This document shows, piece by piece, positions 1 through 64,000 of a DNA stretch of 64,000 nt. The stretch comes from Candidatus Moraniibacteriota bacterium (GTDB lineage: Bacteria > Patescibacteriota > Minisyncoccia > Moranbacterales > UBA1568), in the NCBI GenBank assembly GCA_030648835.1, contig JAUSGT010000001.1, positions 133,010 through 197,009 on the forward strand. The letters are read 5' to 3'. Under the pieces are notes generated by a model. That model was not told where the DNA came from, did no database searches, and saw only the letters and a program-made list of their open reading frames with translations. A program made the position numbers and the translations under genes. Every line of letters begins with the position of its first letter. Positions within the stretch are counted from its first letter, which is position 1.

Positions 1-1
1 G

Positions 2-991
2 GGACCGATCACGCTGCCTCAGTATGGCTTGACGGTGGATGCGGATAATTTCATCCCCATCATTCAGGAGCAAGTGGAAGTGAAATACGATAGAGAGGAA
101 AATCAGCCGAAAAAAGTGTTGGCCGATCTCACGGCGCTCCTTTTGGAAAAAGTTTTCGATTCGCAGGACAAGATGACGCTGTATAAAGTCGCGGAGGCGC
201 TCGTGTTGGGGTTGAACGAGAAGCAGATGCTTATCTATATGCGTCATCCGGAAACGGAAGCGCTCATTGACGAGGCGGGCTGGTCGGGGCGGGTGCTCGA
301 GACAGAGGGTGACTACCTCTCCGTCATTCATACCAATATCAACGGATACAAAACAGATGGGGTAATCGATGAAACCCTGAAACACAAGGCGGAGATAGGA
401 GAAGACGGTTCGATCATCGACACGGTGACTATCACTCGGACGCACCGGGGTGGGCACACACCGTACGAGTGGTGGAACAAGGTAAACGCGGATTATCTGC
501 GCGTCTACGTGCCACTCGGTTCGGAACTTTTATCGGCCAAGGGGGCGACATGGGAGTTCCCCGAAGCGCCGCTTGATTATCAAGCGCTTGGTTTTCGTCG
601 TGACGCGGATGTCCTGCGTGAAGAAAATTCCATCGTCATTGACGAGAAAAGCGGAACCCGTATGTATCCGGATGCCGGTAAAACCGTTTTTGGCGCCTGG
701 GTATATGTCAGTCCGCAAGAATCGGTAACCGTCGAGTATCGATATCGTTTGCCGTTTGGCATAGATGTGAAAAAAATACGGGACGGCGGCGTCGCTTCGT
801 ATGCGATGTTGTATCAGAAGCAGTCCGGATCTATCGGTAGCAAACTTTTCTCAACAGTAGTTTTCCCCGAAAAATTGGGAGTAATTTGGCAGATGAATGG
901 AAATCTGATACCGTACGATCGTGAGTGGAAGCTTGAAACCGATTTGAAAACCGACGTCTTTGCCGGAATGGTTTTCGGTGCTGTAAAATGA
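2..991 (+). CDS. DUF4012-domain protein, C-terminal fragment (frame stays open to the window start)
   Basis: The C-terminal region (GGHTPYEWWNKVNADYLRVYVPLGSELL) is paralogous to the C-terminus of the full DUF4012 protein at 54257..55630. No stop codon upstream in frame from position 2. Confidence 0.5.
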   Translation, partial: GPITLPQYGLTVDADNFIPIIQEQVEVKYDREENQPKKVLADLTALLLEKVFDSQDKMTLYKVAEALVLGLNEKQMLIYMRHPETEALIDEAGWSGRVLETEGDYLSVIHTNINGYKTDGVIDETLKHKAEIGEDGSIIDTVTITRTHRGGHTPYEWWNKVNADYLRVYVPLGSELLSAKGATWEFPEAPLDYQALGFRRDADVLREENSIVIDEKSGTRMYPDAGKTVFGAWVYVSPQESVTVEYRYRLPFGIDVKKIRDGGVASYAMLYQKQSGSIGSKLFSTVVFPEKLGVIWQMNGNLIPYDREWKLETDLKTDVFAGMVFGAVK

Positions 992-2655
992 ATACCCCTA
1001 TGATCAAACGCTGGATACAAGGTCTTGCGCTCTGGAGCAGTACTCCGAGTAAAACAGTCGGCAGCGCGGCCTTGCTCATCGCGGTTGCCGGTATTGCCAG
1101 TCGTATCTTGGGATTTTTTCGTGATCGTATTTTGGCTTCGCATTTTGGCGCGGGGGATGTTCTGGACGCTTATTACGCGGCTTTTCGTATCCCGGATTTG
1201 ATTTACAGTTTTCTCGTTTTGGGAGCATTGAGCGTGGCGTTCATTCCGGTTTTTACCGAGTTTCTGGCCGATAAGAAAGAAGAAGAGGCATGGAAATTGA
1301 CTGCCGGCATTTTGCATCTGATGCTTTTCTTGCTCGGGGTGTTGGCGCTTCTCGGTATCTTTTTTGCTCCATGGCTGACGGGTCTGATTGCTCCGGGTTT
1401 CGCCGCGGAAAAAAGAGAAATCGTCATTACGTTGACGCGAGTGATGCTTCTTTCTCCGATTTTTCTTGCGGTGAGCGCGGTGTTCGGAGGAGTACTTGTC
1501 TCTTTCAAACAATTTGCGGCGTATTCGTTTGCGCCGGTTTTTTACAATATCGGCATCATCTGCGGAGCGCTGTTTCTGGTTCCTCTCTTTGGTCCGCTTG
1601 GTCTGGCTTGGGGTGTCGTCTTGGGATCACTCCTCCATATGCTGGTGCAGTATCCATCCCTCAGAAACTGCGGGTTCCGTTATCAGTTGTATTTTGTGCA
1701 TGCTTGGAAAGATCAGGCGGTTCGGCGTGTCGCGAAGCTCATGATCCCGCGTTCGCTCGGTATGGCGGTGAATCAGGTGAGCTTGCTGGTGATAACGATC
1801 TTTGCATCAACCTTGGCATCCGGAAGTCTGGCGGTTTTTACGCTTGCCAACAATATCCAAAGCGTGCCGCTCGGGTTGTTCGGTATCGCGTTCGCGCTGG
1901 CGGTTTTTCCGTCGCTTTCTTTTTTTGCCGCCAAGAAAAGGGAGCAGGATTTTTTTGAAATATTGACGCAGACATCGCGACGTATCCTGTTTTTCGTTTT
2001 GCCGCTCTCCCTTTTTATGATTATCTTTCGCGCCCAATTCGTGCGCGTTATTTTGGGGAGCGGACAGTTCGATTGGGAAGACACAATTCTGACTTTTCAG
2101 GTGCTGGGATTCCTTTCGGTGAGTCTTTTCGCCCAGAGTTTGATACCGCTGTTCGCGCGCGCGTTCTTCGCTCTTCAAAATACCAAGACTCCTTTTTATA
2201 TTGCTCTCTTCAGTACGGCGTTCCAAATCGCTCTCATCCCTATCCTTTTGCCGCAGTATGCCGTTCTCGGTTTGGCCATTGCGTTTTCGGTGGGGAGTGT
2301 CATCAATCTTGTATTTCTGTACCTTGCTTTGCGGAGAAGAGTCTCTTTGTGGGATGACCGTGCGTTTCTCTATCCGACGCTCAAAATTCTTTTTGCGGCG
2401 CTTGTGGCCGGGGCTATCGCGCAGGCTTCCAAATCCGTCTTCGCCCTGACGATAAGTGAACTGGATACGTTTGTGAAGGTTTTCCTCCAGCTTCTCATGG
2501 GGCTCGTCATCGGCGGGGTGTCCTTCGTCGTGGTGTGTCACTTGCTCCGGATAGACGAGCTTCAGATGGTGAAACGTTTTCTCATCTACAAGGTTTTGCG
2601 TCAACCGGAAACAGCCGCGTTGGCTGAAGACCATCCGGAACGGGGGGATTGGTAA
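988..2655 (+). CDS. murJ: lipid II flippase MurJ (MviN family)
   Basis: 555 aa polytopic membrane protein. The N-terminus (GSAALLIAVAGIASRILGFFRDRILASHFGAGDVLDAYYAAFRIPDL) is the classic MurJ/MviN signature. A hairpin terminator follows at 2681..2730. Confidence 0.85.
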   Translation: MNTPMIKRWIQGLALWSSTPSKTVGSAALLIAVAGIASRILGFFRDRILASHFGAGDVLDAYYAAFRIPDLIYSFLVLGALSVAFIPVFTEFLADKKEEEAWKLTAGILHLMLFLLGVLALLGIFFAPWLTGLIAPGFAAEKREIVITLTRVMLLSPIFLAVSAVFGGVLVSFKQFAAYSFAPVFYNIGIICGALFLVPLFGPLGLAWGVVLGSLLHMLVQYPSLRNCGFRYQLYFVHAWKDQAVRRVAKLMIPRSLGMAVNQVSLLVITIFASTLASGSLAVFTLANNIQSVPLGLFGIAFALAVFPSLSFFAAKKREQDFFEILTQTSRRILFFVLPLSLFMIIFRAQFVRVILGSGQFDWEDTILTFQVLGFLSVSLFAQSLIPLFARAFFALQNTKTPFYIALFSTAFQIALIPILLPQYAVLGLAIAFSVGSVINLVFLYLALRRRVSLWDDRAFLYPTLKILFAALVAGAIAQASKSVFALTISELDTFVKVFLQLLMGLVIGGVSFVVVCHLLRIDELQMVKRFLIYKVLRQPETAALAEDHPERGDW

Positions 2656-2680
2656 ATATAAAAAATTTCATTCGAGAATA

Positions 2681-2730
2681 AAAAATCCTACTTTTCCGTT
2701 AACCGATTGGAAGAGTAGGATTTTTGATAA
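2681..2730 (+). terminator. rho-independent terminator after murJ, plausibly bidirectional
   Basis: AAAAATCCTACTTTTCC / GGAAGAGTAGGATTTTT stem with one mismatch, followed by a T-run. Also reads as a terminator on the minus strand for the small ORF 2759..2938. Confidence 0.6.
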
Positions 2731-2758
2731 CACTGTATCAGATGGGGAGTCTTCGGAT

Positions 2759-2938
2759 TTACGAAGAACATGGAAGAGAGAGATGCCTTCGTATGGGCAC
2801 TATTTTTTCTTTTCCACATGTGCAACGGTAAATCCGGTTGACAATTTCATACCCTTCATCCGGAGCCTTGGTGACGCTTGTTTCATCCGTACTGAAGTAC
2901 ACAAGAGATTCCCCGCAATGGTCGCATAGAGTGAACAT
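2759..2938 (-). CDS. small zinc-ribbon-like protein (59 aa; CxxC ... CxC)
   Basis: Hand-translated minus-strand ORF MFTLCDHCGESLVYFSTDETSVTKAPDEGYEIVNRIYRCTCGKEKNVPIRRHLSLPCSS. A strong SD sequence (GAAGGAGA) sits 6 nt upstream of the ATG. It is below the 60 aa cut-off of the ORF track. Confidence 0.35.
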   Translation of the reverse strand: MFTLCDHCGESLVYFSTDETSVTKAPDEGYEIVNRIYRCTCGKEKIVPIRRHLSLPCSS

Positions 2939-2992
2939 CGTTATTCTCCTTCTGAAGGTGAAAAAGTTGAAATTATTTGGTTGTTAAAAAAC

Positions 2993-3031
2993 AAAAAACC
3001 GACTATCGGTGAAGAGTCGGTTTTCATTTTG
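2993..3031. terminator. orphan hairpin with T-runs on both strands
   Basis: AAAAAACCGACT / AGTCGGTTTT stem with a 10 nt loop, followed by TTTTCATTTT. It does not immediately follow any gene on either strand. Confidence 0.4.
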
Positions 3032-3173
3032 TAATCTTTTGAGCTACAAGACGAAAATCAAACCTTCACCGGCGAGCCGGTAAAATAAAACCAAAAAAAG
3101 AATGACATCTGTATTTGTAGCATATATTTACTGTATAAAATCCATTCTTTTTTGTCAACAAGATTGTAAGGGG

Positions 3174-3203
3174 TTGACAATCCAGTTAAATAGTGCTTAA
3201 ATA
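3174..3203 (+). promoter_or_regulatory. sigma70-like promoter (TTGACA, about 17 nt, TTAAAT/TAAATA)
   Basis: TTGACA at 3174..3179 with an AT-rich -10 about 17-18 nt downstream. Precedes the small ORF at 3250. Confidence 0.4.
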
Positions 3204-3249
3204 TAGTTTGTCATTTACCAACGTGTTTTTTCAAAAGGGAGTGAAGGCA

Positions 3250-3501
3250 ATGCCGGAAAAGCTGAAGATCGAAGAATATTTTACTGCCGCGAAAAAAAGA
3301 ATGCTCGGCCATGGCGGAATGAACGGCGAGTCGCTGACGGTTACATTGTCGGCAACGAGAGACATCCTCGACTTCGCCGAAAAGCGGGCGCAAGAATGGG
3401 GAGTTTCTTTGTCGCCCGATTTTCACGTTTTCCGGAAAAGTTTGAATGATCCCGAGAAAGTACAGGCCATTATTGAGGAAGGAGAAAAAACAGGCGCGTG
3501 A
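3250..3501 (+). CDS. hypothetical small protein (83 aa)
   Basis: ORF with an SD sequence (AAAGGGAGTG) before the ATG at 3250. No recognisable family. Followed by three stacked hairpins at 3493..3560. Confidence 0.4.
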   Translation: MPEKLKIEEYFTAAKKRMLGHGGMNGESLTVTLSATRDILDFAEKRAQEWGVSLSPDFHVFRKSLNDPEKVQAIIEEGEKTGA

Positions 3502-3565
3502 ACCACGCGCAGCCAGACTCGTCTGGGGAAGCGTCACTTGGAATGTCAAGGACGCTTTTTTCATT
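3493..3565 (+). terminator. compound terminator of three consecutive hairpins, the last followed by a T-run
   Basis: GCGCGTG aac CACGCGC; CCAGAC tcg GTCTGG; AAGCGTC ... GACGCTT then TTTTTTCATTTTTT. Confidence 0.55.
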
Positions 3566-3594
3566 TTTTCTTGCTTTGAAAGCATTTTTCATTT

Positions 3595-3658
3595 ACCCTG
3601 TGTAATACGACTTGCTCCGCAAGTTGTCATCGTACTTTAGTACGATATTACACAGGGT
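3595..3658 (+). promoter_or_regulatory. 13 bp perfect inverted repeat (ACCCTGTGTAATA / TATTACACAGGGT) around an inner palindrome, 15 nt upstream of the lepA start
   Basis: Read directly from the sequence. The inner palindrome is CGTACTTTAGTACG. Candidate operator or leader structure. Confidence 0.45.
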
Positions 3659-3672
3659 GAACTCTGAACCAT

Positions 3673-5484
3673 ATGTCACTTCGCCAACAAAACATCCGCA
3701 ATTTTTGCATTATTGCGCACATCGATCACGGTAAGTCCACGTTGGCTGATCGTCTGCTTGAGCTGACCAAAACGGTGGAAATGCGCAAAATGAAAGAGCA
3801 GCTTTTGGATCAGATGGATCTGGAACGGGAGCGTGGCATCACCATCAAGCTGCAGCCGGTGCAGATGCATCATACCTACAAAGGTGTTGAGTATATGCTG
3901 AATCTGATCGATACTCCGGGGCATGTGGATTTTCATTACGAGGTTTCCCGCTCGCTAGCGGCTGTCGAGGGAGCCATTCTTCTCGTGGATGCGACCAAAG
4001 GCGTTCAAGCTCAGACATTGGCCAATCTTTACTTGGCTGTTGAACAAGGATTGACTATCATTCCGGTGGTGAACAAAATTGACCTGCCCAACGCGCAAAC
4101 GGAAAAAACAAAAAAAGAAATCGTGCATATTCTCGGCTGTCGAGAAGAAGATATCCTTCTGGCGTCCGGCAAGACGGGGCAGGGAGTTGAGCAGGTGTTG
4201 GAGCGGGTGATCGAATTGGTTCCTGCGCCGGGTGGGGATGAAGCCAAGCCACTTCGCGCGCTCATTTTTGATTCCGTCTACAACACGTACAAAGGAGTGG
4301 TTGCCTATGTGAAAGTCGTCGATGGTACCGTCAAGCGTGATGATGCACTCCATATGCTCGGAACGGAGAAAGAGGGGGTGACAGTGGAAGTCGGGTTGTT
4401 CAAACCGGGACTGGTGCCAACCGATATCCTGCGGGCCGGCGATATCGGCTATATTGCGACGGGGCTGAAAGAAGTGGGTCATTGTCGGGTGGGCGATACG
4501 GTGACGTGGAGGGTAGGAGAGCGTGAGAAAATGATTGCCTTGCGTTTGCCGGGGTACAAAGAAATCAAACCGGCCGTCTATGCTAGTCTGTATCCGGTGG
4601 AGGGGGATGATTATACGCTGATGCGCGATAGCTTGGATAAATTGAAACTCAACGATGCGGCATTCACTTTTGAACCGGAGAGCAATCAGGCCTTGGGCAG
4701 AGGTTTCCGTTGTGGTTTCTTGGGACTGCTTCATTTGGAAATCATTCAGGCGCGGTTGGAGCGTGAATTCAATCTGACACCGACCATCACGACACCGTCA
4801 GTCGTTTACGAATTGGAACTGCACGGCAGCGAAAAACGTATCGCGCTTTATTCACCCTCCGATTTGCCGGATCCGGCCAGCATCGAGAAGATCTATGAGC
4901 CGTATGTGGCCCTCTCCATCGTGACACCGAGCGAATACCTCGGTAATGTGATGTCACTTTCTCAGTCAATTCGGGCGGATTACAAGAATACCGAATACAT
5001 TGATGCGGAGCGAGCCCTCCTCACCTTCGAAGCGCCACTTATGGACGTCATCGTCAATTTTCATGATGATTTGAAGAGTGCGACATCCGGGTACGCATCG
5101 ATGAATTATGAGCCGATCGAGTACCGCGAGAGCGATGTGGTGAAATTGGAAATTCTTGTGGCCGGCGAACGCATCGATGCGTTCGCGCGAATGATTCCCA
5201 GGCGCGCCGCGTATGGCGAGGGCAAGCGTGTCGTGGAAAAGTTGAAAGAAGTTATCCCCAAACAGAACTTCGCGGTGGCTATCCAGGCGGCTATCGGTGG
5301 CAAGGTTATCGCTCGGGAAACTATTGCGGCCTATCGCAAGGACGTGACAGGGTATCTCTATGGCGGCGACTTCTCACGCAAGAAAAAGCTGCTGGAGAAA
5401 CAGAAGCGGGGAAAAAAGAAAATGAGAGACATCGGCAAAGTGAACATTCCCAGTCAGGCTTTTCTGGCTGTTTTGAAGAAATAG
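3673..5484 (+). CDS. lepA: elongation factor 4 (LepA)
   Basis: 603 aa. G-domain motifs AHIDHGKST and DTPGHVDF, plus the LepA-specific C-terminal domain. Confidence 0.95.
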   Translation: MSLRQQNIRNFCIIAHIDHGKSTLADRLLELTKTVEMRKMKEQLLDQMDLERERGITIKLQPVQMHHTYKGVEYMLNLIDTPGHVDFHYEVSRSLAAVEGAILLVDATKGVQAQTLANLYLAVEQGLTIIPVVNKIDLPNAQTEKTKKEIVHILGCREEDILLASGKTGQGVEQVLERVIELVPAPGGDEAKPLRALIFDSVYNTYKGVVAYVKVVDGTVKRDDALHMLGTEKEGVTVEVGLFKPGLVPTDILRAGDIGYIATGLKEVGHCRVGDTVTWRVGEREKMIALRLPGYKEIKPAVYASLYPVEGDDYTLMRDSLDKLKLNDAAFTFEPESNQALGRGFRCGFLGLLHLEIIQARLEREFNLTPTITTPSVVYELELHGSEKRIALYSPSDLPDPASIEKIYEPYVALSIVTPSEYLGNVMSLSQSIRADYKNTEYIDAERALLTFEAPLMDVIVNFHDDLKSATSGYASMNYEPIEYRESDVVKLEILVAGERIDAFARMIPRRAAYGEGKRVVEKLKEVIPKQNFAVAIQAAIGGKVIARETIAAYRKDVTGYLYGGDFSRKKKLLEKQKRGKKKMRDIGKVNIPSQAFLAVLKK

Positions 5485-5546
5485 TTTTGCCTTTTTTGGC
5501 GATTTTGAGTATACTGACTGCATATAATTATTTCAATCTTAACTCT

Positions 5547-5858
5547 ATGGCGATGGAATTTACCGATGCGAATTTTGATCAAGAGGTGTTGAAAAGCGAC
5601 AAGCCGACGCTCGTTGATTTCTGGGCGCCGTGGTGCGGGCCATGTCAGTTGATGGGGCCGGTGATTGACGACCTGGCCAAGGAAATGACGGCGGTAAAGA
5701 TCGGCAAGGTCAATGTGGATGAAAACCCTGCGACGGCGGCGGCCTATGGCATCATGTCGATTCCGACGATGAAAGTGTTCAAGGGTGGGCAGGTAGTCAA
5801 AGAGTTTATGGGGGTACAGGCGAAAGACAAGCTGAAAAGCGAGCTTTCTGCCATCTAA
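5547..5858 (+). CDS. trxA: thioredoxin
   Basis: WCGPC active site (FWAPWCGPCQ) and thioredoxin fold length. Start taken at the internal ATG (MAMEFTDANF...); a TATAAT at 5524..5529 lies upstream. Confidence 0.9.
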   Translation: MAMEFTDANFDQEVLKSDKPTLVDFWAPWCGPCQLMGPVIDDLAKEMTAVKIGKVNVDENPATAAAYGIMSIPTMKVFKGGQVVKEFMGVQAKDKLKSELSAI

Positions 5859-5877
5859 AAAACAAATCCTAACAAAT

Positions 5878-6008
5878 TATGCCCGGTAGTGAAACTTCGA
5901 CTGGGTATTCGTGTGAAATCAAACAATAGCAAGGGGTGTCAAAAATAAACATTAACTTAGACTTCCGCAGCATATAAAAAAGTTGTCGAAGTTCTACTAC
6001 CGGGTATG
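5878..6008. mobile_element. MITE-like element copy 1: TIR CCCGGTAGTGAAACTTCGAC (5882..5901) / GTCGAAGTTCTACTACCGGG (5985..6004), flanked by TATG at 5878..5881 and 6005..6008
   Basis: Near-perfect 20 bp terminal inverted repeat and 4 bp direct repeat, read directly. The right TATG contains the ATG of the yjbQ-like gene at 6006. The interior carries a GCATATAAA box. Confidence 0.7.
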
Positions 6009-6446
6009 AAAATTCACAAGGAGAGAATCGATCTCGAGAGCAAGACGCAGATCGAGTTTATGGATATCACGGACCGGGTGCAGGAAATCGTCGATCGTTC
6101 CGGTATTCGTGAAGGGCAGGCGCTCATTTATGTGCCACATACGACGATGGGCGTCGCCATCAACCACAACGAATCGATGCTCATTCAGGATTTTATGCGC
6201 ATTTTGTACAAAATGGTGCCGGTGGACGAGCACTATTCCCATGATCTTTTCGAATTGAGGCGTGCGTCCGGTTCCGACGGGCGGAGCAACGGCCACTCGC
6301 ATTGCAAAGCCATCCTTTTGGGCAACAGTGAAACGATCCCCGTAGAAAAGGGCAAGCTTCTTCTGACGGAGCGGCAGAATATCTTCGCCGTAGAATTCGA
6401 CGGTTCCCGCAAGCGTGATGTGTTTATTCAGGTAATCGGATTGTAA
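6006..6446 (+). CDS. YjbQ/UPF0047 family protein (secondary thiamine-phosphate synthase enzyme family)
   Basis: 146 aa. MKIHKERIDLESKTQIEFMDITDRVQEIV...VPHTTMGVAINHNE aligns from residue 1 with YjbQ-family N-termini, so the ATG at 6006 is the true start. Confidence 0.75.
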   Translation: MKIHKERIDLESKTQIEFMDITDRVQEIVDRSGIREGQALIYVPHTTMGVAINHNESMLIQDFMRILYKMVPVDEHYSHDLFELRRASGSDGRSNGHSHCKAILLGNSETIPVEKGKLLLTERQNIFAVEFDGSRKRDVFIQVIGL

Positions 6447-6461
6447 ATAATATTTCTTCCT

Positions 6462-6594
6462 TATGCCCGGCAGTGAAACTTCGACCGGGCATTTATAAAT
6501 ATCCGATAAGAGCGGGAATACTGCGAGGATAAGTATTAAATCCGAACTTCCAGGATTTCTACGGAAATTGTCGAAGTTCTACTGACCGGGTATG
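6462..6594. mobile_element. MITE-like element copy 2: TIRs 6466..6485 / 6570..6590, flanked by TATG at 6462..6465 and 6591..6594
   Basis: Same TIR family. The interior is homologous over its full length to copy 4 (GATAAGAGCGGGAA...GCGAGGATAA...TACGGAAAYTGTCGAAG). The right TATG supplies the pcm start at 6592. Confidence 0.7.
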
Positions 6595-7218
6595 GGTAGC
6601 GGGCTTGTCGAACTGCTTATTCGTAATGGGTATCTGAAATCGGAGGCAATCATTCGGGCATTCAATGAGATAACGCGGGCGGAATTTGTCCCACCGGAGT
6701 TTGAAGAGCAGGCGGAAGCCGATGTTCCTCTCCCTATCGGCTTTGGTCAGACGATATCCCAGCCGACAACGGTGGCGATTATGTTCGAGCTTCTTGACCC
6801 GCGACCGGGACAAAAAGTCCTCGATATCGGGAGCGGTTCCGGCTGGACAAGCGCGCTTCTGGGGAATATCGTCGGCGTAGGGGGCAGGGTAGCGGCTGTC
6901 GAGTTGCTTCCGGAGCTTCACACAATGACCAAATGCAATGTGGAGAAATTCGGTTTGGTGAGCGCCGGTATCGTAGAATGTGTCTTGGGTGACGGCAATC
7001 TGGGGTATGAGCCGTTCAAGCCGTACGACCGGATCCTTGTTTCTGCCGCGGCCGATGAAATTCCTCAGGCATTCAAGAAACAGCTCGCTGTCGGAGGGAA
7101 AATAGTGATTCCCGTTCACAACCATCTGGTGTATCTCGAAAAGCGCGGGGAGGACGATTACTACAAGGAAGAGTTTGCGGGATTTGTTTTTGTTCCTTTG
7201 GTTCAGAAATCATTTTAA
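6592..7218 (+). CDS. pcm: protein-L-isoaspartate O-methyltransferase
   Basis: GQTISQPTTVAIMFELLDPRPGQKVLDIGSGSGWTSALL matches the Pcm catalytic motifs. The N-terminus aligns with E. coli Pcm from residue 1. Confidence 0.85.
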   Translation: MGSGLVELLIRNGYLKSEAIIRAFNEITRAEFVPPEFEEQAEADVPLPIGFGQTISQPTTVAIMFELLDPRPGQKVLDIGSGSGWTSALLGNIVGVGGRVAAVELLPELHTMTKCNVEKFGLVSAGIVECVLGDGNLGYEPFKPYDRILVSAAADEIPQAFKKQLAVGGKIVIPVHNHLVYLEKRGEDDYYKEEFAGFVFVPLVQKSF

Positions 7219-8242
7219 ATTCATTTTTGTGCGCATATTTTTATTTATTGCTCTGCTTTTTTCCACACTCACCTTTGGAGGGTTTTTTTATCTTTCGTAT
7301 GCGGCGCAGCACGCGAGCGGTGGCAATAGTCAAGTACAGCGTTTCGAGGTGAAACAGGGAGAGGGAATGTTCAGTCTGGGGGAACGTCTGGAGGCGGCCG
7401 GATTGATTTCTTCACGCTATGTGTTTCTGTGGCATCTCGTTCGCGTCGAAAAAACTCACAATCTCGTCGCCGGGACATACAGTTTGAGTGGCGAGATGTC
7501 TGTGGCGGGTATAGCCTTGGTAATCACGGAAGGCAAGACTGTTTCACGGGACGTGCGGATCACCTTTCCGGAAGGGTGGAATAGCAAGAAAATGGCGGAG
7601 CGTTTGACGGCCAATGGTTTGCCGGGGGCGAGTTTTCTTAGGTTAGTAGAGAAACCGCAGCCGGAACTGAGGAATCAATTTGATTTCCTTTCCGCTCTGC
7701 CCATTGGAGCGACGCTTGAAGGTTTTCTTTTCCCAGACACTTACTTTTTTGACCCGCAAACGTCCGCGGAAGCGATTGTCGAAAAAATGTTGACGAATTT
7801 TGGAAAAAAGTTTGATTCAGCGCTTCGGATGGCGGCTGAGAAGCAGAAACGCAGTCTCTTTGCTACGGTGACGCTTGCCAGTATTGTGGAGAATGAGGTG
7901 AAAACCGAGACCGATCGGAAAATAGTGGCTGATATTTTTTCACGGCGTCTGGCTATTGGACAAGCTCTCCAGAGCTGTGCGACACTTCAATACATATTGG
8001 GGGTTGATAGAGTACAGTACTCATATGCTGAAACACAAACACCATCACCGTACAATACCTATATCAATCCCGGTCTGCCACCAGGCCCAATCGGCAATCC
8101 CGGTCTGATGACGCTCAATGCGACCATTTCCCCACAAGCCAATCCATACTTCTATTTTTTGAATGATCCAAAAACCGGCGAGACTATTTTTTCGATTACG
8201 TATGAGGAACATCTGAAAAATAAGAGCTTGCATGGATTATAA
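7175..8242 (+). CDS. mltG: endolytic murein transglycosylase MltG (YceG-like)
   Basis: N-terminal TM helix, then a YceG domain with the signature YNTYINPGLPPGPIGNPG. Overlaps the pcm 3' end by 44 nt; an alternative GTG start lies at 7229. Confidence 0.8.
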   Translation: MRDLFLFLWFRNHFKFIFVRIFLFIALLFSTLTFGGFFYLSYAAQHASGGNSQVQRFEVKQGEGMFSLGERLEAAGLISSRYVFLWHLVRVEKTHNLVAGTYSLSGEMSVAGIALVITEGKTVSRDVRITFPEGWNSKKMAERLTANGLPGASFLRLVEKPQPELRNQFDFLSALPIGATLEGFLFPDTYFFDPQTSAEAIVEKMLTNFGKKFDSALRMAAEKQKRSLFATVTLASIVENEVKTETDRKIVADIFSRRLAIGQALQSCATLQYILGVDRVQYSYAETQTPSPYNTYINPGLPPGPIGNPGLMTLNATISPQANPYFYFLNDPKTGETIFSITYEEHLKNKSLHGL

Positions 8243-8263
8243 GAGAGGGTTTTGAAGGACGCA

Positions 8264-8290
8264 AAGAGGCCGCGGGGCCTCTTTTTTAGC
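8264..8290 (+). terminator. rho-independent terminator after mltG
   Basis: AAAGAGGCCGCGGGGCCTCTTTTTT: a GC-rich perfect stem followed by a T-run. Confidence 0.7.
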
Positions 8291-8329
8291 ACTCTCGCGG
8301 AAAACGGCATTTTGCGATAGAGTAAAGAT

Positions 8330-9436
8330 ATGAAAATAGCTTTGGTGCATGATTATTTGGTGCAGTACGGGGGAGCGGAGCGGGTGCTCGAAGCCTTCAC
8401 CGAGCTTTTTCCCTATGCGCCGATTTATACGCTCATCCATGATCGAGAGGCGATGCATGGGATATTTGAGGGCAAGCGTATCTATACGTCGTTTCTCCAG
8501 CATCTGCCGTTCTCGCACAAGCGCCATCGTTTTTTCCCGCCTCTTATGCCATTGGCTATCGAGCAGTTTGACTTTAGCACATACGATATCGTGTTGTCGG
8601 ATTCGTCGAGTTACGCCAAAGGCATCATCACGCGGCCGGAGACACTCCATATCTGTTATATGCATACGCCGATGCGTTACGCGTGGGATGATTGTCAGAA
8701 ATATACGCAAGATTTTGGGTTCCCGCAAATGATCAAGAAGCTGGTACCGTTTTTTATGAACCCGATTCGCCTGTGGGACAAGGCGAGCGCGGACCGAGTG
8801 GATGGCTTTCTCGCCAATTCGCAGTTTGTCGCGAAACGAATCAAGAAATATTACCGTCAGGCGGCCACGGTTATTCATCCACCGGTCAATATCGATCGTT
8901 TTGCTATTGCCGAGAAACCGGGCAACTATTTTCTTATGGTGGGCCGTCTCATCGCCTACAAGCGTCACGATATCGCGATCGAAGCATTCAATCGGTTGAA
9001 ATTGCCGCTCAAAATTATCGGTCGCGGACCGGAATTCGGTCGTTTGAAAAAAATGGCCGGACCGACGATTGAATTCTTGGGACGGGTGCCGGAAGAGGAT
9101 TTGCCGAAGTTTTATGCCGAGTGCCGCGGATTTGTTTTCCCGCAAGAAGAGGACTTCGGCATTGTGGCCATTGAAGCCATGGCGTCAGGGCGACCACTCA
9201 TCGCTTACCGAGGCGGTGACATCGTGGAACACCTGGAGGAAGGTACTATGGGTGTGTTTTTCGATACGCAGACGCCGGAAGCCATTGTGGAGGCCGTGAA
9301 ACATTTTTGTGAGCGTGAGTATGATTCGCACTATATTAGGAGCAAGGCCGTCCCTTTTGACAAAGAACGATTTAAGACTACAATAAAGGACTACATCACA
9401 AATGCTTTGGAAAAGCATTTAATGTCAAATACCTAA
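8330..9436 (+). CDS. glycosyltransferase family 4 (GT-B fold)
   Basis: 368 aa. N-terminal ALVHDYLVQYGGAERV and C-terminal EDFGIVAIEAMASGRPLIA (an EX7E-like motif) are typical of GT4. Confidence 0.75.
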   Translation: MKIALVHDYLVQYGGAERVLEAFTELFPYAPIYTLIHDREAMHGIFEGKRIYTSFLQHLPFSHKRHRFFPPLMPLAIEQFDFSTYDIVLSDSSSYAKGIITRPETLHICYMHTPMRYAWDDCQKYTQDFGFPQMIKKLVPFFMNPIRLWDKASADRVDGFLANSQFVAKRIKKYYRQAATVIHPPVNIDRFAIAEKPGNYFLMVGRLIAYKRHDIAIEAFNRLKLPLKIIGRGPEFGRLKKMAGPTIEFLGRVPEEDLPKFYAECRGFVFPQEEDFGIVAIEAMASGRPLIAYRGGDIVEHLEEGTMGVFFDTQTPEAIVEAVKHFCEREYDSHYIRSKAVPFDKERFKTTIKDYITNALEKHLMSNT

Positions 9437-9552
9437 TACCAAATATCTAATAATTAATAACATGAATTTTTATTGAGGAATTTGATATTGAGATATTCAT
9501 TAGGTATTAGAAATTAGATATTAGGAATTACAAATTCATATTTGTCATAATT

Positions 9553-10179
9553 ATGGAACTCAGGGATTACATCACTATATTCAAAAAACAGAAGAAAATA
9601 TTTTGGGCGATAGTGTTCCTCTCTGTTTTGGCGGCTACCGTTTGGCAGAAGAACCAGGAAGCGCAGTACCAAGCGACGTTGCTTCTCAATATTGGACGAA
9701 CGGGTGGAGAGGTTACCCAAGAGTATACTTATGACAGTTTTTATCGTTTGCAGGCGGATGAACGTTTTGCGGATACGGTCGTGCGCTGGCTCGGCTCTCC
9801 TCGGGTGGTAGAGGATATTTATGGCGCCGCAAACATAGATTTGGAGAAGAGAGGCATGCGTGATTTGAAAGGAATGTTCGGAGCGAAGCGTTTGTCTTCG
9901 CAAATGATCGAAGTGACCTATACGGATGTCAGCGACAAAACGCTCAAGAAAATTTCTGAAGCGGCGATTGTCACGCTCAATCGCTATACGGACAGTTTGA
10001 ATAAGGAGAATGACGAAACAAATTGGTTTACTGTGATCGGGAGTGATCCTATCGTCCGTGATGCCCATATTCCGCTTCCTCTCGCTTTGGTGATCGGGTT
10101 ACTCTTCGGGATATTTGTCGGGTTTTGGACAGTTTTGATAAGACACTATTTTCAGTTAACAAAGAACAATAAACAGTAA
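9553..10179 (+). CDS. Wzz/polysaccharide co-polymerase-like membrane protein (short form)
   Basis: 208 aa. TM helices at the N- and C-termini bracket a soluble domain. Paralogous in architecture to 40330..40965 and 52983..54122. Confidence 0.45.
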   Translation: MELRDYITIFKKQKKIFWAIVFLSVLAATVWQKNQEAQYQATLLLNIGRTGGEVTQEYTYDSFYRLQADERFADTVVRWLGSPRVVEDIYGAANIDLEKRGMRDLKGMFGAKRLSSQMIEVTYTDVSDKTLKKISEAAIVTLNRYTDSLNKENDETNWFTVIGSDPIVRDAHIPLPLALVIGLLFGIFVGFWTVLIRHYFQLTKNNKQ

Positions 10180-10215
10180 ATAAAAAAACTTGGCTTTTTT
10201 GGCGAAAACTGTTGA

Positions 10216-11406
10216 TTGTTAACTGATGACTGTTTACTGGTTATGCGCATAGGGATTGATATACGGTGTCTGGCGGAGGGGAAGCGCACTGGAGTGGAAG
10301 AATATACCTTGGCCCTTTTGGAAGGGCTTTTTCTGCGTGATACGGAGAATGAGTATGTGCTTTTTTTCAATGCTTGGCGCAAGACCCATTTGGATTTTGG
10401 CTGGGTGACCAAATATCCGAATGTTACCCTGAAAATCTTTCGTTTTCCCAATAAGCTTCTCAATCTCTCGCTTTGGTATCTGCGTTTCCCTAAATTGGAT
10501 AAGCTCCTCGGCGGTACGGATATTTTTTTTCTGCCGAATCTGAATTTCGCTTCAGTCTCGCGGAAGACCAGATTGGTAGTGACGGCGCATGATCTTTCGT
10601 TTGAATTGTTTCCGGAGACATTTTCTTTCAAGCGTCGGTTGTGGCATTTTTTCATCAACTTCCGGCGGTTGGCGCTTTCCGCCGACAAGGTGATCGCCAT
10701 TTCTCAGTCGACCAAAGATGATCTTATGGCGCAGTATGGTGTGTCGGGAGAAAAGATTATCGTTATCCAAAGCGGCATTGGAAAACAATTTCATGTGATG
10801 AGCCGAAACGACCAGGAACTCCTGCGAGTGAAGGAAAAGTACCATCTACCGTATAAATTTATCCTTTCACTCGCGACGTTTGAACCGCGCAAGAATATTC
10901 TGGCACTCATAAAAGCTTATGAGGCACTCTTGCGTCTCGGCCACACAGCTTTGGACAAGTACGCGCTGGTTATCGCCGGAACGCGTGGGTGGAAGAATGA
11001 GGAGGTGTTCGCTACCATTGCCCATTCACCGTATCGGGAAAAAATTCTCCTGCCCGGTTTCATCGCCGATGCCGATAAAGCAGCGCTCTACAATCTGGCG
11101 AGCGTATTTGTTTATCCGTCGCTCTACGAAGGCTTCGGTTTTCCACCGCTTGAGGCGATGGCTTGCGGGGTACCGGTCATCGTTTCTCATTCTTCATCGC
11201 TTCCGGAAATCGTCGGCAATGCCGGAGTTCTCATTGATCCGTATCAACCTGATGAGCTCTTGCAGGCGCTTCACCAGGTACTGACAGATCAGGAACTGAC
11301 CGATACTTTGCATAAAAAAAGCGAAACGCGCGCCACACTTTTTTCTTGGGAGAAAACGGTAGAGGAGACTCTCAGTGTTTTTCAGTCGTTAAAAGTGAAA
11401 AAATAG
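10216..11406 (+). CDS. glycosyltransferase family 4
   Basis: 396 aa. YPSLYEGFGFPPLEAMACGVPVIVS is the canonical GT4 EX7E motif. Confidence 0.8.
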   Translation: MLTDDCLLVMRIGIDIRCLAEGKRTGVEEYTLALLEGLFLRDTENEYVLFFNAWRKTHLDFGWVTKYPNVTLKIFRFPNKLLNLSLWYLRFPKLDKLLGGTDIFFLPNLNFASVSRKTRLVVTAHDLSFELFPETFSFKRRLWHFFINFRRLALSADKVIAISQSTKDDLMAQYGVSGEKIIVIQSGIGKQFHVMSRNDQELLRVKEKYHLPYKFILSLATFEPRKNILALIKAYEALLRLGHTALDKYALVIAGTRGWKNEEVFATIAHSPYREKILLPGFIADADKAALYNLASVFVYPSLYEGFGFPPLEAMACGVPVIVSHSSSLPEIVGNAGVLIDPYQPDELLQALHQVLTDQELTDTLHKKSETRATLFSWEKTVEETLSVFQSLKVKK

Positions 11407-11547
11407 GCGCCAGCCCGCCATATTTCTTGTTGAGAGGTGTAGGCGGGATTGACAGTTGCCTTTTCTCAGTCAAGAAAATCGGATATACTGTGGAGTGGGC
11501 AGGAAGCCCTTTTAAATACAAATATAAATAATCATTAAAGAAAGACT

Positions 11548-12948
11548 ATGTTGAAAAGAAGTACAAAAATGGGAACGGGATCGGCGCTGGTTATCGCTTT
11601 GCTGTCATTTGGCGCTTTTGTTGGGGCGGCGGTGCTTGTCACCAAAAATCAGTTGAATCTCACGGCGGTTTCGCTCGCCAATGACGGCGAGGACGGCGGT
11701 GGAGATAGCGGTGGAGATGAAGATAAGGACGAAGATAAGGATGACAGTAATGACTCTTCTTCAAAATCTGAAAAGGAGAAGGAAAAGAAGTCGGAAGAGG
11801 CTAAGAAGCAGGCTGAACGTGAGCGCGAGGATACCAAAAAGCAACTCGAGCGATCGAATAAGAGCTCTGACGATTCGGAGGATGATGAAAAAGAGAGTGA
11901 AGATATCAATGATGATAACGGAAATAAAGATGATTCGGCAGAGGAAGCCGATGAAATTGATGAGGCCGATGAAATCAATGACGACAATAATGGTATGTTC
12001 AAGGAACGTGCCAAGACATTGGAAAAATTACGAGAAGAGATAGCCAAGGCGAGGGAGAAAATCTTGGAAAAACAAGGGGAAGGAGTGGACGCCACTGCGG
12101 CGTTGGCGCGTTTGGCTTTGGCTGAAGCCGGACTTACTCAGGTAGGATCCTCGTTCGATGTGAATGATTTGGAAAAAGCCAAACTGCTTGCCAAACAAAT
12201 CAAGAAAGAGACTCATTTCACGGAAAAGGATCTGGAATTTTCCAAAAAAGTCGCTGAAGAAATGGCTAAAGTGGAAAAGCGCTTTGGGCAGGTAGAAAAG
12301 AAAATTGTCGAACTTGGAGCTTTGAGTGGCGATACCACAGATTTCAAATCCCAGCTCGCTTCACTACGTTCTGATTTTTCTGTTCTGAAAACTACGGTTG
12401 CGGCTGCTCCCGGAACGATAACTCGGGATATGGTGAAAGCTTTTGAAAAACGCGTGAAACGGTTGAAGAGTTTGGTTGAAAGCACCATTTTCGCTCTTGG
12501 TGGCACTGACGATGACGATCTGTTCGATGACCACAAGGATGATGCGGATGACCTTTTTGAGAATCTCAATGATGTGGCCGAGATTGAGGATGGCGATGAC
12601 AATGGCGTTTCCGGCAAGGTAAGAAAGATAGCGGCTGAGCATAAAGCGTCCACACAGGAAGTTGAGGACAGTTTGCAGGGTATCAAAGACCGCAGCGGTG
12701 TGACGAAAGTCCTTTTTGGGCCGAACTTCAACGCCCTGGATAGCTTGACGACCGAGGTTACCGCTATGGGTACCCGCGCAACCGCTCTCGAGTCGGCATC
12801 TACCCAGATCACTGATCCGGAGATCAAGCAGATTCTCGTGGATCAGGCAAAAGCTTTGCGGAGCGAAGTCACCAAGCTGCAGGCCTATATTGCCGCCGAA
12901 GACAATCAATTCAGTATCTTTGGAAAGTTTCTCTCGCTATTCCGCTGA
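11548..12948 (+). CDS. membrane-anchored, highly acidic low-complexity and coiled-coil protein
   Basis: 466 aa. N-terminal TM anchor (GSALVIALLSFGAFVGAAVLV), a D/E/K/S-rich block of about 130 aa, then predicted coiled coil. No enzymatic motif. Confidence 0.5.
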   Translation: MLKRSTKMGTGSALVIALLSFGAFVGAAVLVTKNQLNLTAVSLANDGEDGGGDSGGDEDKDEDKDDSNDSSSKSEKEKEKKSEEAKKQAEREREDTKKQLERSNKSSDDSEDDEKESEDINDDNGNKDDSAEEADEIDEADEINDDNNGMFKERAKTLEKLREEIAKAREKILEKQGEGVDATAALARLALAEAGLTQVGSSFDVNDLEKAKLLAKQIKKETHFTEKDLEFSKKVAEEMAKVEKRFGQVEKKIVELGALSGDTTDFKSQLASLRSDFSVLKTTVAAAPGTITRDMVKAFEKRVKRLKSLVESTIFALGGTDDDDLFDDHKDDADDLFENLNDVAEIEDGDDNGVSGKVRKIAAEHKASTQEVEDSLQGIKDRSGVTKVLFGPNFNALDSLTTEVTAMGTRATALESASTQITDPEIKQILVDQAKALRSEVTKLQAYIAAEDNQFSIFGKFLSLFR

Positions 12949-12970
12949 GAGAAGTATCTGTTGCGAGAAA

Positions 12971-13005
12971 GCCCTCATCTGCCGGTTGGCGGTGAGGGAT
13001 TTTCT
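12971..13005 (+). terminator. probable terminator after the acidic protein gene
   Basis: CCCTCA...TGAGGG stem followed by ATTTTCTT. Confidence 0.4.
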
Positions 13006-13007
13006 TA

Positions 13008-13139
13008 TGTGCCCAGCAGTGAAACTTCGACCGAGTGCTCGTGTAGAATTGTAATTTGGAAGTGATATTATAAAAATAAGTATCTGATTTAAGTTTTTTT
13101 GGTTTTATGAAAATTGTCGAGGTTCTACTGCCGGGTGTG
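13008..13139. mobile_element. MITE-like element copy 3 (degenerate): TIR CCCAGCAGTGAAACTTCGAC (13012..13031) / GTCGAGGTTCTACTGCCGGG (13116..13135), flanked by TGTG at 13008..13011 and 13136..13139
   Basis: Same family with point substitutions. The flanking 4 bp direct repeat is TGTG here rather than TATG. The downstream gene starts 21 nt further on, at 13160. Confidence 0.6.
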
Positions 13140-13159
13140 GTAGAATAGAAACAACTACT

Positions 13160-13915
13160 ATGTCCCAATATTACAACCCCAGGCGCAACAGAAATTTGTT
13201 CGATCCTCACTCGAAGGAGCCGTTTCGTTTGAGTCGTTCGCGGTTGGAGCTTTTTATGAACTGCCCCAGGTGTTTTTATCTGGATCGGCGTCTGGGTACG
13301 GATCGCCCGCCTGGCTTTCCCTTTTCGCTCAACTCGGCTGTGGATACGCTCCTCAAAAAAGAATTTGATATTCATCGCGCTTCTGGCACGCCACATCCTT
13401 TGATGCAAGCTTATGGTCTCGACGCGGTACCATTTCAGCACGAGAAGATGGAAGAGTGGAGGGATTCATTACGGCGCGGTATCACCTATCTCCACCCGAA
13501 GACAAATCTTTATTTCACAGGAGGAGTGGATGATGTGTGGGTGGATCCCAAGGGAGAACTGATCATCGTGGATTACAAAGCCACGGCCAAAGACGGTGAA
13601 GTGAATCTGGATGCCGAGTGGCAGGGTGGCTACAAACGTCAAATGGAAATGTATCAGTGGCTCTTTCGTAAAAATAATTTCAAAGTTTCCGATACCGGTT
13701 ATTTCGTCTACTGCAATGGTCAGACGGACCGCAAGGCTTTTGACGGCAAACTGGAATTTACCGTGAAACTGCTTCCCTATACGGGAAACGACGAATGGGT
13801 GGAGGGGATGCTTATTGCCGCTCACGACTGTTTGATGGGCGATGTTATTCCTGCCTCAAGCGCCAACTGTGATTACTGCGCCTACCGCCAAGCTACCTCG
13901 GAATTGGAGGGATAA
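13160..13915 (+). CDS. PD-(D/E)XK nuclease, Cas4/RecB-exonuclease-like, with Fe-S-cluster cysteines
   Basis: 251 aa. IVDYKAT is the (D/E)xK core. An N-terminal CPRC and a C-terminal C...CDYC match the Cas4-type 4Cys arrangement. No CRISPR array or other cas genes are in the window. Confidence 0.55.
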   Translation: MSQYYNPRRNRNLFDPHSKEPFRLSRSRLELFMNCPRCFYLDRRLGTDRPPGFPFSLNSAVDTLLKKEFDIHRASGTPHPLMQAYGLDAVPFQHEKMEEWRDSLRRGITYLHPKTNLYFTGGVDDVWVDPKGELIIVDYKATAKDGEVNLDAEWQGGYKRQMEMYQWLFRKNNFKVSDTGYFVYCNGQTDRKAFDGKLEFTVKLLPYTGNDEWVEGMLIAAHDCLMGDVIPASSANCDYCAYRQATSELEG

Positions 13916-13917
13916 AT

Positions 13918-14538
13918 ATGAAATTCTATCTTTCATCCTATAAAATTGGTAATCAGCCGGAAAAACTTTTGGCATTATTTTCGGATAACAAAAAGGTAGG
14001 CTATATACCGAATGCCTTAGATTTTACTGGGGCTGATCCGCAAAGAAGAAAAAGACACATCAAAACTGACATACAGAGTTTGATCGACAATGGATTCCAA
14101 GTGGAATTACTTGATCTGAAAGAATACTTCAATAAAAAAAACAACCTTCGAGAAAAACTCCAAAGCCTCGGAGGGGTCTTTATAAGTGGCGGGAATGTTT
14201 TTGTTCTTCGACAAGCGATGAGACTCTGTGATTTTGATACTATCCTAGAAGAATATAAAAATCGCGAGGACTTTGTTTATGCCGGTTACAGTGCCGCGGG
14301 GTGTGTTCTCTCTCCATCATTGAAAGCGTATGCGATCGTTGATGACGCGACTGATCATCCTTACGCCGAGCAAAGCGAAACGATATGGGAAGGCCTCAAT
14401 ATGATTGATTACGTTTTCTTACCACATTTTGACTCGAACCATCCTGAGTCCGAGGATGTTGCAAAAGAAATCCAGTATTGCATTCAAAACGGGATCCCGT
14501 ACAAAACGCTGAAAGATGGAGAGGCGATAATCATCTGA
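13918..14538 (+). CDS. peptidase S51 (dipeptidase E-like)
   Basis: 206 aa. FISGGNVFVL corresponds to the S51 GGNTF motif. Markedly AT-rich compared with the flanking genes. Confidence 0.65.
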   Translation: MKFYLSSYKIGNQPEKLLALFSDNKKVGYIPNALDFTGADPQRRKRHIKTDIQSLIDNGFQVELLDLKEYFNKKNNLREKLQSLGGVFISGGNVFVLRQAMRLCDFDTILEEYKNREDFVYAGYSAAGCVLSPSLKAYAIVDDATDHPYAEQSETIWEGLNMIDYVFLPHFDSNHPESEDVAKEIQYCIQNGIPYKTLKDGEAIII

Positions 14539-15697
14539 AAAACCTGAGAAGTGTCTGGAGGGCTTTTTTTCTCTTGTTTTCGAAGACGACTTTTGGTGAC
14601 TGAAATTTGATATTTATTACGAACTCAGTCAAGGCCTGAATGGTTTTCATGCTGAGTTCCGCATTTAGATATTTTATATCGTTTGCCTCTTCATTATGAC
14701 AATAAAAAGCGGTCGGGGACCCCTCTACGAAGCAGCAGTCTACCCCATGTAGTTTGAAATAGTAGTGGTCGCTTACTTCAAGCATATTATCTACATCATC
14801 TATGGTCGTGTTACTGATGATTTCTCCAAAACTTTTCTCTATTTGTTTATGATAATCTTTTTCGGCATAAATGGAGGTATTGTCTCCCAGTCCTATTCCG
14901 TCGATAGCTACCATATAGCGCATGAGGCTGTTCTCTTCCTCCGTCAGCGTTTCTAAGAAGAATTTAGACCCGAACATGGAATTTTCCTCCGCTCCGAAAT
15001 ACACTACCCACACATCGAAGGGGAGCTTCATCTTTTTCAGGTTCTGAGAAACCAGTAGCGCGCCGGCTATGCCGCTGGCATTATCCAGAAGTCCTGTAGA
15101 GTGCGGTACGGTATCGATATGCGCCCCGACAATCAGTTTCAATCTATTTTTGCGATGCGTAATTTTGTGAATCAGATTGTAGGAATTTTTTACTACATAT
15201 TTGGTATCGGTTTTCAGTCTCACTTCTTTCCCGATATTTTTATGGAAAAAATCTTCGTAGGCGGATCCAATGATGAGGTTGGGTATCAGATACGTGGGAC
15301 CGCCTTTGTTGTAATAAAAAGGTTTCGGGTAGTTTCTTGAGACAGAGAGGAAAGATACGATAGTTTTGCTTTTGCTTCTGATACAATACACAGCGAACTC
15401 ATTTCCTTTTTCTTCCGTACTTTCGCCGAAGTATTCCAAGGTTCCTCTTATGTTGGACTTCGGGGAGTAGTACACAGAACGACAGGAGATAGTTTCATCG
15501 CCTATGGTCAAATGGGGCAAAGCCTCTTCTCTCCAGGTGAGAATCTTAAATTTCTGGATTATTGTTTTCCCGCCAATGTTTTTTGCAATATATTTTTTTA
15601 GGTACCGAACGGTATCGGACTCTCCTTTTGAGCCGGAAAGACGGGTCTTATTGCTGATGCTTTCTATGATATCGAGGAATTCTTTTGTGTTATCCAT
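14531..15697 (-). CDS. M28 family zinc aminopeptidase
   Basis: 388 aa. GAHIDTV, DNASG and GAEE metal-ligand motifs of M28. AT-rich. Convergent with the S51 gene, overlapping it by 8 nt. Confidence 0.65.
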   Translation of the reverse strand: MDNTKEFLDIIESISNKTRLSGSKGESDTVRYLKKYIAKNIGGKTIIQKFKILTWREEALPHLTIGDETISCRSVYYSPKSNIRGTLEYFGESTEEKGNEFAVYCIRSKSKTIVSFLSVSRNYPKPFYYNKGGPTYLIPNLIIGSAYEDFFHKNIGKEVRLKTDTKYVVKNSYNLIHKITHRKNRLKLIVGAHIDTVPHSTGLLDNASGIAGALLVSQNLKKMKLPFDVWVVYFGAEENSMFGSKFFLETLTEEENSLMRYMVAIDGIGLGDNTSIYAEKDYHKQIEKSFGEIISNTTIDDVDNMLEVSDHYYFKLHGVDCCFVEGSPTAFYCHNEEANDIKYLNAELSMKTIQALTEFVINIKFQSPKVVFENKRKKALQTLLRFFR

Positions 15698-16078
15698 AAG
15701 GGTATTTTAAAAACAAGGCTAGCATTGTTTTGATTATATAGTATAAGTAGAATAATCTACAGTGTGCGAGGTAGCTGTTACAGTCATCACTTCAGCTTTT
15801 TGTGAGAACCGAGGTGTCGAGTTTATCCTTCTAGAAGGGGGAAAGTTAGCTTATGAGGGATTTACCCCGTTAGATGTTCAGAAGGACTTTGTATGCTTAT
15901 AGATGAAAATCCGAGATGTTAACAGATTTTGCTTTTAACAAGGGATAATCGAGACCTGCTGATCTAACTGGGGTTGATTTTTTCGTGAAAAGGTGGTACA
16001 ATAGACGGTTACAAAGATTCAAACCAATTTTGGTGCGAAATGTAACACGGCACCTTTACAATCAAGAGGAGAAGGAAA

Positions 16079-16792
16079 ATGACCCATGTCGTTATCGTGG
16101 TATTTCTCGCGATATTCGCTTCGATGGCGAGCGCAGCTGAATTCGATCGGACATTAGCAACTCCGCCAGCCATGTCGGCAGAAACGCTGACTGAAGCGCG
16201 AACTGAGCTTCTGCCGGAAAACGTCGATAAGACGAAAGTCGTCTTGGCGAGCGAGCACTTCGCCAAGTATCCGGAAAAAGCTGAAGAGCCTTCGCCGGTC
16301 AACATGCTGGAGTACCGCAGTTATCGGGGCGATTACGTCGCTCGGGCGTACTTCGAAAAATCGCTGACAGAGAAAGTTGCGGTATATCTCTCCGCATCGA
16401 AAGCCCGAGGCTTCGAAAGTCTTACCGTCGGGCCGGCATATTACATCACACCGGAGATGGAGATCGGTATGAGTATCGGGTCATCTCGGTACGCCGCCTC
16501 GAATGAGGATCAGAAAAGTTCTCATGGGACTGTCTCGTCGTTCTTTTATTGGAAGACGGACAGGATCGAGTCCGAAGTGATCGTGGAGAAGTATAGCCGC
16601 GATTCCAATCCATGGTATTACTACGCGTACGTACAGACGCCCATCACCAGCGGTTGGTTGGTGGGACTGCATAGTGAGAAGGATGTCGGCTGGGGTCCAC
16701 GATTCAGTCGAGCGTTTGGCAAGAACGCCAGTCTGTGGATTGTCCCACTCGTTAGCGGCGGTTTCATTGTCGGGGCCCAGTTACTATATTGA
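16079..16792 (+). CDS. secreted hypothetical protein (signal peptide)
   Basis: 237 aa. N-terminal signal (VVIVVFLAIFASMASAAEF) and a strong SD (AAGAGGAGAAGGAAA-ATG). No recognisable family. Confidence 0.5.
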   Translation: MTHVVIVVFLAIFASMASAAEFDRTLATPPAMSAETLTEARTELLPENVDKTKVVLASEHFAKYPEKAEEPSPVNMLEYRSYRGDYVARAYFEKSLTEKVAVYLSASKARGFESLTVGPAYYITPEMEIGMSIGSSRYAASNEDQKSSHGTVSSFFYWKTDRIESEVIVEKYSRDSNPWYYYAYVQTPITSGWLVGLHSEKDVGWGPRFSRAFGKNASLWIVPLVSGGFIVGAQLLY

Positions 16793-16899
16793 ATCTTAGG
16801 GCACAGCCTTTCTCTTTGTTGCGCAGCCTGTTCCGAACATCGGACCAGGCTGTTTTTCTTTTCTTTCTCTCGCTTTTATGGTATTTTAACAATATATTT

Positions 16900-17496
16900 A
16901 TGGACAAAAAATCAAAGATATTTTTTCTGGTCTTGGGGCTGCTTATTCTTGGATCAGTGGCTGTCTCGTATTACAGATACATGGTAAAGCGCGATTATAT
17001 CATCCAAGCGCAGTCCGATTGCAATCCGTATACCGAAAAGTGTTTTGTCCATGAATGTGATCCTGACCCGGATGTTGACGGAGAATGCACAGGCGATCCG
17101 GTGGAGGACACGTGGTATACGAAGAATGTCAGCCGGATAGCGTACAATATTCCTCATTGTGACCCCAGTGATGAAAACTGCATGGCTCTTGTGTGTGGAG
17201 AGAATGAACAAAGCTGTTCTTATGAGTTTTGCGATGAGATGAACGTTCCAGAAGGTGATACGTGCAATGACCCGGTTGTCTATACGCTGGAGAATCCGAT
17301 AGAAGAGGACGCCACAATGGAGGAAGAAGGTATTGAAGCAGAGTCAGATGAAGAAGGAATAACGGACGAAACGGAAGGTACTGCGACCGATTCTGTAGAA
17401 AGCGGTACTTCGGAGGAGGAGATGCCACCGCAAGCTGTAACGAATACCGGTAATGCCGGAGTGAGCACTATCGGAGCGAATCAGGCAAGACAATAG
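16900..17496 (+). CDS. membrane-anchored cysteine-rich protein with an acidic C-terminal tail
   Basis: Start taken at the internal ATG (MDKKSKIFFLVLGLLILGSVAV). Eleven cysteines within about 100 aa, then an E/D/T-rich tail. Confidence 0.4.
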   Translation: MDKKSKIFFLVLGLLILGSVAVSYYRYMVKRDYIIQAQSDCNPYTEKCFVHECDPDPDVDGECTGDPVEDTWYTKNVSRIAYNIPHCDPSDENCMALVCGENEQSCSYEFCDEMNVPEGDTCNDPVVYTLENPIEEDATMEEEGIEAESDEEGITDETEGTATDSVESGTSEEEMPPQAVTNTGNAGVSTIGANQARQ

Positions 17497-17582
17497 CTAT
17501 TTGAAGAGGTGTTTCGTTAAAACTGCTATAGGGCGGTTTTTTTGTTTGATTTCAGCCGTTTTCTCTTATGGTATTGTCACTC

Positions 17583-17611
17583 TTTACAAAATGGTAAAAA
17601 AGGTGTATAAT
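17583..17611 (+). promoter_or_regulatory. sigma70-like promoter TTTACA-N17-TATAAT
   Basis: Read directly from the sequence. It is followed by an SD (AAGGAGGG) and the ATG at 17661. Confidence 0.55.
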
Positions 17612-17660
17612 AAACGATTGGTTAATTTAAAAACTGAATTTTTACCTCAAGGAGGGCATC

Positions 17661-18593
17661 ATGCAGAACTGGCTTCTGATGGCATTGATCGCCCCGTTTC
17701 TGTGGGCGCTGGTGGCAATAGTTGACACTTATTTCGTTCACGATGTTTATGAGGATGAGTACGACGGAATGGTGGTCTCGGGAGTGTTCCAATTGCTTCC
17801 ATGGCTTTTGGTTCCGGTGGGGGCTATAGAATTTACATTTTCCAGTGCACAAATTGCGGGTTTCGCATTTGTGGCCGGGGGGATGCTAGCCCTTTCCTTC
17901 TTCTGCTATTTCAAGGCGTTGTTTATCAGGAATGATGCCGTCTTGATGCAGACCCTATGGACGGTGGGCGTTCCTGTCGTACCGTTCTTTGCCTACTTTC
18001 TCATCGGAGAAGTTTTGACAAGCGCGCATTACGCAGGTATCGGGATCGCGTTTATAGGGATACTCCTGTTCAATTTCGACGGAAATGTCAAGCGGATCGG
18101 ATTTTCCAGAATTGTTTTTCCGATGGTTGGCGCGATAGTTTTTTTCTCCCTGTACATGGTATTCGCGAGGAAGGCGCATGATCTTTCTCCCTTGGACTTC
18201 TGGAGCGTCTATTTGCTCTTTTCGTTTGGGGCGACAGCTACTGCGTTCGCTGTGCTCGTCATCGCGAAGAAAAACGCTATTGAAAAGGCGAGAAAAATCG
18301 TCAGGCTGAGCGGGAAATACTTCTACGCTTTCCTTTGCACAGAGGGGCTGTACCTTGCGGGGACGATTACTTCGCAAAAGGCCATCAGTCTTGCGCCGGC
18401 GGTGTCGTTCGTGGTGGTAATCGAGAGTTTGGTGCCGGTATTCGTGATGGTAGTGAGCTTGTTTCTCATGTTGGTTTTGAAACGACTGGGAAACATAGCT
18501 ATTGGAGACGTTTATCGGCAGCAGCTTTCCGGGGTATGGATAAAAATCCTCGCTCTGGTATTCTTAGCTATCGGAATCTATACGGTGGCTTAG
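17661..18593 (+). CDS. polytopic membrane protein (about 10 TM), possibly a DMT/EamA-type transporter
   Basis: 310 aa of alternating hydrophobic helices. No diagnostic motif beyond topology. Confidence 0.4.
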   Translation: MQNWLLMALIAPFLWALVAIVDTYFVHDVYEDEYDGMVVSGVFQLLPWLLVPVGAIEFTFSSAQIAGFAFVAGGMLALSFFCYFKALFIRNDAVLMQTLWTVGVPVVPFFAYFLIGEVLTSAHYAGIGIAFIGILLFNFDGNVKRIGFSRIVFPMVGAIVFFSLYMVFARKAHDLSPLDFWSVYLLFSFGATATAFAVLVIAKKNAIEKARKIVRLSGKYFYAFLCTEGLYLAGTITSQKAISLAPAVSFVVVIESLVPVFVMVVSLFLMLVLKRLGNIAIGDVYRQQLSGVWIKILALVFLAIGIYTVA

Positions 18594-18698
18594 ACGGGTT
18601 TTCGCAACAGCGAAGGCCCGTGTTTTTTTACCAATAGTTGTAGTTTTTGGAAAGTAGTCTAAGATGAGGGTGAATATGTCTTTTCTATTAGATTCTCT

Positions 18699-19595
18699 AT
18701 GAAAACCCCACATTTTTTTAAACTTCGGTCACGGCTTGGACTGCTTCATCCGCCGATACATAGTTTTGAAATGAATCAGGGCGTTGAAATGGGTGCTGAC
18801 GCCGTTCTTTCAAATGTATTTCTCGCTTCTTTTCCGGAGAGCCAGGTGAGCGTTTTTGATTTTCCAAATCCAGATGGTATTACAGGGGAGCAATATGGGG
18901 CTATGATTGCAGCGTCGTCGCAGGCGTGTGCCGCATTCATAAATACATCTCTTGAATCAAATGAGATTCAGGTGGCAGTTGGCGGAGATCATTCTATCAC
19001 TTTCCCATCGTTTCTGGCCGCGTTTGAACGGGAGAAAAATAGGCGAGAAATCGGGTATATTCAGTTTGATTCGCACGGGGATATGAATCTTCGAAAAGAC
19101 AGTTTGACGGATAATTTTCATGGGATGTACGTACGCGCATTCGTTGATCCGGCGTTTGACATGCCGGAGGTAAAAGATCTTATCTCACAGCCCCTCTCTC
19201 CGCGGCGGCTTCTTTTTGTCGGTAATCTGGATCTTGATTTGACTGGTGAGAAGCAATTTTTTGAGGCACAGGGTATCAAACATATTTCAAAACGGATGCT
19301 CCGTGAAAATAAAAAAAAGGCCCACTCACTCTTTCTTGATTTCGTACGACGATTTCAGTACCTTTATGTAACATTCGATGTTGATTCTCTCGATGAAACA
19401 ATCGCTCCAGCCACAGGTATACCAGCCGAAGATGGATTGGTGTTAGCGGATATTGAAGAAATGCTTGGGATAATCGCCGGACACCCGTCATTCTCAGTTG
19501 ATCTTGTTGAAGTAAATCCCCAAAAAGATGGTTCTGAAAAAACGATTCAAGTCGCACAAGAAATACTCCACATGATTCTCCAGGGTGCTGTTTAA
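18699..19595 (+). CDS. arginase/agmatinase/formiminoglutamase family ureohydrolase
   Basis: GGDHSIT, DSHGD and DVDSLD are the three metal-binding motifs of the arginase fold. The true start may be the internal Met at 18771. Confidence 0.7.
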   Translation: MKTPHFFKLRSRLGLLHPPIHSFEMNQGVEMGADAVLSNVFLASFPESQVSVFDFPNPDGITGEQYGAMIAASSQACAAFINTSLESNEIQVAVGGDHSITFPSFLAAFEREKNRREIGYIQFDSHGDMNLRKDSLTDNFHGMYVRAFVDPAFDMPEVKDLISQPLSPRRLLFVGNLDLDLTGEKQFFEAQGIKHISKRMLRENKKKAHSLFLDFVRRFQYLYVTFDVDSLDETIAPATGIPAEDGLVLADIEEMLGIIAGHPSFSVDLVEVNPQKDGSEKTIQVAQEILHMILQGAV

Positions 19596-19817
19596 TTTTT
19601 CGTTTATATGCATGTACGGTACACATACGGAATTTATTTTTTGTAACACCATTCCATTTTTTGACCTAAGACGGATTTTGGGGTAGAATATGGGTAAATT
19701 GTGAGTTATATTTTGGCGTTTGATTAGATTTTATAGATTTGAAAGAGGTTTTATAATGGCAAAAACTCTTTACTCGCATTTTTCAGCTATTATTTCGAGT
19801 TCAGGCTTCATAATCCT

Positions 19818-21110
19818 ATGAAGATTCTTTTTGTTTCTGGGGAACTGATCGCCGGAGATGTCGCCTATCGCCTTAAAAAGGAAGGTTGTGAGGTGAAGCT
19901 TTTTATAGAACATCCTAACCTACAGCATGGTCTGGATGGCTTTATTGAGAAGACATCCGATTGGAGAAAGGAATTGTCTTGGGTCGGTAAGGAAGGGTTA
20001 ATCGTCTTTGATGACGTCGGATATGGGAAAGAACAAGACGAATTGCGAAAAGCCGGATATCGCGTAGTGGGTGGGAGCGAAAGCGGGGACAAACTTGAAC
20101 TAAACCGAGAGTATGGACAGTGGGTGTTGGCCCAACACGGAATGAATATCATCCCGACTTTTAATTTCCACGATGTCAGCGATGCTATCAAATTTGTTTC
20201 AGATCGCGGGGGTGTTTGGGTGGTAAAGCAAAATAGCCATCAAAGCGCTTTGAATTACGTTGGTGCTTTAGAGGACGGACGGGATGTGATAAACGTTCTG
20301 GAAATCTACAGACGTAATGGAATAAAAAATATCACTCTGCAGGAAAAAATTTATGGTATCGAAATGAGCATAAATAGGTATTTCAATGGGCGGGAGTGGG
20401 TTGGGCCAAGCGAGATTACCATCGAGCACAAGAGCTTGTTCAATGATAATCTTGGTCCAAAAACCGGTGAGATGGGCAATCTGATGTGGTATGATGATAG
20501 TGAGGGGAAGTTCTTTAAAGAAACGCTGGATAAGCTGAAGCCGTTTTTACAGGAAACCAACTTTCGCGGCGATATTGACATCAACTGTTTTATTAAGGAA
20601 GATAAGGTTTTTCCTATCGAAGCGACATCTCGCTTTGGCTGTCCAATCACTCACTCACAAAGCGTAATGCATATCTCGCCTTGGCGTGAATTTCTGGAAG
20701 CTGTGGCAGATGGGAAAGATTTTACGCTTGAGCATAAGAACGGCTATTGTATCGCGCTTACTATCGCCGTGCCCCCGTATCCGTATGAGGGATCTTTAGA
20801 TAAAGCATATTCGCCGGAAGGCCTCGAAATTTTTTTCAAGGATGACTGTATTGAAAAAGAAAGAGAGCATTTTCATTTCGAAGGGGCTATCAAACGGATC
20901 GAGGGTGAAAAAAAACGATATTTTGTATGCCGTAGTCTTGGTTGCGTATTGTATGTCACCGGATATGGCAAAAGTGTTGAGGAGGCACGTGAAGCGGTCT
21001 ATGCTCGTGCAAAAAAAGTTATCATACCGAAAGTGTTTTATCGCACCGATATAGGGATGCCATTTATAAATTCAGATCAGGAAGTACTGAAGAAATGGGG
21101 ATGGATCTAA
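19818..21110 (+). CDS. phosphoribosylamine--glycine ligase (PurD)-like ATP-grasp enzyme
   Basis: 430 aa. GPKTGEMG (PurD GPNTGGMG), PIEATSRFGCP (PurD EFNCRFGDP) and a C-terminal GYGKSVEEAREAVY...RTDIG match PurD. The N-terminal domain is divergent. Confidence 0.6.
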   Translation: MKILFVSGELIAGDVAYRLKKEGCEVKLFIEHPNLQHGLDGFIEKTSDWRKELSWVGKEGLIVFDDVGYGKEQDELRKAGYRVVGGSESGDKLELNREYGQWVLAQHGMNIIPTFNFHDVSDAIKFVSDRGGVWVVKQNSHQSALNYVGALEDGRDVINVLEIYRRNGIKNITLQEKIYGIEMSINRYFNGREWVGPSEITIEHKSLFNDNLGPKTGEMGNLMWYDDSEGKFFKETLDKLKPFLQETNFRGDIDINCFIKEDKVFPIEATSRFGCPITHSQSVMHISPWREFLEAVADGKDFTLEHKNGYCIALTIAVPPYPYEGSLDKAYSPEGLEIFFKDDCIEKEREHFHFEGAIKRIEGEKKRYFVCRSLGCVLYVTGYGKSVEEAREAVYARAKKVIIPKVFYRTDIGMPFINSDQEVLKKWGWI

Positions 21111-21124
21111 TAATATAAAAATAT

Positions 21125-22813
21125 ATGGAATTCAACCTTATTAGTAATATCGAGAATTGTTATTTTGATATATCTCCGCTTATTTATTATTCCCATATCC
21201 CAACCTCCATCGCCGCTCTTATACTGAGCGTTTATGTCTTTTTTAAAAATCGATCGTTGGCCGGCGGAGCGCTTTTGACTATAGCCGTGCTTTTTTCATT
21301 ATGGAATGTGGTTGACCTTGTCGTGTGGGTTGATAAAGATAGCGGCATGGTAATGCTTTTTTGGTCTACCCTTTATATTTTGCAGAGTTTGATCTTAGCA
21401 GCCACCCTATACTTTTCTTACGTATATCTTGAGAAAAAAGATGTCCCTATAGGGAAGAAGATCATAGGATCGATTTTTCTCTTGCCTCTTATAATTTCCA
21501 TTCCGACAGAATGGCTTCTTACCGGATTTGATACGGTGATTTGCGAATCTCAGCAGGGACTCCTCATCAAATATTTTTATTATGTCCAAGGAATATTCTT
21601 ATTGTGGATTCTCCTGTATTTTATTTGGAAATTTAGGAATAAATCGGGGAAGATTGAAAAAAGACAGACCATATTGTTTTTTATAGGAGTAGTCTTTTTC
21701 CTCGTCGCGTTCACTTGGGGCAATTTCGTAGGAAGTTTGACATTGAATTGGGAGGCAGAGCAATATGGCTTGATCGGGATGCCGGTATTTATCGGGTTTT
21801 TGGCTTTCCTCATCGTTCGTTATAAGGCATTCGATATGAAATTACTCGGTGCCCAAGCCTTGGTAGCAGCCCAATTTATTCTCATCGGCGCGATGTTTTT
21901 CTATGCACAAAGCTTGACCAATAAAGTCTTGATTGGGGTAACGCTCTTCGGTACGACAATTATGGGCTGGTATGTAATCCGGTCGGTGAAAGTAGAAATT
22001 GAGCGCAAGGAGGAACTGCAGAAGATATCGGATGCCCTGGCGATTGCTAATACTCGATTGAAGGAGCTGGACCTGACCAAATCAGAATTCATTTCCATCG
22101 CGTCGCACCAACTGCGGACGCCACTGACGGCTATCAAAGGCTACATTTCTCTCATTCTTGAAGGTTCGTATGGTAAGGTGCCCGCCGTGATCCAGGATGT
22201 CTTGGACAAAGTGTACACGGTAAACAGTCGGCTGGTACATCTGGTGGAGGATCTCCTCAATGTTTCGCGTATCGAGGCGGGGCGCATCCAGTACAGTTTT
22301 GCACCGACACAGCTGGAGCCTCTCGTTGCCGAGTTGGTGGAAATGTTCACCTCCACAGCCAAGCAGAAAAATTTGTTCCTCAAGATGCAATTGGCGAAAA
22401 AGTCACTCCCGCAACTGACCATCGATCCGAACAAGATCAAAGAAGTGCTCTCCAATCTGATCGATAACGCCCTCAAATATACGAAAGAGGGCGGAGTGAC
22501 CGTGTCGCTCGAGAGTACTCCGGATATCGCGCGGATTGCCGTCACTGACACGGGTATCGGTATCCGTCCGGAGGATGAGAAGAATCTGTTCGAGAAGTTC
22601 GTGCGCACCAAAGAAACGACCAAGATGGTGGCGTCCGGCGCCGGGCTTGGTCTGTATGTCGGCAAGAACTTCGTCGAAGCGCATGGCGGTCGTCTTTTTG
22701 CCGAATCCGATGGAGCAGGGAAGGGTTCGCGGTTTATTATCGAATTGCCCCTCGTCAATCCGAACATTCATATAGGCACTTCCGATCAGCCATCTCCTTC
22801 GGAAAAAACATAG
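21125..22813 (+). CDS. sensor histidine kinase with an N-terminal polytopic membrane sensor domain
   Basis: 562 aa. H-box ISIASHQLRTPLTAIKGY. HATPase N, G1 and G2 boxes (NLIDNALKYT, DTGIGI, GLGLYV). Confidence 0.8.
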   Translation: MEFNLISNIENCYFDISPLIYYSHIPTSIAALILSVYVFFKNRSLAGGALLTIAVLFSLWNVVDLVVWVDKDSGMVMLFWSTLYILQSLILAATLYFSYVYLEKKDVPIGKKIIGSIFLLPLIISIPTEWLLTGFDTVICESQQGLLIKYFYYVQGIFLLWILLYFIWKFRNKSGKIEKRQTILFFIGVVFFLVAFTWGNFVGSLTLNWEAEQYGLIGMPVFIGFLAFLIVRYKAFDMKLLGAQALVAAQFILIGAMFFYAQSLTNKVLIGVTLFGTTIMGWYVIRSVKVEIERKEELQKISDALAIANTRLKELDLTKSEFISIASHQLRTPLTAIKGYISLILEGSYGKVPAVIQDVLDKVYTVNSRLVHLVEDLLNVSRIEAGRIQYSFAPTQLEPLVAELVEMFTSTAKQKNLFLKMQLAKKSLPQLTIDPNKIKEVLSNLIDNALKYTKEGGVTVSLESTPDIARIAVTDTGIGIRPEDEKNLFEKFVRTKETTKMVASGAGLGLYVGKNFVEAHGGRLFAESDGAGKGSRFIIELPLVNPNIHIGTSDQPSPSEKT

Positions 22814-22907
22814 CTTTCTTTACAAACTAGTCAATTTAGCATACCCTCTTAATTAAGATGGTAAATAGTGGAACCTTAACAAATTACAGAGGGAAAGAGG
22901 CTTAATC

Positions 22908-23915
22908 ATGAGAAAAAATAGTTTTTATTTTCAGTGGCACATTACTGACTTTTGCGGAAACCGATGTGAACACTGCTATATAAACGAGTTTAACAAGAAC
23001 CGGGTTTCTCTGGTAGCAGCGAAGAATATTTTGGCGGATATGAAGGATTGTTGTGTGGAGCTGGATGCCGACATGATCCTTTCCATAACCGGTGGCGACC
23101 CGCTTACTCACCCTGAGATTTGGACTATTTTGAATGAGGCCAGGACGATTGCGGGCAAGTTGGCGGTGCTTGGAAATCCTGAACTGGTCAATGACAAGAA
23201 TATCCACAAGCTAAAGGCGGCTGGTATTAATTGGTATCAGCTTTCGCTTGATGGTTTGGAAATGACTCACGATAGGATTCGGAGTAAAGGAAGTTTCAAA
23301 AGAACCATCAAGGGCATCAAATTGTTAACGGCCACAGGGATTCCAGTCGTTATTAATTCCACTGTTTCTGGGACAAATTATCGCGAGATGGTGGATGTTA
23401 TGAAGCTTTCTCATGATTTAGGCGCTAGCAAATGGTCCTTTGCTAGGTGGGTTCCTGATAGCGGGACATGCGGAATGTCAGCAGTGGAATACCGCAAGTT
23501 TCTTGAAAAAATATGTACGGAACAAAAGGCATACAACGAGGACGCTACGGGTTTTGTAGCTGGTGATTCTTTGATGTATCCCGTTATTTCCGAGCCAATG
23601 AATTGCGATAGCATCGTAGGCGGGTGTGCCCTGGGAAGTTCGGTTCTGTGTATTTTGCCGGACAACACGGTAATGGCTTGTCGCAGACATAAAGACAGTG
23701 TTTTGGGGAAATGGCAGCTTGGCGGTGATTTATTGGATTTCTTTTTGTTTAATCCTAAAATGGAGGAGTACAGACAGACGGAAAAAATTATTGGGTGTAG
23801 TAAATGTTCTTTCAAATCTCAATGTAGGGGTTGCAGAGCCGTTGCTTTTGCTGACAGCGGCAACACACTTGGGAGAGATCCTCAGTGTGTTCTTATCAGC
23901 AATCACGTGTCATGA
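22908..23915 (+). CDS. radical SAM enzyme with a C-terminal SPASM/twitch cysteine-rich domain (peptide-maturase-like)
   Basis: 335 aa. CGNRCEHC is CxxxCxxC, GGDPLTH is the GGE-like motif, and the C-terminus has 8 more Cys (CALG..C, C..MAC, CSKCSFKSQCRGC, DPQC). Confidence 0.75.
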   Translation: MRKNSFYFQWHITDFCGNRCEHCYINEFNKNRVSLVAAKNILADMKDCCVELDADMILSITGGDPLTHPEIWTILNEARTIAGKLAVLGNPELVNDKNIHKLKAAGINWYQLSLDGLEMTHDRIRSKGSFKRTIKGIKLLTATGIPVVINSTVSGTNYREMVDVMKLSHDLGASKWSFARWVPDSGTCGMSAVEYRKFLEKICTEQKAYNEDATGFVAGDSLMYPVISEPMNCDSIVGGCALGSSVLCILPDNTVMACRRHKDSVLGKWQLGGDLLDFFLFNPKMEEYRQTEKIIGCSKCSFKSQCRGCRAVAFADSGNTLGRDPQCVLISNHVS

Positions 23916-23926
23916 AGGAGAGCAGG

Positions 23927-24058
23927 ATGAACAAGCGAATCAGTAAGCGCAGGAAGATGCAGGTACGGGCGGCCGTAAAGCGGCTGTCAAAACTGGGGTT
24001 CATCTCCAGGGCGAAAAACAAGAAGTGCACCATCTGTACGGGAATGGATGGGGACTAA
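23927..24058 (+). CDS. small basic peptide ORF (43 aa) ending in CTICTG; candidate rSAM substrate or RiPP precursor
   Basis: Hand-translated: MNKRISKRRKMQVRAAVKRLSKLGFISRAKNKKCTICTGMDGD. Strong SD (AAGGAGAG) 6-7 nt before the ATG. Starts 12 nt after the rSAM stop. Confidence 0.35.
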   Translation: MNKRISKRRKMQVRAAVKRLSKLGFISRAKNKKCTICTGMDGD

Positions 24059-24144
24059 TCCGGTCCAGGAATGTACGGCGCGTGGCACAGGGGAAGGGAC
24101 TCACCAGTCCTTTCCCCCTATTATTTAAATTCATTTTGAATTAT

Positions 24145-24768
24145 ATGAGAAGCTTGGAGGTGAAAAATTTTTATAATAAGAATATCGATAAATACGCTAA
24201 TGGATTTAGCGCCTCTTTTGTTTTTGAAGAGGGCTTGGACCAGTTTGCGAGTTTTATACCTTCTGGTGCTTTGATTTTAGATGTAGGATCCGGATTAGGT
24301 CAAGATACTGAATATCTAGCTAAAAAAGGATATATCACTTTGGGAATAGACATTTCAAAGGAAATGATAAAATATTCTTTAGATAATAGAACGAAGGGAA
24401 TATTTATTAATACTGACTTTTTCAAGGTGGGTGACATTTTTAAGGATGATTGTTTTGGTGGATTATGGGTATCTTCTTCCATACTAACCCACATTGGCAA
24501 AAGAGATATCGGAAAGTTTTTTAAAGGGGTAAAAAAGTTGCTTTTACCTGAAGGTATCCTCGGTATGGTTGTCAGTCAAGATAAATTTAAAAGAAAATCT
24601 AAAATACCTTTTAATAATTTTTCTAAAAAAGAAATTACCTCGCTTATAACTGAGAATGGCTTTGAGCTTATTGAATTTAAGAATTTGAGGTTAGAAGAGT
24701 CAAATTGGTTTTTCATTCTTGCAAAAAACTCAACGAATAATGCTGGAAATACTGCTCAATCTGTTTAA
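24145..24768 (+). CDS. class I SAM-dependent methyltransferase
   Basis: Motif I ILDVGSGLGQDTEYLAKKG. Very AT-rich gene. The start is placed at the internal ATG (MRSLEV...); the ORF track extends it to 24025. Confidence 0.65.
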   Translation: MRSLEVKNFYNKNIDKYANGFSASFVFEEGLDQFASFIPSGALILDVGSGLGQDTEYLAKKGYITLGIDISKEMIKYSLDNRTKGIFINTDFFKVGDIFKDDCFGGLWVSSSILTHIGKRDIGKFFKGVKKLLLPEGILGMVVSQDKFKRKSKIPFNNFSKKEITSLITENGFELIEFKNLRLEESNWFFILAKNSTNNAGNTAQSV

Positions 24769-24827
24769 TTCTTGATTTTTAGCCTCTTATCGGGTATTCT
24801 GTTGTTATTGGGAAAAACATATATACT

Positions 24828-25637
24828 ATGCCGAAAATCCTTTTTGTTGAGGACGATCCGTTTATTGCGGAGATTTATAAAAAGAAATTTGAAAGTTCCG
24901 GTTTCGATGTGTTGAATGTGGTGACCGGTAAGGCAGTGCTGAAAGAGGCATTGGAGCAGAAATTTGATCTGATTCTTTTGGATCTGGTGATCCCGGAATT
25001 GAGCGGGGTTGAGGTATTGCGTGAGCTGCGGCACAATCCGGCGTATGATCCGAATCTGAAGGTGGTTGTTTTCAGCAATCTGAGTTCGACGGAAGATCGT
25101 GAGGAATGCCTGAAACTGGGTGCCAACGGCTTCATTTCCAAAACGGAATTCTCCCCGAAGGAGGTAGTGGTGGAAATCAATCGTTTCCTCAACCAGTTCA
25201 GCGAGCAAAAGAAGAACTTCTCGCGTCAGGAGAAAGCTCCGGCGCAGCAAGTGAAGCTTGGAAAACGAATATTGCTTATCGAGGATGAAGAGGTGTTCGT
25301 CGAGATGTTCGGTAAGCGTTTGCGCGATGAAGGCTACGAAGTGGTGACTGAGATGAATGGTACAGCCGGCCTCGATACGGCGGTAAAAGAGCATTTTGAT
25401 ATGATTATTTCGGATGTGATGATGCCGGGGATGGAAGGCAGCGAAGCTATCCGCCGTTTGAAGGAGATCGAGGGCAAAGAATCCGTGCCGATTTTTTTCT
25501 TTTCTGCCTCGCTCGATGATCAGCATCTGAAAGCTTTGACTGATTCCGGCCTGGGGGATAGGACATTCCTCAAAACACAGATAACACCGAGCGAACTGAC
25601 CTACGCCGTCAATGATTTTTTCAAGGAGCGGAAGTAA
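24828..25637 (+). CDS. response regulator with two tandem receiver (REC) domains and no output domain
   Basis: Two CheY-like modules, each with an acidic pocket (EDD...D and EDEE...D) and conserved T/S and K positions. Confidence 0.75.
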   Translation: MPKILFVEDDPFIAEIYKKKFESSGFDVLNVVTGKAVLKEALEQKFDLILLDLVIPELSGVEVLRELRHNPAYDPNLKVVVFSNLSSTEDREECLKLGANGFISKTEFSPKEVVVEINRFLNQFSEQKKNFSRQEKAPAQQVKLGKRILLIEDEEVFVEMFGKRLRDEGYEVVTEMNGTAGLDTAVKEHFDMIISDVMMPGMEGSEAIRRLKEIEGKESVPIFFFSASLDDQHLKALTDSGLGDRTFLKTQITPSELTYAVNDFFKERK

Positions 25638-25640
25638 GGT

Positions 25641-25772
25641 TATGCCCGGTAGTGAAACTTCGACTGGGTATTTGAAAAAGATTTGATAAGAGCGGGAACG
25701 TCGCGAGGATAAACATTGATTTGAATTTCCAAGGTTTTTACGGAAACTGTCGAAGTTCTACTACCGGGTATG
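25641..25772. mobile_element. MITE-like element copy 4: TIRs 25645..25664 / 25749..25768, flanked by TATG at 25641..25644 and 25769..25772
   Basis: Begins 3 nt after the response-regulator stop. The right TATG supplies the aspS start at 25770. Interior homologous to copy 2. Confidence 0.7.
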
Positions 25773-27179
25773 AATCGAATACTGATACAAGAAACGCCAC
25801 AACATATCGGAGAGACGGTAAAGCTTTGCGGTTGGGTGGATGTGCGGAGAGATCACGGCAAATTGATATTTATCGATTTGCGTGATATGAGTGGCAAGGT
25901 GCAGATGATAATTCTTCCGAATCATGCGGAGGCTCACCAAGTAGCACAAACACTACGCTGTGAATGGGTGATAGAAGTGACCGGGCAGGTAAACACTCGG
26001 CCGGAAAAACTGGTTAACAAAGAACAGCCCAATGGCGCTATCGAAATAGAAGTGCTGTCCATAAATATTTTAAATGAAGCGGAAACGCCACCGTTTGACG
26101 TAACTTCGGATGGCAAGGAGATCAACGAAGAGGTCCGTCTCAAGTATCGTTACTTGGATTTGCGACGTGAAAGGATGCAGCGCAATTTGAGGATGCGTGA
26201 TAAGGTCATCACTTTCTTCCGAGAGTATATGCATGGGGAGAATTTTGTGGAAATCGAGACCCCACTTCTTATGAAAGGTACGCCCGAGGGATCACGGGAA
26301 TATCTCGTTCCGTCTCGTTTGGAAAAAGGGAGGTTTTACGCGTTGCCACAATCCCCGCAACAATACAAGCAATTGTGTATGGTAGCGGGATTCGAACGGT
26401 ATTTTCAGATAGCTCGCTGTATGCGCGATGAAGACTTGCGCGGCGATCGCCAGCCGGAGTTCACGCAGCTCGATTATGAGATGTCCTTCGTTACACAGGA
26501 AGATGTTTTGCGGTTTACCGAGAAGATGTTTGTCGAGATGGTGCAGAAATTATTTCCTGAAAAACATATTTCGCAAGTGCCTTTTCCACGGTTGACCTAT
26601 AAGGAGTCAATGGAAAAATATGGTTCCGACAAGCCGGACCTGAGGCAGGATAAAAACAATCCAAACGAATTGGCTTTCGCGTGGATAGTGGACTTTCCGA
26701 TGTTTGAGAAAACAGATGACGGTACAATTCAGGCTGCCCATCACCCGTTCTGTTCCATAAAAGAAGAGGATGTCGAAAAGTTTATGCAAGGAGAGGATCT
26801 GTTCAATATTCGCGCAAATTCATACGATTTGGTATTGAATGGTTATGAACTCAGTTCGGGGAGTATTCGTATTCATAAGAGAGAAATACAAAAGCAGGTT
26901 TTCAAGCTACTCGATATTTCAGAAGAGGAGCAAAAAGAAAAATTTGGGCATATGCTGGAAGCGTTTACCTATGGCGCCCCGCCGCACGGGGGGTTCGCTC
27001 CGGGGATCGATCGCATCGTGATGCTTCTTATGGGTGAACCCAATATCCGCGAGGTGATCGCTTTTCCCAAGACGGGAGAAGGCAGAGAACTGATGACAAA
27101 ATCACCATCGAAAGTTTCACCAAAACAGCTCATTGAGCTTGGTTTGCGTGTTGTGACGGAACCAAAAACAGACAAATAA
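25770..27179 (+). CDS. aspS: aspartyl-tRNA synthetase (short form without the GAD insertion)
   Basis: 469 aa. N-terminal OB-fold (GWVDVRRDHGKLIFIDLRD), then class II motifs FRDE, QSPQ and GGFAPGIDR. Confidence 0.9.
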   Translation: MNRILIQETPQHIGETVKLCGWVDVRRDHGKLIFIDLRDMSGKVQMIILPNHAEAHQVAQTLRCEWVIEVTGQVNTRPEKLVNKEQPNGAIEIEVLSINILNEAETPPFDVTSDGKEINEEVRLKYRYLDLRRERMQRNLRMRDKVITFFREYMHGENFVEIETPLLMKGTPEGSREYLVPSRLEKGRFYALPQSPQQYKQLCMVAGFERYFQIARCMRDEDLRGDRQPEFTQLDYEMSFVTQEDVLRFTEKMFVEMVQKLFPEKHISQVPFPRLTYKESMEKYGSDKPDLRQDKNNPNELAFAWIVDFPMFEKTDDGTIQAAHHPFCSIKEEDVEKFMQGEDLFNIRANSYDLVLNGYELSSGSIRIHKREIQKQVFKLLDISEEEQKEKFGHMLEAFTYGAPPHGGFAPGIDRIVMLLMGEPNIREVIAFPKTGEGRELMTKSPSKVSPKQLIELGLRVVTEPKTDK

Positions 27180-27186
27180 TAACCCT

Positions 27187-27948
27187 ATGTCTGTTGTCGT
27201 CGCTATTGGAGGAGGGGAATTGAAAGATTTGGAAACTCTTTCAATTGATCGAGAGATTGTCAGATTAACCGGCAAGAAAAAATCACGCGCGCTTTTTATT
27301 CCGACGGCCAGCGGAGATGCCCCGGGCTATGTCGAAACTTTTCACACGGTGTATGGGAAAAGACTACACTGCAAAACAGACGCGCTGCTTTTGATACGAG
27401 AAAAGCTTTCCAAAAAAACAATAGCGGAAAAAATTCTTTCTGCCGATATCATTTATGTCGGTGGCGGCAATACTTTGCGGATGCTTACAATCTGGCGGAA
27501 ACATGGAGTGGATATCCTGCTTCGAAAAGCATACGCGAAAGGTTGCATACTTTCTGGATTGAGTGCCGGCGCGAATTGTTGGTTTCGATATTGTTCAAGC
27601 GATGCGCGACTTTTCCAAAAAACCTCGCAGCCGTTTTCCTATATGCGGGTACGCGGATTGGATTTTATCCCAATGACAGTCAGTCCGCATCACATCCGAG
27701 AAAAAACGAGAGACAAGGGATTGGAAAAGATAATGCGTAAAACACCGGGTGTCGGATTGGCAATCGATGACAATGCGGCAGTGGTTTTTGAAGGAGACCG
27801 TTACAGGATAATCACATCTGTTCCTACTGTCGGAGCGAAAAAGGTTTCTGTGAAGAAAGGAAAAATAGTCTGGGAAATTTTGCCGAAAAGTGGAAAAATA
27901 TCGGAAATGCTCAAAAAATCTAAGTCGATTAAACGGCTGATTCTGTGA
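27187..27948 (+). CDS. peptidase S51 (dipeptidase E / cyanophycinase-like), second paralogue
   Basis: YVGGGNTLRML and SGLSAG motifs of family S51. Confidence 0.6.
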   Translation: MSVVVAIGGGELKDLETLSIDREIVRLTGKKKSRALFIPTASGDAPGYVETFHTVYGKRLHCKTDALLLIREKLSKKTIAEKILSADIIYVGGGNTLRMLTIWRKHGVDILLRKAYAKGCILSGLSAGANCWFRYCSSDARLFQKTSQPFSYMRVRGLDFIPMTVSPHHIREKTRDKGLEKIMRKTPGVGLAIDDNAAVVFEGDRYRIITSVPTVGAKKVSVKKGKIVWEILPKSGKISEMLKKSKSIKRLIL

Positions 27949-28048
27949 TTTTTCATTTGCATTACCGGTAACTGGAATATTTAGAGAAAATGGGATAGAA
28001 TGGGGTGTAAGGTCCTATTTTTTTGTCCGTTTTTTCTTTTTTATTGGT

Positions 28049-29143
28049 ATGTCCCAATTCCAACGTTTACTAAAAGGTCTCCAGAAAGGCATCATTGAGC
28101 GGTTTTTTGGCAATCTTACCCAGGATATCGGTATTGATCTCGGGACGGCCAACACGCTCGTCTATGTGCGTGGCAAGGGCATCGTCATCAATGAACCATC
28201 GGTTGTCGCGGTGAATCAACGGACCGGGCAGATCCTGGCTATCGGCCGCGAAGCAAAAAGGATGGTGGGGAAAACCCCGGGGCATATCGTCGCGACCCGT
28301 CCGCTTGTCGATGGAGTGGTGAGTGATTTTGAGGTGACTCAGCAGATGCTTCGTTATTTCATAAACAGGGTGACCAAGGAGAACTTCGCGTTTTTGCGTC
28401 GTCCCCGTGTGCTTATCGGTATCCCGTCCGGTGTGACGGAAGTAGAGAAGCGCGCCGTGATCGAAGCGACGCTCAATGCCGGGGCGCGCCAAGTATTTCT
28501 TATTGATGAACCGATGGCAGCCGCTATCGGGGCTCGCCTGCCGGTTATCGAGGCGACCGGCAATATGGTAGTGGACATCGGTGGAGGAACGACGGAAATT
28601 GCCGTGATCTCGCTTGGAGGAGTCGTCATCTCACGGAGCCTGCGCGTGGCGGGAGATGAGATGAATGAAGACATCGTGCGGTATAGTCGTGACGAATTCA
28701 ATATTTTGATTGGTGAGAAAACGGCGGAAGAGGCCAAGATCGCTATCGGGAGCGCCTATCCACTGCGTGATCGGTTGACTTTTCCTCTGCGCGGTCGGGA
28801 TTTGGTTTCCGGTTTGCCCAAGGAAGTGATCGCGACAGATGAACATATCCGTGAAGCCCTTTCGCGTTCCACTCGGATTATCGTCAACAGTATCAAAACG
28901 ATTGTCGAAGAAACTCCGCCGGAACTTTTGGCGGATATTATGCATAGCGGTATCATTTTGGCCGGCGGCGGCAGTTTGATTCGGGGTTTGGATAAACTGA
29001 TTGCCAACCAAACGGGTATCCCGGTACGTTTGATGGAAGACCCTTTGACCGCGGTCGTGCGTGGGACCGGTATCGTACTGGATGATATGGAAAGTTTGAA
29101 AGAGGTGCTTATTGCGGAAGAAGTGAATAGACCCCTTGGATGA
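28049..29143 (+). CDS. mreB: rod shape-determining protein MreB
   Basis: Actin-fold phosphate-1 motif IGIDLGTANTLVYV and adenosine motif; 364 aa. Confidence 0.9.
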   Translation: MSQFQRLLKGLQKGIIERFFGNLTQDIGIDLGTANTLVYVRGKGIVINEPSVVAVNQRTGQILAIGREAKRMVGKTPGHIVATRPLVDGVVSDFEVTQQMLRYFINRVTKENFAFLRRPRVLIGIPSGVTEVEKRAVIEATLNAGARQVFLIDEPMAAAIGARLPVIEATGNMVVDIGGGTTEIAVISLGGVVISRSLRVAGDEMNEDIVRYSRDEFNILIGEKTAEEAKIAIGSAYPLRDRLTFPLRGRDLVSGLPKEVIATDEHIREALSRSTRIIVNSIKTIVEETPPELLADIMHSGIILAGGGSLIRGLDKLIANQTGIPVRLMEDPLTAVVRGTGIVLDDMESLKEVLIAEEVNRPLG

Positions 29144-29233
29144 GGAAAATAATACCTAATTTCTAATATCTAATTCCTAATGAATGTTTCAATATCTCAC
29201 TTGAAAATTTAGAAATTAGACATTTTTTGGAAA

Positions 29234-30097
29234 TTGGAAATTGGTAATTGGAAATTTGCAGGTACTCCTGCAGTGTCTATGGCTGTTCACAGGAAATTTA
29301 CCCAAACAAAACTCTCTCGGGCGCTGATTGTTTTCGGCATGCTTTGGATTGCCGTGGTGTTCGGTCCGGCGTGGCTTGTCGCTCCCGCTCGAACGGCTCT
29401 GATGACCGTGACGCTTCCGCTTCAGAAAATTTTCTCCGTGACGGCGTTTGAAATAGCGGATACATTTCATTTTTTCACCTCTATCGGTGAACTGAAAAGT
29501 GAGAATGAGAATTTGGAGAAAGAGCGTTTGCGACTTATGGCTCTGAATGCCAAGTTTTCCCTTGTAGACAAGGAGAATGATGAACTGCGCCGCGAACTTA
29601 GGCTTGTGCCGAGAAACAAGTTTTCTCTCAAGCCGGCTGAAGTTACCGGTCGCGACGTGTCCGGTCTTGGCAACTGGCTTTCCATCAACGAAGGATCACA
29701 GAGCGGAGTGCGAAAAGGGATGCCCGTCATCGTAGACGCGGGAATTCTTATCGGAAGAGTGACAGAAGTGTTTCCGGAAAGTGCTCGAGTGATGCTTCTC
29801 TCGAATCCGGAGAGTTTGATAAACGGCGTGGCGCTCGATACCGATGCGCGAGGAATTGTGAAAGGAGAGTATGGGTTGGGGCTTCTTTTTGGCATGGTGC
29901 TTCAGGCGGATACGCTCAAGGCTGGCGATACCGTGGTGACGTCGGGGTTGGGCGGAGATATGCCGAAAGGTTTGCTCATCGGGACGCTTCAGGAAACGCG
30001 TTTTTCCGACGACCGTTTATTTCAACAGGCATCACTTTCTTCACCGGTGAGATTTGACCGCTTGCGGTATGTCTTCGTTATTGAAAATATTCTGTAA
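29234..30097 (+). CDS. mreC: rod shape-determining protein MreC
   Basis: N-terminal TM helix, a coiled-coil (ENENLEKERLRLMALN) and a C-terminal beta domain. Sits directly after mreB. Confidence 0.7.
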   Translation: MEIGNWKFAGTPAVSMAVHRKFTQTKLSRALIVFGMLWIAVVFGPAWLVAPARTALMTVTLPLQKIFSVTAFEIADTFHFFTSIGELKSENENLEKERLRLMALNAKFSLVDKENDELRRELRLVPRNKFSLKPAEVTGRDVSGLGNWLSINEGSQSGVRKGMPVIVDAGILIGRVTEVFPESARVMLLSNPESLINGVALDTDARGIVKGEYGLGLLFGMVLQADTLKAGDTVVTSGLGGDMPKGLLIGTLQETRFSDDRLFQQASLSSPVRFDRLRYVFVIENIL

Positions 30098-30101
30098 GTA
30101 G

Positions 30102-30229
30102 TATGCCCGGTAGTAGAATTTCGACTGAGAGAAAAATACGATATTGAAACGAAAGATGTTTTAAAGAGTTATTATTAAAAATTTTATGCTGCATATAAAT
30201 ACATTGTCGAAATTTCACTACCGGGTATG
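30102..30229. mobile_element. MITE-like element copy 5 (opposite internal orientation): TIRs 30106..30125 / 30206..30225, flanked by TATG at 30102..30105 and 30226..30229
   Basis: The left arm has the GTAGAAT variant and the right arm the ATTTCAC variant, the reverse of copies 1-4. GCATATAAA box as in copy 1. Supplies the mreD ATG at 30227. Confidence 0.7.
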
Positions 30230-30778
30230 AAAATATTTTTTCTTCGCCTATTTTTTATTCTCTCGTTGGTGTTTTTTCAATTTTCGTTTTTCAATATTCT
30301 TTTTTCGCGGGTGAGTGTGCCGATCATTCTCATTGTCGCTGTCGTGGCTTGGACACTCATTGTCGGTTTTCCACGCGTGTTGTATATGGTGATCCCCCTC
30401 TCGATATTCTTTGATATCGCTTCATTCGGTGCACTCGGGGCATTGACCCTGTATGCGGTGCCGCTTGCCTATGCGACGGACTTTCTTTCGAGGCGTCTCT
30501 TGGCCGAGCATCACGGGATGGGTATGATTTTGTACGCGCTCTTCGCATCCTTGGGGAGTTTTGGGTATGGTGTTTTTCATTTTGTTTTTACTCGAGGCAG
30601 TTCTTTTCTTTGGTCCGCCGAAACAGTCACTCGGTTTTTTCGCGCTACTGGTTTTTTGGAGCTTCTCCTGCCGATTTTCTCCAGTGTGGTGTTTTTCCCT
30701 ATCCTGTACTGGAGTATCCGACGTTTCGAAACGTATATGAGTTTTGCGGTTCAAAAAGAAATTTTACAGATGAGATAA
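30227..30778 (+). CDS. mreD: rod shape-determining protein MreD (probable)
   Basis: 183 aa, very hydrophobic, 5-6 TM segments. Position immediately after mreC and before the PBP2 gene. Confidence 0.5.
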   Translation: MKIFFLRLFFILSLVFFQFSFFNILFSRVSVPIILIVAVVAWTLIVGFPRVLYMVIPLSIFFDIASFGALGALTLYAVPLAYATDFLSRRLLAEHHGMGMILYALFASLGSFGYGVFHFVFTRGSSFLWSAETVTRFFRATGFLELLLPIFSSVVFFPILYWSIRRFETYMSFAVQKEILQMR

Positions 30779-30800
30779 TCCACAAATATATTTTTTCCGA

Positions 30801-32705
30801 ATGGCTCTTTTTGTCAGAAAAAGTAGGTATATCGCTCCGCAACACGGCATGGAAATTGACGATGCGGTACTGACAATGACGGAAAGCGATGCCGCCAAGA
30901 TCGAATGGCCGCTCAATCGCTCGGTCATTCGATTTTTTTGGTGGTTCTCCGTGGTGGTGTTTTTTGGGCTGGCGCTCCGCGTGGCATATCTGAATATCAT
31001 CAAGGGAGCCCAGTATCAGGAGGCGGCTGAGCGTAATAGTCTTCGCTCGCTCGTTATTCCGGCGCCGCGCGGCATTATTTATGATCGTTTTGGAAAACAG
31101 CTCGTATCCGATACACCGAGTATGGATGCCATTCTCACTCCGGCTGATATTCCGAGAGATGAAGAATCACAGAACGAAATGAAGCGGCTTCTCGCGGCGA
31201 CATTTGTTTTGGAGCCGGGGACGCTTGATGATATTTTTCAGAAACTGGATCGGAAGTCGCTCCTCCCGCTTCTCATCAAAGAGCGGGTGAGCCAAGAGGA
31301 GATGCTCTTGTTTTTGAGCCGGAGCCAGGAGCTTCCGGGAGTGGGTCTTTATAACACGACGCGCCGTACGTATGCCGACAGCCTTATTTTTTCCCACCTG
31401 CTCGGATATGAGGGGAAGATTCGCAAGGAGGAGCTGGTGACACACCCGGAGTATCTTTTGACGGACTCCATCGGCAAGCAGGGTATAGAAAAAAGCTATG
31501 AAGCTTCACTGCGGGGGGTCCATGGTTTTCAACAGGCAGAAGTAGATGCGCTCGGTCATGTGAAAAAAGAACTCGGGGTTGTTCAGCCGATTCCCGGGAG
31601 CGATCTGATACTCAATATTGATGCCGATCTGCAAAAGAAGATTTTTGACAGTTTGCAGATGCTTCTCGAAAAGAACGGTTTGAAACGGGCAGCCGCCATA
31701 GCGCTTGATCCGCAAAGCGGAGCGGTCCGCGCGCTTGTCAGTCTGCCGAGCTTCGATAATAATCTTTTCGCGGAGAGAATATCGTCAAAGGATTATCAGG
31801 CGCTCATTGATGACCCCGCGTTGCCACTTTTCAATCGCGCGCTTTCCGGGGAATATCCGCCTGGGTCGACCATCAAGCCGGTACTTGCAGCCGCGGCGCT
31901 TACGGAAGGTACCATAAATGAACACACGCAAATTGAAAGTCGCGGAGGGATCAGTATCGGAAAATTTTTTTTCGGTGACTGGCGGGTAAACGGCTTTGCC
32001 GATGTCAGGCGGGCGATAGCCGTTTCGAGTGACGTCTTCTTTTATTCCATCGGTGGGGGCTATGGTGGAATTCAAGGGTTGGGGATGGAGCGGATGAAGA
32101 AATACGAAAATCTTTTCGGTTATGGGAATAAAACCGAAATTGATATGCCCGGAGAGGCGGATGGATTTATTCCCGATCCAGGGTGGAAGCAAGATAAGCT
32201 TGGTGAGCGGTGGTATATCGGTGATGATTATCACGCGGCTATTGGGCAGGGATTTGTAACGGCGACCCCGCTCCAGATTTTGAATGCGGTAGCGGCTATT
32301 GCCAATGGCGGGACGCTGTACGCCCCGCGGGTCGTATCGCAGGTACGTTCTCCCGATGGCAAGGTGATTCAAATTGACACAAAGGTGATCCGGAAAGATT
32401 TTATCAGTTCGGATATCCTGCGTATCGTGCGTGAGGGTATGCGGCAGACCGTGACGGAGGGCACTGCCCAGTCTTTGCAGACACTCCCGGTAGCTGTGGC
32501 CGGAAAAACAGGCACCGCTCAGTTCGGCAATGACAAGAAAACACATGGCTGGTTTGTTTCTTTCGCGCCGTACGAGCACCCCACACTGGCGATGATCGTT
32601 CTTGTGGAGGGGCAGGAAGGGGAAGGATACAATGCCGTTCCGGTAGCCAAGGATGTGTATGATTGGTACTTTTCTCGTCCGGATCTGACCGAAGTATCGC
32701 AGTAA
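30801..32705 (+). CDS. mrdA: penicillin-binding protein 2 (peptidoglycan D,D-transpeptidase MrdA)
   Basis: 634 aa. N-terminal TM helix, dimerisation domain, and transpeptidase motifs GSTIKP (SxxK), SSD (SxN-like) and KTGTAQ. Confidence 0.85.
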   Translation: MALFVRKSRYIAPQHGMEIDDAVLTMTESDAAKIEWPLNRSVIRFFWWFSVVVFFGLALRVAYLNIIKGAQYQEAAERNSLRSLVIPAPRGIIYDRFGKQLVSDTPSMDAILTPADIPRDEESQNEMKRLLAATFVLEPGTLDDIFQKLDRKSLLPLLIKERVSQEEMLLFLSRSQELPGVGLYNTTRRTYADSLIFSHLLGYEGKIRKEELVTHPEYLLTDSIGKQGIEKSYEASLRGVHGFQQAEVDALGHVKKELGVVQPIPGSDLILNIDADLQKKIFDSLQMLLEKNGLKRAAAIALDPQSGAVRALVSLPSFDNNLFAERISSKDYQALIDDPALPLFNRALSGEYPPGSTIKPVLAAAALTEGTINEHTQIESRGGISIGKFFFGDWRVNGFADVRRAIAVSSDVFFYSIGGGYGGIQGLGMERMKKYENLFGYGNKTEIDMPGEADGFIPDPGWKQDKLGERWYIGDDYHAAIGQGFVTATPLQILNAVAAIANGGTLYAPRVVSQVRSPDGKVIQIDTKVIRKDFISSDILRIVREGMRQTVTEGTAQSLQTLPVAVAGKTGTAQFGNDKKTHGWFVSFAPYEHPTLAMIVLVEGQEGEGYNAVPVAKDVYDWYFSRPDLTEVSQ

Positions 32706-32847
32706 AAGGCTTTAAACAAGGGAAGAAATAGGTGGCATTGACATTTTTCGCACCTTTGATACCATAGAGAAACTTTGTGGCAGCCACCCCTTTTCTGTAG
32801 TAAGAGGGTTTTTGTTTGCTAAGGAAGGTACTTACTCTAATTATAAA

Positions 32848-33306
32848 ACCATGTCGAAGATTTTTACCGAAGAAGGTTTGAAAAAATTGCAGGTTGAGCT
32901 TGAAGATCGCAAAACCAAAATCCGTCATGAAATTGCCGAATCCATCAAAGAGGCCAAGGAACAGGGTGATCTTTCGGAAAATGCCGAATACAGCGAGGCC
33001 AAGCGCTATCAGAATGAGAATGAAACACGCATTTCTGAGTTGGAGGCTATGCTCAAAGATTCTGTCGTGGCTGCCAAAGAGAAGAGTTCAACGGTGGTGG
33101 GGATTGGTTCCCTACTGACGGTAAAAGTGCATGGCAAAGAACTCCATTTCGAAATTGTCGGTTCCAATGAAGTTGATCCGGCACAAGGCAAAATTTCCAA
33201 CGAATCTCCGCTGGGTAAGGAATTCATCGGCAAAGAAAAGGGTGACAAAGTGGAAGTGAGCGCTCCGGCTGGGACTGTCAAATACGAGATCGTTTCCATC
33301 AAGTAA
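32848..33306 (+). CDS. greA: transcription elongation factor GreA
   Basis: Start at the internal Met (MSKIFTEEGLKKLQVELEDRK...). Coiled-coil with the acidic tip DLSENAEY, plus an FKBP-like C-terminal domain. Confidence 0.85.
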   Translation, partial: TMSKIFTEEGLKKLQVELEDRKTKIRHEIAESIKEAKEQGDLSENAEYSEAKRYQNENETRISELEAMLKDSVVAAKEKSSTVVGIGSLLTVKVHGKELHFEIVGSNEVDPAQGKISNESPLGKEFIGKEKGDKVEVSAPAGTVKYEIVSIK

Positions 33307-33308
33307 TG

Positions 33309-33436
33309 TTAGGACTTTCGCGTTTGGCGAACTTCCGCGTTGCGGAGCCTCTGCTCCGTCTCCAGCGTAGCTAGTAGTACGCTTCCGTTGTCGCTTTCTC
33401 CGCGCCTCGAATTTCATCCAAACGCAAAAGTCCTAA
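33309..33436. repeat. 128 bp element bounded by a 19 bp inverted repeat (TTAGGACTTTCGCGTTTGG / CCAAACGCAAAAGTCCTAA) with several internal hairpins, lying in the greA 3' UTR
   Basis: IR with one mismatch, read directly. Internal stems: GGAGC ctct GCTCC and GCGTA...TACGC. It precedes the true greA terminator. Confidence 0.5.
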
Positions 33437-33446
33437 GTTTGTGATA

Positions 33447-33480
33447 AAATCCCCACACTGGGGATTTTATCTTGCCTTTC
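33447..33480 (+). terminator. rho-independent terminator of greA
   Basis: GATAAAATCCCCA cac TGGGGATTTTATC: a 13 bp perfect stem, then TTGCCTTT. Confidence 0.7.
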
Positions 33481-33506
33481 GGCTTGAAAAGCGTTAGGAT
33501 AAGACC

Positions 33507-34973
33507 ATGCGCGAAGATATTTTGAACACAAAATTAGAAAAGCTGGCTCATCTTGAGAAGGCTTTTGGGACAGCCTATCCGGAGCAAACAAGCCGTTCGC
33601 TCGATAACGCGGAGGCGCTTTTGCGTTTCGATGAATTGTCGGCTTCTCACGAGGTGATCTGTCTTGTCGGTCGGGTGCGCTCCTTCCGTCCGATGGGCAA
33701 GATTGCTTTCGCACATATCGAAGATGGTCAAGGGAAAATTCAGCTTTTCCTTTCCGAAAAAGTCTTGGGCAAGGAGAAATTGAAATTGTTTGCCGATACG
33801 ATTGAAATGGGAGATTTTGTCGAAGCCCACGGGGCTCTCTTCACGACGAAACAGAATGAGAAGACACTCGAGGTGAGTGACTGGAAAATTTTAAGCAAAT
33901 CTCTGCGCCCCATCCCGACGGAATTTTACGGTTTGAAAGATGAAGAGGAACTGCTCCGTCGCCGCTATCTGGATTTACTCATGAACCCGGAAACTCGTGA
34001 ATTGTTTGTGAAAAAGAATCTTTTCTGGCAGACAGTGCGCGCTTTTTTGGCAGGGGAAAAATTTCTTGAAGTCCAGACGCCGGTACTGGAGCATATCCCC
34101 GGTGGAGCCGAAGCGGAACCTTTCAAAACGCACCACCACGCGCTTGATCAGGATTTTTATTTGCGCATCTCGCTTGAATTGCCTCTCAAGCGTCTCTTGG
34201 TCGGCGGGTATGAGCGGGTGTTTGAAATCGGACGAGTGTTCCGCAATGAAGGTATGGATCGCGAGCATCTGCAGGAGTTCGATCATGTCGAGTTCTACGC
34301 CGCGTATATGGATATGGAAAGCGGGATGCGATTGACGGAAAAAATGTTTCAAGCAGTCGTGAGGAAAGTCGTGGGTGAAACCATGCAGACGGAGTACGAG
34401 GGGATGAAAATTGACTGGAGCAAACCTTTTCCGCGAATTGACTACTTTACGGAATTCAAAAAAGAAACCGGTATTGATCTGTCTTCGGATATTAGTGTTG
34501 ATGAACTCAAAAAGAAAGCGGACGAGCTGGGTGTCAAATATGAACCTGCCTATGGGAAAGGGCGGATGATCGATACGTTGTACAAGAGAACGGTGCGGCA
34601 GAAATTGATCCAGCCGTGTTTTTTGGTCGGACACCCGCTTGAGGTGTCGCCGCTCGCCAAAGTCGATCCAAAAGATCCTCGTCGGGTACTGCGTTTCCAA
34701 CCGGTGGTTGCAAAAAGCGAAGTGGGAAATGGATTCGCGGAACTTAATGATCCGGAGGATCAACGCAAACGATTCGAAGAACAGATGAAACTGCGCGCCC
34801 AAGGCGACGTCGAAGCACAGATGCTCGATGAGGATTTTCTTCAGGCGCTCGAGTATGGTATGCCGCCGGCGTGCGGGTTTGGGATGAGTGAACGTTTCTT
34901 CGCCATTCTTATGAATCGCAGCGTGCGCGAGACGGTTATTTTTCCGTTGGTGAAGGAGAAGAGCAACGGATGA
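33507..34973 (+). CDS. lysS: lysyl-tRNA synthetase, class II
   Basis: 488 aa. OB-fold N-terminal domain and class II motifs (FRNEG, GGGIDR-like GFGMSERF). Confidence 0.9.
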   Translation: MREDILNTKLEKLAHLEKAFGTAYPEQTSRSLDNAEALLRFDELSASHEVICLVGRVRSFRPMGKIAFAHIEDGQGKIQLFLSEKVLGKEKLKLFADTIEMGDFVEAHGALFTTKQNEKTLEVSDWKILSKSLRPIPTEFYGLKDEEELLRRRYLDLLMNPETRELFVKKNLFWQTVRAFLAGEKFLEVQTPVLEHIPGGAEAEPFKTHHHALDQDFYLRISLELPLKRLLVGGYERVFEIGRVFRNEGMDREHLQEFDHVEFYAAYMDMESGMRLTEKMFQAVVRKVVGETMQTEYEGMKIDWSKPFPRIDYFTEFKKETGIDLSSDISVDELKKKADELGVKYEPAYGKGRMIDTLYKRTVRQKLIQPCFLVGHPLEVSPLAKVDPKDPRRVLRFQPVVAKSEVGNGFAELNDPEDQRKRFEEQMKLRAQGDVEAQMLDEDFLQALEYGMPPACGFGMSERFFAILMNRSVRETVIFPLVKEKSNG

Positions 34974-35041
34974 TTAGCTCAGTTGGTTAGAGCACTGCAT
35001 TCACATTGCAGGGGTCACTGGTTCGAGTCCAGTGTTGCCCA
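34968..35041 (+). tRNA. tRNA-Val(CAC)-like sequence with a non-canonical acceptor stem (possible pseudo-tRNA), overlapping the lysS stop codon
   Basis: Canonical D-arm (GCTCAGTTGGTTAGAGC), anticodon arm (CTGCA TTCACAT TGCAG, anticodon CAC) and T-arm (ACTGG TTCGAGT CCAGT). The 5' strand GGATGAT pairs poorly with the 3' strand GTTGCCC. The upstream GAGCAAC would pair but sits 7 nt out of register, so an insertion is suspected. Confidence 0.4.
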
Positions 35042-35068
35042 CATAATGAAAATTAAAGAGCTGAACAT

Positions 35069-36382
35069 ATGTTGGATATTCAATTCATCCGCAGTCATAA
35101 AGAAGACATTTCTAAAGCCATCACGGATAAGGGGCTCAATTTGGATGTGGAGAAATTATTGGCGAAGGCAGAGGAGCGAGTAGCACTTATTCAAGAAGTC
35201 GAGGAACTCAAGAGCTTGAAAAACGATATCAATGAATTGATACAAAAAGCCAAGACTCCCGAGGAACGCGCGGAGATTATCGTCAAAGGAAAAGAGATCA
35301 AAGTCAAACTCGATGAGAGAGAACCTTTGTTTTTGGCGGTCAAGAGTGAATATGATACTCTCATGGCGCAAGTGCCGAATATTCCGAGTGAGGATACGCC
35401 GATCGGAAAAGACGAGAGTGAAAATGTTGTCTTGCGGCAAGTCGGCAACAAACCTGAGTTCGAATTCCCGGCTAAGGAACACTGGGAGTTGGGAGAAGCG
35501 CTGGGGATTATTGATGTGGAACGGGCAGTCAAGGTGAGCGGATCGCGGTCTGTTTATCTCAAGGGAGATCTCGTACTTCTGGAATTTGCTCTTATGCAGT
35601 TTGCTTTTTCAGTTCTGACGAGCGAAGAAAAATTGGCAGCCATAATTACTGAGAATCAACTTAAGGTAGCCACTACGCCATTTATTCCTGTTCTTCCGCC
35701 CGTTTTGATTCGGCCAGAAATAATGGCAAGAATGGCTCGTCACGATCCTGAAGAAATGTACGCCATTGAGAGAGATAATCTGAATCTGATAGGAAGCGCC
35801 GAACATACGTTGGGTGCGATGTATGCTGATGAAATTTTAGAAGCTGCTCAGCTTCCTATTCGCCTGGTGGGGTTTTCGGTAGCTTTTCGCCGTGAAGCTG
35901 GCTCCTATGGCAAAGATATGAAGGGGTTTCTTCGGATGCACCAATTCGACAAACTGGAAATGGAATCATTCACTCTGCCCGAACAATCGCGAGATGAGCA
36001 GGACTTTATGGTAGCTATTCAAGAACACCTGATGAAGGCATTGGGTATTCCCTATCAAGTTGTGGCGATCTGTACTGGAGATATGGGTAAACCTGACATA
36101 CGCCAGATCGATATTGAAGCGTGGATGCCAGGACAGAATCGATATCGAGAAACGAACACGTCGGATCTTATTGGGGACTTTCAAGCACGGCGGTTAAATA
36201 CAAAGATCCGAAGAGCGGATGGAAAAACAGAATTTGTTCATATGAATGATGCAACTGCCTTTTCGCAGCGCCCCCTCATTGCTATTCTCGAGAATTACCA
36301 GCAAGCCGATGGGAGCGTCGTGGTGCCGGAAGTTTTGCGCCCCTTCGTCGGCAAGGATGTGATTAAACCGAAGAACAGTTAA
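35069..36382 (+). CDS. serS: seryl-tRNA synthetase
   Basis: 437 aa. N-terminal coiled-coil arm, class II catalytic core with the conserved motifs. Confidence 0.9.
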   Translation: MLDIQFIRSHKEDISKAITDKGLNLDVEKLLAKAEERVALIQEVEELKSLKNDINELIQKAKTPEERAEIIVKGKEIKVKLDEREPLFLAVKSEYDTLMAQVPNIPSEDTPIGKDESENVVLRQVGNKPEFEFPAKEHWELGEALGIIDVERAVKVSGSRSVYLKGDLVLLEFALMQFAFSVLTSEEKLAAIITENQLKVATTPFIPVLPPVLIRPEIMARMARHDPEEMYAIERDNLNLIGSAEHTLGAMYADEILEAAQLPIRLVGFSVAFRREAGSYGKDMKGFLRMHQFDKLEMESFTLPEQSRDEQDFMVAIQEHLMKALGIPYQVVAICTGDMGKPDIRQIDIEAWMPGQNRYRETNTSDLIGDFQARRLNTKIRRADGKTEFVHMNDATAFSQRPLIAILENYQQADGSVVVPEVLRPFVGKDVIKPKNS

Positions 36383-36396
36383 CAGTCAACGAGGAA

Positions 36397-36440
36397 CAAA
36401 TAACGACTGTTCCCTTGATTTTTTATTTTTTTTGTTGTTA
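36397..36440 (+). terminator. terminator after serS
   Basis: GGAACA aataacgac TGTTCC followed by CTTGATTTTTTATTTTTTTG. Confidence 0.55.
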
Positions 36441-36494
36441 ACTGCTTATTGCCTGCCTGTCCGGTAGGCAGGTTGTTTATTTACAAATTTGTAT

Positions 36495-36570
36495 GGGTGC
36501 GTAGCTCAGTCGGTAGAGCAGTGGCCTTTTAAGCCAACGGTCGAGGGTTCGATTCCCCCCGCACCCACCA
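36495..36570 (+). tRNA. tRNA-Lys (anticodon UUU), CCA encoded
   Basis: Acceptor GGGTGCG/CGCACCC pairs perfectly. D-arm GCTCAGTCGGTAGAGC. Anticodon loop CTTTTAA. T-arm GAGGG TTCGATT CCCCC. Discriminator A plus CCA. Confidence 0.85.
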
Positions 36571-36576
36571 TAAAAC

Positions 36577-36612
36577 TAGGACTCCACTTTTGGAGTCCTT
36601 ACTTTTTACAGA
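36577..36612 (+). terminator. terminator after tRNA-Lys
   Basis: AGGACTCC acttt GGAGTCCT then TACTTTTTAC. Confidence 0.6.
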
Positions 36613-36624
36613 GAAGCTACAAGT

Positions 36625-36750
36625 GGGAATCGAAGGGCACGAGTAGGATGCGAGTAAGCGAGCATCCTGTGTGTAGTGCTCAGGCTCCGAGTCGGTCATC
36701 GACTCTGAGCTCAGACTCGAAGAGAGCGAGGAGGATTCCCCCCGCACCCA
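36625..36750 (+). ncRNA. structured tRNA-Lys-related RNA module R1 (about 126 nt)
   Basis: Ends in GAGGAGGATTCCCCCCGCACCCA, mimicking the tRNA-Lys T-arm and 3' acceptor strand. Internal stems AGGATGC/GCATCCT, GAGTCG/CGACTC and the TGAGCTCA palindrome. The 5' GGGCAC pairs with the internal GTGCTC. Confidence 0.4.
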
Positions 36751-36814
36751 CTATAGGATAACAATAGATAACAAGAACTCCCGAACGGGAAGTTTTTGCT
36801 TTATAAAGAATTGC

Positions 36815-36947
36815 GGGGAATCGAAGGGTGCGAGTAGAATGTGAGCAAGCGAACATTCTGTGTGTAGCACCCAGGCTCCGAGTCGGTCATCGACTCTGAG
36901 CTCAGACTCGAAGAGAGCGAGGAGGATTCCCCCCCCCGCACCCACCA
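36815..36947 (+). ncRNA. structured tRNA-Lys-related RNA module R2 (about 133 nt, ends in CCA), followed by a hairpin terminator
   Basis: Co-linear with R1. Compensatory substitutions keep both stems intact (AGAATGT/ACATTCT; GGGTGC/GCACCC). The 3' end is CGCACCCACCA, identical to the tRNA-Lys 3' end. Terminator at 36950..36990. Confidence 0.4.
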
Positions 36948-36949
36948 AA

Positions 36950-36990
36950 TAAGTACCTTTTCCGTTTCGGAGAGGGTACTTTGTTTTTCT
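36950..36990 (+). terminator. terminator after module R2
   Basis: AAGTACC ...17 nt loop... GGTACTT followed by TGTTTTTCTTTC. Confidence 0.55.
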
Positions 36991-37042
36991 TTCACACAGG
37001 TTACTTTTCTGCTATACTAAGGGCATAAATACATTATTTTTT

Positions 37043-38203
37043 ATGGTACAAAAAATATTTGTTGTTGTAGTTGTGGCATTGCTGTTTTCTGGCTGTTCTC
37101 TGACCAGCGTGACTGCGCCGAAGATCGGTGGAACCTCTCCGGGAACGGGCGCTTTCGCGACACAGGCGGAACTGGGCAGCCTTTGGAAAACTGACAATAG
37201 TGGAGAGACATTCGTAGTGAAATCAAAAGTTAATGAGAAAACCAGTATAACGAAAGCGGACATTCTTTCTATCGCTTACCATCCGCAAAAGCCGATGATT
37301 ATTTATGTCGGTACGGTAGATAGTGGAATTTTCAAGACAGAAAACGGAGGTGATCAATGGACATCAATTCCTTTCCCTCCAAAAAAGATATATAGTTTTA
37401 TTCTGGATAAGAACGATCCTGATAATCGCATGTTTGCCTCCGGCGTGGTAAATGATTGGGGAAAGATATTCCGTACCGATGATGGTGGCAAGACGTGGAG
37501 TGACGTATATACGGAACCGGGGCAGAAGACACCTATCACAGCGCTCTCGCAACATTTTCGCGATAGAAACACCATTTTTGCGGGAACAGCCGCAGGAACA
37601 GTCGTGAAAAGTGTTGATAGCGGAAACACGTGGAAAAATATCGGTAATAAAATCGACGGCATCGTAGCGGATATCGCTTTTGATTCTACCAAGAATCTTT
37701 CAACATATTTGCTCGTGTTTGACCGAAAGCTCTACTATTCTGCGGACGGTGGAATGCAGTGGATAGATTGGGAGGAAGAAAAACAGAAGGAAACAGCCGT
37801 TCAAAACAATAACAGAGCTTCCCGGGTATCGAATTTGAGCGAACGCAACCAAAAAAATAAGATGCCGAAAGGCATCGTGGCTATCGCCAGTGATCCGAAT
37901 CAATCGGGTGTTATCTATGCTGGAACCGATGCAGGACTTTTTAGAAGTACGGACTTCGGAAAATATTGGAATGAAATAAATATTATTGAGAGCGCAAAAA
38001 AATTTCCTATCCGTTCGATAGCCATCAACCCAAAAGACTCACAGGAGATAGTATTTGTCGCGGGAAAAGCGTTCTATAAATCTATTGATGGTGGGGTTAC
38101 ATGGATGACGACAGGGCTGAATGTGGATCGCGGGGCGGCATTTGTTGCCTATGATCCGTTTGATTCGAAACAGCTGTTTATCGGACTGCGGAATTTCAAG
38201 TAA
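37043..38203 (+). CDS. BNR/Asp-box repeat beta-propeller lipoprotein (Ycf48/sialidase-like fold)
   Basis: Signal peptide with a lipobox (LLFSGCSL). Repeated SxDxGxTW-type Asp-boxes (GGDQW, DGGKTW, SGNTW, DGGMQW, DGGVTW). Confidence 0.65.
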   Translation: MVQKIFVVVVVALLFSGCSLTSVTAPKIGGTSPGTGAFATQAELGSLWKTDNSGETFVVKSKVNEKTSITKADILSIAYHPQKPMIIYVGTVDSGIFKTENGGDQWTSIPFPPKKIYSFILDKNDPDNRMFASGVVNDWGKIFRTDDGGKTWSDVYTEPGQKTPITALSQHFRDRNTIFAGTAAGTVVKSVDSGNTWKNIGNKIDGIVADIAFDSTKNLSTYLLVFDRKLYYSADGGMQWIDWEEEKQKETAVQNNNRASRVSNLSERNQKNKMPKGIVAIASDPNQSGVIYAGTDAGLFRSTDFGKYWNEINIIESAKKFPIRSIAINPKDSQEIVFVAGKAFYKSIDGGVTWMTTGLNVDRGAAFVAYDPFDSKQLFIGLRNFK

Positions 38204-38258
38204 ATTTGGAAGCAAGACTTCCAAATAATTTTATTCGTGCTATTTATTCACCAAACAT

Positions 38259-38816
38259 ATGGTCAAAGAACTCATCGCTCAAAAAATTGCCAGTTTCGAA
38301 AATGCTGTGGAACATTTCAAAAATGAAACGGCCAAAATCCGTACCGGCAGAGCCAACCCGGGGCTTGTTGAGGGACTGCTTGTGGATTACTACGGTGTCA
38401 AGACTCCGCTCAAACAGATCGCCAGCATTGCCATACCCGAAGCCCGTCAAATTCTCATTTCGCCTTGGGATAAGGGGAGTCTTGTCCAGATTGAAGCGGC
38501 CATTCGTGAGTCTGATTTGGGTCTCAACCCCAGCAATGATGGTCAGGCGATTCGTATCACACTTCCCGCTCTTACCGAAGAACGTCGACATGATCTGGTG
38601 AGAGCGCTCAACAGCCGAGCCGAAGAAAGCCGCATCGCTGTACGCAATGTTCGGGAAGAGATTTGGAAAGATATTCAGGATTTGGAACGCTCAGGGGATA
38701 TTTCCGAAGACGACAAGTTTCACGGTAAAGATGAATTACAAAAGGTCGTGGATGAATACAATCACAAACTTGAAGAAGTGCGTAAAAAGAAAGAAGAAGA
38801 AATTCTGACCGTTTAA
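38259..38816 (+). CDS. frr: ribosome recycling factor
   Basis: 185 aa, full-length match to the RRF fold sequence (KIRTGRANPGLVEGLLVDYYG...LNPSNDGQAIRITLP). Confidence 0.9.
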   Translation: MVKELIAQKIASFENAVEHFKNETAKIRTGRANPGLVEGLLVDYYGVKTPLKQIASIAIPEARQILISPWDKGSLVQIEAAIRESDLGLNPSNDGQAIRITLPALTEERRHDLVRALNSRAEESRIAVRNVREEIWKDIQDLERSGDISEDDKFHGKDELQKVVDEYNHKLEEVRKKKEEEILTV

Positions 38817-38848
38817 GAAAACGGAATACCTAATACCTAATACTAGCT

Positions 38849-40177
38849 ATGCTCACCGTTCTCATTTTTCTCATTCTTCTTGGGCTTCTGGTGTTTGTCC
38901 ACGAACTTGGTCATTTTTTGACTGCCCGTTTTCATGGTATCAAAGCGGACGAGTTTGGTTTCGGTTTTCCGCCACGGATGGTGGGAATCCAATTTATGCG
39001 GGGCGAAGACAAGAAAAAAATTTCGGAAGTTGAAAGTATTCGGGTGGAGACTGTGGATATAAAGGTGGGAGAAGATGAGATTATTCGGGAAACGATCACC
39101 GAAAAAATGCATACCGTTGAAAAAACGGTGCCAGTCAAGAAATGGAGAATCATTTGGGGAGGGAGAGATGGTGATGATGAGAACGAAAAACAAGATTTGC
39201 ACGAGGCACATACGAAAGGATTTTCAGGTGGAACGATTTATTCTTTGAACTGGCTCCCGCTGGGCGGTTTTGTGAAAATCAAGGGTGAAGACGGACACAA
39301 TCATGATCCGGATAGCTTCGCGGGAAAATCGGCTTGGATTCGTGTCAAAGTTCTGGCAGCCGGTGTGTTTATGAATTTCGTCTTTGCCTGGCTTCTTATT
39401 TCCGTCGTATTCACGTTGGGGCTTCCTCAACCGATTGATCCGGGGCAGCGCGCGCAGTATCCGGATGCCAAGATCCAAATTCTGGAAGTGAAGAAAGGGA
39501 CACCGGCCGCGGCGATGGGACTCATGCTCGGCGATGAAATTCTTACCATCGCGGGGGACAAGATTACAACGCTCGCGCAAGTGAGTGATACGATTGTCGG
39601 GAGCAGGGGAAAAAATCTGGAAATAAAAATAAATCGTTTGGGGAAAGAGATGATTTTGACGGGGGTGCCACGGATTGAATATCCGGCGAGCGAAGGATCC
39701 CTAGGAATCTCTTTTTCGGAAACGGCAATCATAGCCTACCCTTGGTATCAGTCTCTCTATCAAGGACTCATAGCGACATACAATATTACGGGAGCCATCC
39801 TTCAGGCTTTCGGAAAAATGATTGGTGGATTGTTTGGGATGCAAACCGGTCAAGTAGTCGATGTGACTGGGCCTGTTGGCATTGTCTATCTTACCAAGCA
39901 GATGAGCGATCTTGGTCTGGTGTATCTTCTCCAGTTTGCGGCGCTCCTTTCCATCAATCTTGGTATCATCAATATTCTTCCTATCCCGGCGCTTGATGGT
40001 GGACGGATCCTTTTCATTCTTATCGAAAAACTGAAAGGTTCTCCCGTTAGTCAGCGGACAGAAGGGATGATTCACCAAGTCGGTTTCATACTGCTTCTTC
40101 TTCTTATGCTTCTCATCACAATTCGTGATTTCTCCCACTTCCAGATTCTCCAGAAAATCGGTAGCTTCTTCTCATAG
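38849..40177 (+). CDS. rseP: RIP metalloprotease RseP (site-2 protease, M50 family) with a PDZ domain
   Basis: HELGH zinc motif in TM1, a PDZ domain in the middle, and an LDGG motif in the C-terminal TM region. Confidence 0.85.
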   Translation: MLTVLIFLILLGLLVFVHELGHFLTARFHGIKADEFGFGFPPRMVGIQFMRGEDKKKISEVESIRVETVDIKVGEDEIIRETITEKMHTVEKTVPVKKWRIIWGGRDGDDENEKQDLHEAHTKGFSGGTIYSLNWLPLGGFVKIKGEDGHNHDPDSFAGKSAWIRVKVLAAGVFMNFVFAWLLISVVFTLGLPQPIDPGQRAQYPDAKIQILEVKKGTPAAAMGLMLGDEILTIAGDKITTLAQVSDTIVGSRGKNLEIKINRLGKEMILTGVPRIEYPASEGSLGISFSETAIIAYPWYQSLYQGLIATYNITGAILQAFGKMIGGLFGMQTGQVVDVTGPVGIVYLTKQMSDLGLVYLLQFAALLSINLGIINILPIPALDGGRILFILIEKLKGSPVSQRTEGMIHQVGFILLLLLMLLITIRDFSHFQILQKIGSFFS

Positions 40178-40201
40178 TGGCAGGGACAAGCCGTTGTATC
40201 G

Positions 40202-40234
40202 ATGCCCTTTCGTTTCAGAGAGGGCATTTTCTTA
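40202..40234 (+). terminator. terminator after rseP
   Basis: ATGCCCT ttcgtttcagag AGGGCAT then TTTCTT. Confidence 0.6.
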
Positions 40235-40329
40235 TACCCCTTGACATTTTTACGATTTTTTGGTACAGTGATATGTTTCAAGTTTTTAGTGGGTCAAAAG
40301 GTCTCTTATAAACGCGTATCAGAAAATAT

Positions 40330-40965
40330 ATGAATTTTGCCAGAAAAAAAGGGTTTTTACGGATCGCGAAGGAGAGCATCCCTCAAGGTCTCGCTTTGGG
40401 CATCTTGCTTGTCATTTTTGGCATTGCGGCGGCGTTTGTTTTTCAAGAGCGTTTCAAAGCCAGTGCCGACTTTATGATTTCATCCACTCAGGAAGGTCAG
40501 GATTATTACACAGCGACTCGTTCGGCTGAATATATGAGCCGGGTGCTCGGTGAAATTCTTTACAGTGAAAGTTTCATTACTGCTATCGTCGATACGGGGC
40601 GGGTAGATATCAATTTTTTACCGCGTGACAAGAAAACTCGTTTGGATGATTGGTCAAAGATGCTTCAGGTGAAAACGAATTCAGAGCTGGGATTTATCCA
40701 GGTATCTATTTCGGGCGGGAGCGAACGGGAAGTGTCAAAAATATCACAAGCGGTAATTGCGGTACTCGGTGAAAAGGGGAGCGCGCTTTTCGGGAGCGGC
40801 GGAGAGAAAGTGAGCGTGCGTTTGCTTTCCGGCCCCATCATTGAAAAAAATCCTTCTCCTTCCGAACTGAGCATTATCGTTATCGTCGGATTGATACTCG
40901 GATTCTTCTTGAATTTTACGTGGCATTTGGTGCGTGAGGAATTCCGTTTGGGTTCGCTCGTCTAA
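40330..40965 (+). CDS. Wzz/polysaccharide co-polymerase-like membrane protein, second paralogue
   Basis: 211 aa. N- and C-terminal TM helices around a soluble domain. Architecture parallels 9553..10179. Confidence 0.45.
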   Translation: MNFARKKGFLRIAKESIPQGLALGILLVIFGIAAAFVFQERFKASADFMISSTQEGQDYYTATRSAEYMSRVLGEILYSESFITAIVDTGRVDINFLPRDKKTRLDDWSKMLQVKTNSELGFIQVSISGGSEREVSKISQAVIAVLGEKGSALFGSGGEKVSVRLLSGPIIEKNPSPSELSIIVIVGLILGFFLNFTWHLVREEFRLGSLV

Positions 40966-41184
40966 GCGAATGGGGTATGTCGTTCCGCTCTTAAATAGTA
41001 TGGAGGGCGGTCGAGATGTCCGATTTGAATCATAAAAATTCAGATCATTAACAATTAGGCATCGTTTTTCGGGGGCTGTGTTTTCCACAGTCAGTTTTCA
41101 ATCGGAGAGAAGGAGGTAACCGTGAAGCAGCTCAATCCGGGTCGCCCCGCGGTGACCCATCTCAAACCAAGCCAGAAGGAGAGG

Positions 41185-42870
41185 ACTATGAAAAGCACGT
41201 GGATGGCCGCTTTGTTGGCGGTATTCGCTGCGCTCGCCTTCCTCGGGACGGCAGCGCAGGCAGCAGATTTATCGTGTGCGGTGACCCATACGGTCAAAAA
41301 AGGCGAAACGCTCTCGGGTGTTTTGGTAAGCCTTGGGATTCGTCCCTCGCAGAACAATGTCTCGAATGTGGTCGTGGCCAGTAGTCTCAAGGATCCGAAC
41401 ATGATCCTGATCGGCCAGAAGCTTTGCATTCCGCAAGGGATCAAGGTTTCGGTGAACAAACCGGTGAAAGTGAAACTGGTGGTTGATGCCCCTCAATGTA
41501 TCAATCTGGGGCGGGCTCCGTTCAATTGGAGCAACTCTCTCGAGCTTCGGCTCAAAGGGATCGATCTCAACCCTGACCTGACGTCGGCCGAAAAAATCGA
41601 AGCGAAAGCCAAGATTACGGCTGGTCCAGGAAAGAAACAGCTCATCACTTCCGACATGGTTTTCAAGTCCATGCCGTTCCAAGGGAAAGATGGCAAGGTT
41701 CACTTCCTCAATAACGTCAAAGTTTGCACGCCGGAACAAGGTGGGCGGACGGAAGCGATTGAGACGTGGATACTGTCTACGGGAACTATCGTCGGTGATC
41801 CGCTGCGTTGCGGAAATATCAGCGTTGTGTTGATTCCGAAACGGCCTGTTCCTGTTCCGGAACTGCCACCGGTAGAACCCGTCAAACCTGAGCCGCCTGT
41901 GTTTGTGGAACCACCTAAGGTAATAGAACCGCCTAAAGTGGAACCACCGCCGGTAGACGAAATTCCGCCGTTTCATGTGACACCGGAAGAAGTCGCCGGC
42001 AAACCGCGCTGTGAAGCACAGGCGGGTGTAGGCGCCTACGGCAATCGTGTCTATCACGGCAAATGGGCCTATGGCGAAACCATCTGTTACATTTGGAAAG
42101 ATGGTGAGTGGCAAGCCGGTCCTGGCATCTTCGCGATGTACGGTGATGGTCATTCCATGGGTTCCGCGTTTCGCAACAAGGAATACGGGATAGGTTTCCA
42201 AGTCGGAGCTCAACGCAATTGGATCAATGACAAGAACCGTTTGTCGTCATTCGATCTGAAGTTGCGGTTCCTCCCGTGGGATAAAAGCTGGGGTAGCAAC
42301 AATGACTCCGGCTATGCTTTCACTCAACGAGGCAAGAAGATTGGCCTCTACACTAGTTACGCCGAAAGGACGACTGGTGAGAGTGACGGACCATTGGTTG
42401 GTGTTATCGGCGAGTACTGGAAATCGTTCGGCCAAAAAGTGGATTCAACTTGGTCGGCGCAACCGGTGCAGGATCGTGGTTCAATCGCGGCCTATGCCTT
42501 CTACGACACGAAACTGTCGGATGATGGCAAATGGCGCATCCGCTATCTTGGCGGTATCGCACATACCAACTGGGATAGCCAAAACTGGCTCCGGTTGTCG
42601 CCTGAATTCCGCTATAACGAGTGGTTGATGTTTGGTCCACAGCTCACGCTACCGATCGGCATCAGTCAGGCGAATCTGCCGATGACTGCGCACGACTTGA
42701 CTACTCTCGGTGCGTTCGTACGCGTCGAGCTGGGTAAGCCGGTTCGCGAAGCCGATGCCAAACAACGCGAAGGACAGCTCGAATTTATTCCGGTCGGGGA
42801 AGTTGCAAAACAACCCCAAGGCCAACTCGAGTTTGTTCCCGCAACAGAAGCAGCCAAGCCTCCTGAATAA
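41185..42870 (+). CDS. secreted LysM-domain protein with a proline-rich (PxxP/EPPK) linker and a Trp/Gly-rich C-terminal domain
   Basis: Signal peptide MKSTWMAALLAVFAALAFLGTAAQA. LysM (HTVKKGETLSGVLVSLGI...IGQKLCIP). Linker PVPVPELPPVEPVKPEPPVFVEPPKVIEPPKVEPPP. SD (AAGGAGAG) before the ATG at 41185. High-GC gene. Confidence 0.6.
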   Translation, partial: TMKSTWMAALLAVFAALAFLGTAAQAADLSCAVTHTVKKGETLSGVLVSLGIRPSQNNVSNVVVASSLKDPNMILIGQKLCIPQGIKVSVNKPVKVKLVVDAPQCINLGRAPFNWSNSLELRLKGIDLNPDLTSAEKIEAKAKITAGPGKKQLITSDMVFKSMPFQGKDGKVHFLNNVKVCTPEQGGRTEAIETWILSTGTIVGDPLRCGNISVVLIPKRPVPVPELPPVEPVKPEPPVFVEPPKVIEPPKVEPPPVDEIPPFHVTPEEVAGKPRCEAQAGVGAYGNRVYHGKWAYGETICYIWKDGEWQAGPGIFAMYGDGHSMGSAFRNKEYGIGFQVGAQRNWINDKNRLSSFDLKLRFLPWDKSWGSNNDSGYAFTQRGKKIGLYTSYAERTTGESDGPLVGVIGEYWKSFGQKVDSTWSAQPVQDRGSIAAYAFYDTKLSDDGKWRIRYLGGIAHTNWDSQNWLRLSPEFRYNEWLMFGPQLTLPIGISQANLPMTAHDLTTLGAFVRVELGKPVREADAKQREGQLEFIPVGEVAKQPQGQLEFVPATEAAKPPE

Positions 42871-43270
42871 GGCGGCTTGGCAAGGACTGACATATCATCC
42901 AAGGTGTATAAAAAGGCTATCGCATCGACGATAGCGGCCTGGTGTATGGAAGGACCTGCTTCGAAATCTATCGAAGGGACGTTAGTGCTTACGCGCTACC
43001 GTCCCTTTATTCTTTTTATGAGGTTTTTAGGAATTTATTTCGATAATGAGTCAATCCAATTTTCAATACCTTTGTATACTATCGCATTTACGTACAGAAA
43101 ATATTTTCTATTTTTGGCTTGATTAAGGGATTAATATGGGTATTGACAGAAACTGACTTATGATGTAGGATACGGAGTCCAGAAATTCCGGACTGTTGTG
43201 CCGAAATAAAGCATTAGGCACGGCAAAATCTTTTTAACGCAGCGCGCAATTACCCTCAAAGGAGGACCCC

Positions 43271-43750
43271 ATGCGCAATTCGCCCCTGAAGTTCGTTTCA
43301 ATTGCGGTCGCACTCGCCTTTTCCGGTTATGCCTACGCCACACCTGAAGCGCTGCCCGCGGGCGCCAAGGTCTCGTGTACCGCCAATGCGGACGGCACCG
43401 GCACGCTGGCAATCAGCGGTGTCGATGTCAAACGCGTGGAGCTGTATGTCCATGCACCGACCTCGAAGAAGAGCATCCTTGATTCGGCAGCCAGTTACAA
43501 GGTGCCGGCCAACGCCACGTTCAACTTTGTCTTCAAGAACGCGGCGGGTGAGGATCGCTACGTCCAGGTCGGCGGTGACAATCCAGCACGTGTTGCCCGG
43601 GTATTCGCGGCAAGCGGCACTGCGGCCAGCGCCAGCACATTCGACGGTGTAATGGCTGTGCCTGACGCGCGTAATGGCGGTATCGGCAACGGCGGAGCGT
43701 CGCTCGGTTGCAGCCACATGTTGCGTCGTACCACGGCCTCAGCCAAGTAG
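43271..43750 (+). CDS. secreted hypothetical protein (high-GC gene)
   Basis: Signal peptide MRNSPLKFVSIAVALAFSGYAYA. SD (AAAGGAGGA). About 60% GC, against about 50% for the window. Confidence 0.5.
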   Translation: MRNSPLKFVSIAVALAFSGYAYATPEALPAGAKVSCTANADGTGTLAISGVDVKRVELYVHAPTSKKSILDSAASYKVPANATFNFVFKNAAGEDRYVQVGGDNPARVARVFAASGTAASASTFDGVMAVPDARNGGIGNGGASLGCSHMLRRTTASAK

Positions 43751-43843
43751 CCCCGGCGCCGGCGACACCAGCGACCAGTACCTTTTTTCAATCACGGCGG
43801 AACCTCGCCACACCCAAGGCCCATGATCTATGATTATGGGCTC

Positions 43844-43872
43844 TTGACTTTTCTGGGAAAATGGAGTATAAT
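43844..43872 (+). promoter_or_regulatory. consensus sigma70 promoter TTGACT-N17-TATAAT, followed by a roughly 190 nt structured leader
   Basis: Perfect -10 and near-perfect -35, read directly. The leader has long imperfect complementary arms (CTGAGTCTTGCGAAGAG ... ATTCTTCGCTTTGCTCAG). Confidence 0.6.
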
Positions 43873-44071
43873 AGCGGGTTGGTATAGTGTCACTCTGAGT
43901 CTTGCGAAGAGCCCCGAAGAAAGAGGTAGTAAACGAGATTCTTCGCTTTGCTCAGAATGACGGAAAAAATTTGTGGTATGGCGGGCGGAATGTTGGTGAT
44001 CCAGTATTCTGCCCGCGATACCGAAAAAGGGTGTCGAGGAGTCAGTACCTACACAATCTTCAGGAGGCGCT

Positions 44072-44974
44072 ATGCGCACATTACTAATGTTAATCGTTGT
44101 TGCTTTACTTTCGGCATGCGCGACGCTTGGTGGCAACACCATGAATCTCGCGGCCGAAGATGGGAAAAAACAAGCGGTGTCAATCGACCCGATTGCTTTT
44201 ACCGGGGTGCAAATGACCCCGGCGATTCAGAGCGGGAAGTACAAAGCATATCTCGCAAGCTTCCCGGAAGAATTCTTTTCCGAGTTTCATCCGTTGCGCT
44301 TTCGCTACAACGCGATCGCGTACGGAAAGGATTCCGGCAAGGAATATCCGGCGCAGGCCATCTATGCCGGGTACGCCCAGTGCGCGTTGCGACTGGTTCT
44401 CATCGTCGAGGGCGACGTGAATGAACCAATTGTTGGCGCGTTCGTAACGACCCGTTTCACGCGGGTGTTCAATCTTCACGGCGAAGAAATCAGCGTGAAG
44501 ACTCCGGAGAAACTGATTTCCGACGCGAAGTATCGCAAGGAGGTTGTTCTTTCCGGTGGGACACTGACGAGCAAGCTGAAAGGTATACCTGTTTTGGGTA
44601 AGAGCGGGATGCAGGAAACATTCGCCTCGTGGAATACGGTGCGAGTGCCAGCCCTCGCGTATGAGATTCGTACGCCGCTTTCCGAAAGACTCGTGAAAAC
44701 GGTGGCGCGCGAGAATCCCGAGCTGAACTTTTCCGAGAAGCTGGTCGGTAACGGCCGTTTCGGAATCAGTCTCAGCTGGTTCGGAATAGCTGCGGGAGCT
44801 GTAGCTGACGTTTTTACGGCAGCCAATGCTCCGAGCAAGGGCTGGGACGAACAGAGTGAGCTCAAGCGTGGCCAGCAGGGCATGATTGCGCGCGTCATAA
44901 AAGCTCAGTACGATGGCGCGATCCGTGCAGGAATGACCTGTACCGCCTCGGACATCAGGCGAGCGGGGTACTGA
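44072..44974 (+). CDS. lipoprotein (lipobox LLSAC), hypothetical, high GC
   Basis: MRTLLMLIVVALLSACATLGG. 300 aa. SD (AGGAGG). Confidence 0.5.
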   Translation: MRTLLMLIVVALLSACATLGGNTMNLAAEDGKKQAVSIDPIAFTGVQMTPAIQSGKYKAYLASFPEEFFSEFHPLRFRYNAIAYGKDSGKEYPAQAIYAGYAQCALRLVLIVEGDVNEPIVGAFVTTRFTRVFNLHGEEISVKTPEKLISDAKYRKEVVLSGGTLTSKLKGIPVLGKSGMQETFASWNTVRVPALAYEIRTPLSERLVKTVARENPELNFSEKLVGNGRFGISLSWFGIAAGAVADVFTAANAPSKGWDEQSELKRGQQGMIARVIKAQYDGAIRAGMTCTASDIRRAGY

Positions 44975-44987
44975 AGCAGGCGGCAAG

Positions 44988-45031
44988 GCGCGGATTTTCT
45001 GGAACGTTCAGGGAATCCGCGCAGTTTTTTT
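44988..45031 (+). terminator. rho-independent terminator
   Basis: GCGCGGATT ...loop... AATCCGCGC followed by AGTTTTTTT. Confidence 0.7.
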
Positions 45032-45053
45032 AAATACAACAGACAATTTTTTT

Positions 45054-45083
45054 TTGAACGCTTACGAACGGGTGAGGTATAAT
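45054..45083 (+). promoter_or_regulatory. sigma70-like promoter TTGAAC-N18-TATAAT, lying just upstream of MITE copy 6
   Basis: Read directly. The predicted transcription start falls about 3-5 nt before the element's left TATG. Confidence 0.55.
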
Positions 45084-45092
45084 GAACATACG

Positions 45093-45230
45093 TATGCCCG
45101 GTAGTAGAACTTCGACCGAGCATTGAAAGAAATTATGATGAAGCATAAGAGGGTTGTAAAATAAAAGTATATTTGGTTTTGATTACTGTAGTTTTTGTAT
45201 TAAATTGTCGAAGTTTCACTACCGGGTATG
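45093..45230. mobile_element. MITE-like element copy 6: TIRs 45097..45116 / 45207..45226, flanked by TATG at 45093..45096 and 45227..45230
   Basis: Same TIRs, in the orientation of copy 5. Lies between a promoter and the ATG at 45228 of the O-antigen-ligase-like gene, i.e. inside the predicted 5' UTR. Confidence 0.7.
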
Positions 45231-54259: not shown

Positions 54260-55630
54260 CAAAAAAAACACTCGACAAAATTTTGGATAATTTTTTACGC
54301 CGGAGCGATTCTTTTTCTTTTCGGTTGGTTTGTTTTTTGGCAGGTAAAAAATCATACATGGGGGAGTCTCGAGAGTCTGCTCGCGGTGGCGCCGCTTACG
54401 GAGGAGACAAAAACCGATTTGCAAACCATCGTTTCTTTGGCTGACGCGCTGTTATCTCCCGACGGTCGAGAAAAGACGTTTCTCATTCTTTTCCAAAACA
54501 ATTTGGAATTGCGTCCCGGGGGCGGTTTTATCGGATCATTCGGTATTTTGAAGTTGCAGAACGGCAATGTCGTTGATTTCGCCGTACACGATACCGGTAA
54601 TTTTGATGGCCGCATCCCGAGTACGGTCGAGCCTCCGTACCCGATGCATGAAACACTCAGAATCAATTCGTGGAAATTGCGTGACTCGAACTACTCGCCC
54701 GATTTTTCGGAAAACGCCAAATGGGCGGAAACTTTTTATCAAATGGGGCAGGGAGAAGAGCGTTTCGATGGGGTGATCGCCGTGACAACCAATGTTTTGA
54801 CGTCGTTTTTGAAAGTGACCGGACCGGTTGACATTCCGGGATTCCCCGGTACGTACGGTCAAGATAACGCCATTCTCGATCTTGAGTATCAGGTTGAGAA
54901 AGGGTATCGCACGCAAGACATCACTCCGGGCGAACGGAAATCCGTAATGGGGAGTTTGGGGATGGAGATTCTGCGACGCGCGAAAGCTTTGTCACTTTCC
55001 AAGAAATATGAACTCTTCCGGACGGTCTTGGCTGATTTGCATACAAAAGATATTCAGATTCTTTTCAAAGACCCGCTTCTCCAAGAGCGGGTAGCGGCGG
55101 CCGGTTGGGATGGCGCACTGGACCGAACGTGGAGAGACGATTATTTGTATCTGGTTGATGCGAATCTCAATTCTTTCAAGACCGATTACTTCATCAAGCG
55201 ATCGTACGCGTATACGGTAGATCTCACAGGGGAGATACCACGCTCTACGCTCGCGGTTACCTACCGCAATACGGCACAAGTGCGCGATTGGTTCGCCAAA
55301 GATTATCAGACTTTTTTCCGCGCCTATGTTCCGGGGGGAAGTTTTTTGGAGAAGGTTGCCGGTGCTGCCAGTGATCCTGTGTATGGCGAGTTTCTGGGTA
55401 AGAAATATTTCGGAGTATTGGTGCAGGTGCCCATTCAGATGGAAAAGACGGTAACGTTCGAATATACGTTGCCGAAAAATATTGAGCGGGAATGGTACGA
55501 CCTGAAAATCCAGAAACAGCCGGGACTCAGTGACATACCGGTTACTCTGACGGTTATCAAAAAAGATGGATCAAGGGAAGAAAAGAATTTGCTACTGACT
55601 AGAGATACGATATGGAGTGAATTGAAATAA
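54257..55630 (+). CDS. DUF4012-domain membrane-anchored protein
   Basis: N-terminal TM helix and the LELRPGGGFIGSFG motif typical of DUF4012. 457 aa. Paralogous to the fragment at 2..991. Confidence 0.6.
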   Translation: MQKKHSTKFWIIFYAGAILFLFGWFVFWQVKNHTWGSLESLLAVAPLTEETKTDLQTIVSLADALLSPDGREKTFLILFQNNLELRPGGGFIGSFGILKLQNGNVVDFAVHDTGNFDGRIPSTVEPPYPMHETLRINSWKLRDSNYSPDFSENAKWAETFYQMGQGEERFDGVIAVTTNVLTSFLKVTGPVDIPGFPGTYGQDNAILDLEYQVEKGYRTQDITPGERKSVMGSLGMEILRRAKALSLSKKYELFRTVLADLHTKDIQILFKDPLLQERVAAAGWDGALDRTWRDDYLYLVDANLNSFKTDYFIKRSYAYTVDLTGEIPRSTLAVTYRNTAQVRDWFAKDYQTFFRAYVPGGSFLEKVAGAASDPVYGEFLGKKYFGVLVQVPIQMEKTVTFEYTLPKNIEREWYDLKIQKQPGLSDIPVTLTVIKKDGSREEKNLLLTRDTIWSELK

Positions 55631-55789
55631 TGGAGGTTTGCATGTGCGTCACTTTGTAAAAATGCCCATTTCCGGGCATTTTTGCTTTTATTTTTGTGAT
55701 ATAATAGGAGAGCGACGATTTAATATTTCCCAAAACTATTTTTTCTTACTCTTGATTCCTGATTCATAATTCTTGATTCCTCTTCAAAC

Positions 55790-56482
55790 ATGCGTTTCGA
55801 TATTATTTCTCTTTTTCCGGAAAGTTTCACCTCGTATTTTGGCGTGTCCATTCTGAAGCGGGCAGCGGAGGACGGGCTTATCGAGATTCATACGCACCAT
55901 CTGCGTGACTTTACTCATGATAAGCACAAAACGGTCGATGATACGCCGTATGGCGGTGGAGCCGGGATGCTTCTCAAGGTGGAACCGCTGGCGGAAGCGA
56001 TTGAGGCAGTAGTAAATAGTAAGCAGCAAGTAGCAAGCGAAGAAAAAAAAAGAGTGATACTTTTTTCTGCCAAGGGAAAAACTTTCACACAAGCCGATGC
56101 CCGGCGTTTATCCGAATATGAACGTTTGATTTTGGTGTGTGGCCGATATGAGGGGGTTGATGAACGGGTGGCGGAAAACTTCGTGGATGAAGAACTTTCT
56201 ATCGGCGATTATGTATTGACGGGCGGAGAATTACCGGCGATGGTGGTTGTGGACGCGGTGGCGCGGCTCTTGCCGGGAGTCCTCGGCAACAGCGAGAGCG
56301 CGGAAACGGAATCGCATACTCTTTCAGGTATTGTGGAGTATCCGCAGTATACGAAGCCGGAAGAATTTCGGGGCTGGCGCGTACCTGACGTACTCCTTTC
56401 CGGACACCACGCCGAAATTGCCAAGTGGAGAGAAAAACAGGCGAAGGAGATAAGTGAGAAAAGAAACAATAGAAATACCTAA
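55790..56482 (+). CDS. trmD: tRNA (guanine37-N1)-methyltransferase
   Basis: [11 protein letters not shown]...[18 protein letters not shown]...[14 protein letters not shown] is the SPOUT/TrmD signature. Confidence 0.9.
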
Positions 56483-56599
56483 TATCTAATCAATACTTCA
56501 ATGCTTCAATATAAAATAATCTTGTCAAGATATTAAAAAATTAGACTTTGGAAATTAGATATTCATTAGGTATTAGAAATTAGGTATTAGATATTTACT

Positions 56600-57700
56600 A
56601 TGTCCAAGTCCATCGATCGCCCGCTCCTCATCGCTATCTTGATCCTTTTGTGCATCGGGCTTTTGATGATTGCCAGTGCCGGAGTGTTGTATGGCCGAGT
56701 GCGTTTCGGCGACGCGTACTATTTTTTTAAACAACAACTTATCGGTCTCGGCGTCGGACTCATCCTTCTCTACATATTTGGGCGTGTGCATTATCTGACC
56801 TGGCGTCGTTTTGTTGTGCCAATATTTTTTGTCGCCCTGGGACTTCTGGTGTTGGTTTTCATCCCTCCTTTCGGTACGACGGTGTATGGCGCGGCGCGCT
56901 GGGTGGCCATCGGTCCGATTTCGTTTCAACCTTCGGAAGTGATGAAACTTTCCATTATTCTGTATCTGGCTTCGTGGTTATCGAGCCGGGGCAAGACGCG
57001 GGTGGCGGATTTTTTTGAGGGACTTGTTCCGTTTCTGATAATTCTTTCCAGCGTCGGGTTTCTTATCATCAAGCAGCCGGATACCGGAACACTGGCTCTT
57101 ATTTTTTTCATTGCCATTTCTATTTTCTTCGCTTCAGGAGCCAATATTTCACACATCCTCTATCTTTTTCTCGCTGCGTTGGCATCTCTTGTGGTGCTTA
57201 TCAAGATAGCCCCATATCGTTTGCAACGTTTTCTTGTTTATGTCAATCCCGATCATGACCCTCAGGGGTTCGGTTACCAGATAACCCAGGCGCTTCTGGC
57301 TATTGGCGCGGGGGGTATTTTCGGTGCGGGTTTGGGACAGAGCCGGCAAAAATTCAATTATCTTCCCGAGCCGGTGACGGATTCCATTTTCGCGGTGCTT
57401 GGAGAAGAGCTCGGTCTCATCGGTACCACAATTGTGGTTTTGCTTTTCCTTTTTGTGGCATACAGGGGGCTTCGTATAGCGCGCCAGGCGCCCGATGAAT
57501 TCGGCAAACTGGTTGCGGTGGGTATCGTCTCATGGATTGTTTTTCAAGCTTTTATCAATATGTCGGCTATCAGCGGACTCATTCCCTTGACCGGTATTCC
57601 TCTGCCGTTTATCAGTTATGGCGGGACGTCCTTGGCGGTGCTCCTGGCCTCGGTGGGAATCTTGCTTAATATTTCCAAACATTCTACACTTAAAGTATAA
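56600..57700 (+). CDS. SEDS-family peptidoglycan glycosyltransferase (FtsW/RodA)
   Basis: 366 aa, 10 TM segments, conserved SEDS loop motifs. Located in a dcw-like block with murG, murC and murB. Confidence 0.85.
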   Translation: MSKSIDRPLLIAILILLCIGLLMIASAGVLYGRVRFGDAYYFFKQQLIGLGVGLILLYIFGRVHYLTWRRFVVPIFFVALGLLVLVFIPPFGTTVYGAARWVAIGPISFQPSEVMKLSIILYLASWLSSRGKTRVADFFEGLVPFLIILSSVGFLIIKQPDTGTLALIFFIAISIFFASGANISHILYLFLAALASLVVLIKIAPYRLQRFLVYVNPDHDPQGFGYQITQALLAIGAGGIFGAGLGQSRQKFNYLPEPVTDSIFAVLGEELGLIGTTIVVLLFLFVAYRGLRIARQAPDEFGKLVAVGIVSWIVFQAFINMSAISGLIPLTGIPLPFISYGGTSLAVLLASVGILLNISKHSTLKV

Positions 57701-57838
57701 AAAACCTTTATATTCGGTACATTTCGTCGTTATAGCTTCCAGTACTCGACATCGTATTGTGAATACGATTTACTCCGTGCTTCAGTTATGTCTAGAACCG
57801 CACACGAATCTAAAAGTTTTTAAGAACAATTTTGCAGT

Positions 57839-58990
57839 TTGATATTTATATTTTTCATTTTTATGGCTGATATTCCTCGCGTAGTTTTGACGGGTGGCGT
57901 GTCGGGTGGGCATATGTTCCCGCTTATCGCCGTCGCGCAGTCGCTTCGGAAGCTATTTCCGGGAGGGATAGAATTTTTGTTTATCGGATCGCGTGGAAAT
58001 TTTGAGAGCGATGAGATTGCGGCGGCCGGTATTCCTATGAAGCGCGTTTTGACCGGTAAGTGGCGGCGCTATTTTTCTTTACTGAACATAGTGGATTTTT
58101 TCAAGGTGCCTGTCGGTTTCTTTCAGGCGCTCTGGCATCTTTTTTTCTTTATGCCGGACGCCGTGTTTGCCAAAGGAGGCGCCGCATCGGTGCCTGTCGT
58201 CTTGGCGGCATGGCTCTATCGCATTCCGGTATTGATCCACGATTCTGACGCGGTCGCCGGACGGGCGAATCGTTTTCTTTCTCATTTCGTACAGCGTATC
58301 GCTATCGCTTACCCGAGCGCTCACCAATTTTTTCCGGCCGAAAAAACCGCGCTGACCGGCAATCCGGTGCGACAAGAAATACTTTTGGGTGACGGAGTTC
58401 GAGCCGCTACGCGTTTCAAACTTTCTTTGGAAAAGCCTACCGTCTTTGTTTTTGGCGGCAGTTTGGGCGCGCAAGTTTTGAATATGGCGGTGTTGCGTGT
58501 TCTGCCGAGACTGCTTGAGAAAAATATCCAAGTGCTTCATCAGACGGGCAGTCAGAATCACGAGGCGATCGTTGCCGCGGTTGCGGCTTCCGGTTTGAAA
58601 ATCGGGGAGAGCGGCTATGTGCCGCAGGCATTTTTCAAAGTGGACGAATTGGCCGACGTTATCGCTCTTGCCACGGTGGTTCTTTCGCGCGCGGGGGCGA
58701 GTTCTATCGCGGAGTTGGCTGCCACGAGGAAAGCGGCAATTCTCGTACCGCTTGAGGGAGCCGCCAACGACGAACAACGGATGAACGCGTATGACGTAGC
58801 GGCATTGGGGGGAGCGCTGGTTTTGGAAGAGGCCAATCTCGGAGAGCATATTTTGTTTGAGAAGATCGAAGAGCTTTTGGGGAACGCGGAACTGAGGAAA
58901 GCGATGGGAGAGAAACTGCAATCTTTTTTTCATCCGGACGCGGCCGACGCCATCGCTTCGGGTGTCTATGATCTCATTCAAAATAAATAA
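57839..58990 (+). CDS. murG: UDP-N-acetylglucosamine--N-acetylmuramyl-(pentapeptide) pyrophosphoryl-undecaprenol GlcNAc transferase MurG
   Basis: G-loop LTGGVSGGHMFPLIAVAQ and GT28 C-terminal domain. The start may be the Met at 57863. Confidence 0.85.
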   Translation: MIFIFFIFMADIPRVVLTGGVSGGHMFPLIAVAQSLRKLFPGGIEFLFIGSRGNFESDEIAAAGIPMKRVLTGKWRRYFSLLNIVDFFKVPVGFFQALWHLFFFMPDAVFAKGGAASVPVVLAAWLYRIPVLIHDSDAVAGRANRFLSHFVQRIAIAYPSAHQFFPAEKTALTGNPVRQEILLGDGVRAATRFKLSLEKPTVFVFGGSLGAQVLNMAVLRVLPRLLEKNIQVLHQTGSQNHEAIVAAVAASGLKIGESGYVPQAFFKVDELADVIALATVVLSRAGASSIAELAATRKAAILVPLEGAANDEQRMNAYDVAALGGALVLEEANLGEHILFEKIEELLGNAELRKAMGEKLQSFFHPDAADAIASGVYDLIQNK

Positions 58991-59072
58991 CAGCCAACAA
59001 TTAACAGATAACAGTTGATGATTCGCTCCAAAATACCAAATACGAGATACTAAATACTGAATACTTTCTCAA

Positions 59073-60485
59073 ATGTCCGAGCGGTTGTCTCATTTCAAAG
59101 ACGTGCATATGATCGGCATCAAAGGTGCCGGTATGACGGCTTTGGCCGAACTTTTGACCAAGCAAGGTGTCAGTGTTACCGGTTCCGATACGGCCGAGAT
59201 TTTTTTTACCGATCGCATCTTGCAAAATCTCAACATCAAATACCGGGAGGGGTTCGATCCGAAAAATATTCCGATCCAGACCAAGGCGATTATTTATTCG
59301 ACGGTGTATACCAGAGAGAAAAATGAAGAATTGGCCAAGGCTTTTGCGAGCGATCTACCGGTATTCAGTTATCCGGAGGCGGTGGGGATGCTCTCGCGCG
59401 AGAAGTTGACACTGGCGGTTTGCGGTACGCACGGCAAGACGACGACGAGCGCCCTTCTGGCGGAGACCCTGAAATTTTCCGGACTTGATCCGTCGGCCAT
59501 TGTCGGGAGCCGGATTATGAATTGGGAAGGCAACGCGCTTTCCGGAAGCGGAGAATACCTGGTGTTGGAAGCGGACGAATATCAGAACAAATTGGCACAG
59601 TATACTCCTTGGGGCGTCATTCTGACGAGCGTCGATTGGGATCACCCGGATTTTTTCCCCGACGAAGAGAGTTATAAACAAGTGTTTCGTGATTTTGTCG
59701 CGCGCATTCCGCGGCATGGTGTGCTCGTCTACTGCGGTGACTCGGCGGATGTCGCGAAAATAGCCGAGACAGCCATTTGTCGGAAAATTTCTTACGGGCT
59801 GCTTCCGGGGGCGGAATTTCGCATCAACGATTATCTGCCCGCGAAAATGGGTTTTGTCGGCGAGGCCGATGTAGTGAAACAAACATTTACGGTTACGCAT
59901 GGTGAAGAATCTCTTGGCGCGTTCGAGCTCCGGTTGGCGGGAGAGCATAACGCTCTCAATGCGACGGCCGTCTTGGCGCTCGCGGTTCATTTGAAACAGG
60001 ATGTCGAACGTGTCCGCAGAGCCTTTGAAAAGTTTTCCGGTACCGAGCGGAGATTCGAGTATATCGGTGAGCGGTACGGGGCGCTCATCTATGATGATTA
60101 CGCCCATCATCCGGAGGAGATCCGCGCGACGCTCAAGGCCTTTCGTGAACTGTACCCCGACCGGCGTTTGAGAGTCATTTTTCACCCGCACACCTTTACA
60201 CGGACCAAAGCATTTTTGACTGATTTCGCCCAGAGTTTCGATGCGGCCGATGAAGTGATGATTCTCGATATTTACGGGAGCGCCCGGGAAGAGAAGGGGA
60301 GCGTGTCGTCCCAGGATCTGGTCAACCTCATCAATCGATTCATTTCCGGCAAAGCGGAATACACACCTGTCGCGGCGGAACTCCTCACTCATTTGGAAGA
60401 GACAATCGGCCGTCAAGATGTTATCATCACTCTGGGAGCCGGCAATGTGTGGGAAATTTCCCATCGTTTGGCAAAGAGAAAATAA
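59073..60485 (+). CDS. murC: UDP-N-acetylmuramate--L-alanine ligase
   Basis: HMIGIKGAGMTALAELL P-loop region and Mur ligase middle and C-terminal domains. 470 aa. Confidence 0.9.
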   Translation: MSERLSHFKDVHMIGIKGAGMTALAELLTKQGVSVTGSDTAEIFFTDRILQNLNIKYREGFDPKNIPIQTKAIIYSTVYTREKNEELAKAFASDLPVFSYPEAVGMLSREKLTLAVCGTHGKTTTSALLAETLKFSGLDPSAIVGSRIMNWEGNALSGSGEYLVLEADEYQNKLAQYTPWGVILTSVDWDHPDFFPDEESYKQVFRDFVARIPRHGVLVYCGDSADVAKIAETAICRKISYGLLPGAEFRINDYLPAKMGFVGEADVVKQTFTVTHGEESLGAFELRLAGEHNALNATAVLALAVHLKQDVERVRRAFEKFSGTERRFEYIGERYGALIYDDYAHHPEEIRATLKAFRELYPDRRLRVIFHPHTFTRTKAFLTDFAQSFDAADEVMILDIYGSAREEKGSVSSQDLVNLINRFISGKAEYTPVAAELLTHLEETIGRQDVIITLGAGNVWEISHRLAKRK

Positions 60486-60563
60486 TTCGTTTTCGGATCA
60501 TCCCCGCCCTCCAGTTGGCGGGTAAACATCCGGCGGGGATCTAATATTAAAATAAAAAAAATT

Positions 60564-60896
60564 ATGTCTCTTATCAACGTACTTATTCTTGTGTGTGTCG
60601 GCGCGGTTCTTACCGGTGGTGATTTTGCCATGAAAGCATGGTCGAATGGCCAGACTAGCCAGATCTCTTGGTATGTGTTCGCGATTCTTCTTTACGTGGT
60701 CGGGCTTTCCGCGTATGGCTATATACTGCGTTCTGCCGATTTTGCAGCCGCGTCATATTCCATTCTCCTTTTCAACATGATTTTTGTTGCTTTAGCCGGG
60801 TATTTGTATTTTGATGATGCGCTTTCATATTATGAATTAGCCGGTATTGTTTTGGGCATTACTTCTGTCGCGATGTTCACGTTATCAAATGAATAA
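60564..60896 (+). CDS. small 4-TM membrane protein (SMR/EamA-like fold)
   Basis: 110 aa with four hydrophobic helices. Overlaps the extended murB ORF, but murB most likely starts at 60901. Confidence 0.4.
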   Translation: MSLINVLILVCVGAVLTGGDFAMKAWSNGQTSQISWYVFAILLYVVGLSAYGYILRSADFAAASYSILLFNMIFVALAGYLYFDDALSYYELAGIVLGITSVAMFTLSNE

Positions 60897-60900
60897 CGCT

Positions 60901-61830
60901 ATGATGCATCTGAAAAAAAACGTCCCTTTGACACCGCTCACGACTTTTCGTATCGGCGGGAAGGCGGATTATTTCGTGGAGGCAACAGGTGCTTTGGAGT
61001 TGGCGGAGGCTATCGAATACGCGACACAGCACGACTTGCCGGTTTTCATCTTCGGCGGAGGGAGCAATATACTTTTTTCGGATACAGGTTTCGCGGGGAT
61101 GGTCATCCGGATGGCGGATGGCGGTCTAAAGGTTTCCGGAGAGAAGATCCTCTCGGGCGCCGGTGTGCCGCTGTTTGACGTGGTGCGGGCCGCGCGGGAT
61201 GCGGGGCTTTCCGGCATCGAGCGATTGGCGGGTATTCCGGGATCCTTCGGCGGGGCGGTGCGGGGGAATGCCGGCGCTTTTGGCGCGGAAATAGGCAGTG
61301 TCATCAGTTCCGTCAAAGTGTATGTGAGGGATACCGGTATGGTGAAGGAATACAGCCGGAAGGAATGTGGGTTTGCCTATCGAACCAGTTTGTTCAAGAA
61401 AAATCCCGATCTGGTTATTCTTTCGGCTGAAATGAATCTGACGCTCGGAGACAAAAACGAATTGGGGAAAATTATCGATGACACGGTCGGCAAGCGCGAA
61501 GCGAAGCATCCGCAGGCCGCATCGTGCGCCGGGTCGTTTTTTATGAATCCGTTCGTCAAGGATGAAGATCTGCGTCGGGAATTTCAAAAGGATACCGGTA
61601 TGGTTCCCAAGGACGACAAGCTCCCGGCCGGCTGGCTCATCGATCACGCCGGTTTGCGCGGTAAAAAAATCGGCGGGGCGATGATAAGCAACCGGCATCC
61701 GAATTACCTCGTGAATACGGGGAACGCCACGGCAGAAGATGTCATTACTCTGGCGAGCTTGGTGAAGACCCGGGTGCGCAATGAGCTCGGGGTACGGCTC
61801 AAAGAAGAAGTCCAGTTTGTCGGTTTTTGA
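60901..61830 (+). CDS. murB: UDP-N-acetylenolpyruvoylglucosamine reductase
   Basis: FAD-binding N-terminal domain (TFRIGGKADYF) and a MurB C-terminal domain. Start at the MMHLKK Met. Confidence 0.85.
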   Translation: MMHLKKNVPLTPLTTFRIGGKADYFVEATGALELAEAIEYATQHDLPVFIFGGGSNILFSDTGFAGMVIRMADGGLKVSGEKILSGAGVPLFDVVRAARDAGLSGIERLAGIPGSFGGAVRGNAGAFGAEIGSVISSVKVYVRDTGMVKEYSRKECGFAYRTSLFKKNPDLVILSAEMNLTLGDKNELGKIIDDTVGKREAKHPQAASCAGSFFMNPFVKDEDLRREFQKDTGMVPKDDKLPAGWLIDHAGLRGKKIGGAMISNRHPNYLVNTGNATAEDVITLASLVKTRVRNELGVRLKEEVQFVGF

Positions 61831-62010
61831 ACTGAGCATTGCTTTTTAATGCAGTTGACAAGATTATTTATTATTACCTGTTTTTTGGTATAATAAAGTC
61901 GTTAGGGAATTGGTAAAAAAATAAAAAAAGTAAGGTCGAAAATTCATAGGGGCGAAAGGGGATATCTCTTTCGTTTTTTCATTTTAATTTTGACGGAAGG
62001 AGGGCGCATC

Positions 62011-62247
62011 ATGATGGGTTTCGAAGAGGAGCAAAACTATTTGCGGGAAACTCGCCTTGAGTGCGCCAGTTGCCACAGGTTCGCGTGGGGCAACGAAATG
62101 ATCAAGGATGGAAGCGGCAAGCGGCACCATCCGGATTGTTTGGCGCGCGCCAAAGCCAAGCGGGCCGAAAACAAGGCCCCGGTTATCCAATTGGTGCCGC
62201 GGGAAGAAGTTTCTTCAACACCGGACAAGGAACAGCTTGCCGCATGA
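62011..62247 (+). CDS. small Cys/His-containing hypothetical protein
   Basis: CASC...HHPDC, a possible zinc-binding motif. SD (GGAAGGAGGG) before the ATGATG at 62011. Confidence 0.35.
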   Translation: MMGFEEEQNYLRETRLECASCHRFAWGNEMIKDGSGKRHHPDCLARAKAKRAENKAPVIQLVPREEVSSTPDKEQLAA

Positions 62248-62416
62248 AGGGAAAACCGAAGAGGTCGGGACTATTCGCGGGAGGAGACAGAATCTGTCAC
62301 ACCCCCGCTAAATTTTTGGGTGGGATAACTCAATATATGATATGATTATGCAGACTGGCGAAGCCGGATTACACAGAGTATAATGAAAATATAATTCCTC
62401 ATAAATACAGAATCAA

Positions 62417-62767
62417 ATGAACACACGCTTTCTGTTCAAGGGAGTAGAGATCGATGAACGGACACAGGATTATATTTTGAAGCGATTAACCAGGATCGCA
62501 AAGCTCGTGGACAAATTAGCGGAGTTCGAGATCGAAGTGAGTCGGGATAAGAAGGGAAAGTTTCGGATAGAGATGATGGTGAAAACTCCGAAGAATCTCT
62601 ATCGGGCGGAGGAGACCACGCAGAGTATCGAGGGGTCGACGGATATCGTGATTGACGAGTTGGAGGTCCAGATTGCCAAGAAGAAAAACAAACAGCGCGA
62701 TCTCAAGTTGCGCGGTAAGCGTTCCATCAAAAAAAAGCTCGTCTTTGATAAAGATTCACGATTCTAA
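62417..62767 (+). CDS. hpf: ribosome hibernation-promoting factor (RaiA/HPF family, short form)
   Basis: 116 aa. The beta-alpha-beta-beta-beta-alpha fold sequence (ERTQDYILKRLTRIAKL...FEIEVSRDKKGKFRIEMMV) is typical of HPF/YfiA. Confidence 0.8.
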   Translation: MNTRFLFKGVEIDERTQDYILKRLTRIAKLVDKLAEFEIEVSRDKKGKFRIEMMVKTPKNLYRAEETTQSIEGSTDIVIDELEVQIAKKKNKQRDLKLRGKRSIKKKLVFDKDSRF

Positions 62768-62881
62768 GCAGTTAACAGTCAACGAAAAACAGTTAACAGT
62801 ACCCTCAAACCCTTTCCTTTGACGGAGGGGGTTTTTGCTTCTACAATAGGAAGGGTAGAAAAGTAGCTTTCTGTTCCTTGG

Positions 62882-63002
62882 ATTACGAAACTCAATTCTC
62901 GGTTGTCATTCCGGGCTTGACCCGGAATCCAGGTTCTTGAAAATAAGACATATTCTGGATCCCCGCCTTCGCGAGGATGACAGAAAATGGGAGTTTCGTA
63001 AT
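62882..63002. repeat. 121 bp element bounded by a 12 bp perfect inverted repeat (ATTACGAAACTC / GAGTTTCGTAAT) with an internal hairpin TTCCGGG cttga CCCGGAA
   Basis: Read directly. Lies between the hpf terminator and the secA start. Confidence 0.45.
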
Positions 63003-63044
63003 TCACAGTCCCGTTATCTGTTAATTGTTATCTGTTAATTGTTT

Positions 63045-64000
63045 ATGGCCTTCTTAGAAAAACTCTTCGGATCCAACGAGCGGGAAATAAACCGATTCCG
63101 TCCGCTGGTGGAAGAAATCAACACGTTCGAACCGACGCTCCAAGCTTTGTCGGATGAGGAATTGAAAGGCAAGGCGCAAACCTTCAGAGAGCGTTTGGCG
63201 GCTGGTGAGATTTTGGATGATATTTTGCCGGAAGCCTACGCGGTCGTGCGCGAGGTGGCAAAACGGGTGATCGGGGAGCGACACTACGATGTCCAGATGC
63301 TTGGTGGTATTGCTCTTCATCATGGAAAAATCGCCGAAATGAAAACCGGTGAAGGCAAGACGCTTACCTCGACGTTACCGATATATCTGAACGCGCTTAC
63401 GGGGTTGGGCGTGCATGTCGTGACCGTCAATGATTATCTCGCCAAACGCGACTGCAATTGGATGGGACGCGTGTATGAGGCGCTCGGACTGACGACCGGA
63501 TGTATCGTGGGACAGAATGTTTCGTACCGCTATGAATCCCACGTGAAAGACGATAACGCGGTCAGTGTGGAGAACTTGTCTGCCGTTGGGCAGATGGAAA
63601 ACCTGATTCCGGCGACGCGCCAGGAAGCGTACCGCGCCGATGTCACCTATGGCACCAACAATGAATTCGGTTTTGACTATCTGCGCGACAATATGGTTTC
63701 CGAACTCGCCGAAATGGCGCAAAAGGAACTCAATTTTGCCATCGTGGACGAAGTGGACTCGATACTTATTGATGAAGCGCGCACCCCGCTTATCATTTCC
63801 GCGCCGGATATGGAGTCGACCAAGCTCTACGAAAAATTCGCCAGAATTGTGCCGCTGCTTGCCGCGGAAGTGGACTATGTCGTGGATGAAAAAATGAAAG
63901 TAGTGACACTGACCGACGAGGGGATGAACCATGTGGAGCGCTTGCTCGGGATGGGAAATATTTACGCGTCGGGAAATATTCAGTACGTGCATCATCTGGA
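63045..64000 (+). CDS. secA: preprotein translocase ATPase SecA (N-terminal part; continues beyond the window)
   Basis: Hand-translated N-terminus [51 protein letters not shown]...[38 protein letters not shown] is co-linear with E. coli SecA residues 1-210. Absent from the ORF track because there is no stop codon before the window ends. Confidence 0.9.

Follow-up and report, generated by a model that had tools for sequence, protein, structure and literature searches.

Introduction

Several described systems invite comparison with small repeated units beside a tRNA gene. Tandem accretion at tRNA genes, known from attL-attI-attR arrays and cis-mobilisable elements, leaves the tRNA intact and piles up units in tandem, with direct repeats of the tRNA 3′ end on either side of each; the block of identity begins within the tRNA and extends downstream to a point that varies. 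Integron arrays hold short exchangeable cassettes of different types, set apart by attC hairpins, which are imperfect palindromes whose ends are conserved and which are read as single strands in folded form; it is the structure of one strand that matters. Group I introns carry an internal guide (P1/P10), whose sequence order is P10-then-P1. MITEs and REP/BIME, Correia, and RUP elements are small, non-coding, and non-autonomous, have inverted terminal segments, form stable hairpins once transcribed, and are patchy between strains. TnpB omega RNA and the guides of type V-K CRISPR-associated transposons combine a scaffold with a 3′ segment identical to adjacent or target DNA, and the sites addressed by the type V-K tRNA-homing guides are the 3′ ends of tRNA genes.

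Here we analyze two tandem modules, R1 and R2, that follow a tRNA-Lys gene in a 64-kb stretch of Candidatus Moraniibacteriota DNA (the window). Both belong to a family of small folded RNA cassettes, apparently undescribed so far, that occurs in Patescibacteria, and they share the traits listed above with one or another of those systems. The explanation that we tentatively prefer, with a little less than even confidence, is that R1 and R2 are non-autonomous, recombination-propagated structured RNA cassettes that ride on tRNA gene 3′ ends.

Results

Organization of the tRNA-Lys array

The host gene of the array is tRNA-Lys(UUU) at 36495..36570 (ARAGORN; Rfam tRNA model, 69.4 bits); it and all array features below are on the + strand. 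An earlier note on this DNA had described two tandem modules downstream of it, and these are real, with R1 at ~36622-36753 and R2 at ~36812-36947. They form a direct repeat of 119 nt with 92% identity (36625-36743 and 36816-36934; spacing, 191 nt), and a 36-nt core common to both occurs exactly twice in the window versus 0 occurrences expected by chance. Each module ends, as reported, in a copy of the tRNA-Lys 3′ end, GATTCCCCCCGCACCCA(CCA), found at 36551 in the tRNA and at 36734 and 36928 in the modules. Genes encoding MreC, PBP2, GreA, a class II aaRS, SerRS, a BNR lipoprotein, RRF, and an M50 protease, all housekeeping neighbors, make up the surroundings.

A unit consists of a spacer hairpin, a leader, a body of ~80 to 100 nt, and a tail. 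The source of leader and tail (together, the frame) is the tRNA-Lys segment from U54 to CCA (36548-36570). Direct-repeat families and pattern matches delimit tail copy A1, GATTCCCCCCGCACCCACCA (36551..36572), which runs from T-loop G57 to the tRNA 3′ end and is the first of three direct repeats of that end. Between the tRNA and R1, the terminator scan identified a terminator-like hairpin (36578..36599). It caps a longer hairpin, formed by pairing of TTCGATTCCC (36548-36557) with GGGAATCGAA (36625-36634); the fold of 36548-36636 has a predicted energy of −29.5 kcal/mol (z = −4.5).

The R1 leader, or 5′ frame, is AGTGGGAATCGAA (36622..36634), which gives the T-loop and 3′ strand of the tRNA in reverse complement; it was delimited from the inverted repeat, the predicted folds, and positions that are invariant or covarying family-wide. 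Within it, GGGAATC (36625-36631) forms the 5′ strand of the closing helix, P1, and GAA (36632-36634) lies in the junction. Hairpin P2 (36635..36681), assigned from the MFE fold, compensatory variants among type A members, and pair counts, comprises P2a (GGGCAC/GTGCTC, 36635-36640 with 36676-36681) and P2b (TAGGATGC/GCATCCTG, 36644-36651 with 36662-36669), separated by an internal loop of GAG and TGTGTA and capped by the apical loop GAGTAAGCGAG. The P3 region (36683..36733) contains the family helix CTCC (36685-36688) with GGAG (36730-36733), which covaries as CG/GC/UA and here encloses a 29-nt lineage-specific insertion (36696-36724). Tail A2, GATTCCCCCCGCACCCACTA (36734..36753), directly repeats the 3′ end of tRNA-Lys, except that CCA has become CTA, and its GATTCCC (36734-36740) is the 3′ strand of P1.

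The spacer between R1 and R2 (unit 2) holds an imperfect hairpin and then a T-run (36776..36794; sequence and fold of 36731-36827). The R2 leader, TGCGGGGAATCGAA (36812..36825), recognized from the inverted repeat and the folds, includes the P1 5′ strand GGGGAATC (36815-36822). Hairpin P2 of R2 (36826..36872) is built from P2a (GGGTGC/GCACCC, 36826-36831 with 36867-36872) and P2b (TAGAATGT/ACATTCTG, 36835-36842 with 36853-36860), and its P3 region (36874..36924) pairs CTCC (36876-36879) with GGAG (36921-36924) around the same 29-nt insertion (36887-36915). Tail A3, GATTCCCCCCCCCGCACCCACCA (36925..36947), is again a direct copy; the two tails end differently, with three extra C and ACCA kept in R2 and ACTA in R1. 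A strong intrinsic terminator with a 14-bp stem and a T-run (36951..36981) closes the array. The earlier note had given each module its own terminator, which is true of R2, whereas the R1 hairpin is imperfect on the + strand and was called by the terminator scan on the − strand only. Neither R1 nor R2 is preceded by a sigma-70-like promoter; a promoter-like site that belongs to the next gene lies at 36991-37018, after the array terminator.

The differences between R1 and R2 are compensated, as had been claimed (GGGCAC/GTGCTC versus GGGTGC/GCACCC; AGGATGC/GCATCCT versus AGAATGT/ACATTCT). They are confined to one hairpin whose pairing is kept, and the same hairpin is predicted in both modules (z-scores of −3.7 and −3.9). 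Two stems listed in the earlier note as shared and unchanged (GAGTCG..CGACTC and TGAGCTCA) sit in the 29-nt insertion, which is absent from every other family member found. The GAGGAG read as T-arm-like is instead a family motif, constant whatever the T-stem of the neighboring tRNA. Overlooked was that the 5′ ends of the modules (GGGAATCGAA / GGGGAATCGAA) are the reverse complement of the tRNA T-loop region and pair with the GATTCCC at the start of the tail, closing the fold.

A family of cassettes downstream of tRNA genes

Homologues were sought by a metagenome pattern scan, which returned 101 loci, followed by a covariance model. This model (R1) set apart 45 true copies (44 distinct), most of which scored 34 to 97 bits; one copy cut by a contig end scored 31.7 bits, and chance matches to the pattern scored ≤29.4 bits. 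Because the scan pattern fixed GAATCGAAGGG and GAGG..GATTCC, conservation at these motifs is partly by design and the sample is biased. The copies come from Moranbacteria, a Wolfebacteria-like contig, and unassigned metagenome contigs, with host taxonomy checked for two lineages.

Nearly all copies with upstream sequence lie directly downstream of a tRNA gene on the same strand. In ~35 loci with usable upstream sequence the distance was 6 to 261 nt, most commonly 45 to 67 nt; the chance pattern matches had no upstream tRNA. Fourteen anticodons are represented (Lys, Arg, Trp, two Glu, two Gly, two Pro, Met, His, Thr, Tyr, and Leu), and the Tyr and Leu host tRNAs have variant T-loops. The earlier note had proposed a check for linkage to tRNA-Lys and to integrase genes: adjacency to tRNA genes holds well beyond Lys, and no linkage to integrase genes was seen. 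Units are single or tandem, with copy numbers from 1 to 4. Some sit inside tRNA operons: one module (L068) lies between tRNA-Gly and tRNA-Ala, and those of L099 and L153 begin 6 to 7 nt past the tRNA with no intervening terminator.

In ~1.05 Mb of locus sequence, no copies were found away from tRNA genes, and the 64-kb window holds its two copies. Viral contigs gave 0 matches to the window-specific core and 2 to the general pattern, both chance matches (≤20 bits, no tRNA nearby). Presence is patchy among close relatives, as a genome at 86% SerRS identity has one copy and those at 71 to 75% have none; four contig look-ups aimed at closer relatives of the window genome gave no further copy. The SerRS gene of this Moranbacteria population also appears in SRR13727527. 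Literature searches returned no account of such elements, the motif strings occurring only in unrelated papers.

A covarying, strand-specific RNA fold

On the tRNA-sense strand, leader and tail pair as P1, which closes a three-way junction (P1, GAA, P2, P3). RNAalifold applied to a raw MAFFT alignment recovered P3 alone because the variable hairpins misalign, and a covariance-model alignment was used in its place for covariation. Across the 44 distinct copies, 89.7% of cells were paired, compared with 80.6% in shuffles, and the covariation score was 0.268, a value reached by 0 of 500 shuffles (0.117 for shuffles); slid controls gave ≤0.099. Double changes were observed throughout P3 (all four pairs), at two pairs of P2, and at two pairs of the P1 extension. 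The sense fold was more stable than the antisense fold in 41 of 44 copies (mean difference, 4.8 kcal/mol; P = 2e-8), and G-U pairs numbered 83 on the sense strand versus 38 on the antisense strand. For the window copies, the family consensus fold is 5 to 8 kcal/mol less stable than the MFE (7.7 for R1), and the P1 register is ambiguous. Together, the covariation and the strand bias bear out the earlier proposal that a structured RNA is under selection here.

These properties are also what one would expect of a host sRNA family that is not mobile, that is, a beneficial sRNA made from tRNA operons that acts on or with its cognate tRNA, for example by imitating its 3′ half or by serving as competitor or chaperone while the precursor folds and undergoes 3′ processing. 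Its frames would match the tRNA solely through local gene conversion and selection for P1. The covarying, sense-specific fold argues for it, as do the modules within tRNA operons (L068, L099, L153), the switch-like alternative pairings of the leader described below, and the lack of mobility genes nearby. We nevertheless judge this alternative unlikely, though deserving of some weight. Patchiness in close relatives, unrelated body types in one array, 98%-identical bodies at different tRNA genes, a repeat that runs into non-tRNA flank, and copy numbers of 1 to 4 all count against it, because a fixed host gene shows such features less typically than an element that is selfish or duplicative.

Leaders and most tails match the local tRNA

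In each copy the leader is the reverse complement of its local tRNA, from U54 into the acceptor 3′ strand, over 7 to 24 nt, and in most copies the tail is a direct copy of that tRNA from G57 onward. Identity between tail and tRNA spans 16 to 37 nt from G57 in most copies, often continuing 3 to 18 nt beyond the tRNA end, and reaches 40 to 60 nt where whole units repeat. Across the family the direct repeat varies from 7 to 80 nt, yet its start is always G57, and the leader complement always ends at U54. Where the T-loop differs, the frames switch with it, giving GGACTTGAA...AAGTCC after TTCAAGTCC tRNA-Leu and GGATTCGAA...GAATCC after TTCGAATCC tRNA-Tyr. The tRNA-Lys 3′ end is thus not intrinsic to the RNA, as tail and leader of the homologues match whichever tRNA is upstream. 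In L037, L063/L112, L131, L124, and L150 the tail is not tRNA-like past GATTCCC, and the long complementarity of the leader is to the tRNA itself.

The leader has two possible pairing partners, the 3′ half of the tRNA and its own tail, which gives switch-like alternative structures. With the first partner, hairpins from tRNA U54 to the leader GAA are centered on the terminator and reach −69.5 kcal/mol in L063 (z = −10.9) and −63.6 kcal/mol in L131 (z = −10.7), with a z of −10.9 in L055 and −4.5 in the window. Such stability would suit a cis-acting element of the tRNA unit, in which the inverted copy extends the terminator into a long hairpin that marks read-through for RNase III-type cleavage or blocks 3′ exonucleases, body and tail being accessories. 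We give this explanation a slim chance, since it leaves the conserved covarying body, the direct tail copy, and the multi-unit arrays unexplained, together with the L099 and L153 units that lack a terminator after the tRNA.

The fixed end points recall an intron. The 5′ part of the leader pairs with G57 onward (a "3′ exon") and GAA pairs with U54-C56 (a "5′ exon") in all three T-loop variants, so that its complementary segments come in the same order, P10-then-P1, as those of a group I guide, which is no more than a resemblance. On this basis, an intron- or ribozyme-like element at the tRNA T-loop might use the leader as a group I-type internal guide, its body catalyzing or directing cleavage and ligation at 56/57, with the genomic layout as the DNA footprint. 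Boundaries that stay sharp and constant at U54 and G57 fit such an element, and so does a pseudo-tRNA-Pro fragment (L065) in which a 20-nt hairpin is inserted exactly between TTC and GATTCC. Patescibacteria are also rich in tRNA group I introns (PMC13011429), and the L068 locus contains a true one, found at 89 bits by the same search for the group I core (P3-P9, RF00028) that gave no match in the window region or in cassettes of the homologous loci. Against this, no group I or ribozyme family matched even at E ≤ 10, and the body, which has two hairpins, measures just 80 to 100 nt. Depending on the type, the tail is preceded by G, C, or A and not by a conserved G, the putative splice-site pair at position 56 is C-G and not U-G, the upstream tRNA is intact without splicing, and no reverse transcriptase lies nearby. 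An intron-like origin therefore appears improbable to us.

Similar bodies occur at different tRNA loci

Closely similar bodies occur at different tRNA genes, each in a locally matched frame: bodies are 98% identical at tRNA-Gly(UCC) and tRNA-Gly(GCC) and 88 to 90% identical at Lys, Glu, and Gly tRNAs. Three arrays mix differing body types (L131, L089, L128), and one unit is found with a direct repeat of 16 nt in one locus (L135) and 68 nt in another (L125). The window modules are mosaic. The P2 half of R2 is 96% identical to that of L010 versus 79% to that of R1, while its P3 half is 100% identical to that of R1; the differing 5′ halves are two older variants known from other genomes, and the 3′ halves are the same. 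R1 and R2 are thus not simple recent paralogues with compensatory mutations.

Clustering of neighboring genes within 5 kb of ~40 loci revealed no recurrent protein family beyond lineage synteny, and no integrase, transposase, reverse transcriptase, or effector recurs. This bears on two further explanations. In one, the RNA is a guide for a protein encoded elsewhere, with the body as scaffold and the tail or leader guiding to the tRNA gene or transcript, much as in omega RNAs derived from transposons or in the guides with which CRISPR-associated transposons home to tRNA genes. A conserved scaffold joined to a 3′ segment that varies and has an identical genomic target close by, and several scaffold types obeying one framing logic, are in its favor. 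The chance of this is very slight, however, in view of the missing effector, the absence of any Rfam guide or scaffold match, a supposed guide that is partly paired inside P1, and a target only tens of nucleotides away in cis.

The other, raised in the earlier note, treats the modules as inert remains of successive integrase-mediated insertions at an attachment site in tRNA-Lys. Both in the window (three repeats, 183- to 194-nt spacing) and in most homologues the units are indeed flanked by direct repeats of the 3′ part of the tRNA, which are att-site-like, and a relative's tRNA-Lys is used as an integration site, with a large serine recombinase and a GIY-YIG gene abutting it (L160). No integrase or recombinase adjoins the cassettes, though, and the units are ~190 bp. 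An interior left to decay would be unconstrained, whereas this one is conserved from lineage to lineage, shows compensatory changes as well as strand asymmetry, and recurs at all 14 anticodons. The repeat also starts mid-T-loop at G57 and does not span a symmetric crossover segment, and the inverted copy of the tRNA end has no place in such a scheme. We consider this explanation largely refuted and extremely unlikely.

Comparison with known RNA and element classes

Searches with Rfam 15 at gathering and permissive thresholds gave no match over the cassettes in the window, its array region, ten homologous loci, and two long-body units; the matches in the window and homologous loci were tRNAs, one 6S RNA, and one group I intron, all outside the cassettes. 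The earlier reading of the modules as tRNA-like small RNAs is not supported: ARAGORN finds tRNA-Val and tRNA-Lys alone in the window, the Rfam tRNA model has no match in R1 or R2 at E ≤ 10, neither program yields a cloverleaf, and the tRNA-derived part is the last ~20 nt only. A T-arm (5-bp stem, 7-nt TTCRANY loop) is likewise missing, as the modules have GAGGAG followed by GATTCC without TTC. For tmRNA, standard or permuted, ARAGORN reported none, and the permuted tmRNA model reached 17.1 bits where its gathering score is 47, in a match that falls on the 3′ end of the tRNA.

Other classes were rejected on their defining features. MITEs do not fit, as the inverted segments are copied from the local tRNA and differ per tRNA and the direct repeat has no fixed length. 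Transposon and CRISPR guide RNAs (omega RNA, HEARO, homing crRNA) would call for TnpB, IscB, or Cas12k neighbors or an Rfam match, none of which was found. As in retron ncRNA the ends pair (P1), but the neighborhood has no reverse transcriptase. The R1/R2 differences are all mixed-type transitions and not adenine-specific, unlike those of a template/variable pair of a diversity-generating retroelement. The GGAGG is not a Shine-Dalgarno sequence of a small ORF, there being no start codon after it and covarying GGUG/CGCC-type pairs in other body types. Inspection and the Rfam negatives showed the defining core motifs of hammerhead, twister, hatchet, HDV-like, K-turn, and bulge-helix-bulge RNAs to be absent.

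Discussion

The preferred explanation, propagation of structured RNA cassettes by recombination at tRNA gene 3′ ends, would work as follows. Units would spread and multiply as DNA, with the repeated tRNA-tail segment and the near-universal T-loop block serving as the sites of recombination. Unequal crossing-over and gene conversion would be part of this, as would transfer from one tRNA locus or genome to another. Such exchanges would keep the tRNA intact, add a tail copy past each body, and hold leader and tail matched locally. The window array, with three tails and two bodies, would then combine two older P2 variants in a mosaic, the 3′ halves having probably been homogenized by gene conversion. 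The RNA may be made by read-through from the tRNA past the intervening terminators and then adopt the junction fold; through its terminator and a 3′ end that resembles a tRNA, it may gain entry to tRNA 3′-end processing. The folded RNA could act on the cognate tRNA precursor, which is possible because the leader can also pair with the tRNA's own 3′ half, or it could serve its own persistence only.

Ordinary homologous recombination would not obviously explain how a cassette gains both an inverted and a direct copy of a new tRNA 3′ end, and it does not account for the constant start of the tail at G57 and end of the leader complement at U54. A more novel alternative is an RNA-programmed element, in which the leader is a guide to the 3′ part of a tRNA gene or precursor from U54 onward and sets the reaction point at 56/57 of the T-loop, where a ribozyme or host activity copies or joins the element. 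We regard this as quite unlikely. Were it true, the inverted and direct target copies would arise automatically, one body type could colonize any tRNA, and ultra-small bacteria would possess a protein-gene-free, tRNA-homing cassette system.

If cassettes do propagate by recombination, a class of genetic element has gone unrecognized in Patescibacteria, one made of folded RNA cassettes that contain no protein gene, sit at tRNA genes of many kinds, and take their ends in both orientations from the host tRNA. This would add one family, and probably several, of conserved structured RNAs to lineages whose ncRNA is barely charted and would account for the stray "3′ tRNA fragments" and long palindromes beside tRNA genes in these genomes. 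It also raises the mechanistic question of how a target-matched frame, inverted plus direct, is made at one fixed point of the T-loop. Read conservatively, the data describe a new sRNA family that co-evolves with the neighboring tRNA, with clear covariation support.

Set beside the systems with which we began, the cassettes resemble tandem accretion in their repeats, intact tRNA, and pile-up, but they are ~190 bp with no integrase near, their interior is a conserved covarying RNA fold, they add an inverted copy of the tRNA end, and one interior is found at many tRNAs with locally matched repeats. Like integron cassettes they are short, varied, and separated by palindromes, and unlike them they lack IntI and attI, consist of non-coding RNAs, use a tRNA gene as anchor, and draw their palindromes from the adjacent tRNA and not from the cassette. 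With group I introns they share a 5′ segment complementary, in the same order, to both sides of tRNA 56/57, and a host phylum in which tRNA introns abound; the catalytic core, conserved terminal G, and U-G pair of those introns are missing, the body is far too small, the tRNA is uninterrupted, and the Rfam group I model does not match. They are as small, inverted-ended, and patchy as MITEs, REP/BIME, Correia, and RUP elements, yet their terminal repeats are copied from the target and not element-borne, no target duplication of fixed length is seen, copies are found only beside tRNA genes, and internal hairpins covary in a strand-specific fold. Finally, a scaffold with a 3′ segment matching tRNA gene 3′ ends aligns them with TnpB omega RNA and type V-K guides, from which they differ in having no effector or transposon genes, a 3′ segment partly paired in the RNA, and no family match.

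Two modules open and close with the same tRNA-Lys segment

The modules sit among housekeeping genes of a Candidatus Moranbacteria genome, in the order MreC, PBP2, GreA, class II aminoacyl-tRNA synthetase, tRNA-Val, SerRS (35069-36382), tRNA-Lys(UUU) (36495-36570), R1 (~36622-36753), R2 (~36812-36947), BNR-type lipoprotein, RRF, and M50 protease. The SerRS protein is identical to one from an NCBI Moranbacteria MAG; the next-best genomes, from Moraniibacteriota, reach at most 71% identity. R1 and R2 form a 119-nt direct repeat (92% identity, spacing 191 nt) whose core does not recur in the 64-kb window. The earlier note's observation of the pair is confirmed, including its report that the 3′ end of tRNA-Lys is repeated at the end of each module: the sequence from GATTCC onward is present at 36551, 36734, and 36928, and the last two copies terminate R1 and R2. 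Overlooked was an inverted copy at the 5′ ends. The leader of both modules, (G)GGGAATCGAA, is the exact reverse complement of the tRNA-Lys T-loop region TTCGATTCCC(C), so that R1 and R2 each open and close with the same tRNA segment.

The inverted and direct copies pair (GGGAATC/GATTCCC) and close a fold common to R1 and R2, which consists of this closing helix (P1), a GAA junction, a long hairpin (P2), and a third arm (P3). A lineage-specific 29-nt insertion gives both modules an alternative third arm, and in these copies the consensus fold lies 5 to 8 kcal/mol above the most stable predicted fold. The differences reported between R1 and R2 are real and preserve base pairing. Terminator-like hairpins lie 3′ of tRNA-Lys, R1, and R2; the assignment of a terminator to each module holds for R2, the R1 hairpin being imperfect. 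No sigma-70-like promoter was found upstream of R1 or R2. A related variant of the palindromic hairpin CCTGCCTGCCGGCAGGCAGG is the SerRS terminator (36451-36473).

A family of cassettes beside tRNA genes

R1 and R2 belong to a family of structured sense-strand RNA cassettes that lie beside tRNA genes, singly or in tandem, without a linked protein gene. Inverted and direct repeats derived from the target frame each cassette, and there is evidence that cassettes have been exchanged between tRNA loci. In a set of 52 genome loci anchored on SerRS, one module lies directly 3′ of tRNA-Lys in each of three other Moranbacteria (loci L010, L048, and L037); L037 shares the architecture (z = -5.7) with wholly different P2 and P3 sequences. 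A metagenome scan with the pattern common to the R1, R2, L010, L048, and L037 copies returned 101 loci. With a covariance model trained on 41 distinct copies, true members scored 34 to 97 bits (31.7 for a copy cut by a contig end) and chance matches in coding DNA ≤29.4 bits. Nearly all true members with upstream sequence have a same-strand tRNA 6 to 261 nt upstream, most commonly at 45 to 67 nt; no chance pattern match has one. The neighbors are tRNA-Lys, -Arg, -Trp, -Glu (CUC, UUC), -Gly (UCC, GCC), -Pro (UGG, GGG), -Met, -His, and -Thr, and a pattern-free search of the collected loci added tRNA-Tyr and tRNA-Leu units. The linkage to tRNA-Lys and integrase genes raised in the earlier note extends to tRNAs of any identity and does not include a recurrent integrase. 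That the unit serves the termination or processing of its tRNA as a cis element is an improbable reading.

One type C locus comes from a Wolfebacteria-like genome (RecG 93% identical), so the family spans at least two Patescibacteria lineages; the viral contigs scanned gave chance matches only. At L149:4413-4592 (minus strand), tRNA-Tyr is immediately preceded by a 6S RNA gene (94 bits), with a cassette, tRNA-Gly, and further cassettes following in a compact noncoding RNA cluster. The Wolfebacteria-like contig has a group I intron (89 bits) within a tRNA cluster (L068:2533-2785, minus strand) and a cassette between tRNA-Gly and tRNA-Ala. A tRNA-like 3′ end (GGGGTTCGATTCCCCACATCTCCAC) 5′ of the cassette at L074:1290-1340, where ARAGORN calls no tRNA, may belong to a tRNA gene that is interrupted or unusual. 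At L100:4497-4600, GAATCGAAGGG occurs 13 nt 5′ of tRNA-Gly without a cassette body, the pattern being completed by the T-arm of that tRNA; this may be either coincidence or the remnant of a 5′ frame.

The frames are copied from the local tRNA

The tail of most members repeats the upstream tRNA exactly, starting at T-loop G57 and running to the 3′ end, and identity often extends 3 to 18 nt into non-tRNA flank (40 to 60 nt for tandem repeats of whole units). Over 7 to 24 nt, starting at U54, the leader forms the reverse complement of that tRNA. The frame changes with the T-loop: GGACTTGAA...AAGTCC follows TTCAAGTCC tRNA-Leu, and GGATTCGAA...GAATCC follows TTCGAATCC tRNA-Tyr. Because the frames track the local tRNA, what R1 and R2 carry of tRNA-Lys is a local copy, not intrinsic to the RNA. 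The modules also form no cloverleaf, and the tRNA-like RNA proposed earlier is not upheld.

The segment that begins at tRNA U54, takes in the spacer hairpin, and ends with the leader GAA is predicted to form a single long hairpin, which is very stable at some loci (-69.5 and -63.6 kcal/mol; z of about -11) and of modest stability in the window (-29.5 kcal/mol; z = -4.5). The leader therefore has two possible partners, the tRNA 3′ half upstream or the tail downstream. The upstream partner would accord with a purely host sRNA acting on its tRNA, which we consider unlikely alongside the patchy presence and exchange described below.

Other partial tRNA copies were seen. Downstream of an intact tRNA-Pro gene, a partial copy (L065:760-880) has its T-loop split precisely between TTC and GATTCC by a GC-rich hairpin of 20 nt (CCTGTCTGCCGGCAGGCAGG); this insertion point (56/57) is where cassette tails start. 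At L083:540-620, the 3′ portion of tRNA-Phe (~35 nt, variable loop to 3′ end) is partially duplicated in tandem without a cassette, so other kinds of partial tRNA 3′ duplication also occur in these genomes.

The body covaries as a fold on the sense strand

Base pairs of the three-helix junction were counted on a model-based alignment of 45 copies (44 distinct). Paired cells amounted to 89.7%, compared to 80.6% with shuffled columns and 18 to 66% with slid partners; the covariation score was 0.268, compared to 0.117 for shuffled columns (0 of 500 reached the observed value) and ≤0.099 for slid partners. Double changes affect all four P3 pairs, two P2 pairs, and both variable P1 pairs. The short P3 helix is usually CUCC/GGAG, with GGUG/CGCC-type pairs in the remaining copies, and its 3′ strand abuts that of P1. 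In the window subtype, the inner P2 stem occurs in compensated versions (AUGC/GCAU, AUGU/ACAU, ACGC/GCGU, and AAGC/GCUU), and the internal loop (GAG opposite UGUGUA) and apical loop are conserved. GAATCGAAGGG and GAGG..GATTCC were fixed by the scan pattern, and their conservation carries no independent weight.

The sense fold is more stable than the antisense fold in 41 of 44 copies (mean, 4.8 kcal/mol; P = 2e-8), with twice as many G-U pairs. This predicted strand bias points to RNA or single-stranded DNA of the sense strand rather than a duplex DNA signal. We read the body as an RNA fold under selection on the tRNA-sense strand. The selection on RNA structure suggested earlier is borne out by the family covariation and strand preference; inert attachment-site debris, the other origin then offered for the tRNA 3′ copies, is very unlikely.

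Indications that cassettes duplicate, exchange, and move

Presence is patchy: the closest relative compared (L101; SerRS, 86%) has one copy, relatives at 71 to 75% have none, and those at 50 to 68% have one. Bodies are 98% identical at tRNA-Gly(UCC) and tRNA-Gly(GCC) and 88 to 90% identical at Lys, Glu, and Gly tRNAs, with leader and tail matching the local tRNA in each case. Within arrays, different body types can share one frame: L131 has tRNA-His and then three or four units with bodies of ~100 to 200 nt, L089 a long body and then a short one, and L128 two subtypes. One unit differs in repeat length between L135 (16 nt) and L125 (68 nt).

The P2 halves of R1 and R2 are only 79% identical, R1 being closest to L101 (91%) and R2 to L010 (96%), whereas the 3′ halves, including the unique insertion, are 100% identical; the spacers are unrelated. 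This pattern fits a mosaic that would have arisen by gene conversion between two older variants; a recent duplication with later compensatory mutation does not match it.

Further cassette families seem to be represented by longer units (~150 to 200 nt) with tRNA-derived framing and different bodies (L131:1130-1520; L089:1320-1470, minus strand; L055:7960-8120; L125:5560-5700; and L140:1480-1640, minus strand); some of these share the hairpin CGATGAATGCGA...GCATTCAGCGCTG or the motif GAGCTGGCGAG. The hairpin CCTGCCTGCCGGCAGGCAGG has 10 matches (≤3 mismatches) in 1.2 Mb of unrelated Patescibacteria contigs (L021, L023, L044, L054, L057, L061, L065, L131, and L142), as a terminator, inside a cassette P3 loop (L131), or directly after a cassette tail (L061); it may be a small mobile hairpin.

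The account that we favor, tentatively and as a joint inference, is DNA-level propagation by recombination with frames kept matched, and RNA made by tRNA read-through. Units would propagate by recombination (unequal crossing-over, gene conversion, or transfer between loci) that uses the repeated tail and the T-loop block, which is nearly universal, while the tRNA is preserved and the frames stay matched to it; read-through from the tRNA would produce an RNA in which leader and tail form P1. However, this account leaves the sharp U54 and G57 boundaries unexplained, as well as the gain of a new tRNA's sequence in both orientations. The interpretation in the earlier note is partly supported; what was found is odder and broader in scope than it proposed.

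Comparison with known families and systems

In a Moranbacteria relative (SerRS, 74%), tRNA-Lys (4243-4318 of L160:3986-5839; also L161) is preceded by a GIY-YIG gene, and an opposite-strand gene for a 520-amino-acid large serine recombinase abuts it with slight overlap. The arrangement suggests that an element has integrated at this same tRNA, where no cassette is present. Near the cassette copies, there was no recurrent integrase, transposase, reverse transcriptase, or RNA-guided effector; a guide RNA would need an unlinked protein, and we regard this reading as highly improbable.

No Rfam 15 family, a check advised earlier, matched the short bodies or, at a permissive threshold, the two long-body regions searched. 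The modules do not qualify as tmRNA, and the literature searched holds no description of such tRNA-framed RNA cassettes; we found no known family or system to which they belong. An intron-like or ribozyme element with a guidelike leader is quite unlikely: the group I intron core, terminal G, and U-G pair are all absent from the cassettes, and the likeness to group I introns lies only in the order of leader complementarity around position 56/57.

Follow-up and report, generated by a model that had tools for sequence, protein, structure and literature searches.

MITEs and co-transcribed MITE hairpins are already known. Correia elements duplicate a TA target, and Rickettsia palindromic elements (RPE) insert in frame within coding sequences and are translated. 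The Correia elements (CREE/NEMIS) of Neisseria are MITEs of 100–155 bp with long terminal inverted repeats (TIRs) and many copies; they often lie just upstream of genes and are co-transcribed with them (PMC10969869). RNase III cuts their TIR hairpins within mRNA and thereby alters expression (review PMC10969869).

Here we describe an element that is like the Correia elements in its size, terminal repeats and copy number, and can be likened to them in its position before genes and its presumed co-transcription. No description of a superphylum-wide, start-codon-duplicating family was found in the searchable literature, and a search that included the arm sequences and the TATG target site duplication returned no relevant paper. 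The analysis concerns a 64,000-nucleotide stretch of a Candidatus Moraniibacteriota contig (JAUSGT010000001.1, positions 133,010–197,009; hereafter, the window), and in particular the sixth of the copies that it contains (copy 6), which lies before a Wzy_C (O-antigen ligase family) gene.

Results

The Wzy_C gene occupies positions 45228–46712 of the plus strand, on which all features described below also lie, and its end is overlapped by a GT4 glycosyltransferase gene (46709–47893). The gene upstream (44072–44974) is followed by an intrinsic terminator at 44988–45031, composed of a 16-bp stem (44988–45022) with a 3-nt loop and a T-run, both of which are conserved in the orthologous loci L115, L116 and L117. 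Past the terminator an earlier note had placed a TTGAAC-N18-TATAAT promoter at 45054–45083, and we find both the −35 hexamer TTGAAC (45054–45059) and, after an 18-nt spacer, the −10 hexamer TATAAT (45078–45083). With 10 of 12 positions matched, the site ranks first among five of its kind in 2.5 kb; shuffled sequences yield 2.2 ± 1.5, and the number of promoter-like sites, taken alone, is within chance. The two hexamers are, however, invariant among the window, L115 and L116, whereas the window and L115 differ at 7 of the 18 spacer positions and at 4 of the 9 positions downstream of the −10 box. L117 retains TATAAT 7 nt ahead of the A of its ATG. By its hexamers, its spacer within the range of 16–18 nt and its conservation in orthologues, the site is of the sigma-70 type, and the transcription start of the Wzy_C gene is predicted at ~45090, ~7 nt past the −10 box. 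Copy 6 lies between this conserved promoter and the Wzy_C start codon, as the earlier note had it.

The element proper measures 130 bp (45097–45226), or 134 bp with one copy of the target duplication, rather than the 135 nt given previously. It consists of a left TIR of 20 bp (CCCGGTAGTAGAACTTCGAC, 45097–45116), an AT-rich interior that varies between copies (45117–45206) and a right TIR of the same length (GTCGAAGTTTCACTACCGGG, 45207–45226), which pairs with the left arm except at a conserved G.U and A.C tandem at positions 10–11. The element is flanked by the left (45093–45096) and right (45227–45230) copies of a 4-bp TATG duplication. The ATG of the right copy (45228–45230) is the Wzy_C start codon, and the N-termini of the orthologues, with or without the element, begin at this Met. 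An incidental uORF of 10 codons (MPGSRTSTEH, then stop; 45094–45126) runs from the left ATG through the left arm.

The nature of the insertion is revealed by the empty orthologous site in L115, which reads TATAAT-GTGAATACA-TATG-GATTTTGAT and has a single TATG 9 nt after the promoter hexamers. What separates the filled sites (the window and L116) from the empty one is precisely the element and 4 additional bp. Because L115 is empty and has one TATG, copy 6 is a true insertion with a 4-bp TATG duplication, and by this comparison the left ATG (45094–45096) occupies the original start-codon position behind the promoter. The alignment of the sites thus indicates that insertion of copy 6 duplicated the Wzy_C start codon through a 4-bp staggered cut into T-ATG. 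The uninterrupted Wzy_C gene had 10 nt between the end of its −10 box and the A of the ATG, and therefore was leaderless or had a leader of 3–5 nt. The placement of the insertion on the start codon itself, the former (nearly) leaderless state of the gene and the second AUG at 45094 are absent from the earlier note. In L116, the orthologue of which was located through its protein, the arms are identical to those of copy 6 at 39 of 40 positions and the interior is 77% identical; in L114, the same site is occupied by a different subfamily.

Two copies from one MAG (L049 and L072) are identical at 123 of 124 positions and have unrelated flanks. A deletion remnant is present at the aspartyl-tRNA synthetase (AspRS) start in L239 and probably also in L238, and tandem arrays with a shared TATG occur (L045). 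The empty sites, the deletion remnants and the occurrence of nearly identical copies in unrelated surroundings indicate that the family is, or until recently was, mobile. Copy 6 itself is a non-autonomous transposable element with 20-bp terminal inverted repeats (CCCGGTAGTRRAACTTCGAC), a ~90-bp variable interior and no coding capacity; the only reading frames found in family elements are short, variable uORFs. It is of the MITE type by its terminal inverted repeats, a target duplication of fixed length, small size without a transposase gene, and evidence of transposition that includes the empty orthologous site and the near-identical copies at unrelated loci. At the Wzy and AspRS starts, close relatives have lost the element or retain only remnants, and for this reason the element must be considered dispensable. 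Such loss is as compatible with a tolerated parasite as with a regulatory device. Arms stand at the ends of many contigs, and the repeats break assemblies.

In the window, the arm pattern yields 13 matches, compared with none in 100 shuffles, and these correspond to seven copies. Five of the other six copies have TATG flanks and place their right ATG at the start of a gene: copy 1 (5878–6008) at a UPF0047 gene (ATG at 6006); copy 2 (6462–6594), with a 1-nt insertion in the right arm, at a PCMT gene (6592); copy 4 (25641–25772) at the aspartate-tRNA ligase gene (25770); copy 5 (30102–30229), of the inverted orientation class, at a 183-aa ORF (30227); and copy 7 (54125–54259) at a DUF4012 gene (54257). 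Copies 4, 5 and 7 lie 3–5 nt past an upstream stop codon; the stop is 3 nt ahead of the left TATG for copy 4, and the upstream ORF of copy 7 stops 2 nt short of it. The most diverged copy, copy 3 (13008–13139), has TGTG flanks and lies off a start codon: an extended −10-like motif, TGGTAGAAT, comes directly after it, and the ATG at 13160 follows at a distance of 20 nt. It is the only non-start insertion in the window, against 53 unoccupied intergenic non-start TATG/CATA sites, while 6 of the 28 TATG start codons (21%) are occupied. In the window, 6 of ~52 genes (~12%), including that of AspRS, carry the element on their start, and the genes downstream of the copies are functionally unrelated.

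Start-codon placement is a rule of the family and not a peculiarity of copy 6. Among 153 unique copies collected from genomes and metagenomes of the ultra-small Patescibacteria (CPR), 110 (72%) lie exactly on a start codon and ~82% lie on one or within 25 nt of one; the family is thus distributed through Patescibacteria and overwhelmingly located on start codons. Of the 66 copies in a first set, 30 marked the first in-frame start of an ORF with 60 or more codons, compared with 9.5% of 4260 control TATG sites (p = 4e-14). A −10-like hexamer is present 6–10 nt upstream of 21 of 51 copies, versus 28 of 187 control TATG starts (p = 1.3e-4), and in the larger set such a box precedes 45 of the 110 start-codon copies (41%) at this distance. 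In 41–46% of copies, the duplication covers positions −1 to +3 relative to a predicted leaderless start, whereas ~37% occupy junctions within operons where no obvious promoter is present. Of the start-codon copies, some 4 in 10 lie just past an upstream stop. SD-like motifs precede only 8 of the 110 start-codon copies. Orientation relative to the gene is random, and the length of the family members ranges from 65 to 227 bp, with a median of 126.

The 4-nt flanks are identical in 111 of the 153 copies, including the non-palindromic TCAA, CAAG, CAAA and ATGA. In 14 copies with flanks other than TATG (CATG, TGTG, TCAA, CAAG, CAAA, ATGA, TATA and AAAA), the two flanks co-vary. Only one of the 111 is flanked by TATA, despite the preference for TA as a half-site. 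Beyond TATG, the target shows no conservation other than a weakly preferred C at +4.

The 20-bp arms are present in all seven window copies and in 165 distinct copies elsewhere, and are nearly invariant across CPR phyla. Changes in the arms are paired, with 32 double same-base changes compared with ~1 expected, and arm position 20 is C/C, A/A or T/T in 154 of the 165 copies. Arm complementarity thus appears to be under selection, but a transposase that recognises two identical ends could account for the paired changes equally well. Because G.U and A.C mismatches are equally frequent in the arms (18 and 20, respectively), there is no strand-specific sign of RNA-level selection. The sense strand folds more stably than the antisense strand by 2.8 kcal/mol (p = 0.002), but the coding strand has a strong GC skew that confounds this comparison and leaves it uninformative. 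Family-wide, the interior has no structure beyond chance (mean z −0.45, median −0.06), so that the stem is made by the arms only and the element as a whole is not a palindrome.

The RNA of 45088–45250 is predicted to fold with −43.9 kcal/mol (z = −4.0). The three nucleotides of the right AUG have predicted unpaired probabilities of 0.01, 0.03 and 0.19, and the family median for this AUG is 0.07 with the element versus 0.63 without it. The earlier note had the AUG located in the right arm and paired to the left arm. The start codon is indeed predicted to be paired, but it lies in the duplicated target and pairs with the left copy of the duplication, the AUG of which is also predicted to be paired.

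No transposase was enclosed by arm pairs 0.4–4 kb apart in 236 loci (stretches of up to ~15 kb around arm matches). The solo arms and distant arm pairs that were considered as candidates for the autonomous element proved to be separate MITEs, deletion remnants (L086, L158 and L239) or an arm–ORF fusion (L035). Since neither an autonomous element nor a transposase was found in these stretches, the integration chemistry is deduced from the inverted repeats and the duplication only. Viral contigs contained no arm match. Rfam returned only two tRNA matches at gathering score in the window and no family for the element; relaxing the threshold to E = 10 added nothing but chance hits to long miRNA-precursor hairpins. 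Single arm matches outside CPR (Halobacteriales, Gemmatimonadota, Flagellimonas and others) were taken as chance, none having a partner arm; for the single-arm pattern, we estimate that ~70 chance matches are expected in 596 Gb.

Discussion

With somewhat better than even confidence, we view the element as a MITE associated with start codons and transcription start sites, which is co-transcribed with its gene and masks the AUG; RNase III-type processing of the transcript is our favoured guess. If the conserved promoter fires at ~45090, the element would become the entire leader of ~138 nt. The arms, extended by the wobble-paired UAUG copies, would then form a stem of ~24 bp, in which both AUGs are buried and which starts within 0–4 nt of the 5' end. 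In this respect the earlier claim that the element makes up the leader largely stands, given a start near 45090, but its assertion that the element must be part of the mRNA is too strong, and we infer this from the sequence. Nor need copy 6 be the clearest case, as the note had proposed: for copies 4, 5 and 7, presence in the mRNA is equally sure if they are read in an operon transcript.

Expression of Wzy_C would then depend on opening of the stem. By analogy with the Correia elements of Neisseria, a double-strand-specific RNase of the RNase III type may cut the arm duplex, a favoured but unproven step. The cut mRNA would have a short unstructured leader before the right AUG, and the element would act as a post-transcriptional gate; the conserved central G.U/A.C tandem may mark the position of the cut. 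The bias towards start codons could arise in two steps, namely integration into the easily melted promoter/+1 region, where the preferred site Y(−1)R(+1)TG would coincide with the preferred start-site dinucleotide of a leaderless gene, followed by purifying selection that removes insertions without a regenerated ATG. We favour this scenario as the most likely, though it too is unproven, and it does not explain the operon-internal copies (~37%).

The strongest competitor is that the element is tolerated selfish DNA without any role, a possibility that we consider real but clearly short of even. On this account, the transposase cuts YATR/TATG anywhere, only the ATG-regenerating insertions survive in compact genomes, and translation proceeds by co-transcriptional ribosome loading or breathing of the stem, with no processing or regulation. 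Loss or decay of the element in close relatives that retain the gene speaks for such a view, as do the unconstrained and unstructured interior, a left ATG with the same rate of decay as the unconstrained T at −1, and a target motif that ends at TATG; moreover, with 21% of the TATG starts in the window occupied, chance would be expected to produce more than one hit on a given site. It is harder to reconcile with the placement of the copies. Just one of seven window copies is off a start despite the 53 free intergenic sites, even though gaps between terminator and promoter should be at least as harmless as start sites, and TATA flanks are almost absent despite the favoured TA half-site. The arms of the orthologous copies have also stayed 39/40 identical while the interior fell to 77%, and a predicted AUG-burying stem at ~12% of the genes, including that of AspRS, would be costly unless resolved.

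A bolder extension of the favoured reading, which we regard as speculative and rather unlikely, is that a CPR-wide mobile hairpin seeks the +1/start codon of leaderless genes without SD motifs, guided by the initiation complex in the manner of Ty3, and locks the AUG in a 5'-terminal stem. About one in ten genes would then share an unmasking activity, a double-strand RNase or a helicase, and the result would be a genome-wide post-transcriptional switch built by a transposon.

In another reading, ribosomes would use the native signals of the gene to start at the left AUG, melt the stem as they moved through the left arm and expose the right AUG, which would make the insertion translationally transparent. 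The site bias would then be accounted for, since the ATG is duplicated only when an insertion falls precisely on it. The frame from the left ATG is open in either arm orientation (MPGSETST or MPGSRTST), and a solo arm in L035 forms an in-frame fusion with the 5' end of an ORF. We nevertheless consider this improbable. The left ATG has 7, 7 and 5 mismatches at its three positions, compared with 12 at the unconstrained T at −1, and is itself predicted to be paired. The uORF stops are positioned as in the control frame; their median distance from the right AUG is 66 nt, and only 4 of 98 uORFs end within 20 nt of it; with the left ATG not conserved and the stops control-like and far from the right AUG, coupling by termination and reinitiation was rejected.

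More doubtful still is transcription of Wzy_C from a promoter inside the element, in which case the leader would consist of the right half of the element only, the hairpin would never form and the AUG would be free. A candidate, TCGACC-N16-TATGAT, is present at 45112–45139 on the plus strand and matches 9 of 12 positions, the stretch TTATGATGAAG is common to copy 6 and L116, and Correia elements do carry promoters (PMC10969869). The upstream promoter, however, is the better match (10/12), and in the orthologue with the empty site it is both conserved and the sole candidate. Across 106 copies, −10-like hexamers occur 16–18 nt after the arm-internal TCGACN 10 times, compared with ~8 expected, and no fixed distance before the right arm shows an excess of such hexamers (TANNNT) in either the sense or the mirror orientation, so that no conserved internal or outward promoter emerges. 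The equal frequency of both element orientations also argues against such a promoter.

Movement by a single-strand enzyme of the HUH/RAYT type, as for REPINs and IS200/IS605 derivatives, is an alternative to which we assign slightly less weight again. The element would insert 3' of TATG and bring its own TATG at the right end, and the duplication would be only apparent. The arms contain GTAG, which we take to be the REP head motif, the mid-stem mismatch is conserved as in hairpins read by HUH enzymes, and no DDE partner was found. Such elements lack a duplication, have a fixed orientation and form a local hairpin at each end. Here, by contrast, the empty site has exactly one TATG, the flanks co-vary in the 14 non-TATG copies, orientation relative to the target is random (60 vs 46) and single arms, as read from the sequence, are not self-palindromic. 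Finally, a non-mobile, host-encoded leader RNA or operator conserved before many genes would suit the near-invariant arms across CPR phyla and the position at gene starts but is scarcely credible, being contradicted by the empty site that differs by exactly the element and 4 bp, the 123/124-identical copies at unrelated loci, the tandem arrays with a common TATG, the occurrence of either orientation, the lack of an Rfam match and the unrelated functions of the downstream genes.

If such a family is real, three questions become directly testable, namely how a DNA transposon finds start codons or transcription start sites, how Patescibacteria translate genes that lack an SD motif and have their AUG in a predicted stem of ~24 bp, and whether the shared stem serves the host as a common regulatory handle. 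In CPR genomes, the repeats can mislead both the calling of start codons and the annotation of 5' UTRs.

Comparison with known systems

The element differs from the Correia elements in its 4-bp TATG duplication on the start codon, compared with the TA duplication of the latter, and in its arm sequence. Correia elements have a conserved interior with an IHF site and strong outward promoters, whereas here the interior is free and no conserved promoter is present, and they are confined to one genus and lack start-codon specificity, whereas the present family spans Patescibacteria. The element is thus not a member of the Correia/CREE group, by duplication, by TIR or by promoters.

Similarly to ERIC/IRU, RUP, BOX and REPIN sequences, the element is a short, abundant intergenic repeat that is predicted to form a hairpin and is presumably transcribed with its neighbours. 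Those repeats, however, are located mostly at 3' ends or between genes, unlike the start-codon element described here, and REPINs are moved by RAYT enzymes without the target duplication that we find. We know of no ERIC/IRU, RUP, BOX or REPIN element reported on start codons, and the term "start codon" is absent from the 2024 review (PMC10969869). With RPE, our element shares a palindromic design of 100–150 bp, mobility, a reduced host genome and tolerance where insertion should harm; unlike RPE, it stays outside the ORF by duplicating the ATG.

For the missing transposase, the IS1380/piggyBac-type DDE transposons offer a lead only. Their ends begin with CC and they generate 4-bp target duplications, both features shared by our element, and piggyBac excision is footprint-free and restores the target, with which the clean L115 empty site is compatible. 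The target of piggyBac is TTAA, whereas that of our element is TATG, and no transposase was found here.

For targeting, the functional analogue is Ty3, which integrates at start sites of RNA polymerase III, only a few nucleotides from where transcription begins, as 41–46% of the copies of our element do at −1 to +3 of predicted leaderless starts. Ty3, however, is a eukaryotic LTR retrotransposon tethered by TFIIIB, whereas many copies here are at operon-internal starts, and we know of no tethering factor for the element.

At the RNA level, 5'-terminal stem-loops, such as that of the ompA leader, stabilise bacterial mRNAs, and in genes 38 and 25 of phage T4, split ribosome-binding sites are bridged by a hairpin. 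The stem predicted here resembles these structures in starting 0–4 nt from the 5' end and in placing a hairpin between the upstream signals and the AUG. The ompA and T4 hairpins, however, are short and locus-specific and leave the AUG free, whereas in our element the AUG is predicted to be paired and an SD motif is not involved.

Copy 6 as an insertion on the Wzy_C start codon

The upstream ORF ends at 44974 and is followed by a terminator (a 16-bp hairpin and a T-run, 44988-45022), a -35 hexamer TTGAAC (45054-45059) and, after an 18-nt spacer, a -10 hexamer TATAAT (45078-45083). A first TATG (45093-45096), whose ATG at 45094 lies ten nt past the -10 hexamer, borders the left arm of copy 6, CCCGGTAGTAGAACTTCGAC (20 nt, 45097-45116); an AT-rich interior of 90 nt separates it from the complementary right arm GTCGAAGTTTCACTACCGGG (45207-45226), and a second TATG (45227-45230) provides the 494-aa Wzy_C ORF with its first start codon. 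The arm pattern matched 13 times in the window and never in shuffles, which corresponds to seven copies. The element, the terminator and the promoter-like site are thus real and lie where the earlier note had placed them. The AUG, which that note had put inside the right arm, belongs instead to the second unit of a 4-nt direct repeat.

The window derives from a Candidatus Moranbacteria MAG, and four orthologous Wzy_C loci were obtained via the protein, so that sampling was unbiased as to the presence of the element. In L115 (77% protein identity), the same terminator and TTGAAC-N18-TATAAT are followed by GTGAATACA-TATG-GATTTTGAT, with a single TATG and without the element. L116 (76% protein identity; 86% identical to L115) has the promoter, a TATG, an element oriented as copy 6 and another TATG, its arms being identical to those of copy 6 at 39 of 40 positions and its interior at ~77%. 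The site in L114 (89%) is filled by an element of another subfamily (arms CCCGGTGGGACAACTTCAA and CCCGGTGGTACTACTTCAA), likewise between TATGs, and that in L117 (72%) is empty (TATAAT-GAAAGG-TATG). Filled sites exceed empty ones by precisely the element and 4 bp, as expected of a classical target-site duplication, in this case of the start codon and the T before it. The sequence comparison therefore identifies copy 6 as an insertion that duplicated the Wzy_C start codon.

Both promoter hexamers are invariant across the window, L115 and L116, while 7 of the 18 spacer positions differ, and this pattern is the best evidence available that the putative promoter is genuine. At the empty site, 10 nt separate the end of the -10 hexamer from the A of the ATG, so the ancestral Wzy_C mRNA would have been leaderless or would have had a leader of 3-5 nt, with no Shine-Dalgarno (SD) motif. 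L116 additionally carries a ~75-nt insertion (~1245-1320) between the terminator and the -35 hexamer of the Wzy promoter, absent in the window and L115. This insertion contains an inverted repeat, TGTCTCATAGT...ACTATGAGACA, and is possibly a further small palindromic element.

Hosts and placement of the family

Arm-pattern scans yielded 112 loci in species-representative genomes and at least 120 in metagenomes, and no match in the viral contigs scanned. Among the matches listed, arms in pairs are almost confined to Patescibacteria (Moran-, Sacchari-, Parcu-, Uhr-, Buchanan-, Lipton-, Jorgensen-, Portnoy- and Sungbacteria, plus some TPA MAGs under other labels); single arm matches outside this group, which lack a partner arm and are at chance level, were rejected as true copies. 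Gene starts in these loci were set by the ORF rules of this analysis, not by curated annotation.

Identical 4-nt flanks were present in 111 of 153 unique copies among the matches listed (97 TATG, 5 CATG, 3 TGTG and one each of TCAA, ATGA, TATA, CAAG, CAAA and AAAA), and in 110 of the 153 the duplication contained the start codon of an ORF of at least 60 codons. Some 16 further copies in this list either had an ORF start no more than 25 nt away or escaped the count owing to 1-nt arm indels, as did copy 2 of the window. Reconstructed empty sites coincided with the first in-frame start of a long ORF for 30 of the first 66 copies, compared with 9.5% of 4260 control TATG sites (p = 4e-14). Six window copies occupy start codons and one (copy 3, TGTG flanks) lies 20 nt upstream of a start codon; the free sites there comprise 22 TATG start codons, 53 intergenic non-start TATG/CATA and 369 coding TATG/CATA. 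The placement of copy 6 on a start codon is the rule of the family, not an exception. With respect to the gene, copies are randomly oriented (60 to 46 among the matches listed), and beyond TATG there is no target preference except a weak one for C at +4.

Several placements deserve separate mention. Copies 1 and 2 (5878-6594), of the same orientation class and 584 nt apart, each on a start codon, bracket a small UPF0047 gene (6006-6446) in an arrangement that resembles a composite and could move the enclosed gene. In the region of copy 3 (13008-13165), the right flank of the element, TGTG-GTAGAAT, forms an extended -10-like TGnTAGAAT; the ATG (13160) of a PD-(D/E)XK nuclease gene follows 13 nt later, and this copy may have inserted within a promoter or immediately ahead of one. 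In locus L153, two minus-strand genes each have a copy on the start codon (2667-2803 and ~3509-3640). Judged from the translated sequences, one is a thioredoxin-like ORF with a WCGPC motif, and the other leads what looks like a ribbon-helix-helix antitoxin/PIN-domain toxin operon.

Preference for start codons

Of 51 copies, 21 have a -10-like hexamer ending 6-10 nt upstream of the left ATG, versus 28 of 187 control TATG starts (p = 1.3e-4); so do 45 of the 110 start-codon copies among the matches listed. In the same 110, SD-like motifs are scarce (8) and a co-directional upstream ORF lies within 40 nt in 41; copies 4, 5 and 7 of the window lie 3-5 nt past the upstream stop codon. Transcription usually starts at a purine preceded by a pyrimidine at -1. 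With a -10 box upstream, the preferred site T(-1)A(+1)TG has the look of the +1 of a leaderless gene, a resemblance suggesting that the element may integrate into promoter-melted or easily melted DNA. This reading does not accommodate the third of copies that are operon-internal. A purely selective filter is possible, as only insertion on an ATG regenerates an ATG, but it explains neither the small number of copies at other intergenic TATG sites nor the near absence of TATA-flanked copies.

Among the ~52 predicted genes of the window, 28 start with a T-preceded ATG (22 free and 6 occupied by the element), a clear SD motif is present in only a minority, and several are preceded at 6-10 nt by a -10-like hexamer. 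In this genome, initiation without a leader or an SD motif thus looks common.

Conservation of arms and interior

The 20-bp arms are nearly invariant across phyla, a conservation inflated by the use of those arms to find the copies; the only unbiased sample is that of the protein-anchored orthologues (L114-L117 and L238-L242). Arm changes tend to be paired, with 32 double same-base changes against ~1 expected. Position 20 is C/C, A/A or T/T in 154 of 165 copies, and positions 10-11 are unlike between the arms in 155 of 165, always as G.U beside A.C. The interior is variable (window copies are ~60-76% alike) and, folded alone, is no more stable than shuffles (mean z -0.45). Since arm mismatches have no bias between G.U and A.C (18 vs 20), selection on an RNA stem and selection on two identical protein-binding ends are indistinguishable.

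Predicted masking of the AUG and opening of the stem

All functional statements rest on sequence and thermodynamic prediction. Transcription from ~45090 would give a transcript that opens with ACG-UAUG and continues into the stem. ViennaRNA folds 45088-45250 at -43.9 kcal/mol (z = -4.0); in this predicted fold, the two UAUG copies lengthen the arm helix by U.G, A-U, U-A and G.U pairs, leaving the three nucleotides of the working Wzy_C AUG with unpaired probabilities of 0.01, 0.03 and 0.19. The median unpaired probability of the AUG is 0.07 with the element (108 copies) and 0.63 at reconstructed empty sites. The earlier proposal that copy 6 forms the whole leader and pairs the AUG therefore holds computationally for the pairing, while its extent as leader depends on the inferred transcript start; in these models, the same arrangement would apply family-wide.

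Six of the ~52 window genes, including that for aspartate-tRNA ligase (AspRS), would be masked in this way, so something must open the stem. In Correia elements, the arm duplex is cleaved by a double-strand RNase (PMC10969869). By analogy, we favor, with low confidence, such a cut here, to be expected at the conserved central tandem mismatch. Kinetic or helicase-driven opening remains a candidate, as does simple tolerance of reduced expression. Melting driven by a uORF is unsupported, the left ATG decaying as a neutral site and the uORF stops being unremarkable, as is an internal promoter bypassing the left arm, a search of the interior having found no fixed -10-like hexamer.

Mobility, loss and decay

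Two contigs of one MAG (L049 and L072) carry copies that are identical at 123 of 124 positions and have unrelated flanks, both on start codons behind -10-like boxes, and L045 (7439-7864) contains a head-to-tail tandem array in which at least four elements are linked by shared TATGs and which reaches the contig end. AspRS (the copy 4 gene) orthologues were found via the protein: L239 (88% identity) retains only AAGTTCTACTA of the right arm before the ATG, L238 (94%) has a 35-nt spacer without arms, and more distant orthologues lack the element. Judged from these comparisons, the element is gained, cleanly lost (L115), replaced (L114) and eroded, and is not indispensable. A solo arm with no partner in L035 (~3560-3645, minus strand) forms an in-frame fusion with the start of a 781-aa ORF, giving a predicted N-terminus, MPGSETST..., composed of the duplicated ATG plus the arm; the fusion may represent exaptation of the element as coding sequence.

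The sister subfamily with arms CCCGGTGGGACAACTTCAA and CCCGGTGGTACTACTTCAA, also with TATG/CATA flanks, occurs at L114 5-128, on the very start codon taken by copy 6 in the window, and in L044 (from 5964) and L101 (from 7097). A block of promoter, element and gene start is common to L118 (10907-11036), L131 (7093-7222) and L223 (minus strand). The elements in it are 96-100% identical, the coding sequences that follow only ~85-90%, and the upstream genes are unrelated, which suggests recombination tracts or joint transfer of gene start and element. Contigs often start or end inside an arm (in many species-representative loci, such as L052, L061, L065, L073 and L076, and in L114); the repeat breaks short-read assemblies of its host genomes and may conceal further copies.

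Other repeats in the window

A second, unrelated family of AT-rich tandem-like GAAATTAG/GATATTAGG units (9478-9543, 29205-29256 and 56544-56595) lies directly upstream of gene starts at 9553, 29234 and 56600, respectively. A 119-nt direct repeat, with copies at 36625-36743 and 36816-36934 that are 92% identical, lies downstream of tRNA-Lys (36495-36570), and a 51-nt segment resembling a tRNA 3' end and beginning with CCCCCCGCACCCACCA occurs at 36555-36605 and 36932-36982. The repeats of this region (36495-36982) may be attachment-site duplications of an integrated element.

Comparison with known systems

No Rfam family matches the element, and the literature searched contains no description of it, of the TATG duplication or of start-codon-specific MITEs; a 2024 review of prokaryotic MITEs makes no mention of start codons (PMC10969869). 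On every testable point, its structure is that of a MITE, except for an autonomous partner, which was looked for and not found among arm pairs 0.4-4 kb apart in 236 loci. REPIN and IS200/IS605-type mobilization are contradicted by the co-varying flanks and random orientation. The 4-bp duplication, CC ends and clean excision provide a lead, and only that, to an IS1380/piggyBac-like enzyme as mobilizer. The closest working likeness is to Correia elements, through the co-transcribed hairpin of terminal inverted repeats, here predicted from sequence; the element differs from them, and falls outside that family, in its 4-bp duplication, its arm sequence and its lack of conserved promoters.
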